This document shows positions 1-64,000 of a stretch of DNA of 64,000 nucleotides, in pieces. The stretch's first letter is position 1; each line of letters starts with the position of its first letter. The stretch comes from an uncultured Candidatus Saccharibacteria bacterium. Its GTDB lineage: Bacteria > Patescibacteriota > Minisyncoccia > Portnoybacterales > UBA2143. The stretch spans positions 432 through 64,431 of the forward strand of contig CAZQUN010000004.1 of assembly GCA_964596615.1 (NCBI GenBank). The letters are read 5' to 3'. A model generated the notes under the pieces. The model did no database searches and had not been told where the DNA came from. It worked only from the letters and a program-made list of their open reading frames with translations. The translations under genes were made by a program, and so were the position numbers.

Positions 1-129
1 GTTAAAGATTAAAGGGCGATTGGTTACACCGGTCGAATCAAGTATCTGGCTCTTAATTAAAAAAGGCGAGAATGAGTTTGAAGAAAAGGAATATCCGGGA
101 TTCGCTTTTGTCCCGCTAATTAAAGATTA

Positions 130-1119
130 ATGATGAAAAAACTAATCATTGCTAACAAAAAGAAATTTATTCTTTTTTTTGTTTCCATTTTCCTATTCAC
201 CCTCCTTTTAGTCGGCGGGATTTTGTATGTTAATTTCCAGATTAATGTTCCTTTAGATAGTCAGGAAAACGAGAAGAATTTTCTTATTGAAAAAGGAGAA
301 GGATTAAAAGAGGTTGCTCTTCATTTAGAAGAGAAGGAAATAATCAGGGATGACCTTTGGTTTGTAATTTATGTCTTTTCCAAAGGCCGAGCCGGAAATT
401 TAATGGCCGGAGAATACTTATTAAGTCCTTCCTTGACTATTCCTGAAATAACTCAGGAGATTACTTACGGGAATGCTCTTTCAACCGAAGTTGAAGTTGT
501 TATTCCCGAAGGATTTACTTTAAGAAAAATTGATGCCCGTTTAGCAGCCAATGGTTTGATTGAAGAAGGGGAATTAATGTCTTTATCAAGAAAATTAGAA
601 GGATACTTATTCCCGGACACTTACCGATTTGAAAAAGATTCCAGTTTAGATGAAATTATTGGTAAAATGACTGATAATTTTAACAAGAAAGTTGATTCTG
701 AATTAAGGAATGGAATTGAAAAACAAGAAAAAACGCTAGACGAGATAATCATTATGGCCAGTTTAATTGAAAAGGAAGTTCCGATTTACGAAGACAGGCA
801 AATCGTTTCAGGAATATTTTGGAATCGGATTAGAGACAACTATCCGCTTCAATCCTGTGCGACAATTGCCTATATTCTGGATATTGATAAATGGAAATAT
901 TCAATTGAAGATACCAAGGTTGATTCGCCCTATAATACGTATAAGTATAAGGGACTACCGCCTAATCCAATTAACAATCCCGGACTTTCGGCAATTAAAG
1001 CCGCGATTTACCCAGAAACAACTGATTACTATTTCTTCCTTTCCGCTCCGGATGGAACAACTATTTTTTCTGAAACATTAGAAGAGCATAACGAAAACAA
1101 GGCCAAGTATTTGAATTAG
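130..1119 (+). CDS. mltG: Endolytic murein transglycosylase MltG/YceG-like, with an N-terminal membrane anchor
   Basis: 329 aa with an N-terminal TM helix. The YceG-like fold and C-terminal conservation (GLPPNPINNPG, YYFF) are typical of the MltG family. Confidence 0.65.
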   Translation: MMKKLIIANKKKFILFFVSIFLFTLLLVGGILYVNFQINVPLDSQENEKNFLIEKGEGLKEVALHLEEKEIIRDDLWFVIYVFSKGRAGNLMAGEYLLSPSLTIPEITQEITYGNALSTEVEVVIPEGFTLRKIDARLAANGLIEEGELMSLSRKLEGYLFPDTYRFEKDSSLDEIIGKMTDNFNKKVDSELRNGIEKQEKTLDEIIIMASLIEKEVPIYEDRQIVSGIFWNRIRDNYPLQSCATIAYILDIDKWKYSIEDTKVDSPYNTYKYKGLPPNPINNPGLSAIKAAIYPETTDYYFFLSAPDGTTIFSETLEEHNENKAKYLN

Positions 1120-1163
1120 ATTTTTAGGTTCGAGTCCTGCCCGGGGAGCTACTGGCGGATAAT

Positions 1164-1194
1164 AAAAACCACCTCGTCATAGAGGTGGTTTTTT
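1164..1194 (+). terminator. Rho-independent terminator hairpin (bidirectional: A-run upstream, T-run downstream)
   Basis: The sequence AAAAACCACCTC-gtcata-GAGGTGGTTTTTT forms a perfect 7-bp GC-rich stem followed by a T6 tract. Confidence 0.7.
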
Positions 1195-1230
1195 GGTAGA
1201 ATGAAATAAATTTTTATTGGCGTATATATT

Positions 1231-1773
1231 ATGAACCTTGTTATCCCCTTAGTAATTCTTTTAGGCGTTCTATTATTATTCTTTGTCTTTATTTTAATTA
1301 CGTTCTTAAAAGATTTCTTGCCTTTATTTTTTTGGGGAGCAATATATGTTCCCACTAAGAAAGAAAGAATTAATAAGATAATTAGATTCGCTGAAATTAG
1401 ACCTGGAGAAAAAGCTGTCGATTTAGGTTCGGGTGATGGAAGATTAGTTATTGCTTTAGCTAAAGCTGGCGCAGAATCTTATGGATATGAAGTGAATCCT
1501 GTATTAGTCTATAAATCCAAAAAGAATATCCAAGATGCTGGACTAGAAGAAAAAGCTTTTATTAGCTTGGGAAGTTTCTGGCAAGCAGATTTATCTGAAT
1601 TTGACGTTGTTGTTGTTTATGGAATGAAGCATGTCATGAGCAGACTGGGGAAAAAGCTGAAGAAAGAGCTTAAAAAAGATGCTAGGGTTATTTCTAATAC
1701 TTTTGAGCTTCCTGGTTGGTCTCAAGTAAAAAAAGAAGATAATATTTATTTATATAGAAATAGATTTAATTAA
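1231..1773 (+). CDS. Class I SAM-dependent methyltransferase, membrane-anchored
   Basis: Carries motif I VDLGSGDGRLVIALAKAG (GxGxG) and an N-terminal hydrophobic segment. Confidence 0.55.
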   Translation: MNLVIPLVILLGVLLLFFVFILITFLKDFLPLFFWGAIYVPTKKERINKIIRFAEIRPGEKAVDLGSGDGRLVIALAKAGAESYGYEVNPVLVYKSKKNIQDAGLEEKAFISLGSFWQADLSEFDVVVVYGMKHVMSRLGKKLKKELKKDARVISNTFELPGWSQVKKEDNIYLYRNRFN

Positions 1774-1945
1774 TAATCTTTTTTATTATATTCTCATCAA
1801 ATAGGTTCTAACATCATCTATCCAACGGAGCCATATATACCTCCTCGAACTTTTTATTTATTTGACAGAATAACATCTGCGTGTTATTCTGTTTTTAGTT
1901 GTTTAACTGACGCAAGCAGACCCAATTTGGGAAAAGGAGGCAAAA

Positions 1946-2272
1946 ATGTGGTATGGAATCATAGGTTTTTTCCTTTTGGGTCTATTAGCCTGGTGGGGCT
2001 CTATGGTAATCCTAAAGGGAATTGACTTAGAAGAGAAAACGGAAGAAGAAAATCCTTCTGTAGGAGGATTCAGCGGCGACGAAAAAGAATTTAGGAAAAA
2101 GAGTTTTCTTCGAGTTCTGATAACCTTAAAGGATGTAGCGGAGAAAATCGAACCCACCCCGGAACAGCAGGAAAGCTATGGGAAAAAGTTAAAAAAAATC
2201 AGGAATTGTTTAATAATCGCCTGGTTGTATCTAAGGGCTTTTATCGAATTTCTTAAACAAAAGTATTTTTAA
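1946..2272 (+). CDS. Hypothetical small membrane protein
   Basis: ORF with an N-terminal TM helix and a GGAGG RBS upstream. No recognisable domain. Confidence 0.35.
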   Translation: MWYGIIGFFLLGLLAWWGSMVILKGIDLEEKTEEENPSVGGFSGDEKEFRKKSFLRVLITLKDVAEKIEPTPEQQESYGKKLKKIRNCLIIAWLYLRAFIEFLKQKYF

Positions 2273-2334
2273 GCCCCCATTGGGGGCTTTACCCTTATTG
2301 AATGGACGAGTTCAAAAAGCGTCAATAGAAAAAC

Positions 2335-2363
2335 TTGACAGATTTTACAGAATAAAATAAGAT
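2335..2363 (+). promoter_or_regulatory. Sigma-70-like promoter upstream of rplJ (TTGACA-N17-TAAGAT)
   Basis: A consensus -35 hexamer TTGACA sits at 2335-2340, separated by 17 nt from the -10-like hexamer TAAGAT. Confidence 0.4.
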
Positions 2364-2373
2364 TTATAGAGCT

Positions 2374-2433
2374 GTAGACAATAGGTGGCTTTAGCGGAAA
2401 TCCTATCGAGGCGAGTGCCTTTTTATTGTCTAC
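2374..2433 (+). promoter_or_regulatory. Possible rplJ-rplL (L10) leader RNA structure
   Basis: A perfect 10-bp inverted repeat (GTAGACAATA ... TATTGTCTAC) encloses a 40-nt GC-richer segment in the 5' UTR of rplJ. This is the position of the autoregulatory L10 leader in many bacteria. Confidence 0.35.
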
Positions 2434-2458
2434 ATATTTGTAGGCATTTTTTAATAGC

Positions 2459-2977
2459 ATGATTACTAAAGAAAAGAAAAAAGAAATAATTCAAGATTTA
2501 ATTGATAAACTTTCCCGCCAGAAATCAGTTGTCTTTTTTGACTATACTGGCCTGAAAGTCAACCAAAGCCAGGAATTAAGAAGCAAATTAAGACAAGAAG
2601 AAATCGATTGCCAGATTAGCAAAAAGACCCTAATTGACTTGGCCTTGGAAAAAGCCGGATTAAAAGATATCAAAGTCAAAGAATTAGCTGGTCAGATTGG
2701 TTTAGTTTTTGGATACAAAGACGAAATCTTACCAGCCAAAATCCTATATGATTTTTCAAAAGAAAATAAGGACCTTAAAATTATTTCCGGTTTAATTGAT
2801 GGTCAGTTTTTAGGAAACGAAGCTGTTCTTGAATTAGCCAAATTACCTTCCAAACAAGAATTGCTTTCAAAACTGATTGGCAGCATTTCATCTCCAGTGC
2901 TCGGATTACATAATACCTTACAAGGCAACCTGTCTAAATTAATTAATATATTTAAAAACCTAAAGTCAGAGGAATAA
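2459..2977 (+). CDS. rplJ: 50S ribosomal protein L10
   Basis: 172 aa. The N-terminus KEKKKEIIQDLIDKLSRQKSVVFFDYTGLKVNQSQELRSKLR is typical of L10, and the gene is followed by rplL. Confidence 0.85.
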   Translation: MITKEKKKEIIQDLIDKLSRQKSVVFFDYTGLKVNQSQELRSKLRQEEIDCQISKKTLIDLALEKAGLKDIKVKELAGQIGLVFGYKDEILPAKILYDFSKENKDLKIISGLIDGQFLGNEAVLELAKLPSKQELLSKLIGSISSPVLGLHNTLQGNLSKLINIFKNLKSEE

Positions 2978-3046
2978 GGCTTGAAATATTAATTCAAAAG
3001 TGTAGAATAAATATATTCAATTCATATACTCTAACTTTCTAAAATT

Positions 3047-3523
3047 ATGGCAGAAGAAAATAAGAAGGAAGAAGCCCCTAAAGAGGAGGCTCCTAAAAAA
3101 GAAGAGGCGCCAGCAGCACCTGAAAAAGAAGAAAAAAAAGAAGCTGAAGTGCCAAAGAAGTTCAAGGACTTAGTTAAACAGATTGAAGAACTAAGTGTTT
3201 TGGAATTAGCCGAATTAGTCAAAGTCCTGGAAGATAAGTTTGGTGTCAGCGCTCTGCCAATGGCGGCTGCTCCAGCTGCCGGGGTTGCTCCGGCTGAAAG
3301 CGGAGAAGAAAAAAGCATCTTTGATATCGAACTAAAAAGCGCCGGTGACCAAAAAATCAGTGTTATCAAAGTAGTTAAAGAAATTACCGATCAAGGATTA
3401 AAAGAAGCTAAAGAAATTGTTGATAGCGCTCCGAAGGTTATTAAACAGGGCGTTAAAAAAGAAGAAGCCGAAGAGATTAAAAAGAAACTAGAAGAAGCCG
3501 GCGCAACAGTAGAATTAAAATAG
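3047..3523 (+). CDS. rplL: 50S ribosomal protein L7/L12
   Basis: Has an Ala/Glu-rich hinge and the conserved C-terminal domain [27 protein letters not shown]...[19 protein letters not shown]. Confidence 0.9.
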
Positions 3524-3552
3524 ATTGGAGGGGTCGTTAATCTTTCTAAGTT

Positions 3553-4128
3553 ATGGCTAAAGAAATTTTAGAACAACTTTTCGACTCGCCAGTTAAAGTT
3601 AAATTACTTAAATTGTTTTTAAGGAATACAAGGGAATCCTTTGAATTGAAAGACATTATCAGGCGAACAAGAAGCAATCCTTCTATCTGTCGCAATCAGA
3701 TAAAGAAATTAGAAGGCATTAAACTGATAAAAGGCAAATTAAAAGGGAGAACCAAGACCTATACTATTAATTCTGACTTTGATTTTTACAACGAACTTAA
3801 AACCCTGATTCTTAAATCCAGCCCGGCTTCGAAGAATAAGCTGACTGGCCGGATAAGATCAATTGGAAGAATTAAATTAGGAATTATTTCCGGCATCTTT
3901 GTTGACAGCGATAGTTCAAGGGCAGATCTTTTAATAGTCGGAGATGCGATTAAAAGAAAGAAATTGTCAGATTTTCTAAAAGAATTAGAAGCTGAAGTTG
4001 GCAAAGAAATTGATTATGTTGTTTTATCAACAGCTGAGTTTAAATATCGCTATGATATGTTTGACCGGTTTATCCGTGACTTTTTGGAAAAACCGCATGA
4101 AAAATTAATAAACAGATTAAAAATTTAG
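3553..4128 (+). CDS. Hypothetical protein, possibly a winged-helix regulator
   Basis: 191 aa basic protein with no clear catalytic motifs. It sits where rpoB usually follows rplL. Confidence 0.3.
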   Translation: MAKEILEQLFDSPVKVKLLKLFLRNTRESFELKDIIRRTRSNPSICRNQIKKLEGIKLIKGKLKGRTKTYTINSDFDFYNELKTLILKSSPASKNKLTGRIRSIGRIKLGIISGIFVDSDSSRADLLIVGDAIKRKKLSDFLKELEAEVGKEIDYVVLSTAEFKYRYDMFDRFIRDFLEKPHEKLINRLKI

Positions 4129-4132
4129 GAGG

Positions 4133-4204
4133 GGGCGTGTAGCTCAGGGGTAGAGCGTCCCGTTCACATCGGGGAAGTCTCTGGTTCAAATCCAGATACG
4201 CCCA
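4133..4204 (+). tRNA. tRNA-Val (anticodon CAC)
   Basis: Folded by hand into a cloverleaf. The acceptor GGGCGTG/TACGCCC has one G-U pair. D-arm is GCTC-AGGGGTA-GAGC, anticodon stem TCCCG/CGGGG with loop TTCACAT, T-arm TCTGG-TTCAAAT-CCAGA, discriminator A. No CCA is encoded. Confidence 0.85.
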
Positions 4205-4215
4205 CTTAATAGGTT

Positions 4216-4650
4216 ATGATTATTACTCCGCATATGTTAGTTGGAACAGCGATTGGTATCCATTCGAATAATATTGGAATGGCTTTTTTGTTTGGTCTAA
4301 TCAGTCATTATTTAATTGATCTTCTGCCTCATTGGGAATATTTGGATGAAATTAAGATAAATAGGAGAAAAGATCTTATAAAAATACTTCTGGATTTTAT
4401 ACTCGGTCTTCTAGTTGTTTTGTTTTTAATCTGGAATCAGCCGGAAAAAATGATAATAGTTGGATTTGCTATTTTTGGTTCGCTCTTGCCCGATTTCCTT
4501 ATTTTCGGATACAAAACCTTTGGAACGAAGGTTTTGAAAATTCATTATAATTTTCATTATAAGATTCATTATTTCAAATATCTTTCTTTTTGGGCTGGTT
4601 TACCAGCGACTTTAATCGTTATAATAGTGTCTCTTTTTCTGATAATTTAA
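4216..4650 (+). CDS. Hypothetical integral membrane protein
   Basis: 144 aa with 4 predicted TM segments. Confidence 0.4.
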   Translation: MIITPHMLVGTAIGIHSNNIGMAFLFGLISHYLIDLLPHWEYLDEIKINRRKDLIKILLDFILGLLVVLFLIWNQPEKMIIVGFAIFGSLLPDFLIFGYKTFGTKVLKIHYNFHYKIHYFKYLSFWAGLPATLIVIIVSLFLII

Positions 4651-4790
4651 GCTGTGGAAAACTGAAAAATACACTATTTAAGAGTGTCTGGGGATAAAAT
4701 GTGGACAGAAAATAAGGAATTTTAGATAAATTGGCTTTAATAAGCCATTTTTTTATTTACCCCCTTAAAAATACGGGTAATATTAAGTGT

Positions 4791-4819
4791 TTGACAGGCC
4801 TAATAAAGTAACATAAAAT
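4791..4819 (+). promoter_or_regulatory. Sigma-70-like promoter of the mraZ/dcw operon (TTGACA-N17-TAAAAT)
   Basis: Consensus -35 hexamer with correct spacing to an A/T-rich -10, about 65 nt upstream of mraZ. Confidence 0.45.
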
Positions 4820-4838
4820 GGATATGAAGTGAATGATT

Positions 4839-4880
4839 GTGGATAAATATGGGGATAAACTTATAAAATTGTGGATAACT
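4839..4880 (+). promoter_or_regulatory. Putative MraZ operator: direct repeats GTGGATAAAT / GGGGATAAAC / GTGGATAACT
   Basis: Three G(T/G)GGATAA(A/C) repeats on the same strand, at 4839, 4851 and 4871, lie between the promoter and the mraZ start. A similar pair, GGGGATAAAATGTGGACAG, is at 4690-4708. MraZ is known to bind spaced TGGGN-type direct repeats in its own promoter. Confidence 0.4.
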
Positions 4881-4884
4881 TAAT

Positions 4885-5316
4885 ATGTTCATCGGAGAAT
4901 ATTATCACACTATTGATACCAAGAAACGATTAGCGGTTCCAGTTAAATTCCGTAAGGATTTGAATAAAAAAGCTGTTTTAACCAGAGGATTAGATGATTG
5001 CTTATACCTTTATCCCTTAAAAGAATGGAAGAACCTGGCTGAAAAATTATCCCGTCTACCAATTTCCCGTTCTGATAGTCGAGCCTTTGTCCGGTTGATG
5101 TTGGCCGGGGCAATGGATGTTTCTTTAGACAGATTAGGCAGGATTTTAATTCCAGAATACTTAAAACAATACGCCGGCTTGAATAAGAAAATTACAATTG
5201 CCGGCCTATACAACAGAATAGAAATTTGGGATGAAAAGAAATGGAATTCCTACAAAGAACAAACAACCAAACAGGTTGAAAGCATTGCTGAAAAAATGAA
5301 TGAATTGGGGATTTAA
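4885..5316 (+). CDS. mraZ: Transcriptional regulator MraZ
   Basis: 143 aa starting MFIGEYYHTIDTKKRLAVPVKFR, and it is the first gene of the dcw cluster. Confidence 0.85.
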   Translation: MFIGEYYHTIDTKKRLAVPVKFRKDLNKKAVLTRGLDDCLYLYPLKEWKNLAEKLSRLPISRSDSRAFVRLMLAGAMDVSLDRLGRILIPEYLKQYAGLNKKITIAGLYNRIEIWDEKKWNSYKEQTTKQVESIAEKMNELGI

Positions 5317-5317
5317 T

Positions 5318-6193
5318 ATGAATCATCAACCAGTTCTCTTAAATGAAGTTTTAAAATATCTTGATCCTCAATCAAGCCAGAACTTTATTGACTGCACTTT
5401 TGGTTGGGGAGGTCATTCCCTGGAAATATTAAAAAGAAATAAACCCAACGGCAGGGTCTTGGGAATAGAACGAGATAGAAAAGTTTTAGAGATTTTAGAA
5501 AAAGAAAGAAATGAAAAAAGATTAATTTTGGTTAATAATAATTTTTCTGACTTGGAAAAGATTGTTCAAGAAAATGAGTTTTCATCGATTGATGGAATTC
5601 TCTTTGACCTGGGATTATCTTCCTGGCAAATTGAGAAAAGCGGAAGGGGATTTAGTTTTATGAGAGACGAACCTCTGCTCATGAACACGGGCGAGTCAGA
5701 GATAACCGCTCAGGAAATTATTAATCAATGGCCGGAAGATAGAATAGCAGGAATCTTAAAAGAGTACGGGGAAGAAAGATACGCCAGAAAAATTGCCAGG
5801 GGAATATATCAAAACAGGCAAAAGAAGAAAATTAAGACAACCAGTCAATTAGTTGAAATTATTAAAAGGGCAGTTCCAATTAATTATCAAAGAAGAAGAA
5901 TCCATTTTGCAACTAAAACATTTCAGGCATTAAGAATTACGGTTAATGACGAACTAACCAATTTAGAAAAATCTCTTCCCCAAGCATTAAAAATTTTAAA
6001 TAAAAAAGGTCGAATACTGATTATTTCTTTTCACTCTTTAGAAGACAGAATTGCTAAAAACTTTTTTCGCCAGAAAGCCAGAGAAGAAGAATTAGAAATT
6101 TTAATAAAAAAACCCGTTCAGCCAAGCCAGGAAGAAATTGAATTAAATCCTCGCAGCCGAAGTGCTAAATTAAGAGCGGCTGTAAAGAATTAA
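5318..6193 (+). CDS. rsmH: 16S rRNA (cytosine1402-N4)-methyltransferase RsmH (MraW)
   Basis: Follows mraZ. The start is set at the ATG at 5318, after the mraZ stop, with a GGGGA RBS; the six-frame ORF begins at 5300. Carries the SAM-MTase motifs FIDCTFGWGGHS and FDLGLSS. Confidence 0.85.
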   Translation: MNHQPVLLNEVLKYLDPQSSQNFIDCTFGWGGHSLEILKRNKPNGRVLGIERDRKVLEILEKERNEKRLILVNNNFSDLEKIVQENEFSSIDGILFDLGLSSWQIEKSGRGFSFMRDEPLLMNTGESEITAQEIINQWPEDRIAGILKEYGEERYARKIARGIYQNRQKKKIKTTSQLVEIIKRAVPINYQRRRIHFATKTFQALRITVNDELTNLEKSLPQALKILNKKGRILIISFHSLEDRIAKNFFRQKAREEELEILIKKPVQPSQEEIELNPRSRSAKLRAAVKN

Positions 6194-6194
6194 A

Positions 6195-6524
6195 ATGTTC
6201 TCACACTACGCCAAATCAAAAAAATTCAGGAGGGGCCACAATCGCGGCTTGGCTCTTTTAAGCGTTTTAGTTTTTTTCTCAGTAATTTGTCTGGGATTTT
6301 TTTATCTAATCCAGACCAATAGCTTGGTTGGCCAGAGCTACAAGATCAGAGAACAGAAAAAGCACCTCGGAGAACTTGAAAACCAAAAGCATAACTTGGA
6401 GATTGAAATTGCTAGAATGCAATCACCGGCCAGTTTAGAAGAAATGATTCAATCATTGGATTTAATTGAAATCGGGGAAGTAATTTATCTTGAGAGTGAA
6501 AAGGCCATGGCGACAATAAGATGA
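6195..6524 (+). CDS. ftsL: Cell division protein FtsL-like (single TM plus coiled coil)
   Basis: 109 aa with a TM helix followed by a coiled coil, positioned between rsmH and ftsI. Confidence 0.6.
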   Translation: MFSHYAKSKKFRRGHNRGLALLSVLVFFSVICLGFFYLIQTNSLVGQSYKIREQKKHLGELENQKHNLEIEIARMQSPASLEEMIQSLDLIEIGEVIYLESEKAMATIR

Positions 6525-8245
6525 AGAAGGATTGGCGGATTTACGTTCTAGTCATTATCATTTTCCTGATTGGGAGCGGGGTATTAACCCGCTTGTTTTC
6601 TCTCCAGATTCTTCGTTATGACTATTACAGCGCTTGGGCCAAAGACCAACATGAACTTTATCAGGAATTAGTTCCTCAAAGGGGGGAAATCTTTATGCAG
6701 GATTTCTCAGCCAAGAAAAGGAATAATCAGAATCAATATTATCCTTTGGCAATCAACAAGGAATTCCAGCAGGTCTATGCTATTCCTCAGGATATTGACC
6801 AGGACAAAATTGAAGAAACAGCTGAAAAACTTTCTTCTCTTCTTGATTTGGATAAAGAAATAATTTTGAGCCGGATTAGTAAACCAGATGATCCTTACGA
6901 GCCTTTAAGGCACAAGGTTGAGCAGGAAATTGCTGACCAGGTAAAAGAACTTGATATTTCCGGGATAAAATTAGGGCCGGAAATCTGGCGGTATTATCCC
7001 AACGATGAATCAACTTGTCATTTAATCGGTTTTGTTGGCATGAGCGAAAAAGGGAACATTGGCCAGTACGGATTGGAAAGATATTATCAGGATGAATTAG
7101 GAGGCAAGGCTGGTTTTGTTGCCGGGCAAAAAGACACCGCTGGCTATTGGATCCCTTCCTTAAGAGAGGATTTGGAACCAGCCGAAGACGGAGCAGACCT
7201 TATTCTGACCATTGACCAGAATATCCAGTTCAGAGCAGAAAGAGAATTAGAAAAAGTCATTGAAAAATGGCAGGCAGAAGCCGGAACAATTATTGTCCTC
7301 GAACCGGAAACAGGAGCAATCAGGGCAATGGCCAATTGGCCGACTTTTAACCCAAACCAATACATGAAGGTTAAAGAAATTGATTCTTTTCTTAATCCTT
7401 CAGTTCAGAAAGTTTACGAACCAGGATCCGTTTTCAAAGCCATTACCATGGCAGCCGGATTAGACAGCGGCAAGATTACTCCAGAGACAACATATTTCGA
7501 CGAAGGAAGAATAACAATCAAAGGAAGTTTTATCAGCAATGTTGACGGCCGAACCTATGATTATCAGACCATGACTCAAGTTCTTGAAAAATCAATTAAT
7601 ACCGGGGCAGTTTTTGTCCAACAGGAAATTGGCCAGGAAATTTTCGCTGACTATGTTCAGAGATTCGGTTTTGGTCAGACAACCAAGGCTGATTTAATCG
7701 GAGAGGTTAAAGGCAATATCTCTAATCTTTTTACCGGCAGAGAAATCAATTTAGCCACAATTTCATTTGGCCAGGGAATTACCGTTACGCCTTTATCAAT
7801 GCTTTCAGCTTTTTCAGCCATTGCTAATGATGGAAAACTAATGCGTCCCTTTGTTGTTGAAAAAACAATCTGGCCGGATGGTAGGGAAAAAACCACCCAA
7901 CCAGAAGTATTAAAAGAAACAATCTCTTCTGAATCAACCAGGGAATTAACCAAAATGCTTGTCAGCGCCGTTGAAAACGGCTATGGTAGACCTGCTCGGA
8001 TTAGCGGTTATGATATTGCCGGTAAGACCGGAACAGCCCAGATAGCTGATTTGGAAAAGGGTGGCTATTCCGAAGAAACCATTCATAGCTTTATTGGCTA
8101 CGCCCCTGCTTTTGACCCTAAATTTGCTATTTTAATAAAGGTTGATAAGCCGAAGGGAATTCGCTTTGCTTCTGATTCGGTCAGCCCGGTTTTTAGGGAA
8201 CTAGCCGAATACATTATTAACTATTTAGAAATACCTCCGCAATGA
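6521..8245 (+). CDS. ftsI: Penicillin-binding protein 2 / FtsI transpeptidase
   Basis: 574 aa with a TM anchor and the SxxK (SVFK), SxN (SIN) and KTGT motifs. It sits in the dcw position. Confidence 0.85.
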   Translation: MKKDWRIYVLVIIIFLIGSGVLTRLFSLQILRYDYYSAWAKDQHELYQELVPQRGEIFMQDFSAKKRNNQNQYYPLAINKEFQQVYAIPQDIDQDKIEETAEKLSSLLDLDKEIILSRISKPDDPYEPLRHKVEQEIADQVKELDISGIKLGPEIWRYYPNDESTCHLIGFVGMSEKGNIGQYGLERYYQDELGGKAGFVAGQKDTAGYWIPSLREDLEPAEDGADLILTIDQNIQFRAERELEKVIEKWQAEAGTIIVLEPETGAIRAMANWPTFNPNQYMKVKEIDSFLNPSVQKVYEPGSVFKAITMAAGLDSGKITPETTYFDEGRITIKGSFISNVDGRTYDYQTMTQVLEKSINTGAVFVQQEIGQEIFADYVQRFGFGQTTKADLIGEVKGNISNLFTGREINLATISFGQGITVTPLSMLSAFSAIANDGKLMRPFVVEKTIWPDGREKTTQPEVLKETISSESTRELTKMLVSAVENGYGRPARISGYDIAGKTGTAQIADLEKGGYSEETIHSFIGYAPAFDPKFAILIKVDKPKGIRFASDSVSPVFRELAEYIINYLEIPPQ

Positions 8246-9510
8246 GAAATATTCTACAATATATTCTAAAAATTCTGGCTAGAATAGTTTTGTACCGATA
8301 CAAGCCGGAAATAGTTGCTGTAACCGGCAGTGTTGGCAAGACCAGTACTAAGGAAGCGATATATCAGGTTTTGGAGAAATTCTTCCGGGTCAGACAGAAT
8401 AAAAGAAATTACAATAATGAGATTGGAGTGCCTTTGACAATAATTGGTCTTGAAACCGGCGGCAGTTCATTAATTGCCTGGCTGAAAAACTTTTTGCTTG
8501 CTCTTAGGACAATCCTGTGGAGAGGCGATTATCCAGAAATTCTGGTTTTGGAAATGGGCATTGATAAGCCCGGAGATATGGAATATTTAATGAGTTTTGT
8601 TCCGGTTGATGTTGCTGTTATCACCGCTATTGGTGAGTTTCCTGTTCATCTTGAATTTTTTCCTGAAAAGGGAAAATTAGTTCAGGAAAAGGCCCTTTTG
8701 GCTAAATCGCTTGATGGAGAAGGTCAGGCAGTTCTAAATTACGACGATTTATCTGTTCGAATGATTGCTGATGAGTTGCCCAGGGGATTGAAAATAGTTC
8801 AATATGGGTTTGAACAGGGAGCCAATCTTCAGATTTCCAATTTTAACTTTTCCATTTCTGATTTAGACAAAAAAAATTTTGGCATAAGTTTTAAATTAGA
8901 ATACGGAGGAAGTATTGTTCCGGTCCAAGTCAGAGGAGCAACCGGAAAACAACACGCCTTTACTCTTGCCGCCGCCGCCGGAGTCGGACTATATTTCGGC
9001 CTTAACCTGGTTGAGATTTCAGGAGTTTTTAAAGAACATAGACCCTTACCCGGCAGAACCAATCTCTTAAAAGGAATTAAACAAACCTGGATTATTGATG
9101 ATAGTTACAATGCTTCGCCTTTGGCAACTTTAACTTCCCTGGAAATTCTAGACCAATTTTCAGAAGGAAAGAGAAGGAAAATAGCGGTCTTAGGCGATAT
9201 GCTTGAATTAGGGGGCAAGACCGAGGAAGGTCATCGTCAGGTCGGACAAAAGGTAAAAGAAACTGCTGATTTGCTTTTTACCGTTGGCAGCCGGGCTATC
9301 TTTATCGCTGACCAAGCCAGGAAAGCAGGAATGAAAAAAGAAAATATTTTTGAATTCCAAACTTCAAAACAAGCCGGACTAGCAGTCCAAAAACAACTAG
9401 AACCCCAGGATATTATCCTGGTTAAGGGATCACGTTCAATCCATATGGAAGAAACTACAAGAGAAATTATGGCTCATCCAGAAAAAGCTGGGCAATTATT
9501 GGTAAAATAG
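8242..9510 (+). CDS. murF: UDP-N-acetylmuramoyl-tripeptide--D-alanyl-D-alanine ligase MurF (Mur ligase family)
   Basis: Has the P-loop VTGSVGKTSTKE and the MurF-like motif IIDDSYNASP, and follows ftsI. Confidence 0.7.
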   Translation: MRNILQYILKILARIVLYRYKPEIVAVTGSVGKTSTKEAIYQVLEKFFRVRQNKRNYNNEIGVPLTIIGLETGGSSLIAWLKNFLLALRTILWRGDYPEILVLEMGIDKPGDMEYLMSFVPVDVAVITAIGEFPVHLEFFPEKGKLVQEKALLAKSLDGEGQAVLNYDDLSVRMIADELPRGLKIVQYGFEQGANLQISNFNFSISDLDKKNFGISFKLEYGGSIVPVQVRGATGKQHAFTLAAAAGVGLYFGLNLVEISGVFKEHRPLPGRTNLLKGIKQTWIIDDSYNASPLATLTSLEILDQFSEGKRRKIAVLGDMLELGGKTEEGHRQVGQKVKETADLLFTVGSRAIFIADQARKAGMKKENIFEFQTSKQAGLAVQKQLEPQDIILVKGSRSIHMEETTREIMAHPEKAGQLLVK

Positions 9511-9561
9511 AATTGGACAAATATAGTTATCTGTGGTAGATTAAAGGGGTGGAGGCCTCTT

Positions 9562-9633
9562 GGCCCTATCGTCTAGTGGTTAGGACGCCAGATTCTCAAT
9601 CTGGTAACCGGGGTTCAACTCCCCGTAGGGCTG
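9562..9633 (+). tRNA. tRNA-Glu (anticodon CUC)
   Basis: Acceptor GGCCCTA/TAGGGCT, D-arm GTC-TAGTGGTTAG-GAC, anticodon stem CCAGA/TCTGG with loop TTCTCAA, T-arm CGGGG-TTCAACT-CCCCG, discriminator G. Confidence 0.8.
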
Positions 9634-9644
9634 CGTGAAAGGAG

Positions 9645-9911
9645 GTGATAAAAATGGCGGAAGAAAAACCAGTTGGTAAAATTACTCACTACTTTACAAA
9701 TATTGGAGTAGCTGTTGTTGAAATTACCAATGGTCAATTAAAAGTAGGCGATAAGATTCATATTAAAGGAGCAACGAGCGATTTTGAGCAAAAGATTGAT
9801 TCGATGCAGGTAGAACACGAGAGTGTTGAAAAAGCCAAGAAGGGACAATCAATTGGCCTTAAGGTTGAACAACAAGCGCGGGAAGGTGACGAAGTCTTTA
9901 TAGCCAAGTAG
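9645..9911 (+). CDS. Small beta-barrel protein (EF-Tu domain-2-like / 'translation elongation factor-like') of unknown function
   Basis: 88 aa with a GGTGA RBS. The Gly/Val/Lys-rich pattern suggests a beta-barrel. Confidence 0.35.
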   Translation: MIKMAEEKPVGKITHYFTNIGVAVVEITNGQLKVGDKIHIKGATSDFEQKIDSMQVEHESVEKAKKGQSIGLKVEQQAREGDEVFIAK

Positions 9912-9914
9912 TTT

Positions 9915-10829
9915 TTGAATAATATGAAAAAGAAAAGGACCAGAATAAGGGGTCTGGCGCTTTTGTCTGGCGGCCTGGATTCTATTTTGGCAATAAAAAT
10001 TTTACAAGAGCAGGGGATTGAGGTGACTGGCTTATGTTTCGTCAGTTATTTTTTTAATTCAAGAGCAGCTGAAAAAGCAGCCAAGAAACTTAAAATTAAA
10101 TTAAAAATTATTGATTTTTCAGATGAGCATTTGGAAATTGTTAAGAAGCCCTGTTATGGCCATGGCAAGGCCGTCAATCCCTGTATTGACTGCCATCTTT
10201 TAATGATTAAAAAAGCCAAGGGAATAATGGAAAAAGAAGAATTTGATTTTGTTGCTACCGGTGAAGTTTTAGGCGAAAGACCTATGTCCCAGAACAAACA
10301 AGCTCTCGAACTGATTGAAAAAGAATCAGGCCTGAAAGGGTATTTACTCCGACCCTTATCAGCCAAACTTTTAAAAGCAACAATTTTAGAAGAAAAAGGA
10401 TTAATTAAAAGAGAACAACTTTTAGATATTTCCGGGAGAGGCAGAAAAAGACAAATGGCTCTAGCCAAAGAATATGGAATAAAGGACTATCCAACTCCGG
10501 CTGGCGGATGTCTTTTAACTGAAATTGAGTTTGGTAAAAAATTAAAAGAAATGCTTTCTCATTGGCCAAAGGCCAAAGGAAATGATATTAGATTATTAAG
10601 ATTCGGCCGCCATTTCTGGATTGAAGATAATTTAATTATTGTTGGCAGGAATAAGGAAGATAATGATAGAATAAAGGAACTTTCCCAAAAAGGAGATGTT
10701 TTGATTGAACCAAAGGAATTTCCCGGCCCAACAATTTTAATTAGAGGCAAAGAAAAGATTTTGGAAAAAAGTTTAATCCAGGCTAAAGATTTAATGATTA
10801 AATATTCTCCGAAATTAAGAAAAGAATGA
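9915..10829 (+). CDS. PP-loop ATP pyrophosphatase, ThiI-like tRNA sulfurtransferase catalytic domain without THUMP
   Basis: Has the PP-loop LLSGGLDS, a ThiI-like TGEVLGERPMSQ and LRPL, and conserved Cys in NPCIDCH. Confidence 0.5.
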   Translation: MNNMKKKRTRIRGLALLSGGLDSILAIKILQEQGIEVTGLCFVSYFFNSRAAEKAAKKLKIKLKIIDFSDEHLEIVKKPCYGHGKAVNPCIDCHLLMIKKAKGIMEKEEFDFVATGEVLGERPMSQNKQALELIEKESGLKGYLLRPLSAKLLKATILEEKGLIKREQLLDISGRGRKRQMALAKEYGIKDYPTPAGGCLLTEIEFGKKLKEMLSHWPKAKGNDIRLLRFGRHFWIEDNLIIVGRNKEDNDRIKELSQKGDVLIEPKEFPGPTILIRGKEKILEKSLIQAKDLMIKYSPKLRKE

Positions 10830-11569
10830 TTCCTTTTTTTTCGTACAATCAAATCCAAATTGGTCCGATTACTCTTTATCCCTGGGGATTTTTTATTGGC
10901 TTGGCTTTTTTAGTTGGCTATTTATTATCTCTAAACCAGGCTAAAAAGCAGGGGATAGAGGAAAAGAAAATTTTCTGGCTTTTTATCTGGATTTTTATCG
11001 GAATAATGGTTGGTTCCCGTCTATTCTACATTCTTCAATTTCCGAAACGATTTCTTGATAATCCAATAGATATTTTTAAATTCAGCGCCGGGGGATTAAT
11101 GCTTGCCGGCGGCCTTATCGGCGCTTTAATTCTAGGTGGACTTTATCTTAAAAAGGCTAAACTTAATTTTTTAAAAACAGCTGATATTTTAGCCCCGGCC
11201 ATTGCCTTAGGAATTTTTATTGGTCGGATTGGCTGTTTTTTGATTAATGACCATCAGGGAGGAATAACGAAATTGCCTTGGGCAATCCAGTGGGCAGATG
11301 GTAGTTTGCGTCATCCAATCGCTCTTTATTTATCCCTCAACGGATTAATTCTATTTTTTGTTTTATGGAAATTAAGAAAGAAATTAACTAAACCAGGCCA
11401 ATTGTTTTTTGTTTTTCTAATTTGGTACGCCATTTCCCGCTTTTCCCTTGATTTTCTAAGGGCAAGTGATACAGTATTAGCAGACCCTCATTATTGGGGT
11501 TTGACAATTAGCCAATGGCTTGGTCTAGGCGCTTTAACAATGCTGTACTTTTACAATAGTAAAAGATAA
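10826..11569 (+). CDS. lgt: Prolipoprotein diacylglyceryl transferase Lgt
   Basis: Polytopic membrane protein carrying the Lgt signature GRIGCFLINDHQG (GRxGNFxNxE-like). Confidence 0.65.
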   Translation: MIPFFSYNQIQIGPITLYPWGFFIGLAFLVGYLLSLNQAKKQGIEEKKIFWLFIWIFIGIMVGSRLFYILQFPKRFLDNPIDIFKFSAGGLMLAGGLIGALILGGLYLKKAKLNFLKTADILAPAIALGIFIGRIGCFLINDHQGGITKLPWAIQWADGSLRHPIALYLSLNGLILFFVLWKLRKKLTKPGQLFFVFLIWYAISRFSLDFLRASDTVLADPHYWGLTISQWLGLGALTMLYFYNSKR

Positions 11570-11591
11570 AAACTGAAAAAGAGGTTATAAA

Positions 11592-11825
11592 ATGTTTAGA
11601 ATATATGATCTTGTTGTAAGGAAGGATGGTTTTGTGGTGAGCGAAAAAGAAGTAACTCCTGTTTTTATAAGAAGCTTGGAAAACAGAAGTTTTAATGATG
11701 TTTTCGATGAATTTAAGAAATTTTTAGCCGAACGGGGAGAAAAATTCTTTTGTGCCTGGCTAAAAAGAAAAACAGATATTCATCTGTCTTTCTGGTTTAA
11801 AACCATAAAAACAAACATTAATTGA
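11592..11825 (+). CDS. Hypothetical protein
   Basis: 77 aa ORF with an RBS. Confidence 0.3.
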   Translation: MFRIYDLVVRKDGFVVSEKEVTPVFIRSLENRSFNDVFDEFKKFLAERGEKFFCAWLKRKTDIHLSFWFKTIKTNIN

Positions 11826-11841
11826 TAAGGAGGTATTTCAG

Positions 11842-12258
11842 ATGAACGAAAAAGAGATGAAGGCAGAAATAATGAGGAGAGAAGAAGCGACAGAAAAGAG
11901 GGTTAGAAAAGAAGAAGGGCCGAAAAAGTACCAATGGGGCATTGCGTGTCTTTTTGTCGGCGCAATTATCTGCATGATTATCGGCTTCAAATGGGGTGGC
12001 TGGGTGACTGGTGAGACTTCCCAAGAAACGGCAGAAGAAAAAGCCAAGGACGCTGTTATTGAACAGTTAGCGCCAATTTGTGTCTGGCAATTTAACCAGG
12101 ATCCGGAAAAAGATCAAAATCTCGCAGAGTTGAAAAAAAGATCCAGCTGGGACAGACGTAATTTTATAGAAAAGGGAGACTGGGCAACAATGCCAGGCGC
12201 TCAAAATCCCGTCGATGGCGTAGGAGAGAAGTGTGCCGAATTGCTTACGCCTGAATAA
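11842..12258 (+). CDS. Hypothetical membrane protein
   Basis: 138 aa with an AGGAGG RBS and one TM helix. Confidence 0.4.
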   Translation: MNEKEMKAEIMRREEATEKRVRKEEGPKKYQWGIACLFVGAIICMIIGFKWGGWVTGETSQETAEEKAKDAVIEQLAPICVWQFNQDPEKDQNLAELKKRSSWDRRNFIEKGDWATMPGAQNPVDGVGEKCAELLTPE

Positions 12259-12284
12259 ATTCGTTTCATTTAGGGACCAAAAGA

Positions 12285-12320
12285 GGCCGACCATCAACTT
12301 ATTAGTCGGCCCCTTTTTAT
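12285..12320 (+). terminator. Rho-independent terminator
   Basis: A GGCCGAC ... GTCGGCC 7-bp stem followed by CCTTTTTATT. Confidence 0.6.
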
Positions 12321-12359
12321 TCACTTAATCAATAATTTTCTTTATGGTATAATTTCCAT

Positions 12360-15032
12360 ATGGCAAAAGCTTGGCATAGTTTTTCAATTGAGCAGATTTT
12401 CCAGGAGGTTGGCTCAGGGTTTGACGGATTAAACCAGAAAGAAGCCGAAAGAAGATTAAAAAGATTTGGCTTTAACAGGCTTCCTGAAAAAAAGCCGGTT
12501 TCTAGATTGGAACTGCTTTTTGAACAGATAAAAAGTCCTCTTATCTATATTCTTTTAATTGCCGGCGTTATTACATTAGCTTTGGGAGAAAAAACTGATA
12601 CAATTGTCATTTTTGGCGCTGTTATTCTAAACGCTCTGGTCGGCTATTTCCAGGAGGTTAAGGCCAATCAATCACTGAGTAAATTAAGAAAAGTTCTGAG
12701 AACAAAAGCGATTGTTATCAGAAATGGAGATGAAAAAGAAATTCCTCAGGGAAGACTTGTTCCTGGGGATGTTGTTTTTCTAAGAGCGGGGAATAAGGTT
12801 CCGGCTGACGGAAGAGTAATTGAAAATTGTAATTTAAGAATTAACGAAGCTTCCTTAACCGGCGAATGGTTGCCAGCGGATAAAACAACCAATGTTTTTC
12901 CGGAAAAAACTTCCTTAGCCGACAGAGATAATATGGTCTATATGGGAACAGTTGTTGAGAGCGGCTGGGGCAAGGCAGTTATTGTCAGTACCGGAACTAA
13001 CGCTCAAATCGGCCGGGTCGCAGAAGCAATCAAAGAAACCAAGGAAAAGAAAACGCCCTACCAAAAGAAGTTATCTAATTTCAGCAGAATTATCGGATTA
13101 GTTATCCTTTTTATTGCCTCAGCTATTTTTCTTGAAGGGATAATAACTGAGCATAGTTTTGTTGAAATGTTTACTACTTCTGTTGCTGTCGCAGTTGCGG
13201 CAGTCCCTGAGGGCCTGCCTGTTGCCATGACCGTTATTCTAGCCCTGGGCATGCAGAGAATTTTAAAAAGAAAAGGACTGGTCAGGAAACTGGCTTCAGC
13301 TGAAACCCTGGGCAGCACTTCTGTTATTTTAACCGATAAGACCGGGACGCTAACCGAAGCTAAAATGGAAGTTGCCGGTATCTATACCGGAACAAGAGAA
13401 CTTTTAGGCGACCAGCTGAATCATAAATTTAATGGAGAGAGTAATCATTCCCATGTTCATCTTCTAGAGATTGCCATGCTTTGCAACGAGGCCTTTATTG
13501 AAAACCTTGAAAAACCAACTGAGAAATGGATTATCCGGGGAAGACCAACTGAAAAAGCCCTGCTTTTGGCAGGAATCCGGTTTGGCTTGTCCAAAAAGGA
13601 AATCTTAAAAAGAGAAGCTTTAATTGATCGTTTTCTTTTTGATCCGATTTATAAATATGCGGCTTGTCTTCATAAATTCAATAATGAAGAGAATATTTTA
13701 TACGCTGTTGGTTCGCCGGAAATTATCCTTTCCTCTTCAACATATTTAGACAACGATGGCCAGGAAAAAGAACTACTTCTATCTGATTTTGATAAAATCA
13801 AGAAGAAAATTGATAATTTAACTGATAGTGGTCTAAGGGTTGTCGCAGTTGCCTATAAAAAAACAAGGGAAAAAGAGATAAAGAAAAAAGGAGAAAACAA
13901 GCTGGAAGAAATGGTTTTTGTTGGTTTCCTTTCTCTTCATGACCCGATTAGAAAGGAAACTAAAGCGGTCATGGATGTCTGTCGCCGGGCAGGAATGAAG
14001 CCGATTATTGTCACCGGCGACCATAAATTAACAGCCAAGAAAGTAGCGAACAAACTTGGTTTCCCGGTTGAAGATGAAAATATTCTTGAAGGAAAAGAAC
14101 TTGAACAAATGGATGATATGGAATTTGAAAGAAAAATCAGAAAAATTCATGTTTATGCCCGGGTTGAGCCAAAACAGAAATTAAGAATTGTTCAAGCCTG
14201 GCAAAAAAGGGGAGAGGTCGTTGCTATGACCGGCGATGGCATTAATGATGCCCCGGCTCTTTCCCAGGCTGATATCGGCGTTGCTCTTGGCTCTGGAACC
14301 GATGTCGCCAAAGAGGTCTCTGATATGGTTCTTTTAACTGATAATTTTAATGTTATTGTTGCCGCTATTGAAGAAGGCCGGGCAATTATTGACAATATCA
14401 GGAAAGTTATTGTCTATCTATTATCCGACAGTTTTGCCGAAGTCATATTAGTCGGAACCAGTTTACTTCTTGGTTTGCCTTTGCCAATTCTGGCCGCCCA
14501 GATTTTATGGGTTAATTTAATTGAAGATGGACCAATGAGCATTGCCCTGGCTTTTGAAAAAAAAGAAAAGGATACTATGAAGCAGAAGCCAAGAAATTAC
14601 AGCTCTTTTCTTTTAACCAAAGAAATGAAAGTCCTGATATTCATTATCGGCTTTCTAACAGACGTTTTCTTATTGGGTCTCTTTTTCTGGCTTTTGAAAT
14701 ATTCCAGTTATGATATTACCCATATTAGGTCAATCATCTTTGCCGGCTTAACGATTGATTCGCTTTTCTACATTTTTTCCTGTAAAAGTTTAAGAAGGAA
14801 TATTTGGCAGATTAATCTGTTTTTAAATAAGTTTCTGCTTTTCTCCTGGGTTTTTGGCATTTTCATGCTTTTAATTGCTATCTATGTTCCGTTTTTCCAG
14901 AATCTCTTGAAAACAGTTCCGTTAAATCTATTTGACTGGGGTTTGGTTTTAACCCTTGGAGCGATTAATATATTATTAATTGAATTAACTAAATACTTTT
15001 TCATTTCCCGAAGAATTGAAAAGAAAATATGA
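12360..15032 (+). CDS. P-type cation-transporting ATPase (Ca2+-ATPase, P2A-like)
   Basis: 890 aa with the phosphorylation motif DKTGTLT, TGES, hinge GDGINDAPAL and 10 TM segments. Confidence 0.9.
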   Translation: MAKAWHSFSIEQIFQEVGSGFDGLNQKEAERRLKRFGFNRLPEKKPVSRLELLFEQIKSPLIYILLIAGVITLALGEKTDTIVIFGAVILNALVGYFQEVKANQSLSKLRKVLRTKAIVIRNGDEKEIPQGRLVPGDVVFLRAGNKVPADGRVIENCNLRINEASLTGEWLPADKTTNVFPEKTSLADRDNMVYMGTVVESGWGKAVIVSTGTNAQIGRVAEAIKETKEKKTPYQKKLSNFSRIIGLVILFIASAIFLEGIITEHSFVEMFTTSVAVAVAAVPEGLPVAMTVILALGMQRILKRKGLVRKLASAETLGSTSVILTDKTGTLTEAKMEVAGIYTGTRELLGDQLNHKFNGESNHSHVHLLEIAMLCNEAFIENLEKPTEKWIIRGRPTEKALLLAGIRFGLSKKEILKREALIDRFLFDPIYKYAACLHKFNNEENILYAVGSPEIILSSSTYLDNDGQEKELLLSDFDKIKKKIDNLTDSGLRVVAVAYKKTREKEIKKKGENKLEEMVFVGFLSLHDPIRKETKAVMDVCRRAGMKPIIVTGDHKLTAKKVANKLGFPVEDENILEGKELEQMDDMEFERKIRKIHVYARVEPKQKLRIVQAWQKRGEVVAMTGDGINDAPALSQADIGVALGSGTDVAKEVSDMVLLTDNFNVIVAAIEEGRAIIDNIRKVIVYLLSDSFAEVILVGTSLLLGLPLPILAAQILWVNLIEDGPMSIALAFEKKEKDTMKQKPRNYSSFLLTKEMKVLIFIIGFLTDVFLLGLFFWLLKYSSYDITHIRSIIFAGLTIDSLFYIFSCKSLRRNIWQINLFLNKFLLFSWVFGIFMLLIAIYVPFFQNLLKTVPLNLFDWGLVLTLGAINILLIELTKYFFISRRIEKKI

Positions 15033-15982
15033 TTTTTCTCTACATTGCCATTTTAATCCTTTCTTTTTTTACCCTGGCTTTTTCAAGTGGGTGGCTGGTC
15101 AGGTCATTAACCAGGGTTGCTAAGTTTTTGGGTTGGAAAGAATTTGTTGTTGCTTTTTTCACTATGGCTCTAGCCAGCTCCGTTCCTAATCTTTCGGTTG
15201 GAATAAGCTCGGCTTTGCATAAAATTCCGTCCCTGGCTTTCGGAGAAATTGTTGGTAACAATATTATTGATTTATCTTTGGCCGTTGCTTTAGCCGCCCT
15301 GATTGCCAAAGGGGGATTAAGTTTGTCGAGTCGGACTGTCCAGGGAAGCGGAATATTCACCATCTTTATTGCCGCCCTGCCGTTGTTTCTAGCCATGGAT
15401 GGAGAAATCACCAAATCAGACGGCTTTGTTTTAATCCTGACCTTCCTCGTCTATATCTCCTGGCTCTTTAGTAAAAAAGAAAGATACGGGAAGATATATG
15501 ATCATAGTATCAAAATGAGTCTGGGTATGTTTTTTAAAAATATTGTTAATATGGTTTTAGCGGTTTCTCTTTTGGTTCTGGCCGCTGAAGGAATCGTTCG
15601 TTCAGCAATATATTTTTCAGAGATTCTCTTTCTGCCAATTGCTTTAGTCGGCGTTTTAATTGTTGGATTGGGCAATGCTCTGCCCGAAATCTTCTTTAGT
15701 GTTCAGGCAGCCAGAAGGGGAGAAGATTGGGTTGTTATCGGAAACCTAATGGGTTCGGTCATTATTACCGCTACTCTTGCCCTGGGAATAGTCGCTCTGA
15801 TTGAACCAATAGTTATTAAGGCCATTTCTCCTTTTGTTATTGCCAGGTTTTTCCTGATAATTTCAGCTATCTTTTTCCTCCTATTCCTTAGAACCGGAAA
15901 AAGGATTGACAGAAAAGAAGCTGTCTTTTTGCTCCTTATTTACATTGCCTTTGTCCTGGCTGAAGTTTTGTTTTTGAAATAG
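15029..15982 (+). CDS. Ca2+/cation antiporter (CaCA family, YrbG-like)
   Basis: 317 aa with two alpha-repeat motifs (GNNIIDLSLAV and GNALPEIFFSV) and 10 TM segments. Overlaps the ATPase stop by 4 nt. Confidence 0.75.
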   Translation: MIFLYIAILILSFFTLAFSSGWLVRSLTRVAKFLGWKEFVVAFFTMALASSVPNLSVGISSALHKIPSLAFGEIVGNNIIDLSLAVALAALIAKGGLSLSSRTVQGSGIFTIFIAALPLFLAMDGEITKSDGFVLILTFLVYISWLFSKKERYGKIYDHSIKMSLGMFFKNIVNMVLAVSLLVLAAEGIVRSAIYFSEILFLPIALVGVLIVGLGNALPEIFFSVQAARRGEDWVVIGNLMGSVIITATLALGIVALIEPIVIKAISPFVIARFFLIISAIFFLLFLRTGKRIDRKEAVFLLLIYIAFVLAEVLFLK

Positions 15983-16039
15983 AAAGGCCATTCTTTTTAG
16001 ATTAGAATGACCTTTTAGAAAGCCTTTTGGTTAGCTCGC

Positions 16040-16288
16040 TTAACGGCAAGTCCGTTTTCCTGTAAAAAGCATTTTTTCGTATCTCTTTTCGGAAATGGGT
16101 CGAATAGAAATAGTTTCTCCAGATGATTTTTTGGCCACTTCGAGCCAGTAAAGATCGCAATTCGAAGCAGTACATATCCGCCAATTTTTCTTTCTAACGC
16201 TTATTTCATTAGGGAATGGGTCTGTTGCGTCTTTTAACTCCCCACCACATTTGAAACAAAAAGGCATTTTCCCCTCCTTTTTCATCAT
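16040..16288 (-). CDS. Hypothetical zinc-ribbon protein
   Basis: 82 aa with paired CxxC motifs (CFKCGG ... CTASNC). Confidence 0.35.
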   Translation of the reverse strand: MMKKEGKMPFCFKCGGELKDATDPFPNEISVRKKNWRICTASNCDLYWLEVAKKSSGETISIRPISEKRYEKMLFTGKRTCR

Positions 16289-16332
16289 ATTTTTTGATAG
16301 TTATAAGTAACATATTTTCATAAAAAAAGCAA

Positions 16333-17400
16333 TTGCTTTTTTCCTTTTTCTGTGCTAAATTGGTTTTCATGGAATACTTGGTTATTCTACTTTTGTTTGT
16401 TGTTGTTATCAGTTCTTCCCTGATTATTTTTTTACTATTAAGAAGAAGGCCGGAAAAACAAGATAGCCAATCACTTTTAATGCTTCAGGAACAGATTGGC
16501 CAGTTAAACCAGGCAGTTGATAGTAAATTATCCGAATCAGCCAGGGCAATGCAGACCCAATTTGGTCAAAGCGCTAAAATTGTCCGGGACGTAACCGAGA
16601 GATTAACTAAATTAGATGATACTAATAAACGGGTGGTTGATTTTGCCAAGCAGATGCAGTCCTTGGAGAATATTCTGACCAATCCAAAACAAAGAGGTGT
16701 CTTAGGAGAATATTTCCTGGAAACAGTTTTAAAGAATGTTTTGCCTCCGGATTCCTACAAAGTCCAATATTCTTTTAAAGACGGAACCATAGTTGACGCA
16801 GTCGTATTTATTGATAAACAGATTATTCCGATTGATTCGAAGTTTTCCTTAGAGAATTATAATAGGATTTTGGATAGCCAGAGTTCTGAAGAGAAAAAAA
16901 GATACGAAGCTGCTTTTATTAACGACTTAAAATTCAGGATTGACGAAACTTCAAAATATGTTAAGCCAGAGGAAAGAACGATGGACTTTGCCTTTATGTA
17001 TATTCCTTCAGAAGCAGTTTATTACGACCTCTTGATTAATAAGGTTGGGGCAGTTAGAGGTGATACTAATAATCTGGTTTCTTACGCCGGGAGAAAGAAA
17101 GTCATAATAGTTTCTCCAACTTCTTTTCTTGCCTATTTACAAACTGTTTTACAAGGATTAAGAAGGCAAAAGATTTCTGAACAGGCCATGGGGATAGTAA
17201 AGGAAGTTGAAAGGCTTGGAAAACACCTGGGGGCATACAATCAACACATGCAGAAATTAGGAAATCACTTGACAACAACCGTTGGAAGTTATAATAGGGC
17301 TAATAAAGAACTTAAAAAAGTTGATAAAGATGTGGTTAAAATTACCGATGGAAAACCACAAATAGAGGCAGAAGAAATAGAAAAACCATTATTAGAATAA
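16333..17400 (+). CDS. rmuC: DNA recombination protein RmuC
   Basis: N-terminal TM and coiled coil, then the RmuC signature TNPKQRGVLGEYFLETVL. The true start may be the internal Met MEYLV at 16372. Confidence 0.6.
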   Translation: MLFSFFCAKLVFMEYLVILLLFVVVISSSLIIFLLLRRRPEKQDSQSLLMLQEQIGQLNQAVDSKLSESARAMQTQFGQSAKIVRDVTERLTKLDDTNKRVVDFAKQMQSLENILTNPKQRGVLGEYFLETVLKNVLPPDSYKVQYSFKDGTIVDAVVFIDKQIIPIDSKFSLENYNRILDSQSSEEKKRYEAAFINDLKFRIDETSKYVKPEERTMDFAFMYIPSEAVYYDLLINKVGAVRGDTNNLVSYAGRKKVIIVSPTSFLAYLQTVLQGLRRQKISEQAMGIVKEVERLGKHLGAYNQHMQKLGNHLTTTVGSYNRANKELKKVDKDVVKITDGKPQIEAEEIEKPLLE

Positions 17401-17401
17401 T

Positions 17402-17713
17402 ATGTTTGCAGTCATCAAGACCGGGGGAAAACAATATTTGGTTTCTCCGGGCGATAAAATTAAGATAGAAAAGATAGATGCCGAAGAGGGCAAAGAAGTT
17501 TTATTTGGCGAAGTTTTGTTATTAGAAAAAGGGAAATCAATTAAAATTGGGACCCCTTTAGTTAAAGGGGCCAAAGTGACAGGAAAAGTTTTAAAACAGG
17601 ATAAAGCCAAGAAAGTTATAATTTTAAAATACAAACCTAAAAAACGTTCTCAAACAAAAAAAGGGCACCGACAGCCCTTTACCGAGGTAGAGATTTTAAA
17701 GATTGAATCTTAA
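17402..17713 (+). CDS. rplU: 50S ribosomal protein L21
   Basis: Starts MFAVIKTGGKQYLVSPGDKIKIEKI and ends with a basic tail. Confidence 0.9.
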   Translation: MFAVIKTGGKQYLVSPGDKIKIEKIDAEEGKEVLFGEVLLLEKGKSIKIGTPLVKGAKVTGKVLKQDKAKKVIILKYKPKKRSQTKKGHRQPFTEVEILKIES

Positions 17714-18056
17714 CAACCACTCATTGATCAAGGAGGTCGATATGGGTATTTCAGTTAAAAGAGGACATAAGGCGGCAGTGAGGATAATCTCGCACCTTAT
17801 TTTCCTATTAACCCCTTTATTTATTTGGTGGCAGGGACAGGATTTATTTGGCTGGTCGCCATGGCTATTATACTTCCTGCAGGTCGGTCTTTGGAGCCCG
17901 TTCGTTGTTATCTATGCAGTAAAAGATTATTTCAGTTTTCCTGCCGGGGTCGCATATTATGAGTTTCATGAATGGAGAGAAATCCCAATGGAATTTTTAT
18001 TCCCTCATGTTGAGTTAGTTTTAGGCAAATTGGGGGAGGATCTATTTCCTTCCTAA
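17703..18056 (+). CDS. Hypothetical membrane protein
   Basis: 117 aa with TM helices. It sits where prp/rpmA usually follow rplU. Confidence 0.3.
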   Translation: MNLNNHSLIKEVDMGISVKRGHKAAVRIISHLIFLLTPLFIWWQGQDLFGWSPWLLYFLQVGLWSPFVVIYAVKDYFSFPAGVAYYEFHEWREIPMEFLFPHVELVLGKLGEDLFPS

Positions 18057-18641
18057 AAAGGCACTACCTAAGGTATGTTCGTCTATGTATTCAAGATCGG
18101 AGCCGGTTGATAGCCCTCGCGCCAATCGGCTCGTTTTTATTTCCAACCCCCCAAGCATTCTTTCAATATATAAAGCCGTAGTATCTCCCTCGGTTGTCGG
18201 ACTAAAAGCGAATATAATTTCCTTTATCTCTGGCTGGGATTTTTTAATTCTAGAAATTAATTGATTAATTTTCAAGTTTTCCGGGCCAATGCCATTTCCC
18301 GGAGAAATTAATCCGCCTAAAACATGATAAAGTCCATGATATTGTTTGGTTTTTTCAATCGGAATAATATTCAAAAGATTTTCAACCAAACAGAGAGTTG
18401 ATTTATCTCTTTTGCCATCAAGGCAAATTGGACAGAAATTCTTGCTTTTTTCAGTCAGGTTATAGCATTGGGGACAAAGATTAATTTCAGTTTTAAGATT
18501 TTTAACAGCCAAAGAAAAATCATCTAATTCTTTTTGATTCTGATTAAGCAAATGAAAAACCATCCGAGTCGCAGATCTCGGTCCAATTTCCGGCAATTTG
18601 GATAACTCATTGATAAGTTTTTGAACTGATTTTGGAAACAT
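18042..18641 (-). CDS. recR: Recombination protein RecR
   Basis: Has the HhH motif PGIGPRSATR, a C4 zinc finger CPQCYNLTEKSKNFCPIC and a Toprim domain. The start is trimmed to the MFPKS codon at 18641, directly after the dnaB stop; the six-frame ORF extends to 18755. Confidence 0.85.
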   Translation of the reverse strand: MFPKSVQKLINELSKLPEIGPRSATRMVFHLLNQNQKELDDFSLAVKNLKTEINLCPQCYNLTEKSKNFCPICLDGKRDKSTLCLVENLLNIIPIEKTKQYHGLYHVLGGLISPGNGIGPENLKINQLISRIKKSQPEIKEIIFAFSPTTEGDTTALYIERMLGGLEIKTSRLARGLSTGSDLEYIDEHTLGSAFLGRK

Positions 18642-18642
18642 A

Positions 18643-20013
18643 TTATTCCTCCAATCTTTTCTCCAGATTCCTGAAACTAACCTGGCTTTCATTGAAATAT
18701 AATTCAGCTCGGCCAGTTGGACCATTACGATGCTTGGCGATAATAATATCAGCAATATTTTTCCGGTCGGTATTAGGCCTTTCCTTATCCTCCCGATAGA
18801 TGAAAATCACCACATCAGCGTCCTGTTCTAAACTTCCACTTTCTCTTAAATCAGAAAGTTTGGGAATAGCCGGGGAGCGGGATTCAACAGAACGGTTGAG
18901 TTGGGAAATGGCTAAAACGGGAACTTCAAGTTCTCTGGCCAAAGATTTCAAACTTCGGGATATTTCTGTCATTTGCTGAACGGGCGAATCAAAATTATTC
19001 CTCGGCTGAATCATTTGGATGTAATCGATAATAATTAAACCAAGATTGTTTTGAGCCTGAAGTCGGCGAGCCATGGTTCTCATCTGTAAAATAGTCGGAG
19101 AAGGAGTATCATCAATATAGATTGAAGCATCCGATAATTCATCCAGCGCTCTCTGGATTTTTTCAAAATCATTATCCGGTCCTTCGCCGGATAAACGACC
19201 GGTCCGTATTCTCCAGGAATCAACTTCTGCCTGAGAACTAATTAACCGGTCAACTAATTGTTCCTTGGACATTTCAATACTAAAAACGGCAACTGGTGTT
19301 TTTTCCTTAATCGAAGTATGTCGAGCAATATTAAGAGCAAGCGAGGTTTTTCCAAGAGAAGGGCGGGCGCCTAAAATAATTAAATCGGATTTCTGAAAAC
19401 CAGAAAGATAGTTGTCAATATCAGCAAATCCGGTCGGGATACCTCTTGTGGCTTCTTCGCCCCGGTGCAACTTATCAATTCTTTCAAAAGCGCTTTCTAA
19501 AGCATCTTTAACCGGCATGAATTTCTGACTGACTGATCTTTGAGAAACACTAAATATCTTCTGTTCAGATTCATCGATCAGGGTTTCAACATCATCTGGT
19601 TCCTGATAACTTAATTGACTAATTTCATTAGAAGCTCCGATTAAATCACGAAGGGCTTTTTTGTTTTTAACAATTTTGGCGTAGTGGGTAATATGGGCGG
19701 CAGTTGGAACGGAATTAACCAGGTCAGTCAAATAGGTTGCTCCGCCAATTTCTTTTAATTTCTTTTTCTCTTCTAATCGGTTGGTTAAACTTAATAAATC
19801 AATTGGTTCATTTTTTTCATAAAGATCAACCATGGCTTGATAAATGCTGGTATGGATCCCTCGGTAGAAATCATCAGCAACAAGAATATCAGCTATTTTA
19901 ATAATAGCGTCTTTGTCCAACATCAAGGCTCCCAGAACAGATTGTTCGGCTTCAATATTCTGAGGCGGTAGTTTGCCTTCTATTTTAACTGATGGTTGTG
20001 TTTTTTCTGCCAT
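18643..20013 (-). CDS. dnaB: Replicative DNA helicase DnaB (canonical copy)
   Basis: 456 aa with Walker A GARPSLGKTS, and the conserved motifs SIEMS, IIDYIQMI, ISQLNR, LRESGSLEQDADVV and AKHRNGPTG. Confidence 0.9.
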   Translation of the reverse strand: MAEKTQPSVKIEGKLPPQNIEAEQSVLGALMLDKDAIIKIADILVADDFYRGIHTSIYQAMVDLYEKNEPIDLLSLTNRLEEKKKLKEIGGATYLTDLVNSVPTAAHITHYAKIVKNKKALRDLIGASNEISQLSYQEPDDVETLIDESEQKIFSVSQRSVSQKFMPVKDALESAFERIDKLHRGEEATRGIPTGFADIDNYLSGFQKSDLIILGARPSLGKTSLALNIARHTSIKEKTPVAVFSIEMSKEQLVDRLISSQAEVDSWRIRTGRLSGEGPDNDFEKIQRALDELSDASIYIDDTPSPTILQMRTMARRLQAQNNLGLIIIDYIQMIQPRNNFDSPVQQMTEISRSLKSLARELEVPVLAISQLNRSVESRSPAIPKLSDLRESGSLEQDADVVIFIYREDKERPNTDRKNIADIIIAKHRNGPTGRAELYFNESQVSFRNLEKRLEE

Positions 20014-20153
20014 ATTAAAAAGAGGGGCATACCCTCCATTATGTCAAAAGACATAATCTCATTCGCTCGGAAATAATTAAGCAAGCTTATTATTTCCTCT
20101 CTCATATCTATTATAGTTCTACCAAAAAATATTTCAAAGAGGAGAAATTGTGA

Positions 20154-21554
20154 TTATCTTGGGGAAATCTTCGAACCCTGTTCGGTGTCTTCTATTCTAT
20201 ACCCCTTGTCTTTAATTTCTTTTCTAATCCTATCAGATTCTTCAAAATTCTTTTCCTTCCTGGCTTTTTCTCTTTTTTCGGCCAGGTCTTTAATTTCCTG
20301 AGGAATTTCTTCTTTTTTAATCTCATCCAATTTAAGACCAAGAACTTTATCAAAATCCAAAAGAGTTGCCAGTTTATCTTGATTATCCAAATCTGATTTC
20401 AGAACTTCCTGGACAATAGTTAAGGCCAGAGGGGAATTAAAGTCATCAGATATTTTTTCAATAAATTTATCTTTGTATTCTTGGCTAACCCCACCCTTGT
20501 TATCACCCAATTCTTTTATCTGGGAAACCAAGTTATTAAAGCCTTTTTGAGCAGATTCCATGGCTTCAAAAGTAAAGTTCTGCTTGGAGCGGTAATGGGC
20601 TTGTAAAAACAGATAACGAAGGGAGAGGGGATTAAAACTCTTTTCTTTGATTTCAGACAGACCGTATCCCGTTCCTTCTGATTTAGCCATCTTCTTATTA
20701 TCAACCAATAAATGTTCATTATGGAGCCAGTAATTAACGAATTTAGCGTCATTAGCGGCTTCTGACTGAGCAATTTCATTAGTATGATGAACAGGGATAT
20801 GTTCAATCCCGCCCATATGAATATCTATGGTTTTTCCAAGGAGTTTTTTACTCATAACCGAACATTCAATATGCCAGCCGGGGAAGCCCTGGCCGTTTTC
20901 AACTAAATCAGATTTAAAAGGGGATGGCCATGTTTGAAGAGCATTTTTATGCTTTCCAGACCTGAAAAACCAGAGGGCAAAATCAGCTGGATTTTTTTTA
21001 TCCGGGTCAGTCACATCGGCCTTGCCGGCTCCTTTAATTTGTTCTTCTAAATTCTGACCGGAAAGGGCAGTATAGTTTTTGACTTTTGAGGTGTTAAAAT
21101 AGATAGCGAGGGGAGTTGAATAGGCAAATCCCTTATCAATTAATGCCTGGGTCATTTCAATCATTTCTTTAATGCATTCGGTTGCTTTTGGCTTATAATC
21201 CGGCTCTAGCATATTTAAATCTTTGGCATCTTCTTCGTAAATCTTAATATATTTCTGAGCAATTTCTTCAGGAGTTTTCTTTTCTCGTTTGGCGGCTTTT
21301 TCAATTTTATCCTCGCCTTCATCTTGATCGCTGGTCAAATGACCGACATCAGTATAGTTTCTGACATAATTAACTTGATAACCTAAATACTTTAAAGTTC
21401 TGACAATAAAATCAGCGCAGAAAAGACCCCGCATATTGCCAATATGTTGAGTCCAGTAAACAGTTGGCCCGCAATAGTAAAAGGAGACCTCATTTTCTTT
21501 AATGGATTTAAATTCTTCTTTTTGACGAGTGAGGGTATTGTAGAGCTTGAGCAT
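20154..21554 (-). CDS. cysS: Cysteinyl-tRNA synthetase
   Basis: Has the HIGH-type motif HIGNMRG, the CysRS N-terminus YYCGPTVY, a zinc-site Cys and a KMSKS-like KMAKS. Confidence 0.85.
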   Translation of the reverse strand: MLKLYNTLTRQKEEFKSIKENEVSFYYCGPTVYWTQHIGNMRGLFCADFIVRTLKYLGYQVNYVRNYTDVGHLTSDQDEGEDKIEKAAKREKKTPEEIAQKYIKIYEEDAKDLNMLEPDYKPKATECIKEMIEMTQALIDKGFAYSTPLAIYFNTSKVKNYTALSGQNLEEQIKGAGKADVTDPDKKNPADFALWFFRSGKHKNALQTWPSPFKSDLVENGQGFPGWHIECSVMSKKLLGKTIDIHMGGIEHIPVHHTNEIAQSEAANDAKFVNYWLHNEHLLVDNKKMAKSEGTGYGLSEIKEKSFNPLSLRYLFLQAHYRSKQNFTFEAMESAQKGFNNLVSQIKELGDNKGGVSQEYKDKFIEKISDDFNSPLALTIVQEVLKSDLDNQDKLATLLDFDKVLGLKLDEIKKEEIPQEIKDLAEKREKARKEKNFEESDRIRKEIKDKGYRIEDTEQGSKISPR

Positions 21555-21688
21555 AAATATATCATATCAAACTTTTATTAAAACACAAAGTTTCACTTGA
21601 CTTTTACAGCCAGCATGTTATAGTTTTAAGTATTAAGAATCAGTTCTTCTCACTAATAACCAAAAACGTCAAAAAAGGAGGATGTATC

Positions 21689-22459
21689 ATGAGAAAAAGT
21701 ATCATCTTAGTTTGTGTCTGTTTGGTTTCGGTTCCGGTGGCTTTCATCGCTTTTGCTGAAAATAAAGAAGCGATAAGTTGGGCTGACGCTAAGCCGAAGT
21801 GTCTGGCAGCTCTGAAAAGCCACATAAGAATTGACTTTGGCAATTGGGGAGTATATGAAGAGTGGTTTAATGAATTGAAGACCTCTAAAGAAAGAGCTGA
21901 GGTAGCCAAGTTGTGGGCCTTGGTTTCCGATGGCAGCTACACGGATTTGGTAATTCCCGGCATCGGTGAGTTTATGGGAATTTACCATTCCGAGATTAAG
22001 GCGACAAAGGAAGACGAGACACGCCAGGGACTTTTCGTGGCAATGCTCGACGGACTTATGGAAATCTTCGCTACCCTTGATACCCAAATCTCCGTTCGTG
22101 TTAACTTTCAAGAGGATAAGCGAAGAGATGGAAAACAGTTCCTAAGAGAGAAACTTGGCCGAGAAGCAGTACCGGGGGATTTCACCGATGAATCCTGGAA
22201 AGAATTCATAAAGATTTATCCTCATTACGATGTTGAACTGCCTGGTTTCTTTTCAACTCAGGTCATGTGGCAGAAAGGCAGTCGGTCGTATCAGAATTAC
22301 CACGATGCGGAGATTGTGGTAATTCGGAATGTACTTTCCGATGTTAATACCAGAGAAGTCCTGTCTAAATCAAATTACGAGATATTGTTCGCCAATCTTA
22401 CCGGCGGTGATACTCGTATCGCGGATGCTTCCTATTATATGGGAAGCTTCTCAAATTGA
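21689..22459 (+). CDS. Hypothetical secreted protein
   Basis: 256 aa with a signal peptide (LVCVCLVSVPVAFIAFA) and an AGGAGG RBS. Confidence 0.4.
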   Translation: MRKSIILVCVCLVSVPVAFIAFAENKEAISWADAKPKCLAALKSHIRIDFGNWGVYEEWFNELKTSKERAEVAKLWALVSDGSYTDLVIPGIGEFMGIYHSEIKATKEDETRQGLFVAMLDGLMEIFATLDTQISVRVNFQEDKRRDGKQFLREKLGREAVPGDFTDESWKEFIKIYPHYDVELPGFFSTQVMWQKGSRSYQNYHDAEIVVIRNVLSDVNTREVLSKSNYEILFANLTGGDTRIADASYYMGSFSN

Positions 22460-22535
22460 AGCTGGTCCTCTGCTCATTTCTCCAAACAACAAAAGGGCGA
22501 AGCATTTGCTTCGCCCTTTATGCTTGTCTAAAAAA

Positions 22536-23489
22536 TTACAACCATTTCTTTTTCTTAAAGTAGGCGACCATAATAGTGGTTGAGATAGCCATAGTAATGA
22601 CGATAATCCACCAGGAATTAACGTTCTGCTTGACAATCGGAATTTTATCAAAGACGTTCATACCAAAGAATCCAACAACAACGCTTAAAGGGAAGGTAAT
22701 AAAGGAAACCACAGTCAGGAATTTCATAATATCACTCAGTTTGTAGGAAAGAAGCGAGTTATTAGTTTCTTCTATTGAATTAATTAATTCACGATGGCTT
22801 TCCAGAACATTCCAAACCCGGATAATAGAACCAACAACTTCCTGGGATAATGACCTGACTTCCGGATTAAACAATCGACGGGACTTTTTTTCTAAAATAT
22901 CTAAAACCGAACGTTGAGGTTTAATTGCTCTTCTGAAATCAATTAAATCTCTTTTAATTAAAGCAATCTCCATGAGCATTTCTTTTTCTTTGCCTTCGAA
23001 AACATCGTTTTCTATCTTTTCAATATTTTCACCAATATGATCAAGCATGGGCAGGCATCGGTCAATCAGCCAATCAAGAACACTCATTAAAGCATGACCG
23101 TTGCTTCTGAAGATTTTTTTCTGATGGTAATCCTGGACTTCGCAATCCTTAAAAAGATTTTCCAGTTCATGAATCTTTTCAGCATGACTGGTAATTAAAG
23201 TATCAGCGGTTAAAATCAAATCAAGCTCAACCGGTTTTGTCTGTTTTTTCTTTGAATCATAGACCGGGAAATGAAGAACGATAAAAAGTTGCTCTGGGTA
23301 TTCTTCAATTTTAGGACGATGAATTGGCGGAAGGAATTGTTGGGCGATATACGGATGGAGATTGAATTTTTCTTTTAATTCTTCCAGATTGTTTTCATCT
23401 GGTTTTTCAATATCAATCCAGGTAATATTATTAAAAGTAATCTTTTTCATAAATGGGTCCCTTCTTTTAATTTTATTTAATTCTATCAT
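22536..23489 (-). CDS. corA: Mg2+/Co2+ transporter CorA
   Basis: 317 aa with two C-terminal TM helices and the GMN-type motif GFFGMNV. Confidence 0.8.
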   Translation of the reverse strand: MIELNKIKRRDPFMKKITFNNITWIDIEKPDENNLEELKEKFNLHPYIAQQFLPPIHRPKIEEYPEQLFIVLHFPVYDSKKKQTKPVELDLILTADTLITSHAEKIHELENLFKDCEVQDYHQKKIFRSNGHALMSVLDWLIDRCLPMLDHIGENIEKIENDVFEGKEKEMLMEIALIKRDLIDFRRAIKPQRSVLDILEKKSRRLFNPEVRSLSQEVVGSIIRVWNVLESHRELINSIEETNNSLLSYKLSDIMKFLTVVSFITFPLSVVVGFFGMNVFDKIPIVKQNVNSWWIIVITMAISTTIMVAYFKKKKWL

Positions 23490-23539
23490 ACTCTTTCTTT
23501 GTTTGACAACTTCTGGAAAAATGATACAATGTATTAAAG

Positions 23540-24016
23540 ATGAAAAAGAAGAAAATTACTTATCTTTCTGAAGAATCCGGAGACGAACTCAAAAAGATTA
23601 AAGATAAACTTAAGGAATGCCAAAAAGAAAAGGAGGAGTACCTGACCCAGGCGCAGCGTGCCCGGGCTGATTTGATTAACCACAAAAGAAGGCAGGAAGA
23701 AATGAAAGATAATCTGGCAGATAGTCTGGAAGCAAATATTGTCAGAGATTTTCTCCCGATCCTGGATAGTTTGAAAGCCGGGGCTAAAAAAGATAAAGGG
23801 ATAGAACAGGTTTTAAATCAGTTTCAACAAGAATTAATTAAAAAAGGGTTAGAAGAAATTAAATCTCTCGGTCAAAAGTTTAATCCCGAAATACACGAAG
23901 CAATCGAAGAAATAGAATCCAAAGAGGAACCCGGGATAATTGTTGAAGTAGTCCAGGACGGATACAGGATAAATAATTTAATATTAAGACCAAGCAAGGT
24001 TAAAATTAGTAAATAG
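23540..24016 (+). CDS. grpE: Nucleotide exchange factor GrpE
   Basis: Has a coiled-coil N-terminus and the GrpE-like motif RARADLINHKRRQEE, and heads the dnaK operon. Confidence 0.6.
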   Translation: MKKKKITYLSEESGDELKKIKDKLKECQKEKEEYLTQAQRARADLINHKRRQEEMKDNLADSLEANIVRDFLPILDSLKAGAKKDKGIEQVLNQFQQELIKKGLEEIKSLGQKFNPEIHEAIEEIESKEEPGIIVEVVQDGYRINNLILRPSKVKISK

Positions 24017-24029
24017 AAAGGGAAATACC

Positions 24030-24467
24030 ATGCCTATCAAATGGCAACCATTCAAAGATTTAAATAAGCGACCTCATCTTCCTGATATTTTTGAAGAAGA
24101 TGATCGAATGCCTTTTTCTCCGCATTTCCAGCAGGAAGAACCGGCAATTGATATTTATCAGGATAGAAACAATCTCTATATCGAACTTCCTTTAATTGGC
24201 ATTAAAGCCAAAGATGTTAGCGTTTCTATAAAGAATAATATTTTAATTATTGAAGGGAAAATTCAAGAAAAGAAAGAGGCCAAAGAAAAAGACTATATCA
24301 GAAAAGAAATCAGAAAAGGTTCTTTCCATCGGGCAATCAGATTGCCAGTTGAAGTTAAAGGAAACCAAGCCAGCGCTGAAACATCTGAAGGCATGCTTAA
24401 AATCACTCTTCCCAAAGCAGTCAAAGGGGCTCCTAAAGCTAATCGGGTCCCAATTAGGATTAAATAA
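24030..24467 (+). CDS. Small heat-shock protein (Hsp20 / alpha-crystallin family)
   Basis: 145 aa with an alpha-crystallin domain ([21 protein letters not shown] ... FHRAIRLP ... GMLKITLPK). Confidence 0.75.
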
Positions 24468-24469
24468 CT

Positions 24470-26314
24470 ATGAGTAAAGTAATTGGTATTGATTTAGGAA
24501 CCTCTAATTCTGCAGCCGCAGTTGTTGAGGCCGGAAAACCAACCATAATTCCTTCAGCCGAAGGAACAGTTATTGGCGGAGGCAAGGCCTTTCCATCCTA
24601 TGTTGCCCTTGATAAGAATGGCGGTCTTTTAGTTGGCGAGCCAGCCAGAAGACAGGCAGTCAGTAATCCGGAAAACACGGTTTCTGCTTTCAAGCGGAAA
24701 ATGGGGACAAAGGAAAAATATAGTTTGAATGGCAAGGAGTATACGCCGGAACAACTTTCTGCTTTTGTCCTGCAGAAAATTAAAAAAGATGCCGAGGCCT
24801 TTTTAGGCGAACCAATCCAGAAAGCAGTCATTACTGTCCCGGCCTATTTCAATGATTCTCAAAGACAAGCAACCAAAGACGCCGGCTCAATCGCCGGATT
24901 AGAAGTTGTCCGAATTATCAACGAGCCAACAGCGGCTTCTCTTTCTTATGGAATTGACAAGGCCGGTCAGGAAGAAAAGATTCTTGTTTTTGACTTTGGC
25001 GGCGGAACTCTTGATGTCACAATTATGGATTTTGGCGAAGGTGTTTTCGAAGTTAAATCAACCTCAGGCGATACTCAATTGGGCGGAACCGATATGGATG
25101 AAATTCTAGTTGAATATATTCTTGAAGAATTTAAAAAAGAAAACAATATTGATTTAAAAGAAGATCGGACAGCCTTGGAAAGAGTTAAAGATGCGGCTGA
25201 AAAAGCTAAAATTGAACTATCAAGCGTTTTAGAAACAGACATTATCATTCCTTTTATCAGTCAATCCAAGGAATTGAATATGAAAATTACCCGGGCGAAA
25301 TTGGAAGAATTAGTTAAGCCCATTGTTGAAAAATGCCGCGGTCCATTGGAGCAGGCTTTAAATGATTCTAAACTAACTCCTAATGATATTACTAAAATAA
25401 TCCTGGTTGGCGGACCGACCCGAATGCCGATTGTTCAAAGTTTTGTTGAGGACTATGCCGGCAAAAAGATTGAAAGGGGAGTTGACCCAATGGAATGTGT
25501 TGCTCTTGGAGCGGCAATTCAGGGTGGAATTCTGACCGGAGAAACAAAAGATGTTCTTTTGCTTGATGTTACTCCGCTGACTTTAGGGATTGAAACTCTT
25601 GGTCAGGTCATGACTCCTTTAATTGAAAGAAATACAACCATTCCAACTTCTAAATCACAGGTTTTTTCAACAGCAGCTGATAATCAGCCGGCAGTTGATG
25701 TTCATGTTCTTCAGGGAGAAAGGCCAATAGCGACTGATAACCGAACCCTGGGCCGATTTATTCTTGATGGCATTCCGCCTGCTCCAAGGGGCGTTCCTCA
25801 GATTGAAGTTAGTTTTGACATTGATGCCAACGGAATTTTAAATGTCAAAGCTAAGGACAAAGCAACCAACAAGGAACAGAAAATTACTATTACCGACTCT
25901 TCATCCCTTTCCAAAGAAGACATTGAAAAAATGAAAAAGGAAGCTGAAGCTCATTCAGCTGAAGACAGAAAGAAAAAAGAATTAATTGAAACCAGAAATC
26001 AGGCTGATACTTTAATCTTTTCAACCGAGAAAGCCATAAAGGAAGCTGGTGATAAAGTTAAACCAGAAGACAAAAAAGAAGTTGAAGAAAAATTAGAATC
26101 TCTCAAAAAACTTAAAGATTCTAATGAAGTTGATTCTCTTAAAAAAGCAATTGATGAATTATCCCAGGTTATCCAGAAAATCGGCGCTCAATTGTATCAG
26201 AAAGTTGAGGAGGAAAAGAAAGAACAGAGTGAGCCGGAAATTAAAGGAGACAAAAAGACAGTTAAAGGAGAATACGAAGAAATTAAAAAGGAGGGGAATA
26301 ATGCGAATAAATAA
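24470..26314 (+). CDS. dnaK: Chaperone DnaK (Hsp70)
   Basis: 614 aa with the signature motifs [29 protein letters not shown] and [15 protein letters not shown]. Confidence 0.95.
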
Positions 26315-27077
26315 AAATCAAATAACTAACTCAGTCATTGTCGGTCTGGCAACTCTGGTTGCTGCAATTACCTGGGCCGGACTGAAAGGAGTATTGTTTA
26401 ACGATGGTTCTTGGATTTGGCCGAGCATTGGCCTTTTAATTTTATCAGTTTTCCTGAGTTTGAACTGGCTTTTAACCAAGTCAAGGACAATCCTTTTAAC
26501 AACCCTTGTCTTTATTCTGATTACTTTTTTACTCACTTTTGGTTTTGAAATTGAATTCTTGGCTGTTCTTGTTTTATCCTTGTTTTTCTTTGTTTTTGGT
26601 TCTTTCCGGGCAATTTCTGAAAAAGAGGACAGAATTAAAATTAACTCAATTAAAATCGTTAAAAGGGGCCTGCCATATATTATGACCGGCCTTGCTCTTG
26701 TTATTGCCTCGGCCTACTATTTTTCTCCTTTATCCACACTCGGCCAGGAAAGAATTGAAATTCCTCGTCCTTTCTTTGATAATATTATCGGTCCGGCAAG
26801 TGAGGTTTTTGAAGGGCAAACTGGTTTTGACTTGGGAGAAACACAGGAAACCCTTTATCAAACAATTAACGGAGAGATTAATAAGCGGAGCGAACCTTAC
26901 AAAGGATTTATTCCAATTAGTTTATCTATCGGTGTCTTTTTCGCCCTTAAAGTTATTAGCATCCCTTTTATCTGGCTAACAATTCTCTTGGCTTCTCTCA
27001 TTTTCAAAATCCTGATTTGGACAAAGGCAATCCATATCCATGAGAAGTCTGTTCTGAAGGAGGTAATCGAAATTTAA
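26301..27077 (+). CDS. Hypothetical polytopic membrane protein inserted between dnaK and dnaJ
   Basis: The start is trimmed to the ATG at 26301, which has a GGAGG RBS and lies inside the dnaK 3' end. It is in frame with the longer six-frame ORF and has about 6 TM helices. Confidence 0.45.
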
Positions 27078-27079
27078 CC

Positions 27080-28165
27080 ATGGCTCAAGATTATTACGAA
27101 GTTCTCGGCGTTGACAAAGGCGCTGACGAGGGAGAAATTAAAAAGGCCTATCGGAAATTAGCTCTTAAATACCATCCTGACCGGGCACCGGAAAGCAAGA
27201 AGAAAGAATACGAGGAAAAATTCAAGGAAATCAGCCAGGCCTACCGAATTTTATCCGATAAAGAAAAAAAAGCCCAGTATGACCAGTTTGGCCAAACCTT
27301 TGAAGGACAGACGCCATTTGGACAGGGATTTTCCCAGCAGGACTTTCATTCTTTTTATGACGCTTTTGGCGGAGAAGATATTTTTGAAGACCTGGGCTTT
27401 AACAGAATTTTCGAAGAAATCTTTGGCAGAGGGACCAGAGCAACTGCCCAGGCCGGTGATGATATTTCTATTGATATCGAGATTGGTTTAGAAGATGCCT
27501 ACAACGGGCTAGAAAAAGAAATTGATTTAAGGAAATTGGTAACTTGTTCTAAATGTCAGGGTAAAGGCGGAAAAAAACTAAAGAAGTGTTCAGTTTGTCA
27601 GGGAAGCGGTTACCAACAGACCCAAAGCAGAAGTATTTTTGGATATTTTATCCAACAAAGACCCTGTTCCCAATGCCAAGGCAGAGGAGAGATTCCAGAG
27701 GAAGAATGTCATTATTGCCGCGGACAGGGCCGAATCAAAGAGGATAAAAAAATTAAAGTCACTATTCCCCAGGGAATTGAAGATGGCCAGATTTTAAGAT
27801 TAAGCGGACAGGGGCAGGCCGGGAAACACGGCAGGCAATCAGGCGACCTTTTTGTTAACATCCATATCAAAGACCATAAGTATTTTAAACGTCAGCAAGA
27901 TAATCTTTTTTATGAGTTAGTTATCAACTTTACCCAGGCAAGTTTGGGTGATAAAATAGGGATACCGGCTATTGATGGGGAGGTTAATCTAAAAATTCCA
28001 TCAGGAACACAATCCGGAGAATTAATTGAATTAAAAGGCAAGGGCATGCCTCGGCTCTATGGAAGGGGAAAAGGGGATATGATTGTCAGGGTTCAAGTGG
28101 AAGTTCCTAAGAAGTTATCCCGTCAGCAAAAGAAATTAGTTCAAGAATTAAGTAAAACTAATTAA
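27080..28165 (+). CDS. dnaJ: Chaperone DnaJ
   Basis: Has a J-domain (YYEVLGV ... HPDR), a G/F region, a 4x CxxCxGxG zinc finger and a C-terminal substrate-binding domain. Confidence 0.9.
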
Positions 28166-28166
28166 T

Positions 28167-28715
28167 ATGGAAATCCGTTCATTTCTGGCAAATCTCCATG
28201 TTGGCGCTGCTTCGGGCTGGGATTTATTCATCGCCCTGGTTTTTTTAATTGCCGTTCTAATTTATGGATTTTTCCTCGGGCGCAACCGAATGATAATTCT
28301 TTTAATCAGCAGCTATTTTTCCTTTTTAATTGTTAAATCTCTGCCCTGGCAGAAACTATCATCTTTGGGTTGGTTGGGTATTAACCAGGATCCATCTTCT
28401 TCTTCCAGAATTCTGATTTTTATCGCAATTATTCTTTTGCTCTATTTCCTAATCCCTCGTAGTGTTTTAAGCTCGCCTCTGCGAATTAAAAAAAGAGGAA
28501 ACGCTTCCTGGATTCAACTATTCATTCTTAGTGTTGTCCAGGTTGGATTACTGGCTATGGTTATTCTTTCGTTTCTTCCTCCTGAAGTCATTTCAAACCT
28601 TGGTTCGGTTATTAAAAAGATATTCGTTGGGCCGGAAGCTGAATTTGTCTGGGTAACTATTCCAATACTAGCCGTTGTCCTAATGCGGAGAAAAAAGGAA
28701 ATCGGGAAGAAATAG
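28167..28715 (+). CDS. Hypothetical membrane protein
   Basis: 182 aa with multiple TM helices. Confidence 0.35.
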   Translation: MEIRSFLANLHVGAASGWDLFIALVFLIAVLIYGFFLGRNRMIILLISSYFSFLIVKSLPWQKLSSLGWLGINQDPSSSSRILIFIAIILLLYFLIPRSVLSSPLRIKKRGNASWIQLFILSVVQVGLLAMVILSFLPPEVISNLGSVIKKIFVGPEAEFVWVTIPILAVVLMRRKKEIGKK

Positions 28716-28786
28716 GGGAAGGTAAAACTTATCAAGCTTTTGGCTTGATTTTTATTTCATTTTTAGGTAAAATATGTGGGTATTAT

Positions 28787-28860
28787 GGGGGTATAGCTCA
28801 GTGGTAGAGCAGAGGCCTTTTAAGCCTTTGATGGGGGTTCGATTCCCTCTACCCCTACCA
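28787..28860 (+). tRNA. tRNA-Lys (anticodon UUU), CCA encoded
   Basis: Acceptor GGGGGTA/TACCCCT, D-arm GCTC-AGTGGTA-GAGC, anticodon stem GAGGC/GCCTT with loop CTTTTAA, T-arm GGGGG-TTCGATT-CCCTC, then ACCA. A -10-like TATTAT lies immediately upstream. Confidence 0.85.
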
Positions 28861-28864
28861 TGAT

Positions 28865-28907
28865 AAAAACCCGCTTGTCTGCATTTTTCGCAGAGAGCGG
28901 GTTTTTG
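28865..28907. terminator. Bidirectional rho-independent terminator between tRNA-Lys and the convergent helicase gene
   Basis: AAAAACCCGCTtgTCTGCatttttcGCAGAgAGCGGGTTTTT forms a long interrupted stem flanked by an A-run and a T-run. Confidence 0.7.
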
Positions 28908-28924
28908 GTTTCAGGCTTTGAAAC

Positions 28925-30289
28925 CTATTCAGTTTCTCCCTCCTCCCAAGAGAGATATTCCCCCCAGAAAGTAAGGGGTATATTGCCAGGCGTCCCTCCT
29001 TTGCCGACAATAATCTCGGCATCTCTTTCGGGTTTACCTTCTTCTTCAATCTTTTTTGGTTCGTAAGCATTTGGTCGGTAGAGCAAGAGGATTTTATTGC
29101 TTAACTCTTCGGCTGCTTTACTGAATAAATCAGAAGTTTTGGGGCGCTTATCTTCTCTGTCTTCTAGTTTTCGATTGAGCTGGCTTGAAATAATGACCGG
29201 TATTTTTATCTGATAGCAGAAGGGCTTGATTTTTTCAATGATGAAATCAGCTTGTTCTAGGGGGTGCTTAAATTCTTTGCCAGGCCAAAAAAGTTCTTGT
29301 AAATTTTCAATAATCAGCAATCCAGGGCCCTGATTAAGTTTGTCTATTTTTTCTAGGGCATTTATTATCTCTATCTGGAGGGCCGGCACAGCAATCCTTT
29401 GTTTAATTACAATGCTGTGAATTGGCGCGTCATTGATCTGTTGATGGCATCGATCCATCATTTCCAATTCATCTTTTTCTGTTATTCTGCCTCCCCCTAT
29501 CTTATTAAGGGGGATTTTACATCTTTGGGCATCCAGACGACGGTAGATTATCGGCATTACCATCTGTGCCCCGCAATAAACAACCGGACTACCTTCATCA
29601 ATAGCCGTATGAGACAGAAACTCAAGGACTAGGGCTGTTTTTCCCATTCCTGTTCTGCCGCCGACAATTGTTAGCTCATAAGGCATAAATCCCCCAATTG
29701 CGCGATTAAGCGATTCAAAAGGCGTCTCTTTGCTAAAAGAAAAGTAGTCAAAAAGTTCTTCAGTAGAGAGCTCCAGCTTGTTGGCGCCACTTCCTTTTGC
29801 CGCTTTTTTCATTATTTCCGAGGGCATCTCAATGACTTTGGCAACCAGTTCATCTACCCTGACACCAGGGGTAAAGGCAGTTCTAGCTAATTCATTGGTT
29901 TTCTCTAAGACCACTCTCTTTACCGCGTCTCCTTTGATAATCTTGGCGTGATGAGCGACATTTTCCGTTGCCGGCGTTCCGTCGTGGAGTATGACAAGAT
30001 AACTGGCTCCACCAACACTTTCGAGTTCGCCTTTCTTTTTGAGTTGATTGGTCAGAGTAAGAAGGTCAATCGGCGTTTCCTCGTTAGTCAGATCAATCAT
30101 GGCAGCAAAAATTTTTTGATGGGCGGGCTTGTAGAAATCTTCGGCCTCTAGGATTTGCCAGGCCGTAAGAAATTTTTTGTTCTCCTGTAAGATTCTCCCA
30201 ATGACTGATCCTTCAGCTTCAGGACTTTGGGGTGGCAGAGAGAACTGGGGAAAATCTTTGGCTGTCTTATCTTTCGCTTTTTCTCTCAT
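28925..30289 (-). CDS. Divergent DnaB-family replicative helicase paralog, translationally coupled to the upstream reverse transcriptase
   Basis: 454 aa with a DnaB N-terminal domain (EAEGSVIGRIL ... IDLLTLTNQL), Walker A GGRTGMGKTA, Walker B-like LLIIENLQ, ISSQLNR and a KGGTPG loop. The start overlaps the RT stop by 23 nt, and a GGAGG RBS lies inside the RT 3' end. Confidence 0.75.
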   Translation of the reverse strand: MREKAKDKTAKDFPQFSLPPQSPEAEGSVIGRILQENKKFLTAWQILEAEDFYKPAHQKIFAAMIDLTNEETPIDLLTLTNQLKKKGELESVGGASYLVILHDGTPATENVAHHAKIIKGDAVKRVVLEKTNELARTAFTPGVRVDELVAKVIEMPSEIMKKAAKGSGANKLELSTEELFDYFSFSKETPFESLNRAIGGFMPYELTIVGGRTGMGKTALVLEFLSHTAIDEGSPVVYCGAQMVMPIIYRRLDAQRCKIPLNKIGGGRITEKDELEMMDRCHQQINDAPIHSIVIKQRIAVPALQIEIINALEKIDKLNQGPGLLIIENLQELFWPGKEFKHPLEQADFIIEKIKPFCYQIKIPVIISSQLNRKLEDREDKRPKTSDLFSKAAEELSNKILLLYRPNAYEPKKIEEEGKPERDAEIIVGKGGTPGNIPLTFWGEYLSWEEGETE

Positions 30290-31334
30290 TTTCTGCCTCC
30301 TTTATCTTTTCTCGGTATAAAATCCAGTACTCTCTTACCCAGCCGGGCCAGTGTTGTTCTTGGCCATAGATTTGCCGAATGTACATAGCAATGCCGATAA
30401 CATATTTTTTGGGATAGGCGTCGTCATATTTCCAAGCCATAAAGAAAATTCGGCGATAGGCATTCTTTTTCCGATGGTTGATATGAATTTTCTGATGTTT
30501 CTTACCAACAATCGTCAGCCCGAGCATATGAGGGGTGGTTTTCCCCAGATTATCTTTTGTTTTCTCTGGCTTAACGGAAAAGCCAGATTTGGTCGGGATT
30601 GCCAGTAATTCTTCTTTGATTTCAGGTGAAATTATTTCCTTTGAGGCGAAGTTGAAATCGTCGGCGTAGACAAACCATTTTATATTGTGTGTTTGGCAAA
30701 TCCGGTCCATCTCACAACACATGGGCTCGTAAACAAGATTTAGCAAAGCCGGGCTGCACGACGCTCCTTGAGGCAGGCGACGCTGTTCATTATAATGATA
30801 GGTTACCAACCAGGATAAAGGATCAATTAGGGCCTTATTAATCCCTAATTTTTCAAGGGATTGTTTTACCATTTCCTTTGTAATACTGGGAAAAGCATCG
30901 GCTATATCAAAGCTGAAATAATGAACGTTTCCCAAAAGTGTCTGTGTTGCTTTAAGAGTATTTCTTTTTTTAACAAACCCATATGCATTTTGATGGGCGG
31001 GCCTAAGTTCAACCAATGTTTTTCCGATTGCTCTGAGCGCTTTTTGGACTATCGGATGCGGAGCAAGGATTTTTCTTGGCTTTTTTCCTTTCCGCAAAGT
31101 AAATCCTCTGAAGCCATGAGAAAATGTTTCTTGGACTGATTTGCCTTTAACCATAATTTCGTCCTCGAATTCTACTCTGCCTATTATCTTCCATGCCTTT
31201 CTCAAGACCTTTTTCGTAGTTTTTAGTTTCTCTGCTAGTGCTTTCAGTGCCCAGGAAAACTGGACATCAAGAGAAACATCTTCCATTGACCGAAACTCAT
31301 ATTTTTCCAGCGTTTCTGGTTTTTCTGAATACAT
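30267..31334 (-). CDS. Reverse transcriptase (RT motifs 1, 2, 4 and 5 present; 355 aa, no maturase/endonuclease domain)
   Basis: Motif 1 RKILAPHP, motif 2 FDIADAFPSI, motif 4 LPQGASCSPALLNL (QGxxxSP type) and motif 5 FVYADDF are present. Motifs 6/7 read KPEKTK ... MLGLTIVG. A GGAGG RBS lies 7 nt upstream of the ATG. Confidence 0.8.
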   Translation of the reverse strand: MYSEKPETLEKYEFRSMEDVSLDVQFSWALKALAEKLKTTKKVLRKAWKIIGRVEFEDEIMVKGKSVQETFSHGFRGFTLRKGKKPRKILAPHPIVQKALRAIGKTLVELRPAHQNAYGFVKKRNTLKATQTLLGNVHYFSFDIADAFPSITKEMVKQSLEKLGINKALIDPLSWLVTYHYNEQRRLPQGASCSPALLNLVYEPMCCEMDRICQTHNIKWFVYADDFNFASKEIISPEIKEELLAIPTKSGFSVKPEKTKDNLGKTTPHMLGLTIVGKKHQKIHINHRKKNAYRRIFFMAWKYDDAYPKKYVIGIAMYIRQIYGQEQHWPGWVREYWILYREKIKEAENERKSER

Positions 31335-31382
31335 TTTAGCCTCCTATGTTATCCTTAAGGGTTATAAGTTTTTAAAGAATTT

Positions 31383-31707
31383 GCCCCGCGCCAGGTTTGT
31401 CTTCACTAGCGCGAGGACTTTCAGGCAGTTGGGTGATATCAGGACGGCTTTTCCCTTCGCTTTATCAACCTCAAGCCGGGCAGGAAAGGTCGAGGAGCGA
31501 GGGGTGCCGAGGAGAGGAGAGGATTCGTCCGGGTTCCGGCGGAATAAAGTATCTATCAAACCGGAGGGGTCCGGGGTGTCCCCGGGCTCTCCTTGCTCTC
31601 ATGTTCTCCGCTGCCTGAGCTCAGAAAGCGGTTTAAGACCTATTTCGAAACATAAGATATTTCCGAAACGAACCTTGTGAGAGCCCAAGATTCTTCGGTC
31701 TTGTTTT
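31383..31707. ncRNA. GC-rich structured element (candidate RT-associated ncRNA or independent structured RNA), strand unresolved
   Basis: About 320 nt is far more GC-rich than its surroundings. It contains a 13-bp imperfect hairpin (31563-31592), a purine tract GAGGAGAGGAGAGGA complementary to a downstream CTCTCCTT/CTCTC tract, a 10-bp palindrome CTGAGCTCAG, and a plus-strand hairpin plus T4 at its 3' edge. No credible long ORF overlaps it. Confidence 0.5.
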
Positions 31708-31815
31708 ATCCCATTCGCCTGTTTGATTATTTCTAACACAAAAGAGATTTTTTCGCAAGAAAGTCAATTAATAGTGTTTATCCACCTTATTTATGCTAGA
31801 ATATTGGATAGGAAA

Positions 31816-32262
31816 ATGTATCATATAGCGATAATGAGGAAATCCTGGGGTCTCTTGCCCAAGATTTTAACCAAAGAAAAGACAATTGAATCACGCTGGT
31901 ATATGAATAAATATTCTCCTTGGGACAGGATTAAAAAAGGGGATATTGTTTATTTTGAGAATTCTGGTGAACCGGTTAGTATTAAAACAGAAGTTTCAAA
32001 GATTATTCAGTATTCGGATTTAACGCCAGTCAAAGCAAAACAAATTCTTCAAAAATATGGCGCTAAAGATGGCCTGGGTATTAATGAAATTGACAAATAT
32101 TATCAGATGTTTAAAGGTAAAAAATATTGCTTGTTAATTTTTCTTAAAAACCCGCAGGGAACTAAATCTTTTGATATTGATAAGACCGGATTTGGAGCGA
32201 TGGCGGCCTGGATAGTAGTTGATAATATAAAAAGAGTTAAGAGAAATCTTTTTACAGTTTAA
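31816..32262 (+). CDS. ASCH (PUA-like) domain protein
   Basis: Carries the ASCH signature ILTKEKTIESRW (GxKxxExR-like). The start is trimmed to MYHIAIMRK at 31816. Confidence 0.5.
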   Translation: MYHIAIMRKSWGLLPKILTKEKTIESRWYMNKYSPWDRIKKGDIVYFENSGEPVSIKTEVSKIIQYSDLTPVKAKQILQKYGAKDGLGINEIDKYYQMFKGKKYCLLIFLKNPQGTKSFDIDKTGFGAMAAWIVVDNIKRVKRNLFTV

Positions 32263-32308
32263 TTGGTCAAAGCTTTTCGTTTTGAAGAATATAGGGTAAT
32301 ATATTAGT

Positions 32309-33982
32309 ATGGATCCGCAAACACACATCGACCCGGGACAACAAATAAATAACTTCCAACCAGAACAAAATCCTAAAAGATTAAATTTTCCTTTCTGGGT
32401 TTGGGTTGTAGTAGTAACCGCTATTTTAGGCCTAGGCGGTTATTTTATTTATCAACATTTCTTTTCTGAAACGATAACAGTCCTTGATTCGACAGACCAA
32501 TGGCAAACTTACCACAATGAAGAATTAGGGTTTAGCTTTAAATATCCAAGGGATTATGGAGAAATGGTGTTTTCAATAAACTCCGGGGAAACAGGAGAAA
32601 TGTTTTATGGGAATTTCTCTAAAAATCCTGATATCCAATTTGGAGGAATAACATACGATTATACTGCTGGTATGGGAGGACAATTCATAGGTACACAAGG
32701 ATATACACAAGATAATGATAAATATTATTTTAACTTTGTTGCTGATGAAAAAATAGAAGTAACTCCGTCGAGATTTATTCAAATAAATGAAGGGGCAGAT
32801 GAAGCCCTAGTCATCGAAGATCAAGATATGGGTTTGCTAATTAATCCTAGCGGGAAGGGAGCTTTAATTAACCTGAAAGATGATAGATTTTCTGGAATTG
32901 GCTTTATTTATTACAATATTCCTCAGGATGAAACCTATCTTTTTGATGACATCATTTCTAGCTTTAAGTTTATTGAGCCCACCGATACATCTAATTGGCA
33001 AACATATCGTAACGAGGAATATCGATTTGAGGTTTTAATGCCTGGGGGTTGGTATACCAGCGAAGAATATTATCAAAATATTGACCAGCAAATGATTAGG
33101 TTTTCGAATTATCCGTGGGGGTCATTTGAAAAATCGGAAACCCCGGAGGATTTTCTTGCTTTCTTCATTTCAACTTATCCAAAATACAAAGAAGATGACT
33201 ACGAAAAAATTAAAGAAATAGAAGAAGAAATGAAAGAGTTTTCAAACGAAAAATTTGAATACAGCATTGAAAATAAATGGCTGATAAATCTTTATGTTAT
33301 TTCTGAAAGAACTTCTCAAAAAGATAATATTACCTGGGATGTTATCTTGCCTTACGCCAAAGCGTTTTTAACGGGCGAAAATTATAAATATTATTTCTAT
33401 CCTTCTTCGCCGGTTCCAACACTAGACAAAGGACAAGAAAAGGAATTAGATATTTTAAGAGGGATGTTAAAGTCATTTAAATTTATTAAACTAAGCAATC
33501 TGTCTGATGAAGAAATATATCAGAATAATGAATATAAAATTAGATTTGAAAAACCGTTTCTTTTTGGCAGACAGGGCGATGTCAGAGAAAAGGAGAATAA
33601 AATATTTGTTTGCCTGGACCCTTCAACAGAAGATACTTCTTCCTGTCAGTATGTAGAAATTTTTGAAAAGAGCCCGGGACAGACTTTGAAAGAAGCCATA
33701 GAAGAACAGTTTCTTAAAAGTTATCCTTCTGATAAGTGCTGGTTTGAAGAAATAAGAAGGGAGAATAATCCAAAAGGATATCAATACGCGACTATAAGTT
33801 ATCCTACCCCTTGGTATGATAATCGACAGTATTGTCCCTCTTATAGCGCGGCAAATGGTGTGAGTTATTTTATGATGGACCCACGCTATCCCGACCGTTT
33901 TGTTTACTTTAGCATCGGACAGTACTATATTGGGACTAGGAACAGAGAATCCTGGCAGGATACATTTGAATTTATTGATTAA
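32309..33982 (+). CDS. Hypothetical membrane-anchored extracellular protein with internal WQTYxNEE repeats
   Basis: 557 aa with an N-terminal TM helix and repeated W-Q-T-Y-x-N-E-E-x-x-F motifs. Rich in Tyr/Asn. Confidence 0.4.
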   Translation: MDPQTHIDPGQQINNFQPEQNPKRLNFPFWVWVVVVTAILGLGGYFIYQHFFSETITVLDSTDQWQTYHNEELGFSFKYPRDYGEMVFSINSGETGEMFYGNFSKNPDIQFGGITYDYTAGMGGQFIGTQGYTQDNDKYYFNFVADEKIEVTPSRFIQINEGADEALVIEDQDMGLLINPSGKGALINLKDDRFSGIGFIYYNIPQDETYLFDDIISSFKFIEPTDTSNWQTYRNEEYRFEVLMPGGWYTSEEYYQNIDQQMIRFSNYPWGSFEKSETPEDFLAFFISTYPKYKEDDYEKIKEIEEEMKEFSNEKFEYSIENKWLINLYVISERTSQKDNITWDVILPYAKAFLTGENYKYYFYPSSPVPTLDKGQEKELDILRGMLKSFKFIKLSNLSDEEIYQNNEYKIRFEKPFLFGRQGDVREKENKIFVCLDPSTEDTSSCQYVEIFEKSPGQTLKEAIEEQFLKSYPSDKCWFEEIRRENNPKGYQYATISYPTPWYDNRQYCPSYSAANGVSYFMMDPRYPDRFVYFSIGQYYIGTRNRESWQDTFEFID

Positions 33983-34012
33983 TTCGGAGATTGAACTTCC
34001 GACAGTCCCAAT

Positions 34013-34462
34013 ATGTCTAATTTAATAACAAAAAAACAATTAGAGAGGAAAAAAGAGGAACTAGATAAGCTAAGAAAAAAACACGCTGATTTAGGTAAGA
34101 AAATATCTGAAGTAATGAAAAACAGCGGTTCTTTTCCTAGTGGTACTCCGGGTTATGTCGGATTAATGGATAGGATAGAAGGATTCTCATTAAAGATTGC
34201 TCAGTTAAAGAAAGAAATAGAATCTGTTAAAGTAGTTGACCCAAAGGAAATTCCTTCTGATGTTGTTTCAATTTTATCCTGTGTTTTGGTTTTGGATATT
34301 ATTAAAAACAAGAAAGAGAAATATTGTTTTGGAAAAAATATTAGCCAGGATTCTTTGATTGGCAAAGCCCTTCTTAATAAAAAAGTAGGCGAGCGGGTAA
34401 AAGTTAAAACTCCTCAAGGAGAAAGAGAATTGGAGATAGTTAAAATAGAAATTGACAAATAG
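34013..34462 (+). CDS. greA: Transcription elongation factor GreA-like
   Basis: Has an N-terminal coiled coil and a C-terminal FKBP-like domain (GKALLNKKVGERVKVKTPQGERELEIVKIE). Confidence 0.55.
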   Translation: MSNLITKKQLERKKEELDKLRKKHADLGKKISEVMKNSGSFPSGTPGYVGLMDRIEGFSLKIAQLKKEIESVKVVDPKEIPSDVVSILSCVLVLDIIKNKKEKYCFGKNISQDSLIGKALLNKKVGERVKVKTPQGERELEIVKIEIDK

Positions 34463-34541
34463 TTGATATTGTTTTAGTATATTATATTCTTTAAAAACTA
34501 GGGAATTTTTTTATTAACCATTTTTTCAGAAGAGGAGATAG

Positions 34542-35030
34542 GTGATGTTAAAAAAGGGTTGTCCGTTTTGTGAAGAAGAAATTTATGGCGCATCATTATT
34601 ATGCGAAGGGGATAAAGCGTTTATTCTTCAAAATATCGCTCCTGCTACCGATGCTCATTTTGTAGTGATTCCTAGAAAACATGCTTTAATACTGGAAGAT
34701 CTTGGACGAGATGAATCCTTCGAACTTCTTCGTCTTATTGGTTTAGCTGAAAAAGTAGCGCTTGAAAAAGGAGCTGAAGGAGTTTATCCTTTTGCTCTCC
34801 GAGGAGAGATGGTAGGCCAAACAATTGAACACCTCCATTTCCAAATTATAGGTAAGTTTAAAAAGGACTTGCCGGTGATTCCTATTCGCGGTGAAGAGAA
34901 GAAAATACTAAGAACAGAGGAATTGCGATTAAAGGTAAAATCTCTTAAACCGTTTTTTATCACGGAAGGGGATTTAGAAAAAAGAAAACATCACTGTTGT
35001 CGTTGTCGGTCTATAAACTCGAGTGACTAA
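34542..35030 (+). CDS. HIT-family (histidine triad) hydrolase with a Cys-rich tail
   Basis: Has the HIT motif TIEHLHFQIIG (HxHxHxx), HFVVIPRKH, and a C-terminal HHCCRCR. Confidence 0.55.
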   Translation: MMLKKGCPFCEEEIYGASLLCEGDKAFILQNIAPATDAHFVVIPRKHALILEDLGRDESFELLRLIGLAEKVALEKGAEGVYPFALRGEMVGQTIEHLHFQIIGKFKKDLPVIPIRGEEKKILRTEELRLKVKSLKPFFITEGDLEKRKHHCCRCRSINSSD

Positions 35031-35071
35031 GCAGAAACCATTTAGCTTAGTAAGATAGGAAGGAGGAAGAG

Positions 35072-35266
35072 ATGCAGTGTCCAGAGTGCGGAACAGAAAT
35101 GTATTACGATTCGTGGAGGAAGTGTCCCTATTGCGGCGCTCCGTTGAAAAAAACGGAGAAAAAAAAGAAAAAGGCTGTTAACTGTTGTGGTCAGAAAGAG
35201 GGAGGATGCGGTTACTGTGACCACGAGAATCCGGCGCAATGTCTGGGGAACTGTGCCGTAACTTGA
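35072..35266 (+). CDS. Cys-rich zinc-ribbon mini-protein
   Basis: 64 aa with a CPECG ... CPYCG ribbon plus a C-terminal CCGQ ... CGYCDH ... CLGNC. Has a GGAGG RBS. Confidence 0.4.
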   Translation: MQCPECGTEMYYDSWRKCPYCGAPLKKTEKKKKKAVNCCGQKEGGCGYCDHENPAQCLGNCAVT

Positions 35267-35288
35267 AGGAGGTTTAACTGGAAGGAGC

Positions 35289-35314
35289 GGAGCGGAATTA
35301 GTCCGCTCCGTTTT
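35289..35314 (+). terminator. Rho-independent terminator
   Basis: GGAGCGGA-attag-TCCGCTCC forms an 8-bp stem followed by GTTTT. Confidence 0.6.
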
Positions 35315-35364
35315 AGTTTATCAACATTGCTTGTTTCTAGCCGAAATGATAATATATTAGGGAT

Positions 35365-36771
35365 ATGAAGCGGACTTTAGCCAATAAAACAATTGAAAAA
35401 ATAGGAGAGGAAGTCAGATTAAATGGCTGGGTTCATAATCGAAGAGACCATGGTAAATTAATTTTCATTGACCTGCGCGACAGAAGCGGACTGGTTCAGT
35501 TAGTTTTCCTGCCGGAAAGCAAGGAAATATATCAATTAGGTAATAAATTAAGAGGGGAATGGGTTATTGAAGTCAAAGGCAAAATCAATAAAAGACCGGA
35601 TAAAATGGTTAACGAAAAGATTCCAACTGGCAAAGTCGAAGTTGAAGTCACTGATTTAAAGATTTTAAACCAATCCAAAACCCCGCCCTTTGAAATTAGC
35701 GAAGAAGGGGTCAAAAACGTTAATGAAGAAGTTAGATTAAGGTATCGCTATCTTGATTTACGCCGCCAGCGGATGAGAAGAAATCTTTACATTCGTCATA
35801 AGGTTATTAAATTAATCAGAGATTTTTTGGATAAAAAAGGATTTGTTGAAATAGAGACGCCAATTCTGACTAAGTCAACACCAGAAGGAGCAAGAGATTA
35901 TCTGGTTCCAAGTCGCCTTCATCCTGGCCAATCTTACGCTCTGCCCCAATCTCCCCAGCAATTCAAGCAGCTTTTAATGGTTGCCGGGTTAGGGAGATAC
36001 TTTCAAATTGTCCGCTGTTTCCGGGATGAGGATTCAAGAGGAGACCGCCAGCCGGAATTCACTCAACTGGATTTAGAAATGTCTTTTGTTAAACAAGAAG
36101 ATATTTTAAGACTAACCGAGAGACTCTATACTAAAATCATTAAAAACCTAATTCTTTTTGATAAAACCCTATCCAAGAAATTAACTTTTAGTCCCTTCAA
36201 GAGAATGGACTACCAGGAAGCCATTAAAAATTATGGGACTGATAAACCCGATTTAAGAGAAAACAAAAAAGATCCGAACGAACTGGCTTTTGTCTGGATT
36301 CTAAATTGGCCCCTATTTGAATGGAATGAAAAAGAAAAAAGATATGATTCTCATCACCACATTTTCACTGCGCCCCAGGAAAAAGACTTGCCTTTGCTTG
36401 ATAAAGAACCAATAAAAGTCCGCTCCTGGCAGCATGATTTGGTTCTGAATGGGGTTGAAATTGGAGGGGGGAGTATTAGAATTCATCAAAGAGATATCCA
36501 GGAAAAAATATTTAAATTAGTTGGCTTATCCCAGGAAGAAATTAATCAGAAATTCGGTCATTTATTAAAAGCTTTTGAATACGGAGCGCCGCCTCATGGA
36601 GGGATTGCTCCTGGAATTGACCGCTTTTTAATGATTCTTTTAGGCGAGGAAAATATTAGAGAAGTTATGGCTTTTCCAAAAACCGGTGATGGCCGCGATT
36701 TAATGATGGAAGCGCCCAGTCCGGTCAGCAAAGAGCAACTGAAAGACCTTAGTATTAAAATAGACAAGTAA
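35365..36771 (+). CDS. aspS: Aspartyl-tRNA synthetase, compact type lacking the bacterial GAD insertion
   Basis: Has an N-terminal OB anticodon-binding domain and class II motifs (FRDEDSRGDRQPEFTQLDLE; GGGSIRIH; GIAPGIDR). Length is 468 aa. Confidence 0.8.
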   Translation: MKRTLANKTIEKIGEEVRLNGWVHNRRDHGKLIFIDLRDRSGLVQLVFLPESKEIYQLGNKLRGEWVIEVKGKINKRPDKMVNEKIPTGKVEVEVTDLKILNQSKTPPFEISEEGVKNVNEEVRLRYRYLDLRRQRMRRNLYIRHKVIKLIRDFLDKKGFVEIETPILTKSTPEGARDYLVPSRLHPGQSYALPQSPQQFKQLLMVAGLGRYFQIVRCFRDEDSRGDRQPEFTQLDLEMSFVKQEDILRLTERLYTKIIKNLILFDKTLSKKLTFSPFKRMDYQEAIKNYGTDKPDLRENKKDPNELAFVWILNWPLFEWNEKEKRYDSHHHIFTAPQEKDLPLLDKEPIKVRSWQHDLVLNGVEIGGGSIRIHQRDIQEKIFKLVGLSQEEINQKFGHLLKAFEYGAPPHGGIAPGIDRFLMILLGEENIREVMAFPKTGDGRDLMMEAPSPVSKEQLKDLSIKIDK

Positions 36772-36772
36772 T

Positions 36773-37741
36773 ATGCTGCTTAAATTTATAATTACCACCT
36801 CGGTTATTTTTAATTCCCTGACTTTTTTGGCTGATAATATTAAACCTCCTCAGGTTTTTTCTAATTTATCAAAGTATCTTCCCAGAAAAGAAGTAGAAGT
36901 TAAGAAATTGCCTCTTTTACCAGATTGGCAGTTTCAAAAAGCCGCCATTTCCGCCCTTAAACAGGCCAGACCCAATTTTTATCCAATCCGGGATTGGGGG
37001 ATTGAAACCCTTGAAGTTGAAGCCAAATCTGCCCTAATTTTTGATTCAGCCAAGGATAAAGCCCTTTATCAAAAAGAGTCAGATTTGGTTTTGCCAATTG
37101 CCAGTTTGACTAAAATAATGACGGCCTTGGTTGTTTTGGAAAGTATTGATACCGAAGAAATTGTCCTTATTACTGAGAAAGCTATTGCTGGATATGGAGA
37201 CAGAGGCGGATTAGTTCTTAATGAAGAAATCAGTGTTGAAAATCTTCTGTACGCTCTTTTAATGGAATCAAGTAATGATGCCGCCTATGCTTTGGCAGAA
37301 GCAGTTGAATTAAAAACAGAAAGAAGCTTTATTGATTTAATGAATGAAAAATCCAGAGAATTAGGTTTTGAAAAAACTAATTTTACTGACCCAAGCGGAT
37401 ACGAATCAGGCAATGTTTCAACAGTTAGTGAATTAGCCCAATTGGTTGAGTATAGTTTTGGAGAATCCCTGATTTGGCGGATTATGAAAACACCAATGAT
37501 CGAAAAATTTTCTGTTGACAGGGGAGTCCGCCATTTCTGGACAAACACCGATAAATTATTGGCTCGTTTGGATAATGTTGTTGGGGGAAAAACCGGCTAT
37601 ACCGAGGAAGCCGGTGGTTGTCTTATTCTGGTTATTAATCATAACGAAGGGAATTTAATTAGTGTTGTTTTAGGAACAAAAGAAAGATTCTTAGAAACCG
37701 AAAGATTAATTAATTGGGTCCAAGAGGCCTATCAATGGTAG
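36773..37741 (+). CDS. D-alanyl-D-alanine carboxypeptidase (peptidase S11, PBP5/6-like)
   Basis: Has SxxK (ASLTKIM), SxN (SSNDAA) and KTG (KTGYT), with an N-terminal signal/TM segment. Confidence 0.8.
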   Translation: MLLKFIITTSVIFNSLTFLADNIKPPQVFSNLSKYLPRKEVEVKKLPLLPDWQFQKAAISALKQARPNFYPIRDWGIETLEVEAKSALIFDSAKDKALYQKESDLVLPIASLTKIMTALVVLESIDTEEIVLITEKAIAGYGDRGGLVLNEEISVENLLYALLMESSNDAAYALAEAVELKTERSFIDLMNEKSRELGFEKTNFTDPSGYESGNVSTVSELAQLVEYSFGESLIWRIMKTPMIEKFSVDRGVRHFWTNTDKLLARLDNVVGGKTGYTEEAGGCLILVINHNEGNLISVVLGTKERFLETERLINWVQEAYQW

Positions 37742-37742
37742 T

Positions 37743-38792
37743 ATGCCAGACATATTTTTTATCTCACGAATTATGGGATTAGGAGCAATTTCTTTTCTTT
37801 TTGCTTTAGCTTGGACACCTCTCTTGGTTCGTTTCCTTGAAAAGCACAAGATGGGTAAGCAAATTAGAACGGAAGGAGTCCCATACTTTGCCAAACATCA
37901 CGGTAAAAAAGAGGGGACTCCAACTATGGGTGGAATTCTGATCTGGATGACAGTTTTGTTTTTAACTCTGCTTTTCTGGGTTCTAGCCAAAGCCGGGGAT
38001 GGAACCATTTTTCAGAATCTTGATTTTTTAACAAGGAAGGAAACCCTTCTTCCTTTGGGCGCTCTGATTGCCTCAGCCCTGGTTGGTTTAGGAGATGACT
38101 TGTTGGGAATCTTTAAGATTGGTTCCAATGGGGGGGGGCTTAAAATCCGTCATCGTCTCTTAATCTATACCGCTATTGCTGTTTTCGGCGCCTGGTGGTT
38201 CTTTGTTAAGTTGGAATGGGATTTAGTTCATGTTCCTTTTCTGGGAGATTTTAATATCGGCCTTTGGTATATTCTTGTTTTTATCTTTGTTTTGGTTGCG
38301 ACCGCTTTTTCAACAAATCAAACCGATGGACTTGATGGATTAGCCGGTGGAATTCTTTTAATTGGCTTTGCTGCTTACGGGGCAATTGCTTTTTCCCAGG
38401 GCAAAATGGACTTGGCGGCTTTTTGCGGAGTAATTATCGGGGCCCTGTTGGCCTTTCTTTGGTTTAATATTTACCCAGCCAGATTTTTTATGGGCGATAC
38501 CGGATCAATGTCATTGGGAATTACTTTAGGCATTATTGCCATGCTGACAAACTACTTTCTCCTTCTTCCTTTAATCTTTTTCATTCCGGTAGTAGAATCA
38601 GTTTCGACTGCTGTCCAGATACTTTCAAAAAGAATCAGGAAGAAGAAAATATTTCTTTCAGCGCCTATTCATCATCATTTCGAAGCCAAGGGATGGCATG
38701 AGACGAAAATAACTATGCGTTTCTGGATGATTAACGGAACTATGGCAGTGATAGGATTGATTCTTGTTTTTATTGAAGTAATCACAAAGTAA
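37743..38792 (+). CDS. mraY: Phospho-N-acetylmuramoyl-pentapeptide transferase MraY
   Basis: Polytopic membrane protein with the MraY motifs GGILI, DDLLG, NQTDGLDGLAGG and HHHFE. Confidence 0.85.
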   Translation: MPDIFFISRIMGLGAISFLFALAWTPLLVRFLEKHKMGKQIRTEGVPYFAKHHGKKEGTPTMGGILIWMTVLFLTLLFWVLAKAGDGTIFQNLDFLTRKETLLPLGALIASALVGLGDDLLGIFKIGSNGGGLKIRHRLLIYTAIAVFGAWWFFVKLEWDLVHVPFLGDFNIGLWYILVFIFVLVATAFSTNQTDGLDGLAGGILLIGFAAYGAIAFSQGKMDLAAFCGVIIGALLAFLWFNIYPARFFMGDTGSMSLGITLGIIAMLTNYFLLLPLIFFIPVVESVSTAVQILSKRIRKKKIFLSAPIHHHFEAKGWHETKITMRFWMINGTMAVIGLILVFIEVITK

Positions 38793-38793
38793 T

Positions 38794-39888
38794 ATGAAAG
38801 CTCATCAACCAGACTATTTTTTCATCTCAGCTGTTTTTGTTCTGGTTGTTTTTGGTTTAGTTGTTTTATCAAGCGCTTCGGTTGTCATTTCTCAGGAAAC
38901 CTTTGGAGAAAACTACTATTTCCTCAAGCACCAGCTCATTTACGGCCTTTTGATTGGATTAGTTGCTTTTTTTATTATTCAGAGAATTAATTACCGCTTT
39001 TGGCAGAAACTGGCTTTTCCTTTAATGATTTTGGGTTTAGTCCTTTTGGGATTGGTTTTTCTGCCGGGAGTAGGGTATGGCCATGGGGAAGCCAGGCGCT
39101 GGATAGGTTTTGGCCCTTTTTCTATTCAACCTTTTGAATTTATTAAATTAAGCTTTGTTCTCTATTTAGCAGCGCTTTTAAGCAGAAGAGGAGAAAGCAA
39201 AGAAGTAATTAAAGAGAGTTTAATTCCTTTTCTGGTTAGTTTTGTTATTATCAGTATTTTGGTTCTCTTTCAGCCGAATATGAGCGCTTTTATTCTGATA
39301 TCTCTAATTGCCGGCCTAGTCTATTTCCTGGCCGGGGTTAAGTTCTCCCATCTGGTAGCAATGGGGGTATTGGCTTTATCCAGTTTTTTTGTTTTAATAA
39401 AGATAACACCTTATCGGATGAGAAGGTTAACAGTATTTCTTCATCCGGAGATTGATCCGCAGGGAATTGGCTATCAGATTAACCAGGCCCTTTTGGCTAT
39501 TGGTTCAGGCGGCCTTTTCGGATTAGGTCTGGGGCACAGCATTCAAAAGTGGAAGTACCTGCCAGAAGTTATTGGTGATTCCATTTTTGCCGTTATTGCC
39601 GAAGAACTTGGATTAATTGGGGCTGGTCTATTAATTGGTCTATTTGTCTTCCTGTTCTGGCGGGGATTAAAAATTGCTAAAAATGCTCCTGATAAATTTG
39701 GCTATCTTTTAGCCGGCAGTATTACTGGCTGGCTCTTTTTCCAGGTTTTCATCAATATCATGGCTATTTGCGGAATGATTCCTTTGACCGGCATGCCATT
39801 GCCTTTTATCAGTTATGGTGGCAGCGCTTTGGCGGTTTCTCTAACAGCGGTTGGGATAGTAACTAATATATCTAAGTATACGAAGTAA
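38794..39888 (+). CDS. ftsW: SEDS peptidoglycan glycosyltransferase FtsW/RodA
   Basis: Ten TM segments and the SEDS family pattern (PEVIGDSIFAVIAEELGLIG), located in the dcw position. Confidence 0.8.
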   Translation: MKAHQPDYFFISAVFVLVVFGLVVLSSASVVISQETFGENYYFLKHQLIYGLLIGLVAFFIIQRINYRFWQKLAFPLMILGLVLLGLVFLPGVGYGHGEARRWIGFGPFSIQPFEFIKLSFVLYLAALLSRRGESKEVIKESLIPFLVSFVIISILVLFQPNMSAFILISLIAGLVYFLAGVKFSHLVAMGVLALSSFFVLIKITPYRMRRLTVFLHPEIDPQGIGYQINQALLAIGSGGLFGLGLGHSIQKWKYLPEVIGDSIFAVIAEELGLIGAGLLIGLFVFLFWRGLKIAKNAPDKFGYLLAGSITGWLFFQVFINIMAICGMIPLTGMPLPFISYGGSALAVSLTAVGIVTNISKYTK

Positions 39889-39889
39889 T

Positions 39890-40996
39890 ATGAGAATAGT
39901 ATTCACTGGTGGCGGCACTGGCGGACATATTTATCCGATTATTGCCGTAGCCAGACAATTAAAACAAAAACAAATACCCTTAGAAATGATATTTCTGGGA
40001 CCGGCTGGTCCTTATCGTCAGGAATTGGAAAAAGAGGGGATTATTGTTAAATCAGTCCTGGCCGGGAAATTAAGAAGATATTTTTCTATCTGGACGGTTT
40101 TGGATATTTTAAAGTTTCCTCTTGGTTTAATTCAATCCTTCTGGTACTTATTCATCCTGATGCCGGACATCGTCTTTTCTAAAGGGGGATATGGCAGCGT
40201 TCCAGTTACCCTGGTTTCCTGGCTATATTTCATCCCAATTCTTTCCCATGAATCAGATGCTGTTCCGGGATTGGCTAATCGCATTGGAGCATTTTTTTCA
40301 AAAAGAATTGCTCTTTCATTTCAATCGGCTGGAAAATATTTTTCTCCTAAAAAAATCGCTTTGGTTGGTAATCCGATTCGCTCAGAAATTGCTCAAATTT
40401 GTCTTTCAACTGATTCTCAAGAAAAGGAAAAAGGCAAACAACTTTTCAGTATTTCCAGCCAAAAGCCAATTATCCTGATTTTAGGCGGCAGCCAAGGGGC
40501 AGAGAAAATTAATCGATTGGTTTTATCTGTCTTATCTCAACTTTTGGAGAAATATGAGGTCATTCATCAATCCGGTCCAAAGAATTACGAAAAGATAAAG
40601 AATTGGTTAAAGCAAATGCCGGCCAATTACCATCTTTTTCCGTTCTTGGATGAAAATCAGATTGCCCATGCCTATCTCGTTTCTAATCTAATCATTTCCC
40701 GGGCCGGAGCGGGGAGCATTTCAGAAATTGCTATTTGCGGAAAACCAAGTATTTTAATCCCAATTCCAAAGTCTGCTTCTAATCATCAGAGAAAGAACGC
40801 TTTTGCCTATGCCCGGGCTGGAGCAACTTCAGTTTTAGAACAGGATAATTTAACTCCGCACATGCTTCTTAATGAAATTTCAGAAATTGTGGATGACCCG
40901 GAATTAGTTCAGAAGATGTCCCTAAATGCCAGAAACTTTTCTCAACCCGAAGCTGCTCAAAAGATTGCTGAAGAAATATTTGAAATGGGGAAATGA
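39890..40996 (+). CDS. murG: UDP-GlcNAc:undecaprenyl-PP-MurNAc-pentapeptide GlcNAc transferase MurG
   Basis: Has the N-terminal GGTGGHIYP and a C-terminal GT-B fold (GGSQGA). Confidence 0.85.
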   Translation: MRIVFTGGGTGGHIYPIIAVARQLKQKQIPLEMIFLGPAGPYRQELEKEGIIVKSVLAGKLRRYFSIWTVLDILKFPLGLIQSFWYLFILMPDIVFSKGGYGSVPVTLVSWLYFIPILSHESDAVPGLANRIGAFFSKRIALSFQSAGKYFSPKKIALVGNPIRSEIAQICLSTDSQEKEKGKQLFSISSQKPIILILGGSQGAEKINRLVLSVLSQLLEKYEVIHQSGPKNYEKIKNWLKQMPANYHLFPFLDENQIAHAYLVSNLIISRAGAGSISEIAICGKPSILIPIPKSASNHQRKNAFAYARAGATSVLEQDNLTPHMLLNEISEIVDDPELVQKMSLNARNFSQPEAAQKIAEEIFEMGK

Positions 40997-41054
40997 AAAG
41001 CCCTGCTTCCTTTTAATGAGTTTTGGAAGCAGGACCAAATTTTTCCGACTGGCT

Positions 41055-41243
41055 CTATCTTTCTCCTTCTATTGCTTTAAGTATCTTCTCCAAAAGGCAG
41101 AAAACCCCGACGGAGAAGAATAAAGTTGCAATAGAGTAGAATAAAGGAGGGATATAGCCGGTAGAAGGATTACTGAAAAAGTTACCGAGAAAAACGCAAA
41201 AAGCGATAATGCCTGAAACAACATGTGATGTAACAGAAGCCAT
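41055..41243 (-). CDS. Hypothetical small membrane protein
   Basis: 62 aa with 2 TM helices. Confidence 0.25.
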   Translation of the reverse strand: MASVTSHVVSGIIAFCVFLGNFFSNPSTGYIPPLFYSIATLFFSVGVFCLLEKILKAIEGER

Positions 41244-41332
41244 GAAATCACCTCCTATTGAGTGAAATTAAAAGTAATATATTTTTAACAAACCTTATTT
41301 CATTACCCTAATTATATCATACTAATTAAAAT

Positions 41333-42721
41333 ATGTCAATAGAAAGTGGGAAAGAAATCAGAGTTAGAATAGCGCCGAGTCCAACCGGACTGCTACATAT
41401 TGGAACAGCTCGTTCCACTCTTTTTAACTATTTATTCGCCCAACAAAAAAAAGGCAAGTTCATTTTGCGGATAGAGGACACTGATAAAGACCGCTCCAAG
41501 AAAGAATACGAAGAAGATATTATTCAGGGATTAAAATGGCTTGGACTTGATTGGGACGAAGGTCCAATAAGACAAAGCCGAAGAACAGAAATTTACAGAG
41601 AACAGATTAAAAAACTCCTTAATTCAGGAGATGCTTTTTTCTGCGACCACACCAAGGAGGAATTAGACGAAGAAAAAGAAAAGCAGAAAAAGAAAAAACA
41701 AGCCCCAAGACATGTTTGTAATAGAAAGGGGAAAGCCAAAGAGGGGATTATTCGATTCCGGGCGCCCAAAGGAAAAATTACTTTTAATGATTTAATCCGG
41801 GGAAAAATTGAAATTGATGGAGGATTACTAGGAGATTTCAGTATTGCCAAGGATGAAAAAACTCCATTGTATAATTTCAGCGCTGTGATTGATGACGCTC
41901 AAATGAAAATATCTCATGTTATTAGAGGAGAGGACCACCTGCCTAATACTCCTAAACAAATTCTTTTGTACCAGGCCTTAAAATTAGATTTGCCAGAGTT
42001 TGCTCATTTACCTTTAATTTTAGGTCCGGATAGATCTAAAATGAGCAAAAGACACGGGGCAACTTCTGTTGGTCAATACAGAAAAGAAGGATATTTACCA
42101 GAAGCGATTAATAATTTTCTGGCGCTTTTAGGCTGGAATCCTGGAACAGAAAAAGAAATATTTTCAATGGATGAATTAATCAAGGAATTTTCTCTTGAAA
42201 GAGTTCATAAGGGCGGAGCAATTTTCAATCTTGAACGGCTTAACTGGATTAACGGGCAATATATTCGTCAGATGGATTTGGATGAATTAACCAAAAAATG
42301 CCTTGAATATTTTCCTAAAAAAACAGATTTTGAATACGCTAAAAAAATTGTCAAGTTAGAACAGGAAAGAATTAAAAAATTGTCGGAAATAGGGGAATTA
42401 ACTCAATTCTTTTTCAAAGATGAGTTAGATTATGATAAAGAACTTTTAATTTGGAAGGAAACTTCTTTGGAAAAAACTAAAAAGAATCTAGGATTATTAG
42501 CCGAGGAATTGGAGAAAATGGGGGATTTTGACCAAAAATCATTAGAACTAATCTTGATGCCTCTGGCAGAAAAACATGGCCGAGGCGAGCTTCTATGGCC
42601 TCTGAGAGTGGCTTTAACCGGCCAAAAGGCCTCACCCGGACCCTTTGAAGTAATGGAGGTTTTGGGCAAGGAAAAGACGCTAAAACGGATTGAAGAGGGA
42701 GTAAAAAAACTCCGAGAATAA
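41333..42721 (+). CDS. gltX: Glutamyl-tRNA synthetase
   Basis: Has the HIGH motif (HIGTARS), KMSKR, and the GltX N-terminus RVRIAPSPTGLLH. Confidence 0.85.
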   Translation: MSIESGKEIRVRIAPSPTGLLHIGTARSTLFNYLFAQQKKGKFILRIEDTDKDRSKKEYEEDIIQGLKWLGLDWDEGPIRQSRRTEIYREQIKKLLNSGDAFFCDHTKEELDEEKEKQKKKKQAPRHVCNRKGKAKEGIIRFRAPKGKITFNDLIRGKIEIDGGLLGDFSIAKDEKTPLYNFSAVIDDAQMKISHVIRGEDHLPNTPKQILLYQALKLDLPEFAHLPLILGPDRSKMSKRHGATSVGQYRKEGYLPEAINNFLALLGWNPGTEKEIFSMDELIKEFSLERVHKGGAIFNLERLNWINGQYIRQMDLDELTKKCLEYFPKKTDFEYAKKIVKLEQERIKKLSEIGELTQFFFKDELDYDKELLIWKETSLEKTKKNLGLLAEELEKMGDFDQKSLELILMPLAEKHGRGELLWPLRVALTGQKASPGPFEVMEVLGKEKTLKRIEEGVKKLRE

Positions 42722-42768
42722 GACAATGCCTATCCTCGAAGTGGTCGAATAATCGTGGTCAAACAATT

Positions 42769-43359
42769 TTATTCGGGAGGGTTGTTAAAGTGAGGGAACA
42801 GAAAAGGGTTTTTAGAGAATGATTTTGCCGTATCGTTGAAAAATCTTTTTAACCTTGCCGGAAAAAAGATGATTTCAACGGGCGCAAATGTGGGTCCTTT
42901 TGGTCTGCCAAGGCAAAACCCTCGTATAAGACCCTTTGCTTCGGCGGGTGTGGAGGTGAGAAAAGATGTTCCTTTACCCGGAGTGCCCGGAATTGTTACT
43001 TTAAAAGAATCTATTTCATCGTCTTTATTGTTCTCGGGTTCTATTATCACTGTTAGCATTTTTCCCTTCTCTCTGATAAATTTATAGGCAGTGGGTCCTT
43101 CTTGTTGGTGTCTGGCCTTTGCTTCTAGTCCTTGACTAGTAGCAATTCTGTCTGCCACTTCTTCAAACTCAAAAGGAGAAATCGTTTTGGCGCATTCGTC
43201 ATCAGCATCAGTTTCAATTAAGAACTGCCATTCTGGATTTATCCTGACAATTTGAACTCCGAAAAATAACCTGATAAAATCTCCTGGTTTGAGACAGACT
43301 CCACCTTTTTTTATTAATTTTTTCAAAATAGCGGTAGTTTTAGTGATGTTATCAGACAA
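42769..43359 (-). CDS. Hypothetical protein
   Basis: 196 aa with no recognisable motifs. Confidence 0.3.
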   Translation of the reverse strand: MSDNITKTTAILKKLIKKGGVCLKPGDFIRLFFGVQIVRINPEWQFLIETDADDECAKTISPFEFEEVADRIATSQGLEAKARHQQEGPTAYKFIREKGKMLTVIIEPENNKDDEIDSFKVTIPGTPGKGTSFLTSTPAEAKGLIRGFCLGRPKGPTFAPVEIIFFPARLKRFFNDTAKSFSKNPFLFPHFNNPPE

Positions 43360-43437
43360 TTCTACCTCCTTCCTTTTTCTTTCCTTAGATATATTTGTTA
43401 ATATTATTAAGAGCTAGTATAATAAACACAAAGTAGC

Positions 43438-44745
43438 ATGAATAGTAGATTGAGTCAATTTAGTTGGCAGTTTTGGGTTTTGTCTTTAACCCTCCTTTTA
43501 ATATTTCCCATTTTCACCCAGGCAGATTTAATTGACGAGATTAATCAACAAATTAAAGAACGGGAAGGTAAAAGAACGGAACTAGAAAGACAAGCCCAAG
43601 AATACCAGGCAGTTATTAACCAAAAGAGGGGAGAGATTAATACTTTTAGCAATCAGATTGCCATTTTCAATGCTCAGATAAACAAATTGCAGGTGGAAAT
43701 AAATATTACTGAGGATGATGTTTCTCAGACCAAAATAGAGATTATTCAATTAGAATACGGCATTGAGGAAACCGAGGAGGATATAGTTTACCAAAAGGAC
43801 AATCTGGCTGTAATTATTCAGTCAATTGCCGAATATGACCAAACTTCGCAATTGGAAATGATGCTTCAAAGTGATGATTTTTCTGACTTTTTCAGCCAAA
43901 TGACATATTTAGATAATCTTCAAAGCGGTGTCCGGGAAAAAGTTAATAAACTTAAAACCCTGAAAGTAAAATTAGGGCAGGATAAAGAAACAAAAGAAGA
44001 TAAAAAAACCAATTTAGAAAATCTTAAAAGCCAGTTAGATAATCAGAAATGGTCTCTGGCCAGCCAGAGAAATTCCAAAGAAGCTCTTTTAAAATATACC
44101 CAGGGAGAAGAAAAGAAATATCAACAAATGCTGGCTAATATTGAAGCCCAGAAAAAGTCCCTATTAGGCGATTTAAGCAAATTACGCCAGCAAAAAGCAG
44201 AAGAATTAGCCCGATTAAAAGAATTACAGGAAAAACCGCCATCTCAGTATTGGGCTTCAACTAACTGGTATTACCAACAAGATGATCCGACCTGGGCTGA
44301 GACAACCATTGGCTTCAGCCGTTCTGAAATGGGGGACTACGGCTGCGCCGTTAGTAGTGTTGCTATGGTAGCAAGTTATCATGGTAGTTGGATTACACCG
44401 GGACAAATGGCTAAACAACCAATTTTCTATTATGACCTAATTGTCTGGCCAAGGAGCTGGGGGAATATTAGCTGCACTAACTGTCCGCCGCCCCATGTTT
44501 CAACATTTGACTGGTTCCGTTTAGACAGGGAATTAGGAGCCGGCCATCCGGTTATTGTCTTTGTCCGGGCTAATGGCCGGGGAGCCGGACATTATGTTGT
44601 TGTCCATCACAAGACCGATGATGGCAGGTATGTTGTTCATGATCCGCTCTTTGGAGAAAACATCTACTTAGATTCAACCCGAGTCTATATTTCCAATCTT
44701 TACGAAACTAATACATCAATAGACCAAATGGTCATTTATCATTAA
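43438..44745 (+). CDS. Secreted coiled-coil protein with a C-terminal papain-like (C39/CHAP-like) cysteine peptidase domain
   Basis: Has a signal peptide, about 250 aa of coiled coil, then GDYGCAVSSVAMVASYHG ... GHYVVVHHKTDDGRYVVHDP (a Cys ... His dyad). Confidence 0.45.
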   Translation: MNSRLSQFSWQFWVLSLTLLLIFPIFTQADLIDEINQQIKEREGKRTELERQAQEYQAVINQKRGEINTFSNQIAIFNAQINKLQVEINITEDDVSQTKIEIIQLEYGIEETEEDIVYQKDNLAVIIQSIAEYDQTSQLEMMLQSDDFSDFFSQMTYLDNLQSGVREKVNKLKTLKVKLGQDKETKEDKKTNLENLKSQLDNQKWSLASQRNSKEALLKYTQGEEKKYQQMLANIEAQKKSLLGDLSKLRQQKAEELARLKELQEKPPSQYWASTNWYYQQDDPTWAETTIGFSRSEMGDYGCAVSSVAMVASYHGSWITPGQMAKQPIFYYDLIVWPRSWGNISCTNCPPPHVSTFDWFRLDRELGAGHPVIVFVRANGRGAGHYVVVHHKTDDGRYVVHDPLFGENIYLDSTRVYISNLYETNTSIDQMVIYH

Positions 44746-44756
44746 ATATTAAAAAT

Positions 44757-45176
44757 ATGCGATACATCATTTTTTCAATAATATTTTTCCTTCTTTCTTT
44801 TAATTTTGTTTTAGCAGAAGGAATAACACTCCCGAAACAATCAGAAGGTCTTGATAGTTTTTATCAGCAGATCAACAACAAGATTATCTCTCCGGTGAAA
44901 CAAATCTTTGAAGTAATTCCTCAGAGGGCCAAAGAAAGCGCTGATAAAATTATGGAAAGGTTCCAGGATAAAGCAGAACAGAAAAAAGAAGAAATAAAAG
45001 AGGAAATTAAGGAAGAAATCAAACAAGAAAGCAAGGAACAAATCCAGAAAAAGTCAAAATGGGCAGAGGAGACAATTAGAAAATGGCTCTCTCCTCTAAA
45101 AATTAAAATTGAGCAGGGGAGTCAGGTCCTGAGAGGATGGATAGGAAAAGGGATAGATTGGATTAAAAGTTTTTAA
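44757..45176 (+). CDS. Hypothetical secreted protein
   Basis: 139 aa with a signal peptide and KEEIKEEIK repeats. Confidence 0.35.
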   Translation: MRYIIFSIIFFLLSFNFVLAEGITLPKQSEGLDSFYQQINNKIISPVKQIFEVIPQRAKESADKIMERFQDKAEQKKEEIKEEIKEEIKQESKEQIQKKSKWAEETIRKWLSPLKIKIEQGSQVLRGWIGKGIDWIKSF

Positions 45177-45232
45177 TAAAAAAACCGACAGCCAGAGTTA
45201 GGGAATGGGGGAGAGGTTGTCCACAGAAAAAT

Positions 45233-45261
45233 TTGACGGCTATTTAGCCGTGTAATAAAAT
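45233..45261 (+). promoter_or_regulatory. Sigma-70-like promoter upstream of xerC (TTGACG-N17-TAAAAT)
   Basis: The hexamers and their spacing are as stated. Confidence 0.35.
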
Positions 45262-45303
45262 TGTAATATAGTCGGATAATATACCTTAATACACATTAAA
45301 TAT

Positions 45304-46245
45304 ATGGAGAAAAGCAAAAAGCCACTAACTCAACATTTAACTGATTTTTTGGATTGGCTTGATATTGAAAAAGGTTTATCAAATAAATCCCAGGAAAACT
45401 ATTCCCGCTTCCTCAAAAAGTTTGTTGGTTGGTTAGAAGAAAATAACCTAAAGGATTTAAAACCCCATGACCTCTCCCCCGGCCATATTTGGGAATATCG
45501 GGTCTACCTTTCCAGGCATTCAAAAAAACCATTAAAAAAATCTACCCAAAACTATTACTTAATCGCTTTGAGGTCGTTTTTAAACTACTTTGCCGACCGG
45601 GATATCATTTCCCTTCCGGCAGAAAAAATTAAATTATCTAAAGACAAGGGCGAAAAGAAAATTCATTTTTTAACCATAGAACAGGTTGAAAAATTACTCT
45701 CTACTCCTGATACTAATAAAAAGAACGGTCTTCGTGACCGGGCTATCCTGGAAAGCTTGTTTTCAACCGGTTTAAGAATCGCTGAATTAGTTTCTCTGAA
45801 TAGGGATCAGATTCGTATCATTCCCCTAGCCAAAGATTTAGAAATTGGCATTGTTGGCAAAGGAAATCGTCCCAGAACCGTCTATTTCTCCGAGAGAGCC
45901 ATATACTGGCTTGATAAGTATCTTAAAACAAGAAAAGACAATGATAAGGCTCTTTTTGTTAACTATCAAGGTAGAAAAGATGCCCCGAAACGGTTAACAG
46001 ACCGGTCCATTGAAAGAGGTCTTAAAAGATACGCTCTTTTAGCTGGATTGCCTGGAAATACGACTCCCCATACTATTCGTCATTCATTTGCGACTGATCT
46101 TCTTTCCCAGGGCGTTGATTTAAGATTAATCCAGGAATTTTTAGGACACAGCAATATTGCTACGACCCAGATATATGCTCATGTAACAAGTAAAAAACTT
46201 AGAGATGTCCATCGTAAATTTCACGGCGGAAAGGATTTAAAATGA
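45304..46245 (+). CDS. xerC: Tyrosine recombinase XerC/XerD family
   Basis: Has the catalytic region HTIRHSFATDLL ... LGHSNIATTQIYAHV (R-H-R-Y). Confidence 0.85.
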   Translation: MEKSKKPLTQHLTDFLDWLDIEKGLSNKSQENYSRFLKKFVGWLEENNLKDLKPHDLSPGHIWEYRVYLSRHSKKPLKKSTQNYYLIALRSFLNYFADRDIISLPAEKIKLSKDKGEKKIHFLTIEQVEKLLSTPDTNKKNGLRDRAILESLFSTGLRIAELVSLNRDQIRIIPLAKDLEIGIVGKGNRPRTVYFSERAIYWLDKYLKTRKDNDKALFVNYQGRKDAPKRLTDRSIERGLKRYALLAGLPGNTTPHTIRHSFATDLLSQGVDLRLIQEFLGHSNIATTQIYAHVTSKKLRDVHRKFHGGKDLK

Positions 46246-47378
46246 GAATCTCCTATTCCGGGCTGGATACCTTTTCTACCTGTCCGGCAAAATATAAGTT
46301 TCAATATGTTGAACGAATTAAATTTCCTAAGATAAAGGAAGCGGTTTTTGGAACCTTGATTCACGATTGTTTAAAGATGTTCCACGAGCCCGGTCGGCTC
46401 GCTCCCCCAACCGAAGACGAACTTTTACAATACTTTACTAACAAATGGAATCCGGACATCTATTCCGACCAACAGGAGGAAGCTTTTGCTTTTCATCAGG
46501 GAATAGATATTCTTAAAAAATATTTTCTTCAAAACCAAGGACTTGAATTTAATATTATAAACCTGGAAGCGCCTTTTGGAGCGCTCATTTCAGACGGGAA
46601 AGAAATTAATCAAATCACCGGTCGGATTGACCGGATTGATAAACTTCCGGATGGAAGCTTTGAGGTTATTGATTACAAGACAAGCAAAAAAATGCCTGCT
46701 CAGGAGACAGTTGATAAAAACTTCCAACTTTCCGTCTATTATCTCGGTTTAACCAATCGCTGGCCCTCAATTCAGGAACAAAACCGACCAGTTAAATTAT
46801 CCCTCTATTTTTTAAGACATGGCGAGAAACTTTCTGCGACAAGAAACAGCAGTCAAATTAAAGAAACCCAGGAAAGAATCCTGGATTTAATCAGTCAAAT
46901 AAAGATTAGTAATTTTGAACCAAAAGCCAACCCATTATGCAATTGGTGCCAGTATCAGCCCCATTGCCCCTTATACAAACATAAATTTATTACTCCTGAC
47001 TCCCCTGCTCCAGGTGAAAAGAAAATTAAAAAAGTTATCAAAGAATTTTTTGAAATAAAAGAAAAACAAAACCAGGATACAAAAAGAATCGGAGAACTAA
47101 AGGAATTAATTAACCAATACTGTGATGAAAATGATTTAGAACGGGTCTTTGCTGATGAAGGTCATATCACTCGCCTGTCCCAGCAGAGGTTTAGTTATAA
47201 TTTTAATCAGGTTAAAAAGGTTTTAGAGCCAATTGGCAAATGGAATCAGATTTTAACCATAGATACAGCTAAATTCAAAAAAGTGATTGATTCTCTTCCT
47301 TATCAAGAAAAGAAGGAAATAGAAAAGACAAAAACTCTCCAAAGAGAGTTTAAAGTTATTTCCGGGAAGAAACATTAA
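46242..47378 (+). CDS. PD-(D/E)XK nuclease with a C-terminal Cys cluster (Cas4/RecB-nuclease-domain-like)
   Basis: Has the motif EVIDYKTSK and the cysteines CNWCQYQPHCP, plus an N-terminal CP. Overlaps xerC by 4 nt. Confidence 0.5.
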   Translation: MRISYSGLDTFSTCPAKYKFQYVERIKFPKIKEAVFGTLIHDCLKMFHEPGRLAPPTEDELLQYFTNKWNPDIYSDQQEEAFAFHQGIDILKKYFLQNQGLEFNIINLEAPFGALISDGKEINQITGRIDRIDKLPDGSFEVIDYKTSKKMPAQETVDKNFQLSVYYLGLTNRWPSIQEQNRPVKLSLYFLRHGEKLSATRNSSQIKETQERILDLISQIKISNFEPKANPLCNWCQYQPHCPLYKHKFITPDSPAPGEKKIKKVIKEFFEIKEKQNQDTKRIGELKELINQYCDENDLERVFADEGHITRLSQQRFSYNFNQVKKVLEPIGKWNQILTIDTAKFKKVIDSLPYQEKKEIEKTKTLQREFKVISGKKH

Positions 47379-47761
47379 TAGTTTACCGGCCTATGTTTCT
47401 CAAATCCATTACAAGGAATATATCCTGAGTTTCTGGCTTCTTCTTCGGAATTAAACCAGATCTGATTCTCCCCTGCTATTTTCTTAGCCCAGGGGCAATC
47501 CGGCCAATGATATTTATTACTATTAGCACTTCCAATGAATCTCCCTTGCTCTGTTTCTTTTTCTTTTTTTTCTGTTGATAGGGATTGTTCAATAGAGGCA
47601 GAATAATTAGAAGGATTCTGGATAATAATCGGTTCCGGAGCGCCCTGAAGAGAAACCAAAAGACCAGCTCCGAAACTAATTAAAGCAATTAAAACAATTC
47701 CCAAGGTTAAAGTGATGTCGTTTTGATGATTCTTGACGAAATTTTTAAAATAGGATAACAT
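47375..47761 (-). CDS. Membrane-anchored protein with an Ada-like metal-binding motif
   Basis: A TM helix followed by a C-terminal YHWPDCPWAKKI ... FNSEEEARNSGYIPC, which resembles the Ada N-terminal Zn-binding fold. Confidence 0.35.
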   Translation of the reverse strand: MLSYFKNFVKNHQNDITLTLGIVLIALISFGAGLLVSLQGAPEPIIIQNPSNYSASIEQSLSTEKKEKETEQGRFIGSANSNKYHWPDCPWAKKIAGENQIWFNSEEEARNSGYIPCNGFEKHRPVNY

Positions 47762-47769
47762 AAATTATT

Positions 47770-48042
47770 ATGTCAAAGACAAAATCAGCCGGCTCTACTA
47801 GATTAGGCCGCGATTCTCAACCAAAATATTTAGGAATTAAATTATCTGGCGGACAAAAAGCCAAGCCGGGCAGTATTATTCTTCGTCAAAGAGGAAGTAA
47901 ATTTTTACCCGGTAGGAATGTCAGAAAAGGAAATGACGATACCCTTTATGCCATGGCCAAAGGAGTGGTTGAGTTTGTCAGTAAAAGAATTAAAAAGTTT
48001 GACGGCTCTCGCCGAATTGCCAAGATTGTTAACGTAAGATAA
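47770..48042 (+). CDS. rpmA: 50S ribosomal protein L27
   Basis: Starts SKTKSAGSTRLGRDSQPKYLGIK and has no N-terminal propeptide. Confidence 0.9.
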   Translation: MSKTKSAGSTRLGRDSQPKYLGIKLSGGQKAKPGSIILRQRGSKFLPGRNVRKGNDDTLYAMAKGVVEFVSKRIKKFDGSRRIAKIVNVR

Positions 48043-48103
48043 TTATACCTGGAATTGAATTAAAAATCACCCTGAGGGGTGTTTTTTGGTTTGATATTAA
48101 ATT

Positions 48104-48565
48104 CTATTCTTTTTCTTTCTTTTTCTCTTCAGAGGTAATAACTTTGATGCCAACTTCTAGGTTATGAGGAAGTTCAATCATGACTTCCCTCTCCCCTAAC
48201 TCTTTAATCGGCTCTTCTAATTTAATCTGATTTTTGTCAATTTCAAATCCCCTTTCTTTTAGTTTTTCAGCAATCAAAACAGGAGTGATTGCTCCAAATA
48301 ATTTATTATCCTCACTGATTTTTACCGATATCTCTAGTTCTAATCCATCCATTTGTTCGGCAATTCCTTGATAACGAATTAATTCTTCTTCAGCTTCCTG
48401 GGCTTCTAATTCTTTCTGTTCTTCAAGTTTCTCTATTTCTGATTCTGTCGCCAAAACAGCAAGATTCTTGGGAATTAAAAAGTTTCGGGCATAGCCTCTA
48501 TTTGCGTCTTTAAGGTCACCCTTTTTACCCAGTTTCTCTATATCCCGTAGTAATATTACTTTCAT
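48104..48565 (-). CDS. rplI: 50S ribosomal protein L9
   Basis: Starts MKVILLRDIEKLGKKGDLKDANRGYARNFLIPK. Confidence 0.85.
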   Translation of the reverse strand: MKVILLRDIEKLGKKGDLKDANRGYARNFLIPKNLAVLATESEIEKLEEQKELEAQEAEEELIRYQGIAEQMDGLELEISVKISEDNKLFGAITPVLIAEKLKERGFEIDKNQIKLEEPIKELGEREVMIELPHNLEVGIKVITSEEKKKEKE

Positions 48566-48574
48566 ATCTCTATT

Positions 48575-48850
48575 CTAATACTTTATTTCAAATTTATCAA
48601 ATTGACTGGTTGCTTCCTGCCAGTCAATATCTATTTTATCAACCCTGGCCAGCATTGGTCCATTCTTAGACCAATCAATTAATTCCTTTAATTTCTCCTC
48701 TTCTCCTTGAGCGAGAATCATAACAGTTCCGTCTTTTTCGTTTTTAACCCAACCAACCAGTCCCAGTTTAACAGCTTTTCGTCTGGTAGAATCCCGGTAC
48801 AAAACCATCTGAACCCGGCCATGAATTTTTAGAATAACCTGTTTTTTCAT
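48575..48850 (-). CDS. acyP: Acylphosphatase
   Basis: Carries the motifs IHGRVQMVLYR and GWVKNEKDGTV. Confidence 0.75.
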   Translation of the reverse strand: MKKQVILKIHGRVQMVLYRDSTRRKAVKLGLVGWVKNEKDGTVMILAQGEEEKLKELIDWSKNGPMLARVDKIDIDWQEATSQFDKFEIKY

Positions 48851-50079
48851 TCAAGTTCTTCTTTTAGGACTTCAAGGGCTTTTTCAAGTTGCCGGTCTCT
48901 TAATTCATCAAAATCTTCCTGAGTTATTTCAACTTCAATATCAGGGGTAATTCCTTCATCATTAATGCTTGTTCCCAAGGGAGTCAGCCACTTGGCAACA
49001 GTAATTTTAATACTTGAGCCACCCTTCATTTTTTCCAGTTGCTGGACTGAACCCTTGCCAAAGCTTTTTCGTCCGATAATTTGAATGCCTCTAATATCAC
49101 GGAGAGCGCCGGCAACAATTTCTGAAGCCGAGGCAGAACCTTCATTGACCAAAACCACAACCGGCAGGTCTTCTATTCCTTTGTATCCCCTGCTCTTGTG
49201 CTCGTTTTTATCTCCGTTACCAAAGTCTTCAATAATGACTATTTCACCCTTAGGCAAAAACCAACTGGCAATATCAACGGCAACTTCCAGAAATCCACCC
49301 GGGTTATTCCGAACATCAAGAACAATCCCCTTTGCTCCTGCTTTTCTAACCTGGTCAACCGTATTTCTAAACTGGCTAATTGAACTTTCAGTGAAATGAA
49401 ATAGTTCGATATAGGCAAGATTGTTTTCTTTCATTTCCCATTCAATAATCGGGATTTTAATTGTTGCCCGGGTAATAGTAATTTCTTTGGTCTCATCAAG
49501 TTCATCCCGGGAAATGAGCAAAACAACATTGGTCCCCGGTTCTCCCCTGATCGTATCAACGGCTTCATCCAAGGTTAAATCAGCAGTCAAAGTATCATCA
49601 ACCTTAAGAATTTTATCGCCTGCCCGGAGACCAGCTTCCTGGGCCGGATTGCCTTCCAGGGGTGAAATAACGGTCAGGATGCCTTTTCTAATGCCAACCT
49701 CAGCTCCAATTCCTCCAAAACTGCCTGATATGTCATCAAGAAATCTCTTGCTTTCCTGTGGCTCCAAGAAAACAGAATGAGGATCGTCCAATGATTCTAA
49801 GAGTCCGGAAACGGCGCCGTAGACCATTGCCTGACGGTCTAAGTCAGCCCGGTCAACATAGCTTTTTTCAATCAGATGCCAGGCATCCCAAAACAAGCTG
49901 AAATCAATTCCAATTTTCTGGTTAGATTCTTTGCCAGTTAATCCTTCAATTTTTTCAATTGAGGGCTGACTGCTTTGGCCAAAAAAGAACCCAAAGCCAA
50001 AAACTATTCCTAAAACAACAATCCAACTGATAGTAGAAACATATTTACGCATAACTTTTATCTTTACGCCACTTAGCAA
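48847..50079 (-). CDS. ctp: Carboxyl-terminal processing protease (S41, Ctp) with a PDZ domain
   Basis: Has an N-terminal TM, a PDZ domain, and the S41 catalytic region (GSASASEI ... K). Confidence 0.8.
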   Translation of the reverse strand: MLSGVKIKVMRKYVSTISWIVVLGIVFGFGFFFGQSSQPSIEKIEGLTGKESNQKIGIDFSLFWDAWHLIEKSYVDRADLDRQAMVYGAVSGLLESLDDPHSVFLEPQESKRFLDDISGSFGGIGAEVGIRKGILTVISPLEGNPAQEAGLRAGDKILKVDDTLTADLTLDEAVDTIRGEPGTNVVLLISRDELDETKEITITRATIKIPIIEWEMKENNLAYIELFHFTESSISQFRNTVDQVRKAGAKGIVLDVRNNPGGFLEVAVDIASWFLPKGEIVIIEDFGNGDKNEHKSRGYKGIEDLPVVVLVNEGSASASEIVAGALRDIRGIQIIGRKSFGKGSVQQLEKMKGGSSIKITVAKWLTPLGTSINDEGITPDIEVEITQEDFDELRDRQLEKALEVLKEELE

Positions 50080-50845
50080 AATATTTAAAAGCGCTGATTA
50101 AATGTATCCAAGTATATTTATTAAGCAAAGCATCCAGGACTCCACCCCATTTTTTAGATGCCCGGCCGTAATAGTGAAAGACCTGGGCCGAAGGCAGATA
50201 AACAACCCGATAACCCTCTTGCCAGAATCGCCGGCACCAGTCAGTATCTTCCAGATAAAGAAAAAATCTTTCATCCCATAAACCAACTTTATCAGCGGTA
50301 TCTTTCCTGGTCAGCATGGCTGAACCCTGAAGCCAATCAACCTGTCGGGGGGAAGAAAAATCTTCACCTTTCATCAGGAATTTATTCATCTTTTCTTTTC
50401 CCCACCTCATCTTTCCCAGAAATGTTCTTCGGGCGATAATTCCGCCAATGGTTGGAAATCGAAAACACGAACTCTGCGGTAAATGGTTAAAGGTTAATAA
50501 TCGCGGTCCAACAATTCCAACCTGGTTGTTTTCTTCAAGGTATTCTATTAAACAAGGAATGGAATTCCGGCTGACAAGAATATCAGCATTGAGGAAAAGA
50601 ATGTATTCTCCTTCGGATTTTCTTAATCCGCTATTAACCAGTTTAGCATAACCAACATTTTTTTCAAAAGAGATGAATTGGACCTGAGGGAAATCTTCTT
50701 TGATTAATTCCTGGGTTTCTTTTTCAGCTTCGCTGTCAACAATAAGTATCTCGTGCCCAATCTGACCAATATTTTCTTTAATTGATTGCAGGCAGAGTTT
50801 TAAGAGAATCGGAGTTCGATGATGAGTAATGATAATGGAGAGCAT
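50045..50845 (-). CDS. Glycosyltransferase family 2
   Basis: The N-terminal LSIIITHHRT ... DSEAE ... is a GT-A DxD-type fold. Confidence 0.75.
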   Translation of the reverse strand: MLSIIITHHRTPILLKLCLQSIKENIGQIGHEILIVDSEAEKETQELIKEDFPQVQFISFEKNVGYAKLVNSGLRKSEGEYILFLNADILVSRNSIPCLIEYLEENNQVGIVGPRLLTFNHLPQSSCFRFPTIGGIIARRTFLGKMRWGKEKMNKFLMKGEDFSSPRQVDWLQGSAMLTRKDTADKVGLWDERFFLYLEDTDWCRRFWQEGYRVVYLPSAQVFHYYGRASKKWGGVLDALLNKYTWIHLISAFKYFAKWRKDKSYA

Positions 50846-51850
50846 TTAATTAAAGATATTTTGACAAGCCTCCTGGATTTTTTCAAAATTATCCCCGACC
50901 GGCAAAAGAACGTATTCTTCGTTAATAAAGGTCTGGTAAAGCAGACCTTGTTCCGAAGTGTCAAAAACCCTCTTTTTAATATTTCTGGTATCTATCTCAG
51001 AAGATAAATTAATCAAATTACCAATCTCGCCTAAACTCATATCGGTTCTAATGTTCTTGCCAATAATATCAAGGAGATTATAGACCTTAACTGGATTAGC
51101 TAAAATTTTCAGAGAAAGAGCTTTGTCTTTGGCTGCCATTAAGACCTGCTGTTGGCGCCTCATCCGGTCAAAGTCATTGGTTGAATAGCGGGAACGGACA
51201 TAGTAAAGAGCGGTTTTACCGTCAAGATGATTCTCGCCTTGAGGGACATGGAAAACCCATCTTTCTTCTCCGTCAAAATCTTTAACAAACCAGTTTTCGT
51301 TTTCTTCCCAACCTTCATCCGCCCACTGGAAACTTTCTTCAAAAGGACTCTCAAGGTAAATATCAATTCCTCCTAAAGCATCAATAACCTCTTCCAGGGC
51401 TTTGAAGTTAGCGCCGAGAGCATAATCGATGTAGAGACCAGTAATGTACGAAATGGTTTTCTTGGCGCAGCCCAATCCCCCCTGAGCATAGGCAAAATTA
51501 ATTTTCTTCTCTTTCTCATCGCACCAAATTATGGAATATATGTCTCTGGGTAGAGAAATTAACGCCACCTGACCAGTGCTTTTTTTAATGCTGATTAGAA
51601 TAATGGCATCGGATAAAAGCTTTCCATCTCCTGGTTCATCTATCCCTCTTGTCCCTAAAAGAAGAAGATTAATTCTATCAGGATCATCTTCGGGCAGCTC
51701 CGGTAAATCTTTAGCAAAAGGCAGGATTTGAACGCCATTTTCCCATCTGATTACCTGACTGACTGTAAAACCGGTCTTAAAAAACAAAATTGAAAAACCG
51801 CCTAGCAAGAGGATAAGAATGAAAAGCCAGAATGTTTTCTTTTTTGTCAT
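50846..51850 (-). CDS. LytR-CpsA-Psr (LCP) family glycopolymer phosphotransferase
   Basis: Has a TM anchor and the LCP core LSDAIILISI ... LISLPRDIY ... INFAYAQGG. Confidence 0.7.
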   Translation of the reverse strand: MTKKKTFWLFILILLLGGFSILFFKTGFTVSQVIRWENGVQILPFAKDLPELPEDDPDRINLLLLGTRGIDEPGDGKLLSDAIILISIKKSTGQVALISLPRDIYSIIWCDEKEKKINFAYAQGGLGCAKKTISYITGLYIDYALGANFKALEEVIDALGGIDIYLESPFEESFQWADEGWEENENWFVKDFDGEERWVFHVPQGENHLDGKTALYYVRSRYSTNDFDRMRRQQQVLMAAKDKALSLKILANPVKVYNLLDIIGKNIRTDMSLGEIGNLINLSSEIDTRNIKKRVFDTSEQGLLYQTFINEEYVLLPVGDNFEKIQEACQNIFN

Positions 51851-52890
51851 CTAAACCATTTCCTCATTTCCTGCGAGGAAACCTTTCTATTCTCCATAAT
51901 CACTTTTCTTTTTTTATAGGCCAGGGGCATTTGTTTAAATAAATCTTTGATTGCTTTCCAGGTGTATCTTTCAAAGAGCAGAACATATCCCCAGGAACCA
52001 ATTTCTTTAGGCAGAAACCAGGGCAAATGACTGATTAAAATTCCAGGTTGTTCGTTTTTAATCTGCATCAACCTCCCGTTTTTAAAAGCAAGATATTTTC
52101 CGAATTTAGACACCTTTAATCTTTCCCTGATAACGGCAAAATAGTTTCTGGTCGCATTATCCCCTGCTGTTCTATCGTGCCAGGCAATAGATTTAGGCTG
52201 GTAAATTGATTTCCAGCCATAAAGCCGCATCCGCCAGGCTAAATCAACATCCTCTTTGTAAGCAAAGAAATCCTCATCAAAATATTCGCCTTTAAGAGCA
52301 GTTTTTTCCAAAGCTTCTCGCCTGTAAACCGGGGCTGCTCCGTCAGCTCCAAAAATCTCTTCAATTTTTTCAAATTTTCCTTGATCTAACTGGCCTTGTT
52401 CCCGGTTAATAATCCTTCGGTTTTTCAAACAAACCAGGCCGGTTGTATCAATAACATGGGAAACATGGTATCCCCTTGAATCATGTGAAGCCGGCATGCC
52501 TAATTGCCAGCGAAGTAATTTTCCCTGAACGCTCCCTATTTCCCCATCTTTTTCAAATACCTCAACTGCTTTTTGAATGAAATTAGGATCTAAAACAATA
52601 TCCTGATTAAGACAAAGAACATATTTCCCCTGGCTTTGTTTAATAACGCAGTTGTGCCCGGCTGAAAAACCAATATTTTTGGGACAAACAGAAATTATTC
52701 TAAAATCTTTTCTTTTCTTTTCAACTTCTTTTAAATGTTCAACGGTCCTGTCTTCTGATCCATTATCAAGCGCCAAAATCTCCAGACACGGATAGGTCTG
52801 GTTAAGAACGGATTTAAGGCAATCCTTAATATATTTCTCCCCGTTCCAGGTTAAAAGACTAATTGAGACGAGAGGTTGATTCTTGGGCAT
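51847..52890 (-). CDS. Glycosyltransferase family 2
   Basis: Starts VSISLLTWNGEKYIKDCLKSVLNQTY, followed by DNGSED (GT2). Confidence 0.75.
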   Translation of the reverse strand: MPKNQPLVSISLLTWNGEKYIKDCLKSVLNQTYPCLEILALDNGSEDRTVEHLKEVEKKRKDFRIISVCPKNIGFSAGHNCVIKQSQGKYVLCLNQDIVLDPNFIQKAVEVFEKDGEIGSVQGKLLRWQLGMPASHDSRGYHVSHVIDTTGLVCLKNRRIINREQGQLDQGKFEKIEEIFGADGAAPVYRREALEKTALKGEYFDEDFFAYKEDVDLAWRMRLYGWKSIYQPKSIAWHDRTAGDNATRNYFAVIRERLKVSKFGKYLAFKNGRLMQIKNEQPGILISHLPWFLPKEIGSWGYVLLFERYTWKAIKDLFKQMPLAYKKRKVIMENRKVSSQEMRKWFR

Positions 52891-54424
52891 ATTTAACTGA
52901 ATAGAGCAGGGCCAAATTAACTATGAAAAACAAAAGAACCTTGTCATTAAGAAGGACTATATCAAATAGACTATAACTTAAAATCCAAATCAAAGCAAGG
53001 AGGAAAAATCCGGCCCAGACAACCCAAAAACGCTCTTTGCTCCTGGTAAATATTTGCCAGACATCTTTAACAACGTAGGCGAAAATAGACAAAAGAACTA
53101 TACAAGCAATTAATCCCATTTCGCTGGCAACATCTAAATACAAGCTATGAGACGAGGAACCCCTTTTAGCAGCTGATAATTCCTCATCCAAAACTATCGG
53201 GTAATTGCCAATTCCAACTCCCAAAAGCGGCCTTTCAGAAATTGATTTGAATGTCTTTTCCCAGATTTCTAAACGGCTTTTGATTGAGATTTCATCAAAG
53301 TCAAAAATACTTCTCGCTCTTTCAAAAAGAGAAATATCATCCATATCCAAAGGTCTTTCAAGTTGAACCTGCTGGTAAAACAAAAGAATTCTTGAAGAAG
53401 TCGGAAAAAGAAGAAAAAAGATAATCAAAACACCTAGAATTAATATCATTTGCCTTTTCCATCTTTTCTTAGATTGAGGAATAAAGAAATTGGTTAAAGA
53501 CCTGGTTGTCGGTGACCAGTAAAGGAAAAAAATGAACAGAAAGATTACTAATGAAATTAGTCCAGCTACCCAGGCTCCTCTTGAGCCGGAGAAAATAATG
53601 GCCAGAAGACATAAAATCAGGAGAAAATAATAAAGAACCCTCTTCTTTTTTGAACCTAAGAATATTGCTGTTAAAAAGAAAGGTAAGGATAAGATACAGA
53701 AAAAAGCAAAAGAATGAGAATCAGGAAAGACAGAAAACATTCTTAAAGTTGCCGGCAGAGAAGCGTAATATGAAAACCAGGTATTGCTGTAAGACAAAAG
53801 GTGTCCTAAATTATGTCCGTAAAAAGCAGGAATAACATTTTTAGCCCAGAACTGCCAAAAAGGAAAAAGCCGGACAAAAAGAACAGAAATATATTGGATA
53901 AAACCAACTGCCAGAGTAATTCCAATTGCAACCTTAAGAGCGCTCATTATCTGAAAAAGAATTTCTTTGTTTCTTGCCGCCAGGTTTCTAATAATGATAA
54001 ATAAAAGAAAAGCATTAATTAAGAAAAGAATCTTCTTTATTCCAATCCAAAGATCAGCGGCATTGAAAAGAGAGAAAACACCTAAAAGTAGAAATACTCC
54101 AAACAGATATTCAACCGGATAAGGGCGGCGTTTAGAAATCCCGGATTTGAAGAAAATAACTAAAAACAGAATTGACAAAAGAATCCTCCAGTTAGCCATT
54201 GAATCAAATCCTTCCGTAATTGACAAAGCCACGAATAAGGGAATTGAAGCAATAAAAATCCATAAAGAATCCTCTATCGGAGAAAAAAGGAAAACAAAGA
54301 TTAATAAACCAGTTAAAAACAAACCGGTATCAGGAGGAAAAATTCCAATGCTCATTAAAAAAACAACCGCTATCTCGGTTATTAAAACAACAAGCCTAAG
54401 TGAATTAGTTTTAATTAATCCCAT
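52859..54424 (-). CDS. O-antigen ligase / Wzy-like polymerase family membrane protein
   Basis: Polytopic membrane protein with the Wzy_C-type motif SGSRGAW and a large periplasmic loop. Confidence 0.6.
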   Translation of the reverse strand: MGLIKTNSLRLVVLITEIAVVFLMSIGIFPPDTGLFLTGLLIFVFLFSPIEDSLWIFIASIPLFVALSITEGFDSMANWRILLSILFLVIFFKSGISKRRPYPVEYLFGVFLLLGVFSLFNAADLWIGIKKILFLINAFLLFIIIRNLAARNKEILFQIMSALKVAIGITLAVGFIQYISVLFVRLFPFWQFWAKNVIPAFYGHNLGHLLSYSNTWFSYYASLPATLRMFSVFPDSHSFAFFCILSLPFFLTAIFLGSKKKRVLYYFLLILCLLAIIFSGSRGAWVAGLISLVIFLFIFFLYWSPTTRSLTNFFIPQSKKRWKRQMILILGVLIIFFLLFPTSSRILLFYQQVQLERPLDMDDISLFERARSIFDFDEISIKSRLEIWEKTFKSISERPLLGVGIGNYPIVLDEELSAAKRGSSSHSLYLDVASEMGLIACIVLLSIFAYVVKDVWQIFTRSKERFWVVWAGFFLLALIWILSYSLFDIVLLNDKVLLFFIVNLALLYSVKYAQESTSRLN

Positions 54425-54435
54425 AAAACAGGTAT

Positions 54436-55638
54436 TTAATATCCTTTTAATTTCTTTGAACTATCATGCTGGCGCATTCTTTCCAAGGCCTTGGCTTCAA
54501 TCTGACGAATTCTTTCCCTGGTGACGCCAAATTCCCTACCAACCTCTTCCAGGGTATGGGTAATACCGTCTTTAAGACCAAAGCGCATTTCCAGAATCTT
54601 CTGTTCCCGGGGCGATAAATCAGAGAGAATTTCTTTTAATCGATTACGGAGCAGTTTTCTTGAAGCAACCTGAGTTGGAGTAATAGCTTTTTTGTCTTCA
54701 ATAAATTCTCCTAATAAACTTTCTTCGCTGTCATCGCCAACCGGAGTTTCCAAAGATATTGTTTCTTGCGATATTTTAATAATTTGTCTGATTTTCTCAA
54801 TTGGTTCATCCATTTCAGCGGCAATTTCTTCTGGTAAAGGATCCCGGCCAAGACTCTGAACCAACATTCTTTTAACCTGGGTATATTTACTAATAGTTTC
54901 AACCATATGGACAGGAATTCGAATTGTTCTTGATTGGTCTGCTAAAGCCCGGGTAATCGCCTGACGAATCCACCAAGTTGCGTAAGTAGAAAACTTGTAT
55001 CCCCTTTTGTAATCAAATTTTTCAACTGCCTTAAAAAGACCAATATTACCTTCCTGGATTAAATCAAGCAGACTAAGATTTCGGCTCCGGCCAACATATC
55101 TTTTAGCAATACTGACAACTAACCTTAAATTAGCCTGGGTCAGCTTTTGTCTTGATTCCTCATCGCCCTGTTCAATTCCTTTGGCTAATTTAACTTCTTC
55201 CGGGGCGGTTAAAAGAGAAATTCTTCCGATTTCCCTTAAATACATCTGGACATTGTCAAAGGCCTCTAATCGAACTGGCACCTTTTTGTCTTTTTTTTCT
55301 TTTTTCTCTTCGGTTGGTTTTTCTAAAAACTCAATTGATTCAACAACCTTAATATTATTTTCTTTCAACATATCATAAGTTCTTTCCAGGCCAGAAATAT
55401 CTTCTTCTATTCTCGGAGCTAAATTAAGTAGTTCCGATTCTGTGACGAATCCCCTTTCTCTTCCTCGGGTAATTAACTCCTGGATTTTCTCATCAGTAAT
55501 GAGTTCTTTTTTTCGTCTGACAGGTTTTTTCTTAACAACTTTTCTTTTAGGGGTTGCTTTCCTGGCTGGTTTTTTCCGGGGAATTGTTTTTCTCGGAGCC
55601 CTCTTTTTAGTTGTTTTTTTAGCTGGTTTTCTTAGCAT
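54436..55638 (-). CDS. rpoD: RNA polymerase sigma factor RpoD (sigma-70)
   Basis: Has regions 2-4: [13 protein letters not shown], the region 2.4/3 conservation, and a C-terminal [26 protein letters not shown]. Confidence 0.9.
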
Positions 55639-55639
55639 A

Positions 55640-57394
55640 TTAAGGCGCTTGTTTAGTTAATTTATTAAACTCCTGAGTTAATTTTTCCAAAGTTGCTTTA
55701 TCTTTTTTTTCTTCTGCTTTTCTAATAGCCAGATTTAATTGATTGAATTTGTCCTTTAAATACCTTTTTTTTAATTGATTAAAACAAAAAACAATTTCTT
55801 TTTTAGGTTCAAGGTCTTCAATTATGCTTTTTTGGGCTTCGGCTTTAAAAATTAGATGGTCAATTTGATTAGCCAGTTCAATTGGTAAATCTTTTCTAAG
55901 TTTATCCAGATTAATCTTTTTCTTCTTCCTTATTCTTTTAAATATCTGGCTTAACTGGGAATCATTGAATAAATGACTTGGTTCGGCCTGGCATTCTTTT
56001 GGGTTTTCAGAGCAGGACAACATTAAACCAAGAGCATATTCTTCTAAATTAATTTTTTGTTCACGTTCATTATCAGAAACTTCTTTAACCGCTTCCTGTC
56101 TAATCTCCGAATCGTACCTTATTTTCCCCATTTCTTCAACTAAATCGCCTTCTTTAACGCCCAATCTTATAGAGGCCTGATCAAGCCAATGGGATTGCTC
56201 AATTCTATTAGGAATCTTTTTGATTATCGGCAGGACAATCCGGCTGATTTCTTTTTTCCCTTCGGCTGTTTCCGGACTATTCTTGGCCAGAGCAGTGGTT
56301 AAATAGAAATCAACTATGTTTTTTGAGTTTTTAACCGCCTTTTGCCAAAGAGAAGTGTCTTTTTTAAGACAATCAGCCGGGTCAGAATTTTGAGGCAAAT
56401 CAATAACTTTGGCGTTAAAGCCAAGTTCAATTGCCAGGTTAATCCCTCTTTTAGTTGCTTCCTCTCCGGCAATATCCATATCAAAAGCAGTTGCCAGATT
56501 ATCGCTGTATCTTTTCAAGGTTCTTAACTGAAATTCAGTTAAAGCTGTTCCAGAACTGGCAACAACATTCTTAAATCCATTCTGGTGAGCCATTAAAACA
56601 TCAGTTTGTCCTTCAACCAGAACAGAAAGATTTTCCTTTCTAATATCCAGTTTAGCTTTGTTTAATCCGTAAATAATCCGGCTTTTATCATAAATCAAGG
56701 TATTAGGCGTGTTAATGTATTTCCCCATTCTTTCATCTGGTTTATTCGGATTCTCCCGACCGGTAAATCCAACAACAACTCCGTTAATATCAGAAATGGG
56801 GAAAACGATTCTGTCCCGGAAACGGTCGTAATATTTCCCCTTTTCGTTTTTAATAATCAACCCGGTTTTAATAATTTCATCATTGGGATATCCCCGACCA
56901 TTTAGAAATTCCAGTAAACTCCGCCATTGAGACGGCGCATAACCAACCTGCCATTCTTTAATTATTTCCGGCTTTAATCCGCGGGAGATCAGATATTCTT
57001 TCATTTTCTTTCCAGTCTGACTGGCTTCCAGCTGCCGGATAAAAAAACGATTAGCTAAATCACAAATTTCATAGGAACGGGTTCTTCTAGTTTGTAATTC
57101 CGGGTCAACTCGCTTTAATTCCACTCCTGCTCGTGAGGCCAGTATTTTCAAAGCATCGCCAAACTCAACTCCTTCAATTTCCATAATAAAGTCAAAGATG
57201 CTTCCCCCTTTTCCGCAACCAAAACAATGCCAAATCTGGCGCTCAGGAGAGACCATAAAAGAAGGGGTTTTTTCGGAATGAAAAGGACAAGGAGCTTTGT
57301 GATTTCTCCCGGCTTTTTGTAATCGAATATATCCATTGATTACATCAATGATATCCAGTTTATTCTTAATTTCATCTATTTGTGAACCAGCCAT
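55640..57394 (-). CDS. dnaG: DNA primase DnaG
   Basis: Has the zinc ribbon [11 protein letters not shown] ... HCFGCG and a Toprim domain (EGQTDVL). Sits immediately upstream of rpoD. Confidence 0.9.
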
Positions 57395-57412
57395 AGTATT
57401 GATAAATTATAC

Positions 57413-57802
57413 TCACTGACAGTCCTTTGGGCAATTGCATTTGTTTTCCCATTCTTCACAATCTCCATTTCCACAATCAGAACAAATTACAGGAACTCCG
57501 GGCATAACTATACAATTCTCATCGTATGATTTTGGATATTGCCCTCCAGCAATTTTAATCAATCCTTGACAACACTCAGATGTCATCTGCTCGTTGTATT
57601 CTGGGGAAATAGCCTCAACATCAGAGAGACCTTCTTTTATACATCTTATGGGTGGCTTCTCAACCCAGTCAGGAGAAGTCGGCTTTTCTAAGTACCAATA
57701 AGCCCCTCCAGCAAGGATTATTAAAAGAATGATTGAAATAATAATTTTTTTGTTCATATTAATCTCACATATTCCCACACTTTTGTTCTTCTTAAGGAAC
57801 AA
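57413..57802 (-). CDS. Small signal-anchored Cys-rich protein sharing the C-terminal CxDCGxGxC ... NCPxDC module
   Basis: 129 aa with an N-terminal TM helix. The C-terminus is CSDCGNGDCEEWENKCNCPKDCQ. Confidence 0.45.
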   Translation of the reverse strand: MFLKKNKSVGICEINMNKKIIISIILLIILAGGAYWYLEKPTSPDWVEKPPIRCIKEGLSDVEAISPEYNEQMTSECCQGLIKIAGGQYPKSYDENCIVMPGVPVICSDCGNGDCEEWENKCNCPKDCQ

Positions 57803-57814
57803 AATGATTGCAAT

Positions 57815-58006
57815 TTATTTTATTCTACGATAAGCATCAATGATTAGAATAATTGCAGACAATAGAAACCCAAATCCCACACCGGGTATAAATCTTCCTA
57901 CGCCAGGTGTTAATAAACAAATTATTAAACTAACTGCTCCTGGAATAGCAAAGACTAGAGCAGTTGAAAGTCTATTTTTAACTATCTTTTTTGTTGTTTG
58001 ATCCAT
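57815..58006 (-). CDS. Hypothetical small membrane protein
   Basis: 63 aa with 2 TM helices. Confidence 0.25.
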   Translation of the reverse strand: MDQTTKKIVKNRLSTALVFAIPGAVSLIICLLTPGVGRFIPGVGFGFLLSAIILIIDAYRRIK

Positions 58007-58021
58007 ATTATTTTTTACTTT

Positions 58022-60757
58022 TTAATTTATATTATCTCCACATCTTGATTCTTCAACAGGTTGGATAACCCCATCATTATTGAGGTCGCAATCTAATTGC
58101 CCATTAATGCAATCCTCCGAACAATTCTGAGAAGTTTCGGGACCTTGGCAGACGCCGTCACCACATCCGTTCTGTGGGAGAGGTTGAGGGGTCTCTCCAT
58201 CACAATCTTGTGGACAGTTAGCTGATGTCTCGGGTCCCTGGCATGTCCCGTCGCCGCATTTGCCATTGCCATTTGGTTGTGGCTGTGGTGGTTGAAATGA
58301 TTCTTCTTGACAGTCCTCTGGACAAACCAGGTGTGTTTCAGACCCAGAGCATACCCCGTCTCCACATTCAGTAATTGCAATGTCAGTCATTTCTGGAAGA
58401 TTATCAAAGATATCTCCTGATGAAACAGGCGGTTCATATCTGCCAATATAGTAATCATAAAGGTCAAATTCATAAGGCGGTGGAGCATCAGCATAAGTTA
58501 GAAATAGATAGAAGGTATTGTCTAGTAATAAAAGCGCAGGATTTGAATCATGACCACTTGTGGCAGCGCCACCACCGATATTACGTGGTTTTACCCATTG
58601 ATTATCCTCTAAAAAGGTGTAATAAATATCCCAATCACCGGCAAACTCAAGGTCAGAATACGATGATCCAGCGTTGTTTGCCCCGTTGTAGAAGATTACT
58701 TTTCCATCCGATGAAATCTCTGTATTATCTTCAAATGTACCAATTGTATTATATTTGAAGAATTTGGCTTCATCAAAGACAAACTGGCTGCCATCATAAG
58801 TGAAAACATTAAACCAAATATTTTCATCCTTTGGTTCTAAGTAGGCCTCATATTGAGGATAAGCATTTTTATGAGCTTGATTGGATGTTAGCGGCTGCTG
58901 CTGCTTCCATCCTACAGAATAAAAAATTATTCCTTTGCCTTTAGCATCATCAAAATAAACAGTTGGTCCGATTTCACCATCTGCAGTATTCACTTTTTGA
59001 CCTAAATTCAAAGGCTGACCAAAAGTACCATCTGAATTTCTAAACGAAACATATAAATCAGTTGAACCGTATGCTTGTTCCGGATAAAAACTTCCAGTAG
59101 AAGCAAGAAACATTACTTCTTTTCCGTATAATTTTGTGACAAAATTCCCCACATCTTCTGATTTTGAAGTGTCGATTTCATTGCCATTATTATCTTTAAA
59201 TATTACACGACTGGGCGCACTCCAGTTGTCTTCAATAGAATCTCTTGAGGCAGTGTATATAGATTTAGTTCCCCCCTGGTCTTCGTAACGGCTGTAGAAA
59301 TAAAGCTCTAATCCATCTCTAGAAATACCCGGAGCTTTTTGGGTCCTATCGTCAGTGTTAATATTTACATATTTTTCATCAGAGATGCTTTGAGAGTCAT
59401 TTAATTCAGGGAAAATAACAGACCCTGATGTGGGTTCTCCGGAAGTTGATTCTTCTGTTATGCCGTCATGGCCCTTTATATAATAAACTTCTCGGTTTCC
59501 ATCTTTGTCGTCTTCAAAAATAAGATGGATTATTCCTTCTCCATCAACTGCAGCGTGGGGCGAAGTCAAAAGATTCTTCTGATTTAGATTAACCAAAGTA
59601 ACTATTTCGCTCCAATTCTGGCCTTTGTCCAAGGAATAACGATAAAGAATTTTATTATTGCTGACTTCATCATTCATCCAAAAGGCATGCAGGCCTGTCT
59701 CTTGGCCATAAACAATAATCGGCTGACTTGAATTATTATCCCCTTCGCTCAATTTCATCTGGTTTCCCCAGCTCTTGCCATTATCGCTAGAATTCAAATA
59801 GTGAACCTCTAAGTCGGTTTTATACTCTTTGCCGACTAATGTTTTTGTCCCAATAAGTAATATAGTATGTAATCTCCCTTCTTCATCAATAGTAATAGTT
59901 GGCAGGCCGTTTGCCTGGCTGGTTGATTCGTTTAAGATCTTGACTGGATTAGTCCAGCTCAGACCATAATCAGCCGAGTTAATATAATAGGCATCACCAT
60001 CGCCTTCGCAGAAATAGTATGCTATATGAAGCGTCAGATTTTCATCAATGAGCAAATTTGGTCTTTCCGGCATCTGAGAATCACAGGTGACAATGGCCTT
60101 AGTTTCTTTCCATGAGTTGCCCTTATCAGATGAATGGCTGAAATATATGCTCCTAGCATCCTGTTCCTGCCAGGAAATATAGACATTATCTCCGTCAGCA
60201 GCTATATCTGCTGCCCAAGATTTACCCGAGGTGTTAGAAATTCTTACTGGCTCTTCCCAGGTCTCTCCCCCATCAGTAGAGCGAATATAATAATTTTCCT
60301 GATTTCCATCTTTATCTTCGTTCCAGGCAAGATGGACGTAATTATCTGAAACAGCTATTGAAGGCACCCATGATATCCCGGAGTTATTGGTTATTCTGAT
60401 GTCTTCTGACCAAGTATCCCCCAAATCATTTGAATATTTAAAATAGATCTCTGGATTACCGTCTCTACCATCACTAAAAGCGAGATAGATATTATTGTCT
60501 TCAATGGCTAGGTTATGGACAAAGTTAGGCCCCAGGGCTGAAACAGCACTATCTTGAGTTAACCTATTGGCTTCTGACCAGCCACCGCTTAAACCTTCTT
60601 TTTCCCGAAGAAAAAAGTACCAGATAGTTCCTGCTAAAAGAGCTAAAACTAAAGCGCTGGTTGCTAGAATTAATAATTCCCTGCCTTTCCCGCCAAAAAT
60701 ACCAGGCGCATTTATATTATTTATATTTTGTTGTATGTTTTGTTCTTCTTGGTTCAT
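58022..60757 (-). CDS. Signal-anchored surface protein with a BNR/Asp-box beta-propeller (sialidase-like fold) and three C-terminal Cys-rich modules
   Basis: 911 aa with an N-terminal TM helix and at least 6 Asp-box repeats (SNDLGDTW, STDGGETW, SSDKGNSW, SADYGLSW, SSDNGKSW, SLDKGQNW). The C-terminus has three copies of CGDGxCxGxETxxxCPxDC. Confidence 0.7.
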   Translation of the reverse strand: MNQEEQNIQQNINNINAPGIFGGKGRELLILATSALVLALLAGTIWYFFLREKEGLSGGWSEANRLTQDSAVSALGPNFVHNLAIEDNNIYLAFSDGRDGNPEIYFKYSNDLGDTWSEDIRITNNSGISWVPSIAVSDNYVHLAWNEDKDGNQENYYIRSTDGGETWEEPVRISNTSGKSWAADIAADGDNVYISWQEQDARSIYFSHSSDKGNSWKETKAIVTCDSQMPERPNLLIDENLTLHIAYYFCEGDGDAYYINSADYGLSWTNPVKILNESTSQANGLPTITIDEEGRLHTILLIGTKTLVGKEYKTDLEVHYLNSSDNGKSWGNQMKLSEGDNNSSQPIIVYGQETGLHAFWMNDEVSNNKILYRYSLDKGQNWSEIVTLVNLNQKNLLTSPHAAVDGEGIIHLIFEDDKDGNREVYYIKGHDGITEESTSGEPTSGSVIFPELNDSQSISDEKYVNINTDDRTQKAPGISRDGLELYFYSRYEDQGGTKSIYTASRDSIEDNWSAPSRVIFKDNNGNEIDTSKSEDVGNFVTKLYGKEVMFLASTGSFYPEQAYGSTDLYVSFRNSDGTFGQPLNLGQKVNTADGEIGPTVYFDDAKGKGIIFYSVGWKQQQPLTSNQAHKNAYPQYEAYLEPKDENIWFNVFTYDGSQFVFDEAKFFKYNTIGTFEDNTEISSDGKVIFYNGANNAGSSYSDLEFAGDWDIYYTFLEDNQWVKPRNIGGGAATSGHDSNPALLLLDNTFYLFLTYADAPPPYEFDLYDYYIGRYEPPVSSGDIFDNLPEMTDIAITECGDGVCSGSETHLVCPEDCQEESFQPPQPQPNGNGKCGDGTCQGPETSANCPQDCDGETPQPLPQNGCGDGVCQGPETSQNCSEDCINGQLDCDLNNDGVIQPVEESRCGDNIN
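60601..60757 (-). repeat. About 150-bp direct repeat, copy 1, encoding the shared N-terminal anchor of the two large surface proteins (copy 2 at 62671-62827)
   Basis: The two DNA segments are near-identical over about 150 bp on the same strand, with only scattered substitutions. Confidence 0.7.
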
Positions 60758-60788
60758 TTTTTTAATATTAATTATTTTAGTTTTTTTG

Positions 60789-61019
60789 TTATTTAAGATT
60801 GTATTTTCTCCTGCGATATAATTCTAAAATAGTCACTATTATTGATACACTAATCCAGGTCACAAAAAGCCAAACGGCCTTATCCATAGTCATTAACTCT
60901 TTACCCTCCTTTATATTCCACAAAACTGCGGCAAGAAAAAAACCTATACCAAACCCCAAAATGGGACCCGCTATTGAGCCTTTCTTTGTTGTCCAATTTT
61001 CTTTTAGTTTGTCAAACAT
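60789..61019 (-). CDS. Hypothetical small membrane protein
   Basis: 76 aa with 2 TM helices. Confidence 0.25.
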   Translation of the reverse strand: MFDKLKENWTTKKGSIAGPILGFGIGFFLAAVLWNIKEGKELMTMDKAVWLFVTWISVSIIVTILELYRRRKYNLK

Positions 61020-61066
61020 ATTATTTCACTTTCTTAATTTATATTTATAATTCGGCCCCTATATTC

Positions 61067-62827
61067 TCATTGACAATCCGCTGGGCATTTAGTTGCATCT
61101 TCGGGTCCAGCACAGACTCCATCACCACATTCTCCTCCTGGAAGCTGTGGAGGCGAAGGGGCAGCTCCACTACAATCCTTTGGACAATTCTGTGAAGTTT
61201 CGGGGCCTTGGCATGTTCCGTCGCCGCATTTACCATCTGGTTGTGGAGTTGGTCCTTCTTGGTCAATAATTGCCTGACAATCACTTGGAGTACAAAATAC
61301 TACTGGTCTTTGGTCAAGAGTAATCGATGATGGATTAAGAGTATCTGTGTCGCCTGTTTCAAGAAATACCCTCTGAATATTTTGTTCTGAGAAAAAGTTT
61401 GATAAATCTAGGTCCGTATCCGTGGTTTTATCAGAAAAAGCCAAGATAAACTGATAATCGCCCGACAACATTGAATAGGCACTAATCCCCTCTTTTGCAG
61501 AAATCTCTTCCTTGACAACACTATTTCTTAAATATTTATTAACCCATTCATAATAAGGATAAGCATTGTAGTCCGTATACTCTAACGGATAATTAAAAGA
61601 GGAAACGCCTGGATTCTCTACCTCCCATTCTTCATATTCTTCCAAGACGCCTCTGTAGTTTGAGAATTTAGCAATTCCTTTACTGACAAAGTTATCTGAA
61701 AGCCATTGGAGCATATCCTGTAATCTTTGTCTATTGCCTGTGTCCTTCGCTTCCCAATCATGGACATGCGAACCCCAGCCATAAGCCCAGACTTTATCAT
61801 CTTTGCTAAGCATCCAATTTAAGTATAATTCCAAAAACATTGCTTTTTGATGGTTGATGCCGACATCCAAACCTTCTATGCCAAGGTGTTTTGTAAGGCA
61901 TTCTTCTATACCGTTGGTCCAGGTGCACATGCCGTTTTCAGTGGTATAAATGCCGTATTGTGGTATGTTCAATATTTTAGCATTAAGATCTTCGCTGGTT
62001 CTTGAAGCACCAGGCCTAAAAGGATTAAACGGAGGGTGATTAAAGTATCTTACAAGCTCCTTTTCCTCTCCTCCTTCTTTCATTAAAAAGCCTAATTCTT
62101 CGATGAGTTCGTGTTTTTCAACAGTATCTTTTGGAAGATCAGAACCGTAAGCTAACATTGCATTCATGATTCCTGATTCTCCTGTGATTCCTAACGCCCG
62201 CTCAATAAGTTGCTTGACAAAATCAATATTTTCTTCAAGAAGTTGTTTTATTTCTTCTGAAGACATACGATAAGTTTCTGCCTGAGCCCATTTATTCAAC
62301 GAGCCAAGATATTCATAATTGTGAGAATGAAATCCAATTAAACCTCCACTTTGATAAAGCTCATTTATAATAGAAAAACACTTATTGTTGTGGTTGACAT
62401 CATCAAGACATAACTCTGCCCACGGTGCTACACTTAGGAATGATATTTTTGCTCCATATTGATCTGTTAAGTCCAAGAGCCATTCAAGATCATCTAGCTG
62501 AGATTGAAATATTCGTCTGTTCATTTCAAGACTAGGAGAGCCTCCAAACGCTTCGGTAAAGAAATCTGCGTGCGAGTGTATATCAAAAACTATGTTTATT
62601 TGACGTTTAGTGAGGCTTTCTTCAGATTCCCCGCTACAACTGGCGCCATTTTGATCTTGACAAGTTTCTTCCCGAAGAAAAAAGTACCAGATAGTTCCTG
62701 CCAAAAGAGCTAAAACTAAAGCGCTGGCTGCTAGAATTAATAATTCCCTGCCTTTTCCGCCAAAGATACCAGGCGTATTTGTGTTATTTATATCCTGTTG
62801 TTGTATGTTTTGTTGTTCTTGGAACAT
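61067..62827 (-). CDS. Signal-anchored surface protein with a putative metal-dependent carbohydrate esterase/deacetylase-like domain and two C-terminal Cys-rich modules
   Basis: 586 aa. Its first ~60 aa are nearly identical to the adjacent 911-aa protein. It carries FDIHSHADFF and GFHSHNYEY His motifs, and the C-terminus reads CGDGTCQGPETSQNCPKDC ... CGDGVCAGPEDATKCPADCQ. Confidence 0.5.
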   Translation of the reverse strand: MFQEQQNIQQQDINNTNTPGIFGGKGRELLILAASALVLALLAGTIWYFFLREETCQDQNGASCSGESEESLTKRQINIVFDIHSHADFFTEAFGGSPSLEMNRRIFQSQLDDLEWLLDLTDQYGAKISFLSVAPWAELCLDDVNHNNKCFSIINELYQSGGLIGFHSHNYEYLGSLNKWAQAETYRMSSEEIKQLLEENIDFVKQLIERALGITGESGIMNAMLAYGSDLPKDTVEKHELIEELGFLMKEGGEEKELVRYFNHPPFNPFRPGASRTSEDLNAKILNIPQYGIYTTENGMCTWTNGIEECLTKHLGIEGLDVGINHQKAMFLELYLNWMLSKDDKVWAYGWGSHVHDWEAKDTGNRQRLQDMLQWLSDNFVSKGIAKFSNYRGVLEEYEEWEVENPGVSSFNYPLEYTDYNAYPYYEWVNKYLRNSVVKEEISAKEGISAYSMLSGDYQFILAFSDKTTDTDLDLSNFFSEQNIQRVFLETGDTDTLNPSSITLDQRPVVFCTPSDCQAIIDQEGPTPQPDGKCGDGTCQGPETSQNCPKDCSGAAPSPPQLPGGECGDGVCAGPEDATKCPADCQ

Positions 62828-62864
62828 GTTTTTTTATTTGTTTTGTTATTTCGTCTATATTATT

Positions 62865-63254
62865 TTACCTTTTAATAAGTTTGATGGATACAACAACGAT
62901 TATTAACGATGACAATATCCAGACCAATTTTTCTACGGTATCTAAATTCAACAAATTTAAATAAAAAACCACAAGGTCAGAAAGGATCACGGTCCCCGGT
63001 AATAATAAGGCAATTTTTTCAATCTTTTTCACAAGTATAATAATCAAGATTATTATACTAAGTGGTACCATCAGTGCCGTGTTAGTTGTTGCATAAATAA
63101 ATATAATTATCATGCCAAGTCCGCCTGATGGCTCAAAACCCATCAATCCTATTAGAGTAGAAAAAATCCAAAGCAAAGATACCACGAGCATTAAAATTGG
63201 ATACCATTTAAAAATTCTTTTTTCTTCGTTCATATTATTTTCACCTCCTTTCAT
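62865..63254 (-). CDS. Hypothetical membrane protein
   Basis: 129 aa with 4 TM helices. Confidence 0.3.
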   Translation of the reverse strand: MKGGENNMNEEKRIFKWYPILMLVVSLLWIFSTLIGLMGFEPSGGLGMIIIFIYATTNTALMVPLSIIILIIILVKKIEKIALLLPGTVILSDLVVFYLNLLNLDTVEKLVWILSSLIIVVVSIKLIKR

Positions 63255-63294
63255 TTTAATTTATATTTACTTTTAGTTTATATTCTATTATTTT

Positions 63295-63936
63295 TCATTC
63301 CTCCTCAATAAAAATAGGGTTTGGACTAAGAATTAAAGTCACTTCCCCATTATTGACATTTTTAGTCTCGGTCTCAAATGCGGTATTATAATCAGTCACC
63401 TCTTCTCCTGTTTCGTATTTTGGCACCGCCCCTGCGATTTTTACTTGTTTTGAATTTAGGTCTGAAATTGTGGCTTGTGTTTCTTGGGAATTATCATTCC
63501 AGGCAACCCAGATTAATTTACCGTCAACCGTGAATTTATATAAAAAGGTGCCATTTTCGTTCTGTTTGATTGTTTTTGTTTTATCCTTGTCAAAGCCTTC
63601 AAGTTTTTCAATTATTTTTTTTGTTGAATAATATGCAAGTTTTTTCGAGTCAAGACCATTATTAAATTCTGGACTATAAACCAACCCATCATATAATCTA
63701 TATTCTTGCTCCCATTTTCTTGGCATATCTTTCTGCATTATCTGGCCATTATTGTGTATTTGGTCATAGCCAAGAGCTGATCCTACAATATATTTTTTGA
63801 TTAGATCGATTGCTTGTTCTTTTTCTGTTGCGCTAAACCCTTCTCCTCCACAAGTTTTTATTTCTGTAAACCAGCCCACATCATTATATCCAAACTTATT
63901 CAAAACATTTTTGAAATAATTCGTCCATTCAATCAT
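63295..63936 (-). CDS. Hypothetical protein
   Basis: 213 aa with no recognisable motifs. Confidence 0.3.
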   Translation of the reverse strand: MIEWTNYFKNVLNKFGYNDVGWFTEIKTCGGEGFSATEKEQAIDLIKKYIVGSALGYDQIHNNGQIMQKDMPRKWEQEYRLYDGLVYSPEFNNGLDSKKLAYYSTKKIIEKLEGFDKDKTKTIKQNENGTFLYKFTVDGKLIWVAWNDNSQETQATISDLNSKQVKIAGAVPKYETGEEVTDYNTAFETETKNVNNGEVTLILSPNPIFIEEE

Positions 63937-64000
63937 ATCAAGATACCTGTCTTTTTTTCCAGATGAGGATGGATCACCAGCACCTAAAAAATGTGGATCG

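What the first reader, a model, noticed from the sequence alone, without database searches (positions are those of the whole stretch)
31383..31707. About 320-nt GC-rich structured element between the RT gene and a divergent ASCH gene; folding evidence slightly favours the plus strand
Seen in sequence: GC content jumps sharply relative to all flanking DNA, and none of the overlapping ORFs (31141..31680, 31397..31618, 31362..31559) has a credible coding signature. The hairpin GGAGGGGTCCGGGG-TGT-CCCCGGGCTCTCC (31563-31592) forms 11 contiguous pairs only if read on the plus strand, because three of those pairs are G-U wobbles that become C-A on the minus strand. A second stem (CCUC..GCC / GGU..GAGG around 31467-31495) also uses a plus-strand G-U. 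A purine tract GAGGAGAGGAGAGGA (31509-31523) can pair with the downstream pyrimidine tract CTCTCCTTGCTCTC, giving a long-range helix. A weak hairpin plus T4 (31686-31707) could terminate a plus-strand transcript, and a perfect 10-bp palindrome CTGAGCTCAG (31615-31624) could be a protein-binding site.

So the element may be (a) the template or scaffold ncRNA of the minus-strand RT, as in retron/DRT systems, or (b) an independent plus-strand structured RNA that merely neighbours the RT. I could not match it by eye to the conserved RNase P P4, tmRNA T-arm or SRP domain IV sequences.
Basis: seen in the sequence. Interest (0 to 1): 0.72.

Follow-up and report, generated by a model that had tools for sequence, protein, structure and literature searches.

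The report
Retron-like RNA with RT and pseudo-DnaB
The GC-rich stretch is a conserved, roughly 340-nt structured RNA on the minus strand that leads an operon for a retron-like reverse transcriptase and a catalytically crippled copy of the DnaB replication helicase, a three-part module found mostly in uncultivated "candidate phyla" bacteria and barely described so far.

Summary
The GC-rich element is real, but the strand call is wrong: it is a minus-strand RNA, co-oriented with the RT gene.

- **Folding:** z = -4.1 on the minus strand against -1.3 to -1.7 on the plus strand.
- **Wobble pairs:** G·U pairs outnumber A·C by 59 to 13 on the RT strand.
- **Promoter:** a conserved -35/extended -10 promoter sits just 5' of the RNA.
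- **Covariance model:** one hit per locus, always on the RT strand (window 68 bits, opposite strand 16 bits).

Twenty related loci (Patescibacteria, plus MAGs labelled Aminicenantes and Bdellovibrionales) carry the same RNA. It has:
- a closing helix P1 (a1/a2);
- a three-way junction P2;
- an almost invariant hairpin P3 and a hairpin P4;
- a variable 80-215-nt region.

All helices covary.

The RT is closest to retron RTs (best solved-structure match Ec86) but fits none of the 13 described types.

In 25 of 25 loci the next gene is a DnaB paralogue. It keeps Walker A but has the arginine finger deleted and other catalytic residues changed. The window has a normal dnaB 9 kb away.

Best reading: this is the msr/msd-type template and scaffold RNA of a new retron-like RT/pseudo-DnaB system. 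Reverse transcription and function remain inferred. Rfam has no match. One 2026 preprint reports an RT-DnaB_C link in another lineage.

The parts
31753..31758 (-). -35-like hexamer TTGCGA. It is TTGACA in 10 of the 19 related loci: 8 found by the scan, plus L018 and L009 read by eye.
   Evidence: The spacing is 17 nt to the -10-like element. The simple consensus scan did not call it.
31729..31740 (-). Extended -10-like element TGTGTTAGAAAT (family consensus TGnTAnnAAT). It ends about 7 nt before the first base of helix P1, so transcription is predicted to start near 31722.
   Evidence: The motif keeps its position and sequence across loci. The start site is inferred, not measured.
31384..31721 (-). 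Body of the structured ncRNA, from P1 through hairpin P6.
   Evidence: Minus-strand MFE -130.4 kcal/mol, z = -4.07. A fold constrained to the comparative helices gives -130.7 against -131.7 unconstrained.
31710..31721 (-). 5' strand of closing helix P1 (a1): CAGGCG (31721-31716), AA, UGGG (31713-31710). G31712 is the only invariant G in this strand.
31422..31435 (-). Conserved CA (31435-31434), then the 3' strand of P1 (a2): CCCA (31433-31430), AC, UGCCUG (31427-31422).
   Evidence: Own-partner duplex energy -15.7 against -8.0 kcal/mol for mismatched partners; 0 of 20000 permutations as good. The three inner pairs form in 19 of 19 loci, with G-C to C-G swaps in 6.
31636..31701 (-). Three-way junction. 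P2: 31701-31697 with 31640-31636. P2a: 31693-31686 with 31677-31670 (loop 31685-31678). P2b: 31668-31661 with 31650-31643.
   Evidence: All 19 pairs show compensatory changes. 88.8% of cells are paired. Covariation score 0.725 against 0.33 in shuffles (0 of 500), and 0.33 or less when the partners are slid.
31608..31631 (-). Hairpin P3, CCGCU-U-UCUG-AGCU-CAGG-C-AGCGG.
   Evidence: Its conserved U·G pairs would be C·A on the other strand.
31566..31585 (-). Hairpin P4, CCGGGG-ACA-CCCCGG (31585-31571), followed by the conserved ACCCC (31570-31566).
   Evidence: Its second pair occurs as C-G, U-A and A-U in different loci. The covariance model of P3-P4 hits 31566-31635 on the minus strand at 68.1 bits, E = 3e-16.
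31586..31607 (-). Purine-rich joiner between P3 and P4. It may form a pseudoknot with the P2a loop (GGGCUCUC 31686-31679 with GAGAGCCC 31591-31584).
   Evidence: Inverted repeat I9. Own versus cross pairing is only modest, -8.3 against -6.9 kcal/mol, p = 0.008. Tentative.
31436..31565 (-). Variable region, not alignable between loci. This is the candidate template (msd-like) part. In the window it ends with a 62-nt hairpin at about 31444-31505.
   Evidence: Folds. Length 82-217 nt as folded, including 4 anchor bases, with several hairpins in the other loci. The template role is inferred.
31384..31416 (-). Hairpin P6, 3' of a2 (CCUCGCGCUAG ... CUGGCGCGGGG). It is present in 9 of 19 loci.
   Evidence: 10 of 13 pairs show compensatory changes. 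Function unknown.
31368..31383 (-). Conserved motif CAAAUUCUUUAAAAAC (family core UUCUUUAAnAAUU), lying between a2 or P6 and the RT start.
   Evidence: Unexplained.
30267..31334 (-). Retron-like reverse transcriptase, 355 aa. Shine-Dalgarno sequence AGGAGG at 31345-31340.
   Evidence: RVT_1, E = 4e-20. Best PADLOC hits are retron RT models. The family profile best matches the Ec86 retron RT, E = 1.8e-22.
28925..30289 (-). DnaB-like paralogue, 454 aa. It overlaps the RT stop by 23 nt. Walker A is kept, but the arginine finger is deleted and other catalytic residues are changed.

Best explanation
The element is the non-coding RNA of a three-part retron-like module: ncRNA, then RT, then a DnaB-like protein, all on the minus strand.

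1. It is transcribed from its own promoter as the 5' part of the operon transcript.
2. Its two ends pair (a1/a2, helix P1).
3. The conserved 5' domain (three-way junction P2, hairpins P3 and P4) most likely serves as the RT-recognition scaffold, like a retron msr.
4. The variable 3' region between ACCCC and the conserved CA next to a2 most likely serves as the template, like a retron msd. It would be copied into single-stranded DNA starting beside the inner end of P1.
5. The RT, the RNA and its DNA product are proposed to act together with the DnaB-like protein. That protein can probably still bind nucleotide and assemble like DnaB, but it lacks the residues needed to hydrolyse ATP as a helicase. 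The likely role is a phage-sensing or replication-blocking system.

Shown here: the RNA, its strand, its structure, and its invariable linkage to the two genes. Inferred: reverse transcription, priming, complex formation and biological role.
For: **Strand and transcription**
- Fold z-scores.
- G·U versus A·C, 59 to 13.
- Conserved promoter ending just before a1.
- Covariance-model hits only on the RT strand, one per locus, 20 of 20.

**Structure**
- P1: own versus cross partners, 0 of 20000 permutations as good.
- P2 junction: 19 of 19 pairs compensatory.
- P3 and P4.
- P6.
- The comparative model is within 1 kcal/mol of the MFE.

**RT**
- Retron RT models are the best hits in PADLOC, NCBIfam and the PDB.
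- The catalytic YADD motif is intact and invariant in the alignment.

**Module**
- The DnaB-like gene is immediately downstream in 25 of 25 non-redundant loci.
- RT and DnaB-like divergence correlate, r = 0.84.
- The DnaB-like proteins form a discrete clade at 469-639 bits; ordinary DnaB scores 371 or less.
- A bona fide dnaB is present elsewhere in the window.
- Catalytic-site table.

**Layout**
- It matches the published definition of a retron transcript: terminal inverted repeats, then hairpins, then a template region (PMC7736814).
Against: - No conserved unpaired G follows a1. The only invariant G (31712) is base-paired.
- The retron RT signatures are degenerate: NAXXH reads KAxxL, and VTG reads (L/M)LG.
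- The RT scores only 122 bits on the best retron-type model. True members of a type score 290-400 bits on their own model.
- The putative template region is multi-hairpin rather than one long stem.
- The RNA is about twice the size of classical retron RNAs (from my own knowledge).
- Flanking genes are housekeeping genes, not defence islands.
- There are no transcript, cDNA or phenotype data.
Confidence: 0.68

Rival explanations
1. The RNA is a template for the RT, but the product is not a classical 2'-5' branched msDNA. It could be primed in another way (de novo, protein-primed, or from an RNA 3' end), or copied repeatedly as in the DRT2 or DRT9 systems.
For: - No conserved unpaired branching G follows a1.
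- The NAXXH and VTG signatures are degenerate.
- The RT lies outside all 13 retron types.
- The RNA is large and multi-domain, comparable in size to DRT ncRNAs (from my own knowledge).
Against: - The RT is closest to retron RTs, not to the UG/DRT groups: all of the best 25 PADLOC hits are retron models.
- The a1/a2 closing helix with a conserved CA beside it is the retron arrangement.
- I found no repeated motif at the two template ends that holds across all loci (by inspection).
Confidence: 0.15
2. The RNA is a structured 5' leader or protein-binding scaffold. It would control expression of the RT and DnaB-like genes, or assemble with them, without being reverse transcribed.
For: - It sits between the promoter and the RT start.
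- Hairpin P6 and the conserved UUCUUUAAnAAUU motif lie just before the ribosome-binding site.
- A closing helix is not unique to retrons.
Against: - An intact RT that is always linked to one RNA has no obvious substrate otherwise.
- The 80-215-nt variable region inside a conserved frame is typical of a template cassette rather than a regulatory leader.
- No Rfam cis-regulatory family matches.
Confidence: 0.13
3. It is an independent plus-strand small RNA that merely neighbours the RT.
For: The plus strand can also form many helices, because helices are largely strand-symmetric.
Against: - Plus-strand z-scores are only -1.3 to -1.7.
- P3's conserved U·G pairs become C·A on the plus strand.
- The best plus-strand covariance-model score is 16 bits, against 68 on the minus strand.
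- The conserved promoter faces the RT.
- No terminator-like site was found.
Confidence: 0.02
4. It is a decayed coding remnant, a DGR template repeat, or a chance GC-rich patch.
For: ORFs of 65-179 aa overlap the region.
Against: - These ORFs have no family hits.
- No conserved ORF exists in the region across loci.
- Compensatory changes occur in every helix.
- No second copy or variable-repeat partner exists in the window.
- The GC peak recurs upstream of the RT in the related loci.
Confidence: 0.01

Closest known systems
Classical retrons (msr-msd RNA + retron RT + effector; for example Retron-Eco1/Ec86)
   Same: - The RT is most similar to retron RTs.
- The ncRNA lies directly upstream on the same strand.
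- The ends of the RNA pair (a1/a2), with hairpins and then a variable region inside.
- One accessory gene shares the operon.
   Different: - The RT fits none of the 13 types: 122 bits against 290-400 for true members.
- It forms an isolated clade: 458-532 bits, then a gap to 164 bits.
- NAXXH and VTG are degenerate.
- The RNA is about 340 nt, with a three-way junction plus two further conserved hairpins.
- There is no single long msd stem.
- There is no conserved unpaired branching G.
- The partner is a DnaB paralogue rather than a nuclease, NDT, TIR, protease or similar effector.
TXI_noncan_h: type XI-like retron RTs with DnaB_C proteins (bioRxiv 10.64898/2026.05.14.725207)
   Same: - A protease-less retron-like RT with a DnaB_C-domain protein, most often immediately downstream.
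- A candidate ncRNA upstream of the RT.
- Function unknown.
   Different: - That lineage is type XI-like and lives in Bacillota and Bacteroidota. Its RNA is a compact 23-bp double stem-loop 22-104 bp upstream of the RT.
- This RT scores only 83 bits on the type XI models against 122 on III-A.
- No Patescibacteria entry appears in that paper's text or tables.
- The RNA here has about 60 conserved pairs over some 340 nt.
- I could not compare sequences directly.
DRT2 / DRT9 (UG-class RT with an upstream structured ncRNA)
   Same: An RT gene is preceded by a conserved structured ncRNA of a few hundred nucleotides that serves as its template (from my own knowledge).
   Different: - The RT here belongs with retron RTs, not the UG/Abi groups.
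- A second conserved protein is present.
- No evidence for repetitive copying was found.
Replicative helicase DnaB
   Same: - Full-length two-domain architecture: DnaB N-terminal and DnaB_C domains.
- It aligns end to end with E. coli DnaB, E = 1.6e-49.
- Walker A is kept.
   Different: - It scores 213 bits on TIGR00665 against a cutoff of 385. The window's true dnaB scores 556.
- Q441-R442 (the arginine finger) is deleted in 21 of 21 proteins.
- D343E and Y344N occur in all 21.
- E262 is kept in only 4 of 21.
- The DNA-loop residue R403 is never kept.

Membership tests
Retron (Mestre et al. 2020 definition, PMC7736814) | The RT groups with retron RTs rather than with group II intron, DGR or UG/Abi RTs. 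| tested here: met
   All of the best 25 PADLOC hits are retron RT models. NCBIfam retron St85 scores 111 bits against 47 for group II. The PDB profile search is led by retron RTs Ec86, Ec83 and Kva2.
Retron (Mestre et al. 2020 definition, PMC7736814) | The RT belongs to one of the 13 described types. | tested here: not met
   The best score is 122 bits (RT_III-A). Real III-A, II-A and XIII members score 290-400 bits on their own models. The family is isolated: 532 and 458 bits, then 164.
Retron (Mestre et al. 2020 definition, PMC7736814) | NAXXH motif (region X) and VTG triplet (region Y) in the RT. | tested here: not met
   Aligned to Ec86, NATPH corresponds to KAxxL (only the A is kept) and VTG to (L/M)LG (only the G is kept, and it is invariant). 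Definition.
Retron (Mestre et al. 2020 definition, PMC7736814) | A contiguous ncRNA on the RT strand whose terminal inverted repeats (a1/a2) hybridize. | tested here: met
   strand.
Retron (Mestre et al. 2020 definition, PMC7736814) | An msr with one to three hairpins and an msd with one long stable stem-loop. | tested here: inconclusive
   The conserved 5' domain has four hairpins (P2a, P2b, P3, P4). The variable region forms several hairpins. The window has a 62-nt hairpin just before a2. The msr/msd boundary is unknown.
Retron (Mestre et al. 2020 definition, PMC7736814) | A conserved branching G at the end of a1. | tested here: inconclusive
   No conserved unpaired G follows a1. The only invariant G (31712) pairs with a nearly invariant C (31431; U in one locus) two pairs from the inner end of P1.
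Retron (Mestre et al. 2020 definition, PMC7736814) | Production of msDNA linked 2'-5' to the RNA. | not testable with these tools
   Needs experiment.
Retron (Mestre et al. 2020 definition, PMC7736814) | A specifically associated accessory (effector) gene. | tested here: met
   A DnaB-like gene lies immediately downstream in 25 of 25 loci. No other gene is conserved.
TXI_noncan_h (type XI-like RT + DnaB_C) | The RT falls in the type XI-like clade. | tested here: not met
   It scores 83 bits on the RT-Protease_XI models, below III-A, IX, II-A, X and VI. That study required at least 160 bits.
TXI_noncan_h (type XI-like RT + DnaB_C) | A DnaB_C protein adjacent to the RT, mostly at +1. | tested here: met
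TXI_noncan_h (type XI-like RT + DnaB_C) | A compact double stem-loop ncRNA (23 bp), 22-104 bp upstream of the RT. | tested here: not met
   The RNA here spans about 340 nt with six covarying helices, from 50 to 390 nt upstream of the RT.
Replicative DNA helicase DnaB (TIGR00665) | Score above the curated cutoff, with intact catalytic Glu, Walker B Asp and arginine finger. | tested here: not met
   213.5 bits against a cutoff of 385; residue table. The window's true dnaB passes.
Any Rfam 15 family | A covariance-model match at the gathering score. | tested here: not met
   There is no gathering-level hit in the region. At E up to 10 there are only chance-level snoRNA and miRNA hits of 18.5 bits or less.
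Diversity-generating retroelement | A template repeat with a near-identical variable repeat in a target gene. | tested here: not met
   No second copy of any part of the element exists in the 64-kb window.

The most novel reading that the evidence does not exclude
A previously undescribed retron-like system whose only protein partner is an ATPase-dead DnaB paralogue. The RT-made single-stranded DNA and RNA would hold or load this pseudo-helicase. The complex would act as a decoy or sensor for phage proteins that target the replicative helicase (loaders, primases, inhibitors), or as a dominant-negative brake on the replisome. That would link reverse transcription directly to replication-fork proteins, in bacteria with very small genomes and few known defences.
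Probability: 0.3. Interest if true: 0.85.

Novelty: new variant of a known kind. Interest (0 to 1): 0.68.

Why it matters
- It adds a well-defined RNA family with strong covariation and about 20 invariant or nearly invariant nucleotides. It also adds an RT clade that current retron classifications and Rfam do not cover.
- It shows that a retron-like RT has been stably coupled to a catalytically degenerate copy of the replicative helicase. This holds across MAGs assigned to distant lineages (Patescibacteria, Aminicenantes, Bdellovibrionales).
- If the RNA is reverse transcribed, it offers a new scaffold for making DNA in cells. It would also be a test case for retron priming without the canonical branching-G context.
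- If the pseudo-DnaB is the effector or sensor, it opens a direct route to asking how reverse transcriptase systems interface with the replisome.

Tried and rejected
- **Rfam:** searched on both strands, at gathering level over the whole window and at E up to 10 over the region. Nothing credible.
- **Plus-strand RNA:** rejected.
- **Coding remnant:** rejected.
- **DGR template repeat:** rejected.
- **Housekeeping DnaB:** rejected, because a canonical dnaB lies at 18643-20013.
- **Mobile-element or tRNA-integration context:** tRNA adjacency is not conserved. There are no close relatives in the phage or plasmid collections; the best is about 30% identity. Flanking genes are housekeeping genes.
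- **Pseudoknot between the P2a loop and the joiner:** only weakly supported, p = 0.008.
- **Simple promoter and terminator scan:** it called nothing in the window. The promoter argument rests on conservation.
- **Naming the organism:** cluster look-ups gave no name.
- **A correction to my own working:** I first mis-assigned the DnaB arginine finger to DLRESG and corrected it to R442 in KQRNG.

Full report
**1. What is in the sequence**

GC content rises to 0.585 and 0.535 at 31400-31699, against 0.31-0.42 in the flanks. The region lies between two genes. On the minus strand is a 355-aa reverse transcriptase (30267-31334; RVT_1, E = 4e-20). On the plus strand is a divergent ORF. None of the ORFs overlapping the region has a family match. 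No ORF of 80 aa or more is conserved at this position in related loci. Rfam 15 gives nothing at gathering level, and only chance-level hits of 18.5 bits or less at E up to 10.

**2. Which strand**

Taken as RNA, the minus strand (the RT strand) folds far better than shuffled controls:
- z = -4.08 for 31360-31720;
- z = -4.07 for 31384-31722;
- 0 of 100 shuffles fold as well.

The plus strand does not stand out (z = -1.29 and -1.67; 11 and 6 of 100 shuffles as good).

**3. Relatives**

The RT has about 70 homologue clusters at 41-61% identity, then a sharp drop to 28%. In an exhaustive scan of 1.84 billion representative proteins the family scores 532 and 458 bits. The next protein scores 164 bits.

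I fetched 34 loci. They come from Saccharibacteria, Moraniibacteriota, Parcubacteria and other Patescibacteria MAGs, plus MAGs labelled Aminicenantes and Bdellovibrionales. Nearly all with enough upstream DNA show a GC peak 100-300 nt upstream of the RT. BLASTN detects nucleotide similarity of the upstream regions to the window, down to E = 1e-20.

**4. Promoter**

About 16 of 19 loci carry a -35 (TTGACA or a close variant), 17-18 nt of spacer, and an extended -10-like TGnTAnnAAT. This count combines the scan with my reading of the printed sequences. The motif ends a few nucleotides before the first base of the RNA's closing helix.

In the window the elements are TTGCGA (31758-31753) and TGTGTTAGAAAT (31740-31729). 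That predicts a transcription start near 31722. The generic consensus scan did not call this site, so the argument rests on conservation.

**5. Structure (window coordinates, minus strand)**

| Element | Coordinates | Support |
|---|---|---|
| P1 (a1/a2) | 31721-31716 + 31713-31710 with 31433-31430 + 31427-31422 | Top-scoring long-range helix in 10 of 19 loci in an unbiased search; located in all 19 with position limits and manual curation. Own-partner duplex energy -15.7 against -8.0 kcal/mol for swapped partners; 0 of 20000 permutations as good. Inner three pairs form in 19 of 19 loci, with G-C to C-G swaps in 6. G31712 is invariant; its partner C31431 is U in one locus. |
| P2 three-way junction | 31701-31636 | 19 pairs, all with compensatory changes. 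88.8% paired. Covariation score 0.725 against 0.33 in shuffles (0 of 500), and 0.33 or less when the partners are slid. |
| P3 | 31631-31608 | Holds most of the family's invariant bases and two conserved U·G pairs.
| P4 + ACCCC | 31585-31571, 31570-31566 | The second pair occurs as C-G, U-A and A-U in different loci. |
| Variable region | 31565-31436 | 82-217 nt as folded (including 4 anchor bases) in other loci; not alignable; several hairpins. |
| P6 | 31416-31384 | Present in 9 loci; 10 of 13 pairs compensatory. |
| Motif UUCUUUAAnAAUU | within 31383-31368 | Conserved before the RT's ribosome-binding site; unexplained. |

Further points:
- Across supported helices there are 59 G·U pairs on the RT strand against 13 A·C.
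- A fold of the window RNA constrained to these helices is within 1 kcal/mol of the free MFE.
- A covariance model of P3-P4 finds exactly one strong hit per locus (46-81 bits), always upstream of the RT and on its strand. This includes two loci not used to build the model.
- The window hit is 31566-31635 on the minus strand at 68 bits. The best opposite-strand score is 16 bits.
- A pseudoknot between the P2a loop and the P3-P4 joiner is possible but weakly supported (p = 0.008).

**6. The proteins**

*The RT.*
- It is closest to retron RTs. All of the best 25 PADLOC hits are retron models, the best being RT_III-A at 122 bits.
- NCBIfam retron St85 scores 111 bits against 47 for group II intron RTs.
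- The family profile's best solved relatives are retron RTs Ec86, Ec83 and Kva2.
- Genuine members of known types score 290-400 bits on their own model, so this RT fits no described type.
- The retron signatures are degenerate: NAXXH reads KAxxL and VTG reads (L/M)LG. The catalytic YADD motif is intact and invariant in the alignment (definitions from PMC7736814).

*The DnaB-like protein.*
- Immediately downstream of the RT, overlapping or abutting it, is a DnaB-like gene in 25 of 25 non-redundant loci that have downstream DNA. No other gene is conserved.
- RT and DnaB-like divergence correlate (r = 0.84). The RT is the better conserved of the two (51% against 36% mean identity).
- It is not the housekeeping helicase. 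The window has a bona fide dnaB at 18643-20013 (TIGR00665 556 bits, cutoff 385), only 29% identical to the RT-linked copy (213 bits).
- The RT-linked proteins form a discrete clade (469-639 bits, then 371 or less for ordinary DnaB).

Catalytic residues against E. coli DnaB, from the alignment of 21 RT-linked proteins:

| E. coli DnaB feature | State in the RT-linked proteins |
|---|---|
| Walker A GK(T/S) | kept in all 21 |
| Walker B D343 / Y344 | changed to E / N in all 21 (IENLQ) |
| Q441-R442 (arginine finger) | deleted in all 21 |
| R403 (ssDNA-binding loop) | never kept |
| E262 (catalytic Glu) | kept in 4 of 21 |

The roles of these residues come from my knowledge of the Bst and E. coli DnaB structures.

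**7. Context**

Flanking genes differ between loci and are housekeeping genes: EF-Tu, EF-P, GluRS, FtsH, signal peptidase and others. tRNA adjacency, as in the window (tRNA-Lys 28787-28860), is not conserved. No close relative exists in the phage or plasmid collections. No repeat of the element occurs elsewhere in the window.

**8. Interpretation**

The anatomy matches the general plan of a retron (PMC7736814):
- promoter, then an RNA closed by terminal inverted repeats;
- a conserved hairpin domain followed by a variable cassette;
- then a retron-like RT, then one dedicated accessory gene.

I therefore read the element as the msr/msd-type RNA of a new retron-like family. The 5' domain would be the RT-recognition scaffold. 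The variable region would be the template, copied from the conserved CA next to a2.

Steps that are inferred, not shown:
- transcription start and end;
- reverse transcription and its priming;
- any complex with the DnaB-like protein;
- the biological role.

Points that do not fit a textbook retron:
- no conserved unpaired branching G;
- degenerate RT signatures;
- an RNA about twice the usual size;
- a multi-hairpin template region;
- housekeeping rather than defence-island neighbourhoods.

For these reasons I keep two rivals open: a non-branched cDNA mechanism (0.15) and a non-templating leader or scaffold (0.13).

**9. What is known**

- Mestre et al. 2020 do not mention a helicase partner.
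- Literature searches for retron or RT with DnaB found one relevant item. It is a May 2026 preprint describing 29 type XI-like RT loci in Bacillota and Bacteroidota, 20 of which have DnaB_C proteins. Those loci have a compact 23-bp upstream RNA, and their function is unknown.
- That survey required at least 160 bits on type-specific models and lists no Patescibacteria.
- The present family differs in RT lineage, host range and RNA architecture.
- Whether the two DnaB associations share an origin is untested.

**10. Verdict**

This is a real, strongly supported structured RNA on the minus strand, belonging to a conserved ncRNA, RT and pseudo-DnaB module. It is a new variant of the retron kind, and its mechanism remains to be shown experimentally.

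Noticed in passing
window 18643-20013 (-), with recR 18042-18755 and cysS 20154-21554: A canonical replicative dnaB (TIGR00665 556 bits, all catalytic motifs intact) lies only 9 kb from the RT-linked DnaB paralogue. The genome therefore carries two DnaB-family genes close together.
   Followed up: yes
window 28787-28860 (+): tRNA-Lys(UUU) abuts the 3' end of the DnaB-like gene. tRNA adjacency is not seen at the other loci, so it is probably not an integration signature.
   Followed up: partly
window 31368-31383 (-); same position in L001-L028: The motif UUCUUU(A/G)A(A/C)AAUU is conserved between a2 (or hairpin P6) and the RT start in nearly all loci. In L004 and L025 it contains TTGACA. It could be an internal promoter -35, an RT-binding site or a translation signal.
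   Followed up: no
window 31816-32262 (+) and 32309-33982 (+): The divergent 'ASCH' ORF reaches only a sub-threshold Pfam score (E = 0.047, 14.8 bits against a cutoff of 21.2). The following 557-aa ORF has no Pfam, NCBIfam or PADLOC match. Neither is conserved beside the module in other loci.
   Followed up: partly
L004:477-594 and L008 upstream region: L004 carries an insertion of about 50 nt (an extra hairpin) between P3 and P4. L008 has a much enlarged P2 domain. The RNA tolerates insertions at defined points.
   Followed up: no
L009:3974-5099: The RT homologue is split into two ORFs (172 and 212 aa). This is a frameshift, a pseudogene or an assembly error, in a Saccharibacteria MAG that still keeps the RNA and the DnaB-like gene.
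   Followed up: no
C-termini of the DnaB-like proteins (window 28925-28960 region): The RT-linked DnaB-like proteins end in a conserved motif with an invariant Trp, W-(E/R)-(E/D), together with K-GG in place of KQRNG. These features are absent from E. coli DnaB and from the window's own dnaB in the alignment, and could serve as a family signature.
   Followed up: partly
window 2354-2462 (+): A ribosomal protein L10 leader (Rfam RF00557) matches just at the gathering score (44.6 bits against 44). Two further tRNAs lie at 4133-4204 and 9562-9633.
   Followed up: no

Follow-up and report, generated by a model that had tools for sequence, protein, structure and literature searches.

A cluster of minus-strand genes occupies one end of the window (the whole 64-kb stretch of DNA analysed here). 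The 586-aa gene (61067-62827) encodes a signal anchor, a putative metal-hydrolase core that diverges from CE4/NodB enzymes, a beta-sandwich and two copies of a Cys-rich module. The 911-aa gene (58022-60757) encodes a signal anchor, a BNR propeller, a predicted second beta-propeller, three modules and a Cys-flanked EF-hand-like loop, and a 129-aa open reading frame (ORF; 57413-57802) encodes an anchor or signal peptide and a Cys-rich ectodomain, with a single module copy that is a six-Cys variant. The coordinates, lengths and strand given for these three genes in the initial annotation stand, but they are not strictly consecutive: the 911-aa and 129-aa genes are separated by a 63-aa ORF with two transmembrane (TM) segments (57815-58006, minus strand). 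An independent gene caller also predicts this ORF on Logan contigs L005 and L006, which have the identical sequence, and it returned no family match in Pfam/NCBIfam-type searches. The 129-aa ORF begins with TTG; no less plausible a start is the ATG at 57757, from which the product would have 114 aa (MNKKIII...).

The cluster runs on upstream, first into a strongly hydrophobic, polytopic membrane protein of 129 aa (62865-63254, minus strand; no Pfam or NCBIfam match) and then, from 63295 to beyond 64000, into a glycosidase-like gene. Only the 3′ part of the latter (63295-64000, minus strand) is present; its frame is open to base 64000, where the window edge cuts the gene. Downstream of the cluster, on the same strand, are dnaG-rpoD and then genes for Wzy_C, GT2, LytR-CpsA-Psr and a further GT2.

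Consistent with the signal-anchored topology proposed earlier, the 911-aa, 586-aa and 129-aa proteins each have one N-terminal hydrophobic segment (Kyte-Doolittle hydropathy of more than 1.6), at residues 27-50, 28-51 and about 19-38, respectively. Over their first 53-54 codons the 911-aa and 586-aa genes have about 93% DNA identity, and the boundaries of this similarity are sharp. In the 586-aa gene this 5′ cassette (62666-62827, minus strand) encodes residues 1-54, comprising a Q/N-rich cytoplasmic tail and the TM helix, and it matches 60599-60734 at 93% DNA identity; in the 911-aa gene the cassette (60599-60757, minus strand) encodes residues 1-53, again including the TM helix. The near-identity of these 5′ ends had not been noted previously.

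The 586-aa protein and the glycosidase-like gene

Two His-rich motifs reported for the 586-aa protein, DIHSHADFF and GFHSHNYEY, are both present in its catalytic core (aa ~75-425; 61553-62605, minus strand), and their His residues are invariant across seven family members. Alignment defines the invariant core motifs as [DE]81-x2-H84-S-H86-x-D88, H167-S-H169-N, H326-Q-K and H354-V-H356-D357. The family is rare, with about 17 relatives (6 homologues among 5.8 billion proteins and 11 metagenome loci). Most members are archaeal, and the catalytic core is common to marine Thaumarchaeota, in which the C-terminal tail is different.

CE4 enzymes are recognized by motif 1, TFDDG (catalytic and metal Asp), by motif 2, H(S/T)xxH (two metal His), and by a distorted (beta/alpha) barrel. 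The 586-aa protein lacks TFDDG and H-x3-H in their canonical form; the family instead has [FL][DE]xHSHxD as motif 1 and HSHN as motif 2. The likeness lies in an acidic residue that ends strand 1, a His motif after a ‘G-x-H-S’ strand, a late ‘H-D’ motif and a region between motifs 1 and 2 that aligns with the 586-aa protein. In VF[DE]81-I-H84-S-H86-x-D88, where predicted strand 77-84 ends, the family conserves acidic residue 81 but has another residue in place of the second Asp of TFDDG. The first His of G-x-H167-S-H169-N aligns with the CE4 His of the esterase 2C71 (Clostridium thermocellum CtCE4), with the second at +2 rather than +4.

The 586-aa protein and residues 441-911 of the 911-aa protein were modelled with AF2. 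The 586-aa model has a mean pLDDT of 55 and low Foldseek TM-scores (the best target-normalised values are 0.47 and 0.41, to the putative deacetylases 3RXZ and 3QBU), and its alternating strand/helix pattern may be read, at this low confidence, as a beta/alpha barrel. Polysacc_deac_1 is the sole Pfam family to recur, in five of the seven members, which speaks for the metal-dependent carbohydrate esterase suggested earlier; every match is, however, below threshold (20.9 bits against 23.1 at aa 117-201 of the 586-aa protein, E = 3.8e-4), and the profile match to 2C71 has an E value of only 0.26. We describe the protein tentatively as a divergent CE4/NodB-like metal-dependent hydrolase. It differs further from CE4/NodB proteins in an added C-terminal beta-sandwich. 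This all-beta domain (aa ~436-522; 61262-61522, minus strand) is modelled with the highest confidence (pLDDT of 74-90, strands 436-512), and Foldseek matches to amylase-type enzymes probably belong to it.

The glycosidase-like fragment in the window contains a TIM-barrel nucleophile-type motif, WFTE, and a C-terminal beta-sandwich. It shares 38% identity (blastp, 9e-40) with the gene immediately upstream of a 586-family homologue in loci L007 and L011. Clan GH-A enzymes combine a TIM barrel with an acid/base ‘NEP’ on strand 4 and a nucleophile Glu (‘TE’) on strand 7; FENEP and WMTENG occur in the L011 homologue, and WFTE is kept in the window fragment. The barrel has no match in Pfam, NCBIfam or the PDB, and Pfam Cyc-maltodext_C matches the L007 protein at threshold. 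On the strength of these short motifs, the upstream gene may belong to clan GH-A. In L011, which derives from a second organism, the glycosidase-like protein and the 586-family protein each have a TM anchor and one or more modules, and L011 also has a third anchor-and-module gene. The upstream gene and the recurrence of the anchored, module-bearing pair both favour the earlier view of the locus as a cluster of surface enzymes that would act on glycans.

A tandem propeller in the 911-aa protein

The prediction of an Asp-box/BNR beta-propeller in the 911-aa protein is borne out. The propeller (aa ~58-440; 59438-60586, minus strand) has exactly six Asp boxes, at aa 109, 160, 209, 261, 323 and 375 (spacing of 50-60 aa), and a seventh, degenerate closing unit. 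Pfam BNR_2 matches in three stretches with 63.3 bits against a cut-off of 31.4 (E = 3.1e-17). Blades were aligned one by one with 11 trimmed BNR-propeller homologues and the full-length orthologue P0002. The six S-x-D-x-G-x-x-W boxes resemble those of BNR_2 propellers, of which GH33 is the characterised subset. Beyond the fold, the description ‘sialidase-like’ fails. GH33 enzymes are recognized by an N-terminal (F/Y)RIP motif that supplies the first Arg of the arginine triad, and [FYW]R[IVL]P occurs nowhere in the 911-aa protein; searches found no characterised or solved sialidase relative, the sole PDB match being an uncharacterised BNR/Asp-box repeat protein (E = 0.078). The nearest BNR homologues are highly regular-repeat propellers, some with a PF18962 domain, which we take to be a T9SS sorting domain.

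The second domain (aa ~470-790; 58388-59350, minus strand) is modelled as all-beta (pLDDT of 50-89), and its top 50 Foldseek matches are all propeller proteins (E values of 8e-6 to 2e-4, TM-scores of 0.2-0.5). NCBIfam CHU_0125 matches it in part (E = 7.6e-11). PD40 scores 19.4 bits in P0002, against a threshold of 20.9 (E = 1e-3), and the same HMM detects nothing in the 911-aa protein of the window itself. As modelled, this domain is a beta-propeller fold, with putative PD40/TolB-like repeats. The tandem propeller looks non-catalytic and, by analogy, probably binds a ligand or glycan; because the sialidase motifs are missing, glycan binding by the BNR propeller is put forward as an analogy only.

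A widespread Cys-rich module

The three genes were noted to end in one to three copies of a common Cys-rich module, and this holds throughout. A regular expression for C-G-[DN]-G-x-C-x3-E-x4-C-x2-D-C (19 residues, four Cys) has six matches in the six-frame translation of the whole 64 kb, three in the 911-aa protein, two in the 586-aa protein and one in the 129-aa protein, with none elsewhere in the window. As Cys makes up only 0.77% of residues in the long ORFs of the window, chance is excluded as an explanation. The copies, all on the minus strand, are CGDGTCQGPETSQNCPKDC (61172-61228) and the C-terminal CGDGVCAGPEDATKCPADC (61073-61129) in the 586-aa protein; 911-a, CGDGVCSGSETHLVCPEDC (58310-58366), 911-b, CGDGTCQGPETSANCPQDC (58202-58258), and 911-c, CGDGVCQGPETSQNCSEDC (58109-58165), in the 911-aa protein; and the six-Cys variant CGNGDCEEWENKCNCPKDC (57419-57475) in the 129-aa ORF. 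Eight positions are invariant among the six (four Cys, two Gly, Glu and Asp), and the variant with Cys at module position 13 accounts for 16% of modules in a wider survey.

In the AF2 model, 911-b and 911-c form blocks with pLDDT values of 66-86 (911-b, 75-86; 911-c, 70-80) and a helical turn at CPxDC. We envisage a small two-disulfide knot, joined to the enzymes on Pro-rich linkers, in which bonds C1-C3 and C2-C4 would probably pin the CGDGxC loop to the CPxDC turn. The module is most likely not the membrane anchor, because the N-terminal TM helix is; the module itself can be membrane-proximal or lie at the far C-terminal end. Its most likely role is that of a stable, protease-resistant structural or interaction unit.

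A 21-column profile of the module matches at least 4,024 prokaryotic protein clusters (50% identity) at E ≤ 1e-3, and 99 at E ≤ 1e-30. Carriers are mostly secreted proteins with tandem arrays of up to about 25 copies; among the top 150 matches the median is 8 copies per protein, and 126 have an N-terminal hydrophobic segment. They include lipoproteins of Anaerolineales, a TSP3 protein from a proteobacterium and one protein each from Heimdallarchaeota and Portnoybacteria. The module is represented by no model in Pfam or NCBIfam, and the NCBI names retrieved for two arrays are ‘hypothetical protein’ and ‘S8 family serine peptidase’. The module is a very common, uncatalogued extracellular repeat of Bacteria and Archaea, and no special host-attachment device. 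The reservation that it might be a generic domain devoid of a surface role is correct in its first part but not in its second, as the module marks extracytoplasmic proteins. A model built for the module would give thousands of secreted proteins an annotation and flag their extracytoplasmic location.

The Myxococcus repeat (DUF4215/TIGR02232) is similarly short, CG[DN]G-initiated, Glu-containing, disulfide-rich and tandem in secreted bacterial proteins, but it has a different Cys spacing (CGNGxxxxGExCDDGN...); its HMMs match none of the window proteins, and DUF4215 occurs in 1 of 88 module-rich proteins. Among curated families and solved structures, the closest match covers 25 residues of the cysteine-rich domain (CRD) of metazoan RET (RET_CRD, PF22540), also extracellular, in which the pattern C-x-D-G-x-C-x3-E-x(4-6)-C-P-x-D-C occurs as in the module. 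The sole PDB entry found with the profile is zebrafish RET (7AML, E = 0.043), human RET aligns with a 21-residue module variant of L011 with identical spacing, and small prokaryotic module proteins exceed the Pfam cut-off on RET_CRD positions ~47-72, with matches in related proteins confined to ~41-72. The C570-C585 disulfide of RET (PMC13225206) would be the counterpart of C2-C4. However, module proteins match only about 25 of the 103 RET_CRD positions, and the modules of the window have no RET_CRD match. RET has a single motif, embedded in a 16-Cys domain beside the membrane of a metazoan receptor kinase, whereas the module here is a free-standing repeat with Pro-rich linkers.

Readings of the locus

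Two independent sequencing runs contain the cluster at 100% identity. A close relative, with flanking genes at ~84-88% nucleotide identity, has no such cluster upstream of dnaG, and no close homologue of the 911-aa or 586-aa protein was found among 5.8 billion proteins. The cluster is accessory, strain- or species-specific and operon-like. We consider it reasonably likely that this accessory locus serves glycan processing at the surface and that its tag is a generic disulfide module. In minus-strand order it would supply a glycosidase-like TIM-barrel enzyme, a small polytopic membrane protein, the CE4/NodB-like hydrolase, the tandem BNR and PD40-like propeller, the 63-aa membrane peptide and a Cys-rich mini-protein. 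Anchored in the cytoplasmic membrane with their bulk outside the cytoplasm, the proteins would most likely act at the cell surface, in the binding and processing of glycans.

In this region, missing from the close relative, unrelated ectodomains are set between a near-identical 5′ anchor cassette and shared 3′ modules. Neighbouring genes probably trade such cassettes, from which the family is assembled, with anchors about 93% identical and modules 67-81% identical. The rare CE4-like family (invariant HSHxD and HSHN) spans two bacterial lineages and marine Thaumarchaeota and, paired with a glycosidase-like gene, is a concrete target in the search for a new carbohydrate-active activity. None of these results overturns current understanding.

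Gram-positive peptidoglycan deacetylases have a type II anchor topology, which the proteins here resemble. The CE4-like and glycosidase-like enzymes might accordingly remodel the peptidoglycan or wall glycopolymer of the cell itself, as PgdA-type deacetylases do, with the propeller as a TolB-like envelope factor. The gene neighbourhood fits, as dnaG-rpoD, and after them the Wzy_C/GT2/LytR-CpsA-Psr/GT2 genes, directly follow the cluster on its own strand, and the homologous cluster of L011 directly follows ftsW-murG. We nevertheless judge maintenance of the cell’s own envelope to be unlikely: the close relative keeps the envelope genes without the cluster, which is therefore dispensable for envelope synthesis, and most 586-family members are archaeal, from organisms without peptidoglycan.

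Surface exposure and accessory status would also suit an episymbiont that attaches to its host, with the module as a putative adhesin or tag by which glycan-active enzymes are anchored on the host surface, and one module-bearing mini-protein is annotated as Candidatus Portnoybacteria. Strain-variable Cys-rich extracellular proteins have been reported in CPR genomes: those of Peribacteria average about 1,655 aa with about 7% Cys, show weak similarity to the Myxococcus repeat and have been proposed to have surface or attachment roles (Anantharaman et al. 2016; PMC4736985). They are likewise Cys-rich, exported and clustered, but far larger; here, enzyme-like proteins have their Cys in short terminal modules only. 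Host attachment seems to us quite improbable, as the module is equally common in non-episymbiotic lineages (Anaerolineales, Deltaproteobacteria and high-GC lipoproteins) and the 586-family core occurs in marine Thaumarchaeota with a different C-terminal tail.

More doubtful again is a bolder combination, in which this major, uncatalogued module family is truly homologous to the RET CRD core and acts in small-genome bacteria as a dockerin-like interaction tag, gathering strain-specific membrane-anchored proteins that degrade or bind glycans into one surface assembly or onto partner-cell glycans.

The original suggestion that the module is a calcium-binding, thrombospondin-type-3-like repeat is largely refuted at the sequence level and can hardly be right: the two extracellular units have NCP/DC letters and Asp-rich segments in common, and acidic residues D4, E11 and D19 of the module are conserved, but TSP_3 (PF02412) matches none of the window modules at E ≤ 10 and only 1 of 88 module-rich proteins, the DxDxDGxxDxxD consensus is missing from all six copies, and in L002 modules adjoin genuine D-rich TSP3 repeats as distinct units. 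A better calcium-site candidate is the Cys-flanked EF-hand-like loop near the C terminus of the 911-aa protein, CDLNNDGVIQPVEESRC (aa 890-906; 58040-58090, minus strand). This loop has no Pfam match; its DxNxDGxIxxxE consensus suggests a possible role in calcium binding, and it is kept in P0002 as CDLNNDGIIQPIEEQMC.

Gene cluster and shared 5′ cassette

Three minus-strand open reading frames, which encode proteins of 129, 911 and 586 amino acids (57413–57802, 58022–60757 and 61067–62827, respectively), share a Cys-rich C-terminal unit of 19 residues and four cysteines (the Cys module), at the positions reported in the initial annotation. The regular expression C-[GS]-[DN]-G-x-C-x(2-4)-E-x(2-6)-C-x(1-3)-D-C, applied to the 64-kb window in six-frame translation, gave exactly six matches, every one within these genes: three in the 911-aa protein (58310–58366, 58202–58258 and 58109–58165), two in the 586-aa protein (61172–61228 and 61073–61129) and one in the small protein (57419–57475), all on the minus strand. 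As the copies are confined to three genes, 8 of the 21 aligned positions are invariant and cysteine accounts for only 0.77% of residues in the window’s long open reading frames, this recurrence cannot be due to chance.

The three genes are not strictly consecutive, as the 911-aa and 129-aa genes are separated by an open reading frame for a 63-aa protein with two transmembrane segments (57815–58006, minus strand). This frame has no family match and was called as a gene by an independent gene caller on Logan contigs identical to the window. An alternative start of the small Cys-rich gene (ATG 57757) is possible and would give 114 amino acids. The cluster, previously delimited as 57413–62827, also goes on upstream, where a glycosidase-like gene (63295–64000, minus strand) is cut by the window edge with its frame still open.

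Hydropathy supports the N-terminal transmembrane anchor proposed for each of the three proteins, with one N-terminal hydrophobic segment apiece. In the 911-aa and 586-aa proteins, a hydrophobic helix of 23 residues follows a polar tail of 26–27 residues with K-G-R at its end, a layout that would suit a type II signal anchor more than a signal peptide that is cleaved off. A 5′ cassette common to both genes (60599–60757 and 62666–62827, minus strand) encodes the Q/N-rich cytoplasmic tail and the transmembrane helix: codons 1–53/54 are around 93% identical at the DNA level, and the genes are otherwise unrelated. The similarity ends abruptly, upstream of the ATG on the 5′ side and after ...FFLRE on the 3′ side, whereas the Cys modules of the cluster are only 67–81% identical to one another. 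Such similar cassettes with sharp ends suggest that gene conversion or an exchange of cassettes took place recently. Neither the window nor the database matches contained a third copy. A pilin-like reading of the cassette was considered and dropped, as the position of the Glu mismatches the prepilin consensus.

In the small Cys-rich protein (57413–57757), the anchor MNKKIIISIILLIILAGGAYWYLEKP is closer to the anchor of the full-length 911-aa orthologue P0002, MNAKIITIIIGILLIAGAIGGIWWYLQES, than the 911-aa protein’s own anchor is, which hints that anchors may have been swapped within the family. Promoter and terminator scans gave background levels only, the base composition of the cluster shows no anomaly and there are no rRNA genes in the window.

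Predicted domains of the large proteins

The 911-aa protein had been predicted to have a sialidase-like β-propeller. The propeller prediction holds, because the Pfam BNR_2 score is 63.3 bits (cut-off, 31.4), six Asp boxes are present (at residues 109, 160, 209, 261, 323 and 375) and the region can be aligned blade by blade with 11 trimmed BNR-propeller homologues and full-length P0002. Nothing in the sequence supports sialidase chemistry, however: the FRIP motif is absent, and the sole PDB sequence match is an uncharacterized BNR protein (E = 0.078). The closest homologues are propellers of unknown function with very regular repeats. Residues ~470–790 constitute a second all-β domain, with a partial NCBIfam match to a PD40-containing family (E = 7.6e-11); the PD40 match is close to threshold in P0002, which is 54% identical to the 911-aa protein. 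Foldseek matches to the AF2 model of this domain (pLDDT 50–89) are all β-propellers, with E values as low as 8e-6, and a PDB sequence search with the domain returned nothing significant. C-terminal to the three modules is a Cys-flanked loop, CDLNNDGVIQPVEESRC (58040–58090, minus strand; residues 890–906), that is kept in P0002 as CDLNNDGIIQPIEEQMC and is spaced like the calcium loops of EF-hands and dockerins (DxNxDGxIxxxE). Although recognized by no Pfam or other family model, it is a better candidate for a calcium site than the Cys module.

For the 586-aa protein, His-rich motifs had suggested a metal-dependent carbohydrate esterase. A search of 5.8 billion proteins returned only six homologues (44–49% identity), and eleven further loci came from a metagenome scan. 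The motifs [DE]81-x2-H84-S-H86-x-D88, H167-S-H169-N, H326-Q-K and H354-V-H356-D357 are invariant in the family alignment. A CE4/NodB relationship is suggested by Polysacc_deac_1, the sole recurring Pfam family (five of seven members), although no member reaches its threshold (the highest score is 20.9 bits; cut-off, 23.1). The family profile also matches the CE4 esterase 2C71 with an E value of 0.26, over a stretch that begins with the helix following strand 1 and extends to the ‘G-x-H-S’ motif. The PDB sequence search with the protein gave nothing significant. The AF2 model, built on a 7-sequence alignment, is poor (mean pLDDT 55), with strand/helix alternation in the core and then a confident β-sandwich. 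Owing to the poor model, its best Foldseek matches, two putative polysaccharide deacetylases (target-normalized TM-scores of 0.47 and 0.41), are only suggestive. With moderate confidence, we regard the 586-aa protein as a putative divergent NodB-type metal hydrolase.

The other family members with readable sequence combine a signal peptide with a distinct C-terminal double repeat, and are archaeal where the context is visible (ribosomal proteins L39e and L31e nearby; one is named Nitrosopelagicus). In the thaumarchaeal-type members L012–L018 and P0055–P0058, the two Cys modules are replaced by a double repeat of ~35 amino acids, W-x-K-E-x-A-x-x-W-A-x-D-x-I-x-N-x-x-F-V-x-A-I-x-x-L-I...II. As these homologues bear a different repeat where others have Cys modules, the C-terminal tail looks like a lineage-specific, swappable unit.

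Conservation, context and possible role of the cluster

The product of the glycosidase-like gene matches (38% identity, 9e-40) that of the gene directly upstream of the 586-aa homologue in a second organism (L007, 3–1304; L011, 3859–5475). In L011, this protein consists of a transmembrane anchor, one module, a FENEP/WMTENG domain and a β-sandwich that matches Cyc-maltodext_C at threshold; the 586-aa homologue comes next, with two C-terminal modules, and the third gene starts with a transmembrane anchor followed by a module close to the membrane. The glycosidase-like proteins had no significant match in PDB sequence searches. The gene pair, and with it the tandem family of anchored, module-tagged putative glycan enzymes, is thus conserved in the second organism, and module placement is flexible. 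The proposed cluster of glycan-acting surface enzymes recurs there. In L003, the gene upstream of the 911-aa orthologue bears no relationship to the 586-aa family.

Downstream on the same strand are dnaG, rpoD and genes for Wzy_C, GT2, LytR-CpsA-Psr, a second GT2, an S41 protease and L9. The window sequence, cluster included, recurs at 100% identity over 8.8 and 7.1 kb in two Logan assemblies of other sequencing runs. In a close relative (L004), dnaG–rpoD and the envelope genes have 84–88% nucleotide identity, but upstream of dnaG are NUDIX, GIY-YIG, M48, LemA and GroES/EL genes, not the cluster; no Cys module occurs across the relative’s 21.8 kb. Synteny between L004 (1–10000) and the window from 57394 onward stops exactly at the dnaG start codon, and in the relative rpoD is separated from the Wzy_C gene by an additional YfhO gene and a 702-aa gene. 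As the relative is without the cluster upstream of dnaG, and searches of the protein collection revealed no close homologue of the 911-aa or 586-aa protein, the cluster is accessory. About 10 kb away is a tyrosine recombinase (Phage_integrase) gene (45304–46245, plus strand), followed by a PD-(D/E)XK nuclease gene (46242–47378, plus strand). An Rfam ribosomal protein L10 leader (2354–2462, plus strand; 44.6 against a gathering score of 44) is ordinary housekeeping context.

We consider it reasonably probable that this accessory cluster encodes putative glycan-processing and glycan-binding proteins that are anchored in the membrane and face outward. The family would have been put together through cassette exchange among neighbouring genes, and the shared Cys unit would be a generic structural or interaction module with two disulfides rather than an anchor. 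Remodelling of the cell’s own envelope is an unlikely role for these proteins, and the host-interaction (attachment) locus envisaged in the initial annotation is somewhat less likely still. All components are of known kinds (BNR propeller, NodB-like hydrolase and small disulfide repeat), and CPR genomes are already known for strain-variable Cys-rich exported proteins (PMC4736985). Modestly new are a very abundant uncurated repeat with a RET-like motif, a rare putative enzyme family common to bacteria and Thaumarchaeota, and a clear case of surface proteins built from cassettes.

Distribution and relatives of the Cys module

A module profile (21 columns, 23 copies) searched against 1.84 billion representative proteins matched 4,024 at E ≤ 1e-3; of these, 1,221 reached E ≤ 1e-10 and 99 reached E ≤ 1e-30. 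One copy falls below significance in a library of this size, so the matched proteins are multi-copy and 4,024 is a lower bound. The top 150 contain module arrays (median of 8 copies, linkers mostly of 1–7 residues) with the consensus xCG[DN]GxCxxGE[TSND]xx[STN]CPxDC; an N-terminal hydrophobic segment is present in 126, and amino-acid compositions range from those of low-GC to those of high-GC organisms. A two-module profile retrieved only proteins of ≤100 amino acids, and a scan of GTDB genomes gave matches at the module level only. Named carriers include Anaerolineales, Deltaproteobacteria, Heimdallarchaeota and Candidatus Portnoybacteria. In 88 module-rich proteins, no Pfam or NCBIfam model covers the module; two arrays are named ‘hypothetical protein’ and ‘S8 family serine peptidase’ by NCBI, and literature searches on the motif strings found nothing relevant. 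Identity with the Myxococcus repeat was ruled out by Pfam/NCBIfam searches. The concern that the module might be a generic domain with no role at the surface is half borne out: it is generic, given the breadth of these matches, but it marks extracytoplasmic proteins.

The only curated similarity is to positions ~47–72 of RET_CRD. Several small prokaryotic proteins pass the RET_CRD model, two of them above the cut-off; the only solved structure found by the module profile is RET (7AML, E = 0.043), and the human RET stretch has spacing identical to that of a 21-residue module variant from L011. The C570–C585 disulfide of RET (PMC13225206) is the counterpart of a bond between the second and fourth module cysteines (C2–C4), which by elimination would leave C1–C3 as the second bond. 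In the AF2 model, modules b and c of the 911-aa protein have a helical turn at CPxDC (pLDDT blocks of 66–86). A role for the module as a RET-homologous interaction tag that would bring the enzymes together is, in our view, improbable. The proposed thrombospondin-type-3-like calcium repeat is very improbable, as the module has no TSP_3 match at E ≤ 10 and, in a proteobacterial locus (L002), precedes genuine TSP3 repeats as a separate unit.

On an Anaerolineales contig (CAZVPR010000012.1, 3014–7433), three adjoining genes for lipoproteins with unrelated bodies have one module each, just after the lipobox, in one case as the variant CGDKVC, which provides a second case of module sharing between adjacent genes.
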